Below, one piece after another: positions 1 to 20,000 of a stretch of 20,000 bases of DNA (the first letter of the stretch is position 1; each line of letters begins with the position of its first letter). The stretch lies in the IMG/VR virus record IMGVR_UViG_3300023371_000103; one strand, given 5' to 3'. The position numbers and the translations under genes are program-made. The notes under the pieces were generated by a model that did not search any database, had not been told where the DNA came from, and was given only the letters and a program-made list of their open reading frames with translations. Source of the DNA: an uncultured virus (IMG/VR IMGVR_UViG_3300023371_000103). Lineage: Duplodnaviria; Heunggongvirae; Uroviricota; Caudoviricetes.

Positions 1-516
1 ATGGAAGCAGCTGCCTATGAAGAGTCTATACAGGCGTACCGTGCGCTGCTTGACGAGGGAGTGAGCCGCGAGCTGGCGCGCAGAGTATTGCCTGTATCGG
101 TATTTACGACCTTCGTATGGAAGATCGACCTGCATAACCTGCTTCATTTCCTTGACTTGCGTTTGGATCCCTCGGCGCAGCTCGCGATCCGGGAGTACGC
201 GAAGGCAATAAAGGCGCACGTCATGTATTATTTTCCGCAAACCTATTGTGCTTTTGAGGATTACCAGCTGGAGGCGGTTACGCTGAGCAGCCTGGAACAG
301 CAGTGTCTGTTCGAGCTTCTTAAGTATCACGGCAGGATCGACATGGCAGGTGTCATGAAGTACTGGCGGAACGACGTTGGTATACTGGTTGGCGACGCAC
401 GCTGTCGGGAACGGGATGAGTTTGCGGCGAAACTTAGAAAAATGAAGTTGTTGGAGGAGCCGGATGGCGGAGAAGGATCCCAGGAAGGTGAAGATCGGAC
501 GAAAGTCGAGGAATAA
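1..516 (+). CDS. thyX: FAD-dependent thymidylate synthase, C-terminal part (5' end lies before the window)
   Basis: ThyX C-terminal signature 'AYRALLDEGVSRELARRVLP...WKIDLHNLLHFLDLRLDPSAQLAIREYA'. The N-terminal RHR motif is absent, so the gene is cut by the window edge. Confidence 0.9.
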   Translation: MEAAAYEESIQAYRALLDEGVSRELARRVLPVSVFTTFVWKIDLHNLLHFLDLRLDPSAQLAIREYAKAIKAHVMYYFPQTYCAFEDYQLEAVTLSSLEQQCLFELLKYHGRIDMAGVMKYWRNDVGILVGDARCRERDEFAAKLRKMKLLEEPDGGEGSQEGEDRTKVEE

Positions 517-841
517 AGGAGCGCGGGGTGAACGCGAAGCGGCAGCGGAGCTGGAAAAGCTCTTTGAAGGCGAAGGGTTCCATCGCGGAAGACAATACCA
601 CGGCGGACCCGGTACGCCAGACATATGCACTCCTCTTGAGGGGGTTCATTTTGAAATAAAACGGACGGAATCCCTGAGCCTGTATCCGGCAATGGATCAG
701 GCGAGATCGGATTCCAAGGACACAGAGGTCCCGGTTGTCATGCACCGGCGCAGTCATAAACCGTGGCTCGTTGTTGTGGAGCTGGACCGGCTTCCGGAAC
801 TGATCCGGAATCTGTATCCGAAGCTGAAGAATGAGACGTAA
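464..841 (+). CDS. PD-(D/E)XK nuclease, phage Holliday junction resolvase (Hjc-like)
   Basis: 'SRNKGARGERE...GTPDI...HFEIKR' matches the K-G-x3-E-R-E / PD / ExK pattern. RBS GGAGGAG at 453-459. Confidence 0.8.
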   Translation: MAEKDPRKVKIGRKSRNKGARGEREAAAELEKLFEGEGFHRGRQYHGGPGTPDICTPLEGVHFEIKRTESLSLYPAMDQARSDSKDTEVPVVMHRRSHKPWLVVVELDRLPELIRNLYPKLKNET

Positions 842-850
842 TGAACAGTT

Positions 851-881
851 GCCGCCTGGAGTACTTCCGGCGGCTCTTTTT
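851..881 (+). terminator. Intrinsic terminator-like hairpin
   Basis: GCCGCCTGGA-GTACT-TCCGGCGGC stem with one bulge, followed by TCTTTTT and then directly the RBS GGAGG. Confidence 0.7.
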
Positions 882-893
882 ATGGAGGACAAT

Positions 894-1370
894 ATGAAAA
901 TCAATGGTTTTCTGTCGGAATTGGAGAAGACGGTGCTGCGTCACATGATGCGGTACGAGGGCATTCCGGAAGACAGCGTGTGCCTGGACGGGGTGCAGAC
1001 GGAAATTCCGGAGGATCTGGTGTATGATCTTGAGTGCGCTAAATGGCGTCCTGTACAGGATGGTTCTGTTCGTGCTTTTATGTACTACAAGGATACGCTG
1101 AGATTCTTTCAGGAGAATGAGCTGGTGCTGCTGCGCTGGCTCACACGAGAATGCAGGTATGACTCCTGGTATGACCGGCTGCGGTCGTTAGCTCCATGCC
1201 TGCATGGTCTCAGCGACGACGAACTGGATCTTGGCTGGGATGGAGAGGATCCTGAGCTGGAGATCGTGGTCCAGAATGCGATCGCGATGGCTGCCGCGCA
1301 GGACGCGGTAAATACCTTGCAGGCTAAGTGTTTGGAAAACGATAACGAGGAGGAAAAAGACAATGACTAA
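894..1370 (+). CDS. Acidic hypothetical phage protein (FxYYxDTxxFF family, possibly DUF7222/Ocr-like)
   Basis: RBS GGAGG then ATG at 894; 158 aa. 'AFMYYKDTLRFFQEN...QNAIAMAAAQD' resembles a recurrent phage family; acidic C-terminus. Confidence 0.6.
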   Translation: MKINGFLSELEKTVLRHMMRYEGIPEDSVCLDGVQTEIPEDLVYDLECAKWRPVQDGSVRAFMYYKDTLRFFQENELVLLRWLTRECRYDSWYDRLRSLAPCLHGLSDDELDLGWDGEDPELEIVVQNAIAMAAAQDAVNTLQAKCLENDNEEEKDND

Positions 1371-2016
1371 GACTCACGCTCACGCATTGATGAATCATAT
1401 TCTGACCACGCAGACAGGATTTTACCCGGTCATTCTGACCGGTGTGTGGTCTCTGGTTCAGGGCTGGGAGCAGCGGGTGAAAGCACCGGAGGCTCCGGCT
1501 AACTATAAAGATCCGGCAAAGATCGAGGAGTACTGCGCGAAAAAGCGCAAAACGCTTTATCAGGATGTTCTGGCGAACTGTCCCAGCCTGTGGCATATTC
1601 ACGCGCTGCATTTGCACGTTCCGTTTGAGCTTTCTGTAGAGTTGCCTGAAGGACTGGATCTGACAGGCGTGCTGGATTGCCTCTTCGGTCCGGAAGCGCT
1701 CTTTGGATTTGACAGGATCGTCGTTTTGGGCGACAATGCAGATAAGCTGCTTCGGGCGGCTTATCTTCGGGAGTCCGAGGACTACGATCATCAGCGTGTC
1801 GCAACGCTGGTAGCTGCCAGGAAGATCCCTACGATGACGCCGGAGTCGCTGCTGTTTACGGCAGACGAACGAAAAATGCTGTTGGATACGACACCCGTTC
1901 ATACTTCGGAGGAAGCGGAATTCCAATACATTCACTCCCTTCTCTGCCGTTATTTTGGAAAACGGTTTGAGACTATGGAGTGTTACGAAAATGCGGGAAG
2001 AGAAAACATTTGCTGA
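1363..2016 (+). CDS. Hypothetical protein, possible degenerate PolB-type 3'-5' exonuclease
   Basis: RBS GAGGAGG. 'APANYKDPAKIEEY' recalls an insert seen in phage stand-alone PolB-like exonucleases, but no DxE motif precedes it. Confidence 0.5.
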   Translation: MTKTHAHALMNHILTTQTGFYPVILTGVWSLVQGWEQRVKAPEAPANYKDPAKIEEYCAKKRKTLYQDVLANCPSLWHIHALHLHVPFELSVELPEGLDLTGVLDCLFGPEALFGFDRIVVLGDNADKLLRAAYLRESEDYDHQRVATLVAARKIPTMTPESLLFTADERKMLLDTTPVHTSEEAEFQYIHSLLCRYFGKRFETMECYENAGRENIC

Positions 2017-2599
2017 TCTTGGGAATACGAAATATACCTGGACAGGTCTGACGGCGAAGGAGTATCAGGCGTTTACACCGGCGCTTCTTTACTGGAACAC
2101 GACGCATGACCGGGACATGGTTCGGGATTTCGCGGCTCGATTGGATAAATCGACCCGCATTAAGGTCAGTATCTCGCCTTTTCCTATTTTTGACATTACG
2201 CCTCCGCTTCGGGAATTGACAGTTTCCTGCGGAGGCGCGGCAGGAGACAAGAAGGAGATACTGGACTTGTCTCGAACACTTTACTTCTGTCCAAAGTCAG
2301 TATGGCCGGAGCTTCGGAACTATCTGATCAGTTACGGGTCCGTAGATGTGAAGAAACAGCGGGTAATGTTCGCGGCGGAATGTCCTGTTATGCAGATCCC
2401 GGATTATGTTCGGATGGCGCAGGGACACATGCCTCCGGGTGTTATTAATATCGCGTCGATCGGGATCTACGCTTCGGACTTTTGCAGTCTGTGGCGCAAT
2501 GACCCGTCCAATCCGTTCGTCAGACCGAAGGCGATGCAGAAGGATCGCTGCGAAACGGCGTACTACGATGGAATGATGTTTCTGAAAGGGAGAGTATGA
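1991..2599 (+). CDS. Hypothetical protein
   Basis: Open frame 1955..2599; ATG 1991 follows TGGAG. Overlaps both neighbours (ATGA coupling at 2596-2599). Confidence 0.7.
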   Translation: MREEKTFADLGNTKYTWTGLTAKEYQAFTPALLYWNTTHDRDMVRDFAARLDKSTRIKVSISPFPIFDITPPLRELTVSCGGAAGDKKEILDLSRTLYFCPKSVWPELRNYLISYGSVDVKKQRVMFAAECPVMQIPDYVRMAQGHMPPGVINIASIGIYASDFCSLWRNDPSNPFVRPKAMQKDRCETAYYDGMMFLKGRV

Positions 2600-2919
2600 A
2601 ACACTACATCATCCACTATAGATCATCACTGGATGATCCAGAGATCAAGGTCTGCGAATCGCTCGAGGAATTAACGGGATCCGTAACGGCGTTTCTCGCG
2701 GAGAAGCGAACTATTGCCGTGATCTCTGGAGAGATGTGGCAGTTCACGACCAACGGGCAGAGAATGACTTGCTCTGGGCAGGACATTTGGCTTTTTGATC
2801 GGGATCTGTATACCACAGGTTTTATTAAAGGAAATGAGGAACATGCAAAACTTAAACAGCTACAGGAGACTGATCCTCAAGGAGGACGCTCCGGCGATGG
2901 CGGGTCATCTGGCGAATGA
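2596..2919 (+). CDS. Hypothetical protein
   Basis: ATGA overlap with the upstream stop, RBS GGGAG; 107 aa. Confidence 0.7.
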   Translation: MKHYIIHYRSSLDDPEIKVCESLEELTGSVTAFLAEKRTIAVISGEMWQFTTNGQRMTCSGQDIWLFDRDLYTTGFIKGNEEHAKLKQLQETDPQGGRSGDGGSSGE

Positions 2920-3271
2920 CGAGACGATCTGGGAAGATCCTCCGGCATCCATGATCCAGTTTATGGACTCCAAAAACCGGGAGCGGGCAGTGTCGGCAGA
3001 CTGGTTTTCCGGAGAAAAGCTGGAGCGTTTGAAGAAGGAAGCCGTGGTACGGCATGGACGGGAGCTTTCATGGGTAGGCATGGCGGAACTGGCATTGCGG
3101 CTGGAGTATGAAGATCAGCAAAAGGAACTGATGTCAGAGGAACCTGCTGCTGAGCCGGAGCCGATCCTGGAGGTTCAGGAAGAGGACTATCAGTCGCTTC
3201 TGTCTATTCTTACCCGGCAGGCGGTAAAAGAACAGAAGAAAGCAGAGGAGAGTATTCAGGACTGGTTCTGA
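2843..3271 (+). CDS. Hypothetical acidic protein (start uncertain: 2843 or 2897)
   Basis: Open frame 2795..3271, Glu-rich; TGATG coupling to the next gene. Confidence 0.65.
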   Translation: MQNLNSYRRLILKEDAPAMAGHLANDETIWEDPPASMIQFMDSKNRERAVSADWFSGEKLERLKKEAVVRHGRELSWVGMAELALRLEYEDQQKELMSEEPAAEPEPILEVQEEDYQSLLSILTRQAVKEQKKAEESIQDWF

Positions 3272-3759
3272 TGAGACTCTCGGAAGCGATACGGTTTCTA
3301 TTCCAGCGGAAGGAGTCTGTCCGCAGGCGTTCCTGGGATGCGAGCCGCCGGTTGGAATCGGAACCCATACAGGGTCTGATGTATGATCAGACAGGGAATA
3401 CACGAAAGATCTTCATTCCCGAACTGGATGACTATCTGGCGCAGGACTGGGTGTCCTGTTCCGGCGAAGAACTTGCGGAAAGCGAGGAAAAAGATACTAT
3501 AGAGAAGAGTATCTGCTGGATGCTTCTGACGCATGGTTTCGTGCGGAGAAGAGCATGGCACCCGCAGGCGTATGTGCATCTGCCGGAAGGCGGGCGGCTG
3601 CCGATGCTCCATAGTCTGACAGCGGGAATGGAAATGGATACGCTCCTGATACCTTCCAGGGAAGATTGCCTTGCGGAGGACTGGGGTTATTGTGACTTTA
3701 AGATAAGGAGAAAACATGGAAAAGACGACATTGATTTGCATTGCGGACGTTCTGCGTGA
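3271..3759 (+). CDS. Tandem two-domain DUF2829 (Tad2-like) protein, candidate anti-defence nucleotide sponge
   Basis: Two copies of the DUF2829 pattern: 'LSEAI...VRRRSW...FIPELDDYLAQDW' (aa 1-61) and 'IEKSI...VRRRAW...LIPSREDCLAEDW' (aa 77-138). Confidence 0.7.
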   Translation: MRLSEAIRFLFQRKESVRRRSWDASRRLESEPIQGLMYDQTGNTRKIFIPELDDYLAQDWVSCSGEELAESEEKDTIEKSICWMLLTHGFVRRRAWHPQAYVHLPEGGRLPMLHSLTAGMEMDTLLIPSREDCLAEDWGYCDFKIRRKHGKDDIDLHCGRSA

Positions 3760-4135
3760 GCAGGTGAAGGCAACGCAGGCAGTTCTGAAGGATAAATCTG
3801 CAGACGCCCGGGTATTGCTTTGTCAGATAATGCAGTTCAACTCGGGAATGCTTGCAGCCCTTCAGGCAACCGGACTTCTGGATGAGGATGAGATCATTGA
3901 GATGACGGACGAGGAGCTGAAAGCATTTATCGAATCCTGCGGCGAGGAATCTGTGGAGGATCTTGGTGATCCGGCAGAGGAACGGGAGGAAGCCGGTTCG
4001 GAAAAGACGGAGCCGGAAGCGGACGCGAAACAGGAAGACATGGAAAGATGTGCCATCGTATTCGAGTTTTCTCCTGATGTTACTGTCGTCATGACGGATG
4101 AGCCGCACAAGTCCTGCGGCAAGTGTTGCAAATAA
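3716..4135 (+). CDS. Highly acidic hypothetical protein
   Basis: RBS AAGGAG; 139 aa with a long D/E-rich centre; ends CGKCCK. Confidence 0.75.
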   Translation: MEKTTLICIADVLREQVKATQAVLKDKSADARVLLCQIMQFNSGMLAALQATGLLDEDEIIEMTDEELKAFIESCGEESVEDLGDPAEEREEAGSEKTEPEADAKQEDMERCAIVFEFSPDVTVVMTDEPHKSCGKCCK

Positions 4136-4150
4136 TCAAACTTAAGTTTC

Positions 4151-4181
4151 AGCCCGGTGAGCGATCATCGGGCTTTTTTTT
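4151..4181 (+). terminator. Intrinsic terminator hairpin
   Basis: AGCCCGGTGA-GCGA-TCATCGGGCT with GNRA loop, followed by a T-run and immediately ATGGAGG. Confidence 0.85.
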
Positions 4182-4193
4182 ATGGAGGTTTTT

Positions 4194-4511
4194 ATGTTTG
4201 TTCAAACATTTACGCTGACGCCTGGGAATACGCGGGTCAGAGGTGTTGCGGCGGTTCCGATGGCAGGCGGGTATGAGGCTTCGGATGGAAACTACGTGCT
4301 TATTCTGGATGAGGAGCTGGACTGCACCGGGACCATTCGCGTCATTGGCGAAGATGGTACCGTGTATGAATGCGTGGACTCGTTCTTCGTCGGAAATGGA
4401 AGAACGGTCCTGCTCGGAGATCATTGGCGTCTGTTCGAGGCGGACGAGCTGGCGAAAGTCTCTGATAAATTGGAAGATGCGACTCGTATCGTAAATGAAG
4501 TGCTTTGGTAA
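4194..4511 (+). CDS. Hypothetical protein
   Basis: RBS GGAGG then ATG 4194; 105 aa. Confidence 0.75.
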   Translation: MFVQTFTLTPGNTRVRGVAAVPMAGGYEASDGNYVLILDEELDCTGTIRVIGEDGTVYECVDSFFVGNGRTVLLGDHWRLFEADELAKVSDKLEDATRIVNEVLW

Positions 4512-4523
4512 AAGGAGCTCAGG

Positions 4524-5243
4524 ATGAAAACGTTCAAATATAGACATTGGGGCACGCTGGAATCAGTGCTCATGGAGCTGATGGGACTGGAGTTTATAGA
4601 AGAGATGTCCGAGGGTCCTGTGTGTCATATCGCTATCCAAGACGAAGCCGCGGGCAAGATCGAGGAGCTGGCGAAGGAGTATGCGGTTCTGTGTTTCTGT
4701 AAAGCGGAGACCGCAAAGGTCCGTGAGTTTTTCGAGGAACATCGTCAGCTTCTTCTCGAGTTCATCGACCAGCAGATCGAAGAGGATTACTCTATGACAC
4801 GGTGGTCCTATATCGGAAGTTTAAGCGAGATAGACCGCTGTCGTATGGACGCGGTATTTTCTATTTTTACAGACGGTCCGGATCATACCCTCGAAGACGT
4901 AGAAGCTGTAGCGGTCGCGATCGTAAGGGACGCGGCCGAGAAGTTCTTTAAGGAAGCCGTTGTTTGTTTGGAGCAGGCGTTTGAAAGCTCTTCTGCCTGC
5001 GCGGTTATTGAGGAAGCGGTGAAGAGGTTCTGCGGGGAGATCAATGATAAGTCGACGGACATACGGCTGATCGAAGACGTATTGCACTCGGTCCTGTATC
5101 CGCTGCTCGGAGAAACATCACGCCGTTATTTTCAGGAACACCGCGATAAGTATTCCGCCGGGTACGCGGATGCAGATGACATGAGCTTCGCGATCGAGGA
5201 GCTGAAAACAAAACTCTGGGAACAGTATCAAAAGTTCGTTTGA
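4524..5243 (+). CDS. Acidic hypothetical protein, paralogue of 5955..6662
   Basis: RBS AAGGAG; end-to-end similarity with 5955..6662 (YRHWGTLE/YQRWGALE; VLYPLLG/VLYPWLG; KYSAGYAD/KYSKGYAD). Confidence 0.8.
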   Translation: MKTFKYRHWGTLESVLMELMGLEFIEEMSEGPVCHIAIQDEAAGKIEELAKEYAVLCFCKAETAKVREFFEEHRQLLLEFIDQQIEEDYSMTRWSYIGSLSEIDRCRMDAVFSIFTDGPDHTLEDVEAVAVAIVRDAAEKFFKEAVVCLEQAFESSSACAVIEEAVKRFCGEINDKSTDIRLIEDVLHSVLYPLLGETSRRYFQEHRDKYSAGYADADDMSFAIEELKTKLWEQYQKFV

Positions 5244-5257
5244 CAGGAGCAGGAGCG

Positions 5258-5422
5258 ATGATCGTTCATGAATTTGATTGGAACGGGTGGCACGTTGAAG
5301 TGCATTATGATGATCTGGCAGAGAATCCGCGGAAGTGGGATGGGAACCTTGGTTACATGCGGACGCGGGATCGGCGTGATGCCGGACAGGTCTGGGAGGA
5401 TATTCCGGAAAAGGAGGCATGA
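5258..5422 (+). pseudogene. Truncated paralogue of the N-terminus of 6673..7239
   Basis: 54 aa. 'HEFDWNGWHVEVHYDDLAENPRKWDGNLGY' aligns with 'HEIEFRNWRFEVDYDQWSESPRSWDNIGY', then stops where the paralogue continues for about 130 aa more. Confidence 0.6.
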
Positions 5423-5423
5423 T

Positions 5424-5855
5424 ATGAAAAAGGACACCTACCTCGTGGCCAGCTTTGACAGTGCTGAAGGACTTCACCTCTATATCGCGACACCCGAAGA
5501 CTTCCGTGCAAGCGGTCTGGCGCACCTCGCCGAACTCATCGGCGGCAGGCAGCATCTTGTGAGGCGGCGCGGGCACTATTACGACGCTGTTGCGTGGTCA
5601 GACTCGGAAGATCGCGATGAGCTTGGCTACTACACGACGACCCGCCACACCTGGCGCTATGTGGCGGACCACGCCAGAGATTGTGCGTTCGGTGGTTGCA
5701 TGACGGCCAGCGATGTCCTCTGGGAGATGTCGCGCCATGACGTAACAGACCTGCGCATGTACGCAGATGGTGAGTATGGCGTCTACGGCGACGATGACGC
5801 AATCGAGATCCTGCGAGCAGCCGCAGCCGAGTTGCTGCATACCCGGGACGCATGA
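5424..5855 (+). CDS. Hypothetical protein, probably a later insertion
   Basis: RBS AAGGAGG then ATG 5424; 143 aa. Ala/His/Asp-rich with visibly more C-ending codons than its neighbours. Confidence 0.7.
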   Translation: MKKDTYLVASFDSAEGLHLYIATPEDFRASGLAHLAELIGGRQHLVRRRGHYYDAVAWSDSEDRDELGYYTTTRHTWRYVADHARDCAFGGCMTASDVLWEMSRHDVTDLRMYADGEYGVYGDDDAIEILRAAAAELLHTRDA

Positions 5856-5954
5856 TGCGGAAGTGAACCGCGGTCGGAACCGCGGCCGCTTCAGCCGGAT
5901 CCCCGGTTCCGCTTAAAAAGACTTTACAAAAAAGACAAAGAAAAGGAATAAGTT

Positions 5955-6662
5955 ATGAGATCATTTTTGTATCAGCGCTGGGGCGCTCTGGAAGACGCCT
6001 ATATGCGGACATTCGGTATCAGCTTCCTGAACGAGGAAGTGGGTACCAGGGAGCCGATTACATTTTGTATCACCTTCACGGACAAAGCCGTGGAGGAGCT
6101 CGAAGACATTGATGAACCGCTGCTCAAGCGATTGACGGACGAGCTGTGCGAGGAGTTCTTTGACAGGCACCGCGAAGAGATCTTCGAGTACATCGACTGG
6201 ACGAACGAGGATGATAAATACGCCACGCGGCTGTCGTATATCCTTAACCTGACGGACGCGGATAGTGACACTGTGTTCGATTTTATTACGAACGGTCCTC
6301 ATTGCTGCAGGGAGGAACGGCGGGAGATCGCGTCGGCCGTCGTTAAGCACAGCGCCGGAGAGATCCTTAGAGAGATCCGGGAATGCCTCGAACAATTCCG
6401 GACGGCATCTCTGGAATGCCAGGCGATGGACTATGCAGCAAGAAAGCTGTGTACCGCCGTCAAGGAGAAGTCCGACCGGATCGAAGAGCTGGTTGACACC
6501 CTGACGGCGGTTCTTTACCCCTGGCTCGGCATTACGCCTGAACGAATCTTCAAGGAACATCTGCAGAAGTACTCTAAGGGGTATGCGGATGACGGCGACG
6601 CGGAACTGGCGTGCCTGGAGTTGCAGGAAAAACTGCGTGATCAGTATAAGAAACTTTCGTAA
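5955..6662 (+). CDS. Acidic hypothetical protein, paralogue of 4524..5243
   Basis: RBS AAGGA; 235 aa; motif-level similarity along its whole length. Confidence 0.8.
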   Translation: MRSFLYQRWGALEDAYMRTFGISFLNEEVGTREPITFCITFTDKAVEELEDIDEPLLKRLTDELCEEFFDRHREEIFEYIDWTNEDDKYATRLSYILNLTDADSDTVFDFITNGPHCCREERREIASAVVKHSAGEILREIRECLEQFRTASLECQAMDYAARKLCTAVKEKSDRIEELVDTLTAVLYPWLGITPERIFKEHLQKYSKGYADDGDAELACLELQEKLRDQYKKLS

Positions 6663-6672
6663 GGAGAGAATG

Positions 6673-7239
6673 ATGAAACACGAACACGAACATGAAATCG
6701 AATTCCGAAACTGGCGGTTTGAAGTGGATTACGATCAGTGGTCTGAGAGCCCCCGAAGCTGGGATAACATCGGGTACCTGATCACCCACGAAAGCCGCTA
6801 TGTCGGCGGATATAATGAACGGGTGCCGGAAGGCGAAAAGGTCGTCCTGACTCTGCCGGTCTATCTCTACGTTCACAGCGGAGCGACGATCAGTACGGCT
6901 CCGTTTGGCTGCCCGTGGGACTCCGGGCAGTGGGGCGTCATCCGTGCGACGAAGGAGCGGTGCCGGGAAATCCTCGGCTGGGATGAGATCACGCCGGAAC
7001 GTAAAGAGAAACTTAAGACGTATCTCGAAGGGGAGATCGACATCCTGGACACATACATACGCGGTGAGGTGTATCGTGTCATCGCCTATAAAGACGGCGA
7101 CGTTTACGACTCCTGCTGTGGATTTCTGGGTGAAGAATGGAAGGACTACGTGCTGGACCTGTATCACGACCCGCAGCTTACGTTTGACTGGTACGGGAAC
7201 CCAAGAGAGCAGCTGAAAGAGCTGCTCGCTGCGTGTTAA
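6673..7239 (+). CDS. Conserved mobile-element hypothetical protein (PVYLYxHSG...CPWDSGQxG family)
   Basis: RBS AAGGAG. 'LPVYLYVHSGATISTAPFGCPWDSGQWG...YIRGEVY...DSCCGF' is a motif set I recognise from phage and conjugative-element hypothetical proteins. Confidence 0.75.
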   Translation: MKHEHEHEIEFRNWRFEVDYDQWSESPRSWDNIGYLITHESRYVGGYNERVPEGEKVVLTLPVYLYVHSGATISTAPFGCPWDSGQWGVIRATKERCREILGWDEITPERKEKLKTYLEGEIDILDTYIRGEVYRVIAYKDGDVYDSCCGFLGEEWKDYVLDLYHDPQLTFDWYGNPREQLKELLAAC

Positions 7240-7243
7240 GAAC

Positions 7244-7274
7244 TTGACGCGGCGTACAGACTGCATAGTATACT
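7244..7274 (+). promoter_or_regulatory. Putative sigma70-type promoter for dut
   Basis: TTGACG at 7244-7249 with TAGTAT (16-nt spacer) or TATACT (19-nt spacer), just upstream of RBS GGAGGT. Confidence 0.45.
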
Positions 7275-7292
7275 TTCATAGGAGGTATGCTT

Positions 7293-7709
7293 ATGCAGAT
7301 CAAAATTCAGTTGATCGGGGACGGCAAGGTTCCCGAGAAAGCTCCAGGCGGAGCGTGGTACGATGTCAGTGCCGGTAAAGACATTGAGTATAAAGCGGGA
7401 GAACGGGTCATGATCCCGCTGGGGTTTGCGTGCAGGCTGCCGGATGGGTATGAAGCCTGTCTGGTAGCGAGATCCAGTACTTATAAAAAGTACGGTCTTT
7501 TGCAGGCAAACGCCTTTGGAGTGATCGATCCTGCGTTTTGTGGTCCCGGGGATCAGTGGCACTTTCAGTGTCATGCGGTCCGTGACGGGGTTGTGAAAGC
7601 AGGTGAGAGGGTGGCGCAGTTTCGTATTCAGGCGGTACAGCCGGATGCCGAGATCGTGCTGGGTGAACTGGACTCTCCGGACAGGGGAGGATTCGGGTCT
7701 ACAGGTTGA
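7293..7709 (+). CDS. dut: Trimeric dUTPase
   Basis: All five motifs: WYDV, RSS, GVIDPAFCG, GERVAQ, RGGFGSTG. ATG 7293 is 6 nt from GGAGGT (alternative start 7287). Confidence 0.95.
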   Translation: MQIKIQLIGDGKVPEKAPGGAWYDVSAGKDIEYKAGERVMIPLGFACRLPDGYEACLVARSSTYKKYGLLQANAFGVIDPAFCGPGDQWHFQCHAVRDGVVKAGERVAQFRIQAVQPDAEIVLGELDSPDRGGFGSTG

Positions 7710-7718
7710 ATTTGGATC

Positions 7719-7749
7719 GCCGCGCAGTGAAGAGCTGTGCGGTTTTTTT
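7719..7749 (+). terminator. Intrinsic terminator hairpin
   Basis: GCCGCGCAGT-GAAGA-GCTGTGCGGT plus T-run, 9 nt after the dut stop. Confidence 0.85.
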
Positions 7750-7763
7750 GGTGGAGAGACGAC

Positions 7764-8294
7764 ATGAAAATCGCAGGATTTACGTGGATCGGGGAAGAAA
7801 AGTACGGAATCATTACACCGGAACAGACATCCGGCGAGTATCGGGGCGGGGACATCACGGCACTGGCATACCTGTCGGATGCAGGTCCCTGTTTTATCGG
7901 AAGTCAGGAATTTCAGGACTGTAAGCAGCTGCGCGAGATCCTGTTTCAGCCTGGTCTGATCTCGATCGGCGCGGATGCTTTTCAGGGCTGTTCCAGTCTG
8001 ACCGCTGTTACGTTTCCATACACACTGAGGTGTGTTCATACAAATGCCTTCGGGGATGTGAAACTTCGTATGGCCCGCTTTGAGGAAGGTGTCCAGATGC
8101 TCTGTGCTCTGGCATTTCGAAACGGGATCAAAAGCGGGTGTGTGCATCTTCCTGTATCTCTGAAATACATTCATGAGTCTGCTTTTGACATGTGCCGGGA
8201 TGTGGTCTTTCACGTGGTGAAGGGGACGTATGCCTGCGACCGTATGCGGGAGCTGGCGAAGCAGCATTCGGACTGGATCATCGACGAGTTTTAG
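7764..8294 (+). CDS. BspA-type (LRR_5/TpLRR) leucine-rich repeat protein 1
   Basis: Repeats such as 'LREILFQPGLISIGADAFQGCSSLTAVTFPYTLRCVHTNAF'; RBS GGAG; 176 aa. Confidence 0.85.
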   Translation: MKIAGFTWIGEEKYGIITPEQTSGEYRGGDITALAYLSDAGPCFIGSQEFQDCKQLREILFQPGLISIGADAFQGCSSLTAVTFPYTLRCVHTNAFGDVKLRMARFEEGVQMLCALAFRNGIKSGCVHLPVSLKYIHESAFDMCRDVVFHVVKGTYACDRMRELAKQHSDWIIDEF

Positions 8295-8302
8295 GGGGAG
8301 TT

Positions 8303-8866
8303 ATGTGCCGGATCAAAAACTGCGGATGCGGCGGGTCGGTTTATTATGAATGTTCCGGTTACGACCCGGTTCATTGGGAGAAAGACATTCTTCGAGGCGA
8401 CGCGGATTTTGGCTGTCCTGATCCGACGTTTCGGCTGAGGTGCACGGCATGCGGACGCGAAGTCTGCGGAAGGCACTATAGTCCGACGGTCCATGAATGG
8501 AATACGGGCGAGTCCGACCTCGAAGGCTATTATCGGCTGCGCCGGGAGTGTATCAGGAAAGCTGGAGACAGTGCCGTTACGTGTCTGCTTCCTGTGGTCC
8601 ATTCGATACAGGACCGTCTCTATGCGTTTTTTGATGCAGAGACGGAGATCGAAAAGTACGTTGCGTGGCGGGTCGCAGAAGTCGAGGCTATCTGTCTGAT
8701 CCTGCCTTATATCGGATCCGACTCGGTCATCGATGTGGTTCGAAGAGCCATGTCGGATTATATTCAGGGTCCAAAATTCGATGCGGTCGCGGATAATGTT
8801 TTCGTAAAGAACTTTCTGGGAGATCTTCTGGAAGAAAAATACTGGTACGACCTGGAAAAGGCGTGA
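8303..8866 (+). CDS. Protein with N-terminal Lar-like zinc ribbon
   Basis: 'IKNCGCGG...LRCTACG...VHEWN' fits the CxxC...CxxCG...WN pattern of Lar restriction-alleviation-like domains; RBS GGGGAG. Confidence 0.55.
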   Translation: MCRIKNCGCGGSVYYECSGYDPVHWEKDILRGDADFGCPDPTFRLRCTACGREVCGRHYSPTVHEWNTGESDLEGYYRLRRECIRKAGDSAVTCLLPVVHSIQDRLYAFFDAETEIEKYVAWRVAEVEAICLILPYIGSDSVIDVVRRAMSDYIQGPKFDAVADNVFVKNFLGDLLEEKYWYDLEKA

Positions 8867-8867
8867 C

Positions 8868-8941
8868 TTTATTAAAAGTTTTGAGTCTTTCCTTTAATAA
8901 GGAAATTCTTATTAAACGTTTTGAGCGTTTCCTTTAATAAG
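8868..8941. repeat. Tandem 34-bp repeat (40-bp period), each unit with inverted ends
   Basis: TTTATTAAAAGTTTTGAGTCTTTCCTTTAATAAG (8868-8901) and CTTATTAAACGTTTTGAGCGTTTCCTTTAATAAG (8908-8941), 30/34 identical. Confidence 0.9.
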
Positions 8942-8942
8942 A

Positions 8943-8981
8943 AGACTTTTCGAGCCGGAGCGGTTCGGGAGGTCTGCTTTT
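8943..8981 (+). terminator. Long G.U-rich hairpin with short T-run
   Basis: AGACTTTTCGAGCCG-GAG-CGGTTCGGGAGGTCT pairs fully if G.U is allowed; followed by GCTTTT and RBS GGAG. Confidence 0.7.
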
Positions 8982-8993
8982 GTGGAGAAAGAA

Positions 8994-9962
8994 ATGGAAA
9001 AGAAATACTATTTTCTGAAAGATTCGGAAATTGGACTTAGATGTCTTCCGGCAGAAATGGCGGAAAAGGACATGCAGGAGATCTTCGGCTATCGGTTTCT
9101 TCTGCCGCGTGACCTGCGGGCTGAGGCGGAACGCCTGCAGGCTTTCAGTACCGCGGAAGGAGACTTGACTGCATTCTGTCCGGAGAACGCGGCGTACCGC
9201 CGCGTGACGGAAGAATATTCTCTTGAACTGAAACGTAACTACTTTGCATTTTTCGGCGGAAACGGGCGTGGTGACATCTGGTACTATTACGGGTGGCTTT
9301 GCACGCCGACGGAGTTCGCGGTCGCGTACCGGGAGATCTGGGATCGTTACCCGGCTCCGGAAGATTTTCTGGAAGACACCCGCGGAGCGGCAGATGAGGC
9401 TGCTGTGAGTCTGGATACGCTGCGGAACTCCGACACGCTGACGGAGCCGGATCTTTGCCAGCGGCTGACCGGGGGCGTTTTATATCTGCCGGAGGGGTTC
9501 AGGCGCGTGGGTCCCGGATTGCTTCAGGGAGATTTCTCGGTTGATGTACTTATCATTCCGGAAGGGTATGAAAGTATCGAGATGTCGGCATTTCGGAGGT
9601 GCGGCAATTTGCGTACGGTGATGTTTCCGTACTCGCTGCGGCATATTCGGGAACATGCGTTTGACGGATGCCGCCAGCTGCACTCGGTCCTTTCCTGGGG
9701 CGGTATTGAAACCATCGGAGAGGAAGCGTTCTATGGAAATGACTTCTGGTCCATTGAACTCCCGAACTCGGTACGGAGTATCGGGAAGCAGGCGTTTTAC
9801 TCTTCCCACTTCGCGTACGTGCATCTCGGCGAGGGAGTGGAAGTGGAAGAGGATTCGTTTCATAGCGATACCCTGTGTTATGCGCCGATGGATTCGGATA
9901 CGATGCGGCGGCTTTTGATCGCGGGGTGTAGAGTCAGGAGCTCAGGAGAAAATAAGAAATGA
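8994..9962 (+). CDS. BspA-type LRR protein 2 with an unrelated ~150-aa N-terminal domain
   Basis: C-terminal half has 'IIPEGYESIEMSAFRRCGNLRTVMFPYSLRHIREHAFDGC' and 'IELPNSVRSIGKQAF'. The N-terminal half is non-repetitive and aromatic-rich. Confidence 0.85.
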   Translation: MEKKYYFLKDSEIGLRCLPAEMAEKDMQEIFGYRFLLPRDLRAEAERLQAFSTAEGDLTAFCPENAAYRRVTEEYSLELKRNYFAFFGGNGRGDIWYYYGWLCTPTEFAVAYREIWDRYPAPEDFLEDTRGAADEAAVSLDTLRNSDTLTEPDLCQRLTGGVLYLPEGFRRVGPGLLQGDFSVDVLIIPEGYESIEMSAFRRCGNLRTVMFPYSLRHIREHAFDGCRQLHSVLSWGGIETIGEEAFYGNDFWSIELPNSVRSIGKQAFYSSHFAYVHLGEGVEVEEDSFHSDTLCYAPMDSDTMRRLLIAGCRVRSSGENKK

Positions 9963-10615
9963 AACAGCATTTGGTATTAAAAGACAGTGTTCTGAATGTT
10001 TACTGTGATACGATCCGGGACAAACAGTTTGCAGGATGGCGCGACATCCAGGAGATCGTGTTTCACTCGGAAGTGAAACGCATTGGAGAATCGGCGTTTG
10101 CGGGCTGTACCTGCCCAAGGGTTCATTTCAAGGAGGGGGTCGAATTTATTGAGGAGTGTGCCTTTTACGGTTCGACTCTGGAGGAGCTTTGTTTCGACAG
10201 GACCGTTTATTCGATCGGAGCGTTTGCCTTTGAAAATACGAATGTTGAAAAAGTGACTTTCGGAGGAGGTGTAGGTGCCCTAGGGAAGGGTGCGTTCAAG
10301 GGAAACTACTGGCTGGAGAAGTTCCATAATCCAGGTCCGCTGCTCAGGCTCGGAGACGGTGTTTTTCAGGATTGCGAAAAGCTGGAGGATGTTTCTCTTG
10401 GAAGCAGTATGGCTGCCCGGATGGGGGAGCGTATGTTCCAGAACTGTTCTCGGCTGCGGGATGTGATCCTGCCTCCGCGTTTGGAAAGTATTCCGTTGAA
10501 CACCTTTGACGGCTGTTTCAGTCTGGAAGAGGTGACGATGCCGAATGTTCTGACACGGGATGAACGGGAGCAGCTGTTTAAGGACAGTTACTCGTATCCT
10601 GTTATTAATAAATAA
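9959..10615 (+). CDS. BspA-type LRR protein 3
   Basis: 'VKRIGESAFAGC', 'VYSIGAFAF', 'LRDVILPPRLESIPLNTFDGCFSL'; ATGA overlap with the upstream gene. Confidence 0.9.
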   Translation: MKQHLVLKDSVLNVYCDTIRDKQFAGWRDIQEIVFHSEVKRIGESAFAGCTCPRVHFKEGVEFIEECAFYGSTLEELCFDRTVYSIGAFAFENTNVEKVTFGGGVGALGKGAFKGNYWLEKFHNPGPLLRLGDGVFQDCEKLEDVSLGSSMAARMGERMFQNCSRLRDVILPPRLESIPLNTFDGCFSLEEVTMPNVLTRDEREQLFKDSYSYPVINK

Positions 10616-10626
10616 TCGTGATTTCC

Positions 10627-10659
10627 GGAGGGGTCGAAAGGCTCCGCCTGTTTTGTTTT
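10627..10659 (+). terminator. Terminator-like hairpin, type A copy 1
   Basis: GGAGGGGTC-GAAA-GGCTCCGCC then TGTTTTGTTTT; 29/32 identical to 11704-11735. Confidence 0.7.
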
Positions 10660-10672
10660 GAGGAGGAAAAGT

Positions 10673-11686
10673 ATGTCAAAACTGTATCTGGATAAAAAGG
10701 TTATTTGTGAAAAGGACATTATAGACAAAGACGTTGAGGTGGTCGAACTTGGCTACGATGTCAAAAAGATCGAGGATGATGCCTTTCGGGAGCTGGGATC
10801 TCTTCGGGAAGTTACCTGTTACAGCAAGTGGGTAACACTGGGGAAGAGAGCGTTTGAGAACTGCACTTCTCTTGAGAAAGTGAAACTGCACACAGAATGT
10901 ATTCCGCCGGCATGTTTCAGGCATTGCGGCTCACTGCGGGAGTTCGACTTCACAGGAGTGAGACATATTCTGGTTGATGCTTTCGTGTGTTGTTTTTCTC
11001 TCGAAAAAGTAGACCGTCCAGAAGTGGAAGCGATCGAGTCTTTTGCATTTGACGGCTGTACGGGCCTCAAGGAGTTTGAAAGTGCGTTCCCTGAAGCATA
11101 CATTTCACCTTGTGCCTTCGACGACCACGTTAAAGTGTATCGTGCTGAGGAGAATGCAGGTGTCCGCCTGCTGCGGGACGGCGAGGTCCTTTGTTCGGGA
11201 CACCGCTGTACAGTAGACGCGTATGTCGTTCCGGACACTGTGAAGACGATCCAGCGGGCGGCATTCAAAGGCGCGACGATCGCATCTTTGACGGTTTCTG
11301 TGGAAGAGATACCAAGCAGCATGTGTGAGGAGTGCATTTGGCTCTCCTCTCTGGATCTGCAGGAGGGTGTGCGGCATATCCGGGACTATGCCTTTGCTGG
11401 CTGCCAGCGGCTGCATAGGCTGGTACTTCCAGAGGGGCTGGAGTCTATCGGGCCGTATGCTTTTTCCGGTTCGGGAGTTGAGACCGTGCAGTGGCCCTCG
11501 ACGCTAAGGGTCATCGAAGAAGCGGCTTTCTTAGACATAAAACTGAAAGAGACGTCACTTCCGGATTCGGTAGTGTACATCGGCGACGCGGCATTCGATG
11601 GACTTCGGCGTGTCAGCGTGAGTAAAAACACGTACTGTCATCCGAATGCGTTTCCGGAGAACTGTATCGTAGAGTATCGTGATTAA
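10673..11686 (+). CDS. BspA-type LRR protein 4
   Basis: RBS AGGAGG; 337 aa in two LRR blocks, e.g. 'LVLPEGLESIGPYAFSGS', 'LPDSVVYIGDAAF'. Confidence 0.9.
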   Translation: MSKLYLDKKVICEKDIIDKDVEVVELGYDVKKIEDDAFRELGSLREVTCYSKWVTLGKRAFENCTSLEKVKLHTECIPPACFRHCGSLREFDFTGVRHILVDAFVCCFSLEKVDRPEVEAIESFAFDGCTGLKEFESAFPEAYISPCAFDDHVKVYRAEENAGVRLLRDGEVLCSGHRCTVDAYVVPDTVKTIQRAAFKGATIASLTVSVEEIPSSMCEECIWLSSLDLQEGVRHIRDYAFAGCQRLHRLVLPEGLESIGPYAFSGSGVETVQWPSTLRVIEEAAFLDIKLKETSLPDSVVYIGDAAFDGLRRVSVSKNTYCHPNAFPENCIVEYRD

Positions 11687-11703
11687 ACAGAATTAAGTTG
11701 TTG

Positions 11704-11735
11704 GGCGGGGTCGAGAGGCTCCGCCGGTTTTGTTT
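11704..11735 (+). terminator. Terminator hairpin, type A copy 2
   Basis: GGCGGGGTC-GAGA-GGCTCCGCC then GGTTTTGTTT. Confidence 0.8.
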
Positions 11736-11749
11736 ATAAGGAGAAAGAG

Positions 11750-12355
11750 ATGGCTTTTACGGCAGTACTGGAAAAGTATACCAAACGTGCACTGATGTTA
11801 GCGGCAGGAGAACACAGGTTTCTGTTTTACGATGATAACGGTGATCACGAGTTGCGGGATCTTCCGGAGGGGAAGACAGCTTGGGATTGCGCGAAAGAGA
11901 TCTGTGGAGAGCGCTGGGAAGAAGAAAAGCAGTTCTGGGACGGATACAGGCCTGACCTGTGCCGAATGAATGACGGTGCAGGAGGCATGTGTACGGTCCG
12001 GTGCGCAACGCTGACGGAATTGAAGAAGCTGCGTGTGAGCATCGACAGCTTTCGCGACTCCGAGGACTGGACGAAAGCTGCGTGGGAAGGACTTCAGAAG
12101 GAGCAGTACACATGCGACGGCTTTCGCGTCTGGCGGTTCTTTCGCAATTTCGGTACGGGATGGCGTCCGTGGTTCATTTTGAGTACGCTCCTTGGGGATG
12201 AGCCGGAGATAATGGAAGATTTTATCAAATCGGAACTTTACAGGGTCCTTCCTTTTGATGAGTATGCTCGTCACACCAGTTCCTGCGATACGGAATGGGC
12301 TGTTGTTTACAATGACACGTTCAGTGACAGAAGAATTGAGGAGGATCCGGAATGA
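11750..12355 (+). CDS. Hypothetical protein
   Basis: RBS AAGGAG; 201 aa; ATGA coupling downstream. Confidence 0.75.
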   Translation: MAFTAVLEKYTKRALMLAAGEHRFLFYDDNGDHELRDLPEGKTAWDCAKEICGERWEEEKQFWDGYRPDLCRMNDGAGGMCTVRCATLTELKKLRVSIDSFRDSEDWTKAAWEGLQKEQYTCDGFRVWRFFRNFGTGWRPWFILSTLLGDEPEIMEDFIKSELYRVLPFDEYARHTSSCDTEWAVVYNDTFSDRRIEEDPE

Positions 12356-12864
12356 TCATTATCGAAAGACCATCACTTCATATTGAAGTGGAAAAGACGG
12401 ACCGTCCGGAACTGCATAGGGAGTACCGGCTGTGTACGTTCCTCTCGGATCGGGAGGATCTGCCGTCGGATACGCTGGATCCGGAAGCGGAAGTGATCTT
12501 CCGGACGCCTGTCTATCTGTTTGAGGTGGACGGGGAAAAGGTGTTGAGCGTCTTTGAGGATGCCTGCGCTGCAGAAAGTACGTTCTGCGGAGAAGCGTGT
12601 GTTACGAAGGAGACGCTTAAAAAGCGCGGATATGACAACGATAACGCGCTGTGCTATATCCGCGGACTGCTGGAAGCGGATCTGGCGTTCTTCACACACG
12701 GTCTGAATGACAGACTGTATCGTGTGGGTGTCACGGTAAACGGTGAGGATTACATGCGGGATGCTGTGTTTCACCAGAACCACATTGAGACGGTCTTGAA
12801 TGTGGTTTGTATCAAGCATGGTGAAAACCCGTTGTCTCTTGAAGAAAGGAATAAGTTGCGATGA
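12352..12864 (+). CDS. Diverged paralogue of 6673..7239
   Basis: PVYLFEVDG/PVYLYVHSG; CGEACVTKE/WGVIRATKE; LEADLAFFTHGLNDRLYRV/LEGEIDILDTYIRGEVYRV. Confidence 0.65.
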   Translation: MIIIERPSLHIEVEKTDRPELHREYRLCTFLSDREDLPSDTLDPEAEVIFRTPVYLFEVDGEKVLSVFEDACAAESTFCGEACVTKETLKKRGYDNDNALCYIRGLLEADLAFFTHGLNDRLYRVGVTVNGEDYMRDAVFHQNHIETVLNVVCIKHGENPLSLEERNKLR

Positions 12865-13400
12865 GTTACGCGGACCAGAAATTGATGTACGTTGTGGACG
12901 GGGAAAGCCACTGGGTGAACGCGTGGCGAGAATCGGATGATGAGCTGACCTCTGAAGAGCTCTATCAGGAGGTGTATCCTGATGGAGACGGTCCCCGGAA
13001 TCTTCCCGGCTTCCGGTTCACAGACTACGGCTGGTACGTGATCGGCAAGCCGTGTTACAGGGCGTATGTCTGTACGTTTCGGGAGCTGGCGGAGCAGCTC
13101 CTTCGGGAAGGCCGAAGTGCTGAGGACATCCTGAAGGATGACTTCCAGGGGCCGCTTCACTGGGACAAGGCTATGTGGGAGATCCTCAAGGAGAAGGGTT
13201 TGATACCGAAGAGAAGGTTCCGGGTGAAAGTCAATTGGAAGATCGTGCAGTACAAAGAGGAGGAATACGATGTCGAGGCGTATACCCGGGAAGAAGCCGA
13301 AAGGCTGGCGTATGATCTCTGGGATAACACAGAGGAAGAGCCGCAGGACGGTCGGCTGATGGATTATGACGTAACTCAGATATATGAGGTGGAGCCATGA
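12861..13400 (+). CDS. Hypothetical protein: N-terminal domain X plus C-terminal DpnD/PcfM-like module
   Basis: C-terminal 'RFRVKVNW...YDVEAYTREEAERLA'; the N-terminus resembles the C-terminus of the next gene. Confidence 0.7.
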   Translation: MSYADQKLMYVVDGESHWVNAWRESDDELTSEELYQEVYPDGDGPRNLPGFRFTDYGWYVIGKPCYRAYVCTFRELAEQLLREGRSAEDILKDDFQGPLHWDKAMWEILKEKGLIPKRRFRVKVNWKIVQYKEEEYDVEAYTREEAERLAYDLWDNTEEEPQDGRLMDYDVTQIYEVEP

Positions 13401-13963
13401 AAAAATTTGAAGTTGAGATCCGCTGGACAAGATGTGAACAAATGCAGCGTACCTACGAGGTCGCGGCGGAGACAGAAGAAGAGGCGATCCGCAAGGCATG
13501 GGAAGAGTGGGACTACGATGTCGTCGGAGACAGTACACGGGATGAAGATGTGTATTCCTGCGACCTGGTAGAAGAATATGAGGAGGAAGAGGATGAGGAC
13601 AGGATGAGGACTAAGAGAGTTTTCGTACATGAACGTTCCAGTACCGGTTTCTGGCTGTCTCCCTGGACGGAGGAAGACATGAAGAAGACCGGACGGCAGC
13701 TCTATGAGGAACATTGCGAGCCTGTCGACGTCTCCGAAGAGTGCGGAGCGGAGCTAACGTTTGACAGGCACGGCTGGCTCGCGCAGTATCCGGACGGTGA
13801 GTATGACGCTGGTGTGGTCATGCGACTGGATTGTATATTCGAGGAGTTGTTCAAGTATGTGGATACACTCGAGGAGCTGCTTACTTGTCCTATGAATCCC
13901 AGCGACATCCCGGAATGGGAAGCTGCTATGCGGGAGCTGTGGGAAGAAAAACAAAGAGCTTGA
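13397..13963 (+). CDS. Acidic hypothetical protein: N-terminal DpnD/PcfM-like module plus domain X
   Basis: 'MKKFEVEIRW...YEVAAETEEEAIRKA'; ATGA overlap; RBS GAGGTGGAG. Confidence 0.7.
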   Translation: MKKFEVEIRWTRCEQMQRTYEVAAETEEEAIRKAWEEWDYDVVGDSTRDEDVYSCDLVEEYEEEEDEDRMRTKRVFVHERSSTGFWLSPWTEEDMKKTGRQLYEEHCEPVDVSEECGAELTFDRHGWLAQYPDGEYDAGVVMRLDCIFEELFKYVDTLEELLTCPMNPSDIPEWEAAMRELWEEKQRA

Positions 13964-13974
13964 GAATTGTAGAA

Positions 13975-14010
13975 GAGTGAGGCAGGACGGAAGGTCCTGC
14001 TTCGCTTTTT
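13975..14010 (+). terminator. Intrinsic terminator hairpin
   Basis: GAGTGAGGCAGGAC-GGAAG-GTCCTGCTTCGCTT followed by TTT. Confidence 0.85.
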
Positions 14011-14040
14011 ATTCAAACATTTTTAGAGAAGGAGTTTATC

Positions 14041-14808
14041 ATGGGAAACCGTGCTTTGGTTACTTTCAGGAATGCCCGTGCGTCGGTGTATCTTCATTGG
14101 AACGGAGGACCGGAGTCAATATGTAATTTCGTGGAGGCGATGAAGCGGCAGGGTGCTTTCGGATCGGATGTGCCGCCGTCCGCGTTTCCTGCCCGCCTGT
14201 GTCAGGTGGTTGGAAATTTTCTCAGAGGATCACTCAGCCTGGGTGTTCAGTACGGTGTGAGCGATCCCGGTGACAATGGGATCTATGAATTGGATATTTA
14301 TGGAGACCTTGCGGCACATTATGCGTTTCGATATGGAGACGACGCCCGTTACGAGATCTTAGACCGAAATTACGAAGTCGATCCGGAATGGCAATCCGAG
14401 CTGGCATTCCACCGGGAGCAGCTTGAGACGCCGCGGGAAGAGAGACTTACGGAAGAAGCGAAGCCGATGTATGTCTGGCTCGGCCCGGATACCGCGCTGT
14501 TTGAAGTATGGACGGCAAAACCGGTCCCGGCGGAAAGCATTGCGGAGATCTGCAAGAGAGTCCGTTATCGGGATTGCGGCGACACGATGTACAGCTCGGC
14601 GCGGATGGCGCAGCTGCTGTGCAATTTGTACGCGGACCCCAAAGCGGTTAGGATCCTTGACATCGAGGTCCCGCATGAAGAGCATTATGCTGCTATGGTC
14701 CGGTTCGGTAAGGACTGGGCTATCGAGGAGGCGTCCGCCGAGATCGGTGAGGAGCTTTCGGAAGAGAGTATTGTGGGTTGGATCCGCTACTTGAAGGAGC
14801 AGCGATGA
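14041..14808 (+). CDS. Conserved phage hypothetical protein (MGNRA...YLHWNGG family) with a degenerate second copy
   Basis: 'MGNRALVT...VYLHWNGGPES...ARLCQVVGNF...GDNGIY'; RBS AAGGAG. Confidence 0.75.
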   Translation: MGNRALVTFRNARASVYLHWNGGPESICNFVEAMKRQGAFGSDVPPSAFPARLCQVVGNFLRGSLSLGVQYGVSDPGDNGIYELDIYGDLAAHYAFRYGDDARYEILDRNYEVDPEWQSELAFHREQLETPREERLTEEAKPMYVWLGPDTALFEVWTAKPVPAESIAEICKRVRYRDCGDTMYSSARMAQLLCNLYADPKAVRILDIEVPHEEHYAAMVRFGKDWAIEEASAEIGEELSEESIVGWIRYLKEQR

Positions 14809-14877
14809 AATAGAGACAGGGGCCGCGATCGCGGTGTGGTTTGAGTATTTGAGAGAGAGCTGAAAGGAGAATAACGA

Positions 14878-15258
14878 ATGAAAACCAGAAGCGTTCTTGA
14901 CGCGCTGATCGAGTTTTCGAATCTGGAGAAAGGGGAATGCCCGGATAAGCTGAGAGCTACTTTTCGAGACGGTGAAAGGGAATACTACGTGACTTTCTGT
15001 AACGAGCGGCTGATGTTTGAATGCTACGGCTGGGAAGGCATGTTATTGTGTGCCTTTGTGTCCGCGCATTTTCCGGAACATTGGACATTTGCCGGCTGGA
15101 GATTCGCGTTTGATTCTTTCGCGGATCTAACGGATCGGGTCTTGCTAGGCGCACGGGCACAGGATCTTACAGACGCGTTTAAGTTAAAAACGGAAGAGCT
15201 TGAGGCTCGGCTGAATAAAATTACAGACATTATTAAGAAGCACGAACAAAAGGAGTGA
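14878..15258 (+). CDS. Hypothetical protein
   Basis: RBS AAAGGAG; 126 aa with a coiled-coil-like C-terminus. Confidence 0.75.
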   Translation: MKTRSVLDALIEFSNLEKGECPDKLRATFRDGEREYYVTFCNERLMFECYGWEGMLLCAFVSAHFPEHWTFAGWRFAFDSFADLTDRVLLGARAQDLTDAFKLKTEELEARLNKITDIIKKHEQKE

Positions 15259-15261
15259 GTG

Positions 15262-15471
15262 ATGGCTGGGTCTTATAAATGCCCGCTTTGCGAGGCATGG
15301 ATACTTGTTCGGACGGACGGTATTGGAAGAACGAAGTATCGCGTTAGCTGCAAGTGTGAAGATGTGTCTTACTGCGGAGAAACCGTCGAAGAGGCGGTTA
15401 CCAAATGGCGAGAATGCGGCAGGCTAGTGTGTAAGATATGGAGAAAGGAATACAGAGAGGAAAGCAGATGA
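15262..15471 (+). CDS. Small Lar-like zinc-ribbon protein
   Basis: 'CPLC...YRVSCKC...GETVEEAVTKW'; RBS AAGGAG 6 nt before ATG. Confidence 0.6.
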   Translation: MAGSYKCPLCEAWILVRTDGIGRTKYRVSCKCEDVSYCGETVEEAVTKWRECGRLVCKIWRKEYREESR

Positions 15472-15668
15472 GATACTTTGTTGAAGTCGTGGAAACCAGA
15501 GCGAAGATCGTAGGGATCAGCGCGGAGACGTTGGCTCAGGCACAGGAGATCGCCAGAGGGAAAATGGAGACGATCCGGAATGGGTTGTCTGCCGAAGACT
15601 GGCTCAGCACCGAACTGCGCGTCCTGGACGAGGAGTACAGCCCGTTGAGTGCAGAGGAGTATAACTGA
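15468..15668 (+). CDS. DpnD/PcfM-like small protein
   Basis: 'MRYFVEVVETRAKIVGISAETLAQAQEIA'; ATGA overlap; 66 aa. Confidence 0.65.
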   Translation: MRYFVEVVETRAKIVGISAETLAQAQEIARGKMETIRNGLSAEDWLSTELRVLDEEYSPLSAEEYN

Positions 15669-16120
15669 TGAGAGACAAATTCCTGTTCAGACTCGTGTTT
15701 TACGGGGATAATCTTGTCGGCGGGATGTGGGAGACCTATATTTTTACTCGCATCAGGGACGCAGGACGTCTGGTACGAAAGGACGGCGACAGGATCGAGG
15801 GACCGGCGGCACCGCCGGATTCGGCATACCGCGGTCCAAAAGACCGTGTCTCGATGTCTGCGACGCGGGAGGAGGCACCGCCGCTTCCACCATGGCGTGT
15901 GACGCTGCAGATCACGGAGATCCGGCTGGATGACAAAGAGCCGGTGTATAACGGTCAGCAGGAGTTCGTGATCTTCGCGCTGGATGACGCGGACGATCAG
16001 CTTGCCGCTGCGATCGCACGTTGGAAGGGCTTCGGGGGCACGCTGCCGGACAGCGCGTCCTACTCGCTGGGGAAAGTGGTTCCTCTGCATTGGACAAAGG
16101 AAGGAGTACTGACCGAATGA
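15668..16120 (+). CDS. Hypothetical protein
   Basis: TGATG coupling, RBS GAGGAG; 150 aa. Confidence 0.7.
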   Translation: MRDKFLFRLVFYGDNLVGGMWETYIFTRIRDAGRLVRKDGDRIEGPAAPPDSAYRGPKDRVSMSATREEAPPLPPWRVTLQITEIRLDDKEPVYNGQQEFVIFALDDADDQLAAAIARWKGFGGTLPDSASYSLGKVVPLHWTKEGVLTE

Positions 16121-16443
16121 GTTCAAACTATGAGATCTATTGTCATTTTCGAATGATGGATCCGGCGCTCTCCAGAGACATTGACTGGTATTGCAGTCAA
16201 TACGAACCGCCGACCCCGGAATGGGAGATCTGCGTGGGGCTGACGCCTCTCGATCTGACGTGGTACACGATCGAGTCGGACAGCATGGATGATGCTGTTG
16301 ATGAAGCGGCATCGCTCTGGGTGCACACAAATGGCGAGCCACTCGGTCCGGATGAGGACCTGATCTGGCAGGCATACCTGGATGGTGAGTTGATCGACGA
16401 AGAGATGCTCGGCGTTTATCCGGAAAAGGTGAACCGGCTGTAA
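16117..16443 (+). CDS. Highly acidic hypothetical protein
   Basis: ATGA overlap, RBS AAGGAG; 108 aa, D/E-rich. Confidence 0.7.
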   Translation: MSSNYEIYCHFRMMDPALSRDIDWYCSQYEPPTPEWEICVGLTPLDLTWYTIESDSMDDAVDEAASLWVHTNGEPLGPDEDLIWQAYLDGELIDEEMLGVYPEKVNRL

Positions 16444-16451
16444 TAGAATCT

Positions 16452-16489
16452 GCGGGTGAGGGGCGTACGGCCCCTCTCCGGCTTTTATT
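16452..16489 (+). terminator. Terminator-like hairpin
   Basis: GAGGGGC-GTACG-GCCCCTC core, followed by TCCGGCTTTTATT. Confidence 0.7.
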
Positions 16490-16505
16490 AATAAAAGGAG
16501 AAAAT

Positions 16506-17093
16506 ATGTTTGAAGAGATGGTTTGGTATCAGCATAATCTCGACATTTTCCCCGGCTTCTACTGCACCATCCTCGAAGGAGATGACGCGATCGATCTGGT
16601 GTCAGAGTACGAGGGGTCGCCGATGACCTTCAAGCCGGGGGTCTTCCCGGACTACATGAGGGCGGTCTCGAAGAGGTACGTCAAACGGCTGGAATACGAG
16701 GTGACAAAGGACATGGGGCAAATGATCCGGGATCTGAAACTGGAAGAGGTCCGTTCGCCGAAGTATTACAACTTCGAGACGGACAAGCTGTCGATTCGGC
16801 TGAAGGTTAATAAATGGAATGTTCTCCGGGAACTTGTGAAAAACAAGGAGGACTTCAACCAGTACTTGCGAGAACATTATACAAGTCGTTCAGGATTCAT
16901 CAGCTTCGTGGAGACGGAGATCCACGAGCTGTGGCGGCAGAAAAAGTATTTCTGGGACGTCGCTCTTGACTACCTGATCCTGAAACAGAAGTTCTTTGAT
17001 GACGTGAACGATGAGGATGGGTCCAAGAGCTATTGGGCACTTGCCCAGATCGTGGATGACGTCATCCCGGAGTTTCTGGAACCGGTAAAGTGA
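16506..17093 (+). CDS. Conserved phage hypothetical protein (FPGFY / SPxxYNFxTD / TSRxGFIS family)
   Basis: Motifs 'IFPGFY', 'SPKYYNFETD', 'YTSRSGFISF'; RBS AAGGAG. Confidence 0.75.
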   Translation: MFEEMVWYQHNLDIFPGFYCTILEGDDAIDLVSEYEGSPMTFKPGVFPDYMRAVSKRYVKRLEYEVTKDMGQMIRDLKLEEVRSPKYYNFETDKLSIRLKVNKWNVLRELVKNKEDFNQYLREHYTSRSGFISFVETEIHELWRQKKYFWDVALDYLILKQKFFDDVNDEDGSKSYWALAQIVDDVIPEFLEPVK

Positions 17094-17107
17094 GTTTTGA
17101 AACAGGA

Positions 17108-17150
17108 TCGGATCTGAGAGCGGACGGCTTTCAGGTCCGGTTTTTTATTT
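17108..17150 (+). terminator. Terminator hairpin, type B copy 1
   Basis: TCGGATCTGAGAGC-GGACG-GCTTTCAGGTCCGG then TTTTTTATTT; 17110-17145 is 35/36 identical to 18619-18654. Confidence 0.85.
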
Positions 17151-17164
17151 CAGGAGAAGGAATT

Positions 17165-18592
17165 ATGAAAACAGTGTGTGTGAATGGAATGCGTTTCGAA
17201 CTTCACGAGGATCATGCGGAACTTTGCTCCGCGGAAGCGGGGCTGGAAAGGGCGGTGATCCCTGACGAGGTGGAAGGGCTGCCGGTCACGGTCTTGAAAA
17301 GCAGAGTATTCGCCCGCAGCAAAGCACTTCAGGAAGTTGTGTTTCCGAAGTATCTGGAGCGGATCGACCTCCACTGTTTTGAACAGTGCTTCCTGCTGGA
17401 CAGACTGGAGTTTCCAGAGTCGCTGAAATGGATCTGCCAGGGAGCATTTGAGTACTGCTGGGGTCTTCAGAGTATTCATATCAATTCCCGGTGCAGTCTG
17501 GGTGACTTCGCATTTTCGAACTGTACGTCTCTGCGGGTGGTACAGCTCGAAGATGTTACGGACCTGGGTCTCTACGTGTTCCACGGGTGCAAGAAGCTGG
17601 AGTACATTACAGGAGACATGTACCTGAGTGAGATCGGATTCGGCGCCTTCTGGGGGTGTGCCTCTCTTCAGAGGCTGGACACCTGCGCGAAGCGTGTTCG
17701 TACTTATGCCCTCGAAGGGTGTGACTCACTGACACACTTCATGTGTGCTGCAAACTGCGTGCTGGATCCTGCCTGCGGTCTGTCGGATCTTATGAATCTC
17801 CAGAGGGTGGACGGTGCCGGGCTGGACAGCGATGGACTTTTTGTGTATACGCCAGACGGGCGTATGGTCGCACATTATGTCACCTCTATGACCGGAACCA
17901 TGGAGCTGCCGGATACCATTACGCGGCTGTGTGAGAACGCATTTCGGGATTCTAAGCTGCGCAGAGTCGTCTTGCCGGAGACGATCACGAGCCTGCCTCC
18001 GAGCTGCTTCAAGAATGCCGTTCAGCTTCAGGAGGTCATTGCACCGGGAGTTACGAAAGTCGCGGAAGGGTGCTTTTCGGGCTGTATCTCTCTGGAAAAG
18101 GTGGTGACAAAGCCGCTGAAGGAAGTGCACCCAGACGCGTTTAAGTACTGCCACCATCTGCAGGAGATCCGCCTGTCGCCAGAGTGTTCCTGCATCGGTT
18201 CCCGCGCGTTCATGAATTGCTTCCGCCTGCGGTCGGTTGAGGCGAAAGGGGTGGAACAAGTTTATCCCCGCGCGTTTGCATCCTGCGTCAATCTTCGCGA
18301 AATGCCGGATATGCCGTATCTGCAAGCTGTGGGCTTCGGTGCGTTTTCCGGCTGTCCGAAGCTGACGCATCTGGAGTTTCCGGAGACGCTTCAGGTGATC
18401 AAGGAATACGCATTTGAAGATTGTTCTGGACTGAAGTCGATCAGTTTTCGCGGAGACGCATCGGGTAAGGTGCATGAGACGGCTTTTGATGAGAACTTCA
18501 AAAACGCGCTTTTTCTCGATCCTGAGCTGTTTTACACGGATGACGATCTTTGGCAAATGGACGAAGACGAGTACGAAGAAGACGGTGAGTGA
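17165..18592 (+). CDS. BspA-type LRR protein 5 (475 aa, Cys-rich, acidic tail)
   Basis: Cap 'AVIPDEVEGLPVTVL' and many 'LxxVxLPxxxxxIxxxAFxxC' repeats; RBS AGGAGAAGGA. Confidence 0.92.
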   Translation: MKTVCVNGMRFELHEDHAELCSAEAGLERAVIPDEVEGLPVTVLKSRVFARSKALQEVVFPKYLERIDLHCFEQCFLLDRLEFPESLKWICQGAFEYCWGLQSIHINSRCSLGDFAFSNCTSLRVVQLEDVTDLGLYVFHGCKKLEYITGDMYLSEIGFGAFWGCASLQRLDTCAKRVRTYALEGCDSLTHFMCAANCVLDPACGLSDLMNLQRVDGAGLDSDGLFVYTPDGRMVAHYVTSMTGTMELPDTITRLCENAFRDSKLRRVVLPETITSLPPSCFKNAVQLQEVIAPGVTKVAEGCFSGCISLEKVVTKPLKEVHPDAFKYCHHLQEIRLSPECSCIGSRAFMNCFRLRSVEAKGVEQVYPRAFASCVNLREMPDMPYLQAVGFGAFSGCPKLTHLEFPETLQVIKEYAFEDCSGLKSISFRGDASGKVHETAFDENFKNALFLDPELFYTDDDLWQMDEDEYEEDGE

Positions 18593-18618
18593 CCGGCTTG
18601 AGTTAAACAGTTGAGATG

Positions 18619-18658
18619 GGACCTGAGAGCGGACGGCTTTCAGGTCCGGTTTTTATTT
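18619..18658 (+). terminator. Terminator hairpin, type B copy 2
   Basis: GGACCTGAGAGC-GGACG-GCTTTCAGGTCC then GGTTTTTATTT, then RBS GGAGGAGG. Confidence 0.85.
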
Positions 18659-18672
18659 GGAGGAGGTGTTTA

Positions 18673-19326
18673 ATGGAACCTGTATTTTCAGAAGACGGCA
18701 AGGTATTGATCCGGTATCCGGTGGAGAGCCGGAGGCGAAAATATAAAGTTCCGGAAGGCGTGGAGGAGATCGCGGAAGGCGCTTTCCGTAACGGCCGCTA
18801 TCTCTGGAGCGTTTCCCTGCCTGAAAGCATTAAACGCATCGGAAACTTTGCGTTTGAGAACTGCTGGAGACTGCGGGAGATAGATTTCCCGGAGGGATTG
18901 AGCTGCATCGGTCGTCATGCGTTTTCACGATGCGAGCAGCTGAAAAAAGTGGACCTTCCTCACAGTCTGGAAAGTCTGGGTCCTGGGGCCTTTTCCTTTT
19001 GCTATGAGCTGACAGAGGTGAATGTGCACGGAAAGCTGTGGAACGTCCCCATCGGTGCCTTTAGCGACTGTTATGAGCTTGAAAAAGTCACTTTGGCAGC
19101 ATCGGTGCACACGCTGGAGTGCTGCGCCTTTGCACATTGTCCCCGCTTAATAGCCGTCGTGGTGAAGGGAAGACTGCGTCACATTGAGTATGGCGCGTTT
19201 GACTACTGTGCGCAACTGAATGTGTCGTCTATCGATCTATGCGGTGTGTATATCAGCAGTGGGGCGTTCTACGGCGTACTTGGCTGGACGCATGAGATCG
19301 GACGAGACAAGTCCGGACGTTTGTAG
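18673..19326 (+). CDS. BspA-type LRR protein 6
   Basis: Cap 'VFSEDGKVLIRYP...YKVPEGVEEIAEGAF' and canonical 23-aa repeats 'VSLPESIKRIGNFAFENCWRL'. Confidence 0.92.
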   Translation: MEPVFSEDGKVLIRYPVESRRRKYKVPEGVEEIAEGAFRNGRYLWSVSLPESIKRIGNFAFENCWRLREIDFPEGLSCIGRHAFSRCEQLKKVDLPHSLESLGPGAFSFCYELTEVNVHGKLWNVPIGAFSDCYELEKVTLAASVHTLECCAFAHCPRLIAVVVKGRLRHIEYGAFDYCAQLNVSSIDLCGVYISSGAFYGVLGWTHEIGRDKSGRL

Positions 19327-19348
19327 AAAATTTTACAGGAGGATGAAT

Positions 19349-19579
19349 ATGAAATTATACTGTCTTTTGTTGTTTGTCGTTGTGTTTGCCGGTTGTGCCG
19401 GCGTTCGTGAGAAAGCGCACACTCCAAAACCGCAGTTTGTTGTGGAGCCGGTGTTCCGGGATTTTCCGCCGGTCGAGGAGGAGTATCCTGCGGATGAGGA
19501 GCAGGATCCGAGCAAGGATCCGTACTACAACAATATCTCGATCCTGTCAGCGGAGGAGCGCGGGGTCTATATCCGGTAG
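19349..19579 (+). CDS. Small lipoprotein
   Basis: RBS AGGAGG 6 nt before ATG; 'MKLYCLLLFVVVFAGC' gives a basic residue, hydrophobic core and lipobox-like FAG-C. Confidence 0.7.
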   Translation: MKLYCLLLFVVVFAGCAGVREKAHTPKPQFVVEPVFRDFPPVEEEYPADEEQDPSKDPYYNNISILSAEERGVYIR

Positions 19580-19658
19580 TTAGGCGAGGAATAACACACC
19601 GGTCCGCTGTCATAGGTTTTGATAGTGGACCACTACTCTTATATGAAAGGAAGATAAA

Positions 19659-20000
19659 ATGGAAAGTCTGAACTTTATAATTGAAAAAGGCGTTCTTACG
19701 AGTGTCGAGGGGGAAGCCGTGTCGGTAGTGATCCCCGTCGGCGTGACGAGCATTGGAGATTCCGCGTTCCGCTGGTGCGACAGCCTCGAGTCGGTAGTGA
19801 TCCCCAACAGCGTGACGCGCATTGGAGATTCCGCGTTCCGCTGGTGCGGCAGCCTCACCTCGGTGACGATCCCCGACAGCGTGACGAGCATTGGAGATTC
19901 CGCGTTCTGGTACTGCTATCGCCTCACCTCGGTGACGATCCCCGACAGCGTGACGAGCATTGGGGATAATGCGTTCAGCGGCTGCGAGAGCCTCCGGTCC
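19659..20000 (+). CDS. BspA-type LRR protein 7, 3' end beyond the window (absent from the ORF track)
   Basis: RBS GAAAGGA. Manual translation: [114 protein letters not shown], with no stop. Confidence 0.93.
19719..19994 (+). repeat. Four tandem 69-bp coding repeats (23-aa LRR units)
   Basis: Units start at 19719, 19788, 19857 and 19926; unit 1 vs 2 is 63/69 identical and unit 3 vs 4 is 58/69. Confidence 0.95.

Follow-up and report, generated by a model that had tools for sequence, protein, structure and literature searches.

A Candidate Footprint of Recombination between Intergenic Hairpin Modules around an LRR Gene of an Uncultured Gut Phage

Why does a single gene, LRR4, lie between two nearly identical hairpins? 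The gene and its hairpins, T1 and T2, belong to a stretch of 20,000 nucleotides from an uncultured Caudoviricetes virus (hereafter the window, taken at its full length) and lie in a + strand accessory-gene region of a phage of approximately 188 kb from animal gut metagenomes, which encodes a UvsX-like recombinase and an SbcC-like nuclease. The LRR genes of the region adjoin a Tad2-like anti-defence gene. We consider it probable, at about 0.6, that the pair is what remains, in decayed form, of recombination between regulatory modules in intergenic DNA, a footprint that resembles the PeSL cassettes of T4-type phages without being a member of the PeSL family. The features of the locus are as follows.

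9959–10615, + strand: LRR3, a BspA-type LRR protein of 218 amino acids (Pfam LRR_5, E 1.5e-43)
10627–10658, + strand: T1, a GAAA-looped hairpin followed by an interrupted T-run
10660–10672, + strand: ribosome-binding site of LRR4 (GAGGAGG) and spacer
10673–11686, + strand: LRR4, a BspA-type LRR protein of 337 amino acids (Pfam LRR_5, E 4.9e-59)
11704–11735, + strand: T2, the better-formed copy, with a 9-bp stem, a GAGA loop and the run TTTTGTTT
11750–12355, + strand: hypothetical gene of 201 amino acids, downstream of T2

Structure and Copy Number of the T1/T2 Pair

T1 and T2, both on the + strand, are identical at 29 of 32 positions, the three mismatches falling at position 3 (A/C), position 12 (the loop, GAAA/GAGA) and position 23 (T/G). 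A GNRA loop closed by a C-G pair is present in both, and LRR4 is the only open reading frame (ORF) that they bracket. On all three points (the degree of identity, the GAAA and GAGA loops, and the flanking of exactly one LRR gene) an earlier sequence-only reading of this DNA was correct. Each copy sits between a stop codon and the ribosome-binding site of the next gene: T1 starts 12 nt past the stop of LRR3 and T2 18 nt past that of LRR4, both on the coding strand (+), within stop-to-ATG spacers of 57 nt and 63 nt, respectively. Downstream, the likeness extends in weaker form through the ribosome-binding site to the ATG (43 nt, 81%); upstream, it goes no farther than the stop-codon region. We read T1 and T2 as copies of a single short module between cistrons, a G+C-rich GNRA-loop hairpin and T-run that is followed directly by the ribosome-binding site of the next gene.

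In the window, a pattern of the 22-nt hairpin allowing up to three mismatches matches only T1 and T2, and none of 200 shuffled windows contains two matches. No third copy was found within eight substitutions over 32 nt on either strand of the whole 187,654-bp genome. When 5455 pairs of terminator-like hairpins from the genome were compared in the same 32-nt frame, mean identity was 10.2 positions (sd 2.7), against 29 for T1/T2; the sole pair above it (30) is a coding repeat within a giant LRR gene, and the next pair reaches 21. A word-7 search of intergenic DNA also recovers T1/T2, at an E value of 9e-8 in 31,448 nt. This likeness far exceeds what functional constraint on terminators would give. 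Since no shuffle reproduces the pair, only two copies exist genome-wide and 29/32 stands against a mean of 10.2, we take the two hairpins to be related by copying, that is, by common descent and not convergence.

Two independent terminators might instead have come to resemble each other by chance or convergence. Terminator-like sites are not enriched in the window (21, compared with 17.3, sd 4.3, in shuffles), and an unrelated viral contig carries a similar hairpin, both of which are in keeping with that idea; the shuffles (0/200), the identity of 29/32 compared with a mean of 10.2, the intergenic E value of 9e-8 and the position of the copies in adjacent intergenic regions refute it, and we give it virtually no weight.

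The two copies differ in quality. The T2 stem has nine pairs, seven of them G-C, with TTTTGTTT starting 2 nt past it, and folds at -20 kcal/mol (z -2.95), as well as which only one of 200 shuffles folds. The T1 stem contains an A.G mismatch and folds as a 6-bp helix only, with six clean pairs; its T-run begins 4 nt past the stem, and the fold of the 57-nt spacer (-13.8 kcal/mol, z 0.17) is no better than that of shuffled sequence. The features of an intrinsic terminator, a G+C-rich stem-loop followed by a U-run, are present in T2 and weakly so in T1. A promoter scan listed no promoter-like site on the + strand of 10616–10672, nor any in the T2 spacer, and the recurring promoter-like motif of the genome (seven intergenic sites) is absent from both spacers. 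T1 is probably a leaky terminator or attenuator; because LRR4 is promoterless and must be read through from upstream, T1 probably attenuates only. The start of LRR3 overlaps the end of LRR2 (8982–9962), and T2 probably ends or dampens the LRR2–LRR4 transcript.

The hairpin could also be a sequence-specific RNA element, such as a binding or processing site for a protein of the phage or host or a 3' stabiliser, that the LRR4 transcript requires at its start and end alike. Such a role would account for both copies retaining a GNRA loop closed by a C-G pair, and would suit a T1 that cannot be a full stop, as LRR4 is promoterless. We regard it as improbable: the genome holds only two copies, the loops differ (GAAA/GAGA), pairing is disrupted at one position in one of the two stems, the hairpins at other LRR genes are unrelated, and Rfam gave no match at the gathering score in the whole window and none at E up to 1 in 10500–11850.

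LRR Genes Adjoining the Hairpins

The genes adjoining T1 and T2 are far less alike than the hairpins. LRR3 and LRR4 share 32% amino acid identity over 86 amino acids, neither is the other's best paralogue, and their best nucleotide alignment (57/85) compares with 29/32 for the hairpins. LRR4 and the 11750 gene were said in the sequence-only reading to be unrelated, and BLASTP similarity between them is indeed absent; that comparison concerned the genes downstream of the hairpins, whereas those upstream, LRR3 and LRR4, are LRR_5 paralogues. The 11750 gene has no Pfam, PHROG or NCBIfam match. LRR4 matches PHROG 35892 and 18805, and its start is not signal-peptide-like. Its GC content (0.475–0.55, compared with approximately 0.52 nearby) is not clearly foreign. 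Twelve distinct LRR4 variants in three clusters were found, with an orthologue in every recognisable lineage; the orthologues in relatives are 90–96% identical, and the next matches reach at most 36%. Where the two genes were compared, orthologues of LRR4 are 92.6–96.4% and those of the 11750 gene 95–97.5% identical, and LRR4, with similar orthologue identity to this neighbour, is therefore not hyper-evolving. A search of 5.8 billion clusters returned no LRR3 orthologue between 33% and 92% identity.

These relationships bear on the alternative that the locus is a relic of an old tandem duplication (LRR3-T1, LRR4-T2), in which the terminators were kept alike by short-patch gene conversion or selection and the repeats play no role in the gain, loss or exchange of genes. 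As such a duplication predicts, T1 and T2 each lie directly downstream of an LRR_5 paralogue; each copy of the sister pair described below immediately precedes an LRR_5 gene (LRR5 or LRR6); and LRR_5 genes, which make up 7 of the 30 ORFs of the window, are arranged in tandem arrays. Against it stand the low identity of LRR3 and LRR4 and the closer paralogue that each has elsewhere. Since LRR4 evolves at the rate of its neighbour, the genes are far older than the 91%-identical spacer, and a recent tandem gene duplication fits poorly. For this reading as a whole, also weighed below against other pairs and relatives, we see some chance but regard it as doubtful.

Local Module Pairs and Natural Variants

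A second pair of hairpins surrounds another LRR gene of the window.

17106–17156, + strand: sister copy 1, a long hairpin and T-run between the 16506 gene and LRR5
17165–18592, + strand: LRR5, 475 amino acids (Pfam LRR_5, E 6.7e-73), bracketed by the sister pair
18615–18665, + strand: sister copy 2, a hairpin between LRR5 and LRR6 (ATG at 18673)

The sister copies are alike at 88% over 51 nt (family D7), with a perfect common run of 32 nt, and copy 1 folds at -32.3 kcal/mol (z -6.15). The sequence-only reading had treated this pair, placed at 17110/18619, as unrelated in sequence to T1/T2, and the comparison bears this out, as only the T-run and ribosome-binding site are common to the two (families D4, D7 and D15). 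Genome-wide, intergenic pairs scoring at least 20 number 6 of 253 within 4 kb and 8 of 5103 farther apart (Fisher p 2e-5); removal of one false intergenic region leaves 5 of 252 near pairs (p 2e-4). In three of these five a single LRR gene is bracketed, namely LRR4, LRR5 and the LRR gene at genome positions 71757–72641. The last belongs to a region, 71.6–73.4 kb of the genome, in which two neighbouring units have in common a 109-nt 5' module (92%) and a 50-nt 3' module (94%). The 109-nt modules (genome positions 71629 and 72700) consist of a terminator and the recurring promoter-like motif. The cargo within these units is unrelated (an LRR gene and two unrelated small ORFs), which argues against tandem duplication, as divergence after duplication cannot produce that arrangement.

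Local pairing of intergenic modules is a non-random property of this genome. Each local pair has its own sequence, other LRR genes have unrelated hairpins, T1/T2 are private to their locus, and LRR4 is framed as a one-gene cassette; a hairpin family scattered over the genome without local pairing, which would have spoken against the sequence-only reading, is not what we find. That reading had seen in two independent events of the same architecture a general route by which insertion duplicates the local terminator or terminators recombine. The generality holds to the extent that pairing is non-random, more than two events exist and three of five surround a single LRR gene; duplication of the terminator by insertion finds no support as a mechanism like target-site duplication. 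The word-11 dot-plot that it had proposed for counting such cases misses T1/T2, whose common word is at most 10 nt.

Natural variants were read from assembled contigs, not reads, of four runs (including X12, X18 and X8). In the related phage of run X12, window positions 17145 and 18669 are linked across 15 letters by one contig (2998 nt, depth 21.4, side 255); the joint holds one sister hairpin, LRR5 is absent, and this single contig of a single run represents an exact empty site. Because the most divergent lineage retains LRR5 at 90.6% identity, loss of LRR5 by deletion between the sister repeats is the more parsimonious direction. At LRR4, the match of a 15,569-nt X12 contig runs from window position 10630 onward, and the last 517 nt of LRR3, before T1, have no X12 cover at a likeness of at least 85%. 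Uncovered stretches were taken into account only if bridged by a contig, as for LRR5 in X12, or if depth left no ambiguity, as for these 517 nt. Similarity to this genome begins at window position 10630, the 5' edge of T1, in X12 and X18 contigs. Contigs of X18 and X8 have ends within T1, T2 and both sister copies, among them an X8 contig that starts within T1; in X18, contig record 9 continues for 1392 nt past T1, a segment for which no identity is claimed. Whole-gene differences in relatives appear to begin and end at hairpin modules, which also counts against tandem duplication. The breaks of X18 contigs at T1 and T2 offer that alternative weak support, since they could reflect a still closer resemblance of the two copies in that lineage.

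In the contigs of the four runs we saw no allele in which LRR4 was missing from, or replaced by other cargo in, the interval between T1 and T2. The search for empty sites suggested by the sequence-only reading was thus answered at the sister pair, by the X12 allele without LRR5, and not at T1/T2. Two contigs ('20792' and '22108') with the flanking genes and no listed LRR4 variant might have indicated LRR4-less lineages; this was rejected because the cluster listings name just the longest contig for any one distinct protein, so that an identical LRR4 would be hidden. An extra protein between LRR4 and the 13397 gene in an NCBI MAG contig (accession steps of 5 vs 4) was set aside as too indirect. 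Protein look-ups indicate related contigs of 189,372, 73,001, 22,108, 20,792, 15,454 and 10,727 nt; that of 73,001 nt is an NCBI MAG contig encoding, among others, MBQ9692912, MBQ9692917, MBQ9692924 and MBQ9692930.

Other collections yielded no relatives of the locus. A blastn search with window positions 8900–13500 had no match in the phage collection, and protein-seeded scans of viral contigs with the 11750 ORF, the DNA polymerase and the 14041 ORF found no relatives. In viral contigs the T1/T2 hairpin pattern had three matches, all unrelated, the one inspected being an ordinary terminator of another virus, and the sister-hairpin pattern had none; the T1/T2 hairpin pattern had none in metagenome contigs. 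A protein-seeded scan of metagenomes gave 80 loci, which were rejected as syntenic relatives (28–56% identity, in one N-terminal domain); 77 of these lack any other window gene, and three have only the 6583 ORF. A scan of genome contigs for relatives returned one irrelevant locus.

Recombination Reading and Known Systems

We propose that the pair would have been created through recombination involving intergenic modules, either by a single crossover of a circle carrying a gene and a module, or of a misaligned genome copy, or by unequal exchange between modules, as has been proposed for the PeSL cassettes of T4-type phages. T1/T2 would be an older, partly decayed product, and the younger sister pair, with its perfect run of 32 nt, would still recombine. 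The decay of T1/T2 (9% divergence, longest common word 10 nt) suggests that LRR4 is now fixed in the lineage, and in having no common run longer than 10 nt the pair would be a poor substrate for homologous exchange. This short common run counts against the recombination reading, as do the presence of LRR4 orthologues in every recognisable lineage and the LRR_5 genes upstream of both copies; gene conversion between old copies could also keep them alike.

The closest described parallel is the promoter-early stem-loop (PeSL) cassette of T4-type phages. PeSLs (Arbiol et al. 2010, PMC2839356; Comeau et al. 2014, PMC4122927) are approximately 50 related copies per genome, each of approximately 100 bp with a strong early promoter, and mini-circles are formed by exchange between flanking copies; according to Arbiol et al., ORF192 of RB49 is flanked by two PeSLs at a place where phi1 has just one. 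Like PeSLs, T1 and T2 are intergenic modules with a terminator stem-loop, bounded by an upstream stop codon and a downstream Shine-Dalgarno sequence and start, and they flank non-essential genes in plastic regions. Relatives of PeSL-bearing phages differ by a gene between two modules as opposed to one module, exchange between modules being the proposed cause. Here such a two-copies-versus-one-copy difference is seen at the sister pair (X12), and at T1/T2 a similarity boundary is seen at T1 only (X12 and X18). Unlike PeSLs, T1/T2 lack a promoter, form a private two-copy pair and not a many-copy family, and are 32–49 nt long compared with approximately 100 bp. Nor does the phage belong to the T4-like group: multisubunit-RNA-polymerase-like genes are part of its genome, its source is gut metagenomes, and a contig was binned with Clostridia. 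The 109-nt modules at 71629 and 72700 are closer to true PeSLs than T1/T2 are.

Other known arrangements share parts of this architecture. Morons of lambdoid and HK97-like phages are single inserted genes with their own promoter upstream and a terminator downstream, and duplicated flanks are not part of their definition. LRR4 is similarly a single accessory gene between two genes with a downstream terminator (T2), but it has no promoter and its base composition is not clearly foreign. REP and BIME elements, present in tens to hundreds of copies with a Y1 transposase (RAYT), are likewise G+C-rich intergenic hairpins that may act as terminators, mRNA stabilisers or recombination points, whereas T1/T2 exist in two copies only; Y1_Tnp (PF01797) has no match in this phage, although the same scan detected it in 6 of 14 reference genomes used as a control. 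Lambdoid phages carry short conserved boundary or linker sequences between modules, which are sites of homologous exchange. As at the hairpins studied here, relatives exchange neighbouring genes at these short conserved intergenic stretches; lambdoid linkers are shared between genomes at equivalent positions, whereas the T1/T2 stretch additionally recurs inside a single genome, to the left and right of one gene.

A more specific alternative is that the hairpins are sites of an integron-like, site-specific cassette system served by the tyrosine recombinase of the phage (170685–171821 of the genome). Single promoterless genes, each followed by a hairpin, resemble integron cassettes, promoterless genes each with an imperfect palindrome, whose sites are alike within an array and whose genes are unlike; integron elements have reportedly been seen in phages. 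We consider the idea extremely improbable. An attC site comprises inverse core and core sites and spans roughly 57–141 bp, far more than the 22-nt hairpin. No attC cores are present: RYYYAAC, which with GTTRRRY we take as the core motifs, does not occur within approximately 65 nt of either copy, and a single GTTRRRY occurs, near T2 only. No integron integrase, attI or Pc is adjacent; the recombinase, the only tyrosine recombinase found, lies at a distance of 116 kb and reaches at best 33.9 bits in NCBIfam, where the family concerned has a cut-off of 220, and no integron-integrase family exceeds the NCBIfam threshold. Moreover, the different pairs have unrelated sequences.

We think it highly improbable as well that the small LRR genes form a true cassette array, with hairpins that a dedicated recombination function of the phage recognises by their structure. 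If they did, the LRR repertoire, which might consist of counter-defence or host-interaction proteins, would undergo frequent, targeted shuffling, loss and regain among relatives that infect the same cell, and the phage would carry an analogue of the integron built on terminators, in which T1/T2 would be one fixed boundary.

The preferred recombination between intergenic modules, by which such LRR genes would be added, removed or swapped, looks like a form of genome shuffling already described for phages and met here in another phage group. T1/T2 itself has small practical consequence, since the pair seems to be a scar of some age that has become fixed. For annotation, these repeats are where contigs of such phages break, and differences in the presence or absence of single genes are best sought there. 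To our knowledge, recombination between duplicated intergenic expression signals has been documented so far mainly for the PeSLs of T4-type phages. If our reading holds, it is not limited to those phages; modules with a terminator and no promoter can suffice for it, and it would also shape the accessory genes of this large gut phage, itself uncultured, providing a testable account of turnover in the BspA-type LRR family.

Hairpin Pair around a Single LRR Gene

Two near-identical hairpins, T1 and T2, bracket LRR4, one of the BspA-type leucine-rich-repeat (LRR) genes of the window. The coordinates and the 29/32 identity reported in the sequence-only reading are correct, as is the GNRA loop that it described in both copies (GAAA in T1, GAGA in T2), and the feature is real.

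Features of the T1/T2 pair (window coordinates)
10627-10658, + strand: T1, starting 12 nt past the stop codon of LRR3 (9959-10615); next gene LRR4, ATG 10673
11704-11735, + strand: T2, starting 18 nt past the stop codon of LRR4 (10673-11686); next gene hypothetical, ATG 11750

Each copy consists of the GNRA-loop hairpin followed by TTTTGTTT, and the ribosome-binding site and ATG of the next gene lie within about 15 nt. The likeness extends, more weakly, to the ATG (43 nt, 81%); the spacer DNA 5' of the hairpins gives no convincing alignment. T2 folds into a clean 9-bp stem of -20 kcal/mol, equalled by 1 of 200 shuffles; T1 forms a stem of only 6 bp with an A.G mismatch at its base, and its stability is not above that of shuffles. 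An Rfam search of the window found no known RNA family matching either copy. The spacer 5' of LRR2 contains two tandem 40-nt units (8869-8948, 83% identical) and then a 15-bp hairpin (8943-8975).

T1 and T2 are the only sites in the window that match the hairpin pattern with up to three mismatches (two matches arose in 0 of 200 shuffles), and a third copy was not found genome-wide at up to eight substitutions. Comparison of 105 terminator-like hairpins, gathered genome-wide and placed in one common frame, gave 5455 pairs with a mean identity of 10.2 of 32 (sd 2.7), against 29 for T1/T2; only one pair exceeds it (30), a coding repeat internal to the giant LRR gene, and the next-highest value is 21. 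Because terminators as a class are mutually dissimilar in this genome, the likeness needs more than function to explain it.

An ordinary alternative is that an LRR gene and its terminator were duplicated in tandem, yielding LRR3-T1 and LRR4-T2, and both hairpins do lie 3' of LRR_5 genes, a point not considered in the sequence-only reading. LRR3 and LRR4, however, share 32% identity over 86 residues, each has a better match among the other paralogues, and their best nucleotide alignment is 57/85. Mutual identity among the LRR paralogues is 25-51%; among 5.8 billion clusters searched, LRR4 matched three at 90-96% and then none above 36%, and LRR3 two at 92-94%, followed by 33%. Nor is the LRR mutation rate out of the ordinary, LRR4 orthologues in relatives being 92.6-96.4% identical compared with 95-97.5% for the neighbouring non-LRR gene. 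Taken together, the divergence and the ordinary rate indicate that the spacer copies are much younger than the adjoining genes, or have been homogenised.

Paired Intergenic Modules across the Genome

The word-11 self-comparison proposed in the sequence-only reading recovers an unrelated hairpin pair bracketing LRR5 (the sister pair), but misses T1/T2, since the longest word common to those copies is 10 nt. All intergenic regions were compared by a word-7 search and Smith-Waterman alignment. Scores of at least 20 were obtained for 6 of 253 intergenic pairs no more than 4 kb apart versus 8 of 5103 farther pairs (Fisher p = 2e-5); one near pair is LRR coding sequence missed by the crude gene caller, and dropping it leaves 5 of 252 (p = 2e-4). 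Each of the eight far pairs falls in a segmental duplication linking 137-148 kb with 177-181 kb, or has a recurring promoter-like motif in both members.

Local pairs of intergenic modules and promoter-like motif sites
T1 and T2: bracket LRR4
window 17106 and 18615: sister pair, brackets LRR5 (17165-18592)
genome 71629 and 72700: 109 nt, 92% identical
genome 72647 and 73382: 50 nt, 94% identical
genome 181189 and 183411: 28 nt
genome 67364, 71679, 72751, 84398, 147012, 148004 and 180700, all + strand: promoter-like motif, intergenic

Of the five real local pairs, three enclose a single LRR gene apiece. Most telling is the region at 71.6-73.4 kb, where genome 71629-73431 reads 5' module (terminator hairpin, promoter-like motif, and leader hairpin), LRR gene, 3' module, 5' module again, two unrelated small ORFs, and 3' module again. 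Here the same expression signals surround unrelated cargo, an arrangement that divergence after duplication cannot yield. On these sequence comparisons, the evidence is against recent gene duplication as the source of T1/T2.

The promoter-like motif (CTTAAAAA, a short spacer, and TTTTGAGGCATATA) sits at its seven intergenic sites 40-100 nt 5' of start codons, often right after a terminator hairpin, and may represent a phage-specific promoter class. Several segments of 64-409 nt, some of them intergenic DNA with this motif, are duplicated 33-40 kb apart between genome 137329-148956 and 177130-181622 (82-94% identity).

Variation among Related Phages

Contigs of four public sequencing runs (X7, X8, X12, and X18) were aligned to genome 53601-73600 at 85% likeness. 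The X7 contigs represent the same strain (0 differences among the matches listed), and a divergence of a few percent separates X8, X12, and X18 from the genome. The empty-site allele that the sequence-only reading suggested looking for was found for the sister pair. In X12, one contig of 2998 nt, whose depth of 21.4 equals that of its neighbours and which has over 1 kb either side of the joint, leaves the 16506 gene, crosses a single hairpin and 15 letters resembling the tail of the second sister copy, and enters LRR6 (ATG 18673), skipping window 17146-18668 and with it LRR5. A collapsed repeat was ruled out because LRR5 is nearly without cover in X12, against about 21 on the flanks. LRR5 is present in X8 and X18, whose contigs break at both sister copies. 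Because the most divergent lineage recognised also keeps LRR5, at 90.6% identity, it is more parsimonious to suppose that the X12 lineage lost the gene through exchange between the sister copies, which have a 32-nt perfect run in common. The gene just 5' of the pair (16506-17093) has a distant paralogue 48 kb off, at genome 12145-12741 (29% identity over 194 aa).

In a 15,569-nt contig of X12, the match begins at 10630, the fourth T1 base, and continues across LRR4 and T2 and onward; the contig extends a further 12.4 kb upstream, where the last 517 nt of LRR3 are not covered, nor are they covered anywhere in X12 at 85% likeness. One X18 contig matches from 10630 to the end of T2, a second carries LRR3 and stops inside T1, and an X8 contig starts inside T1. 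These limits make T1 a similarity boundary among strains. All four runs retain LRR4, and none of their contigs shows a T1/T2 hybrid junction. In the 71.6-73.4 kb region, X8 departs from the genome sequence 6 nt into the LRR gene.

Phage Setting and Origin of the Pair

The window spans bases 43489-63488 of a single contig of 187,654 bp (52.6% G+C), classed by the collection as a virus record, approximately 94% complete; three of the last six window bases (19995, 19996, and 20000) differ from the genome and the rest are identical. Annotation identified a major-head-protein-like gene, DNA polymerase, primase, helicases, a UvsX-like recombinase, an SbcC-like nuclease, NrdD, ThyX, dUTPase, a sigma factor, and RNA-polymerase-beta-like giant genes. 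Near-identical DNA is present in faeces and gut metagenome runs, which the records assign to animals; a related 73-kb contig belongs to an NCBI MAG labelled Clostridia, a weak host hint. Although the record lists the genome as linear, the two contig ends repeat (genome 1-146 and 187509-187654, 146 nt, 96.6%); a circular or terminally redundant genome whose assembly overlaps at the ends could account for this.

Nearly all window genes lie on the + strand, and a BspA-type LRR_5 domain occurs in 7 of 30 ORFs scanned. The same accessory block includes a Tad2-like (Thoeris anti-defence 2) domain gene (window 3271-3759), and a Fic/DOC-domain gene lies slightly beyond it (genome 73942-75030). Elsewhere, a single ORF of 5011 codons (genome 154186-169221) consists of LRR-type repeats; the 368-aa ORF behind it is paralogous to the C-terminal part of the long ORF (47% identity). 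A CRISPR-like mini-array outside the window (genome 79212-79545) has five identical 28-nt repeats and a degenerate sixth, with a 61-nt period and unique spacers of approximately 33 nt; it adjoins three - strand ORFs (312, 456, and 561 aa) without Pfam, PHROG, or NCBIfam match.

Several known elements were considered for the pair. T4-type PeSLs in the strict sense have a promoter; T1/T2 lacks one and exists in two copies only, and was rejected as such, as was LRR4 as a strict moron, the promoter being absent. An attC site was rejected (no RYYYAAC core near either copy, no match to an integron-integrase family above threshold), as was a REP element (no RAYT transposase in the genome).

In RB49, ORF192 is flanked by a PeSL on either side, whereas phage phi1 has just one PeSL there, and it was proposed that exchange between flanking PeSLs produces a deletion and a mini-circle, re-insertable at another copy (Arbiol et al., PMC2839356); Comeau et al. 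(PMC4122927) extend this account to other T4-like phages. A PeSL-like cassette account is the simplest one covering all of the T1/T2, sister-pair, and local-pair data. A single crossover inserting a gene-plus-module circle would necessarily leave the gene between two direct module copies, the architecture seen at T1-LRR4-T2, and the short-homology exchange could be carried out by the phage's own UvsX-like recombinase and SbcC-like nuclease. The pair probably arose by an event of this sort, and gene conversion may have acted since. For T1/T2 the event would be old, because divergence between the copies has reached 9%, no run of identity exceeds 10 nt, and LRR4 occurs in every lineage seen. The evidence supports the broad outline of recombination between terminators, as the sequence-only reading envisaged it, and for the sister pair the X12 allele supports it directly; insertion duplicating the local terminator, its other route, was not shown. 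In a new phage group, the T1/T2 pair represents a variant of an already familiar form of genome plasticity in phages.
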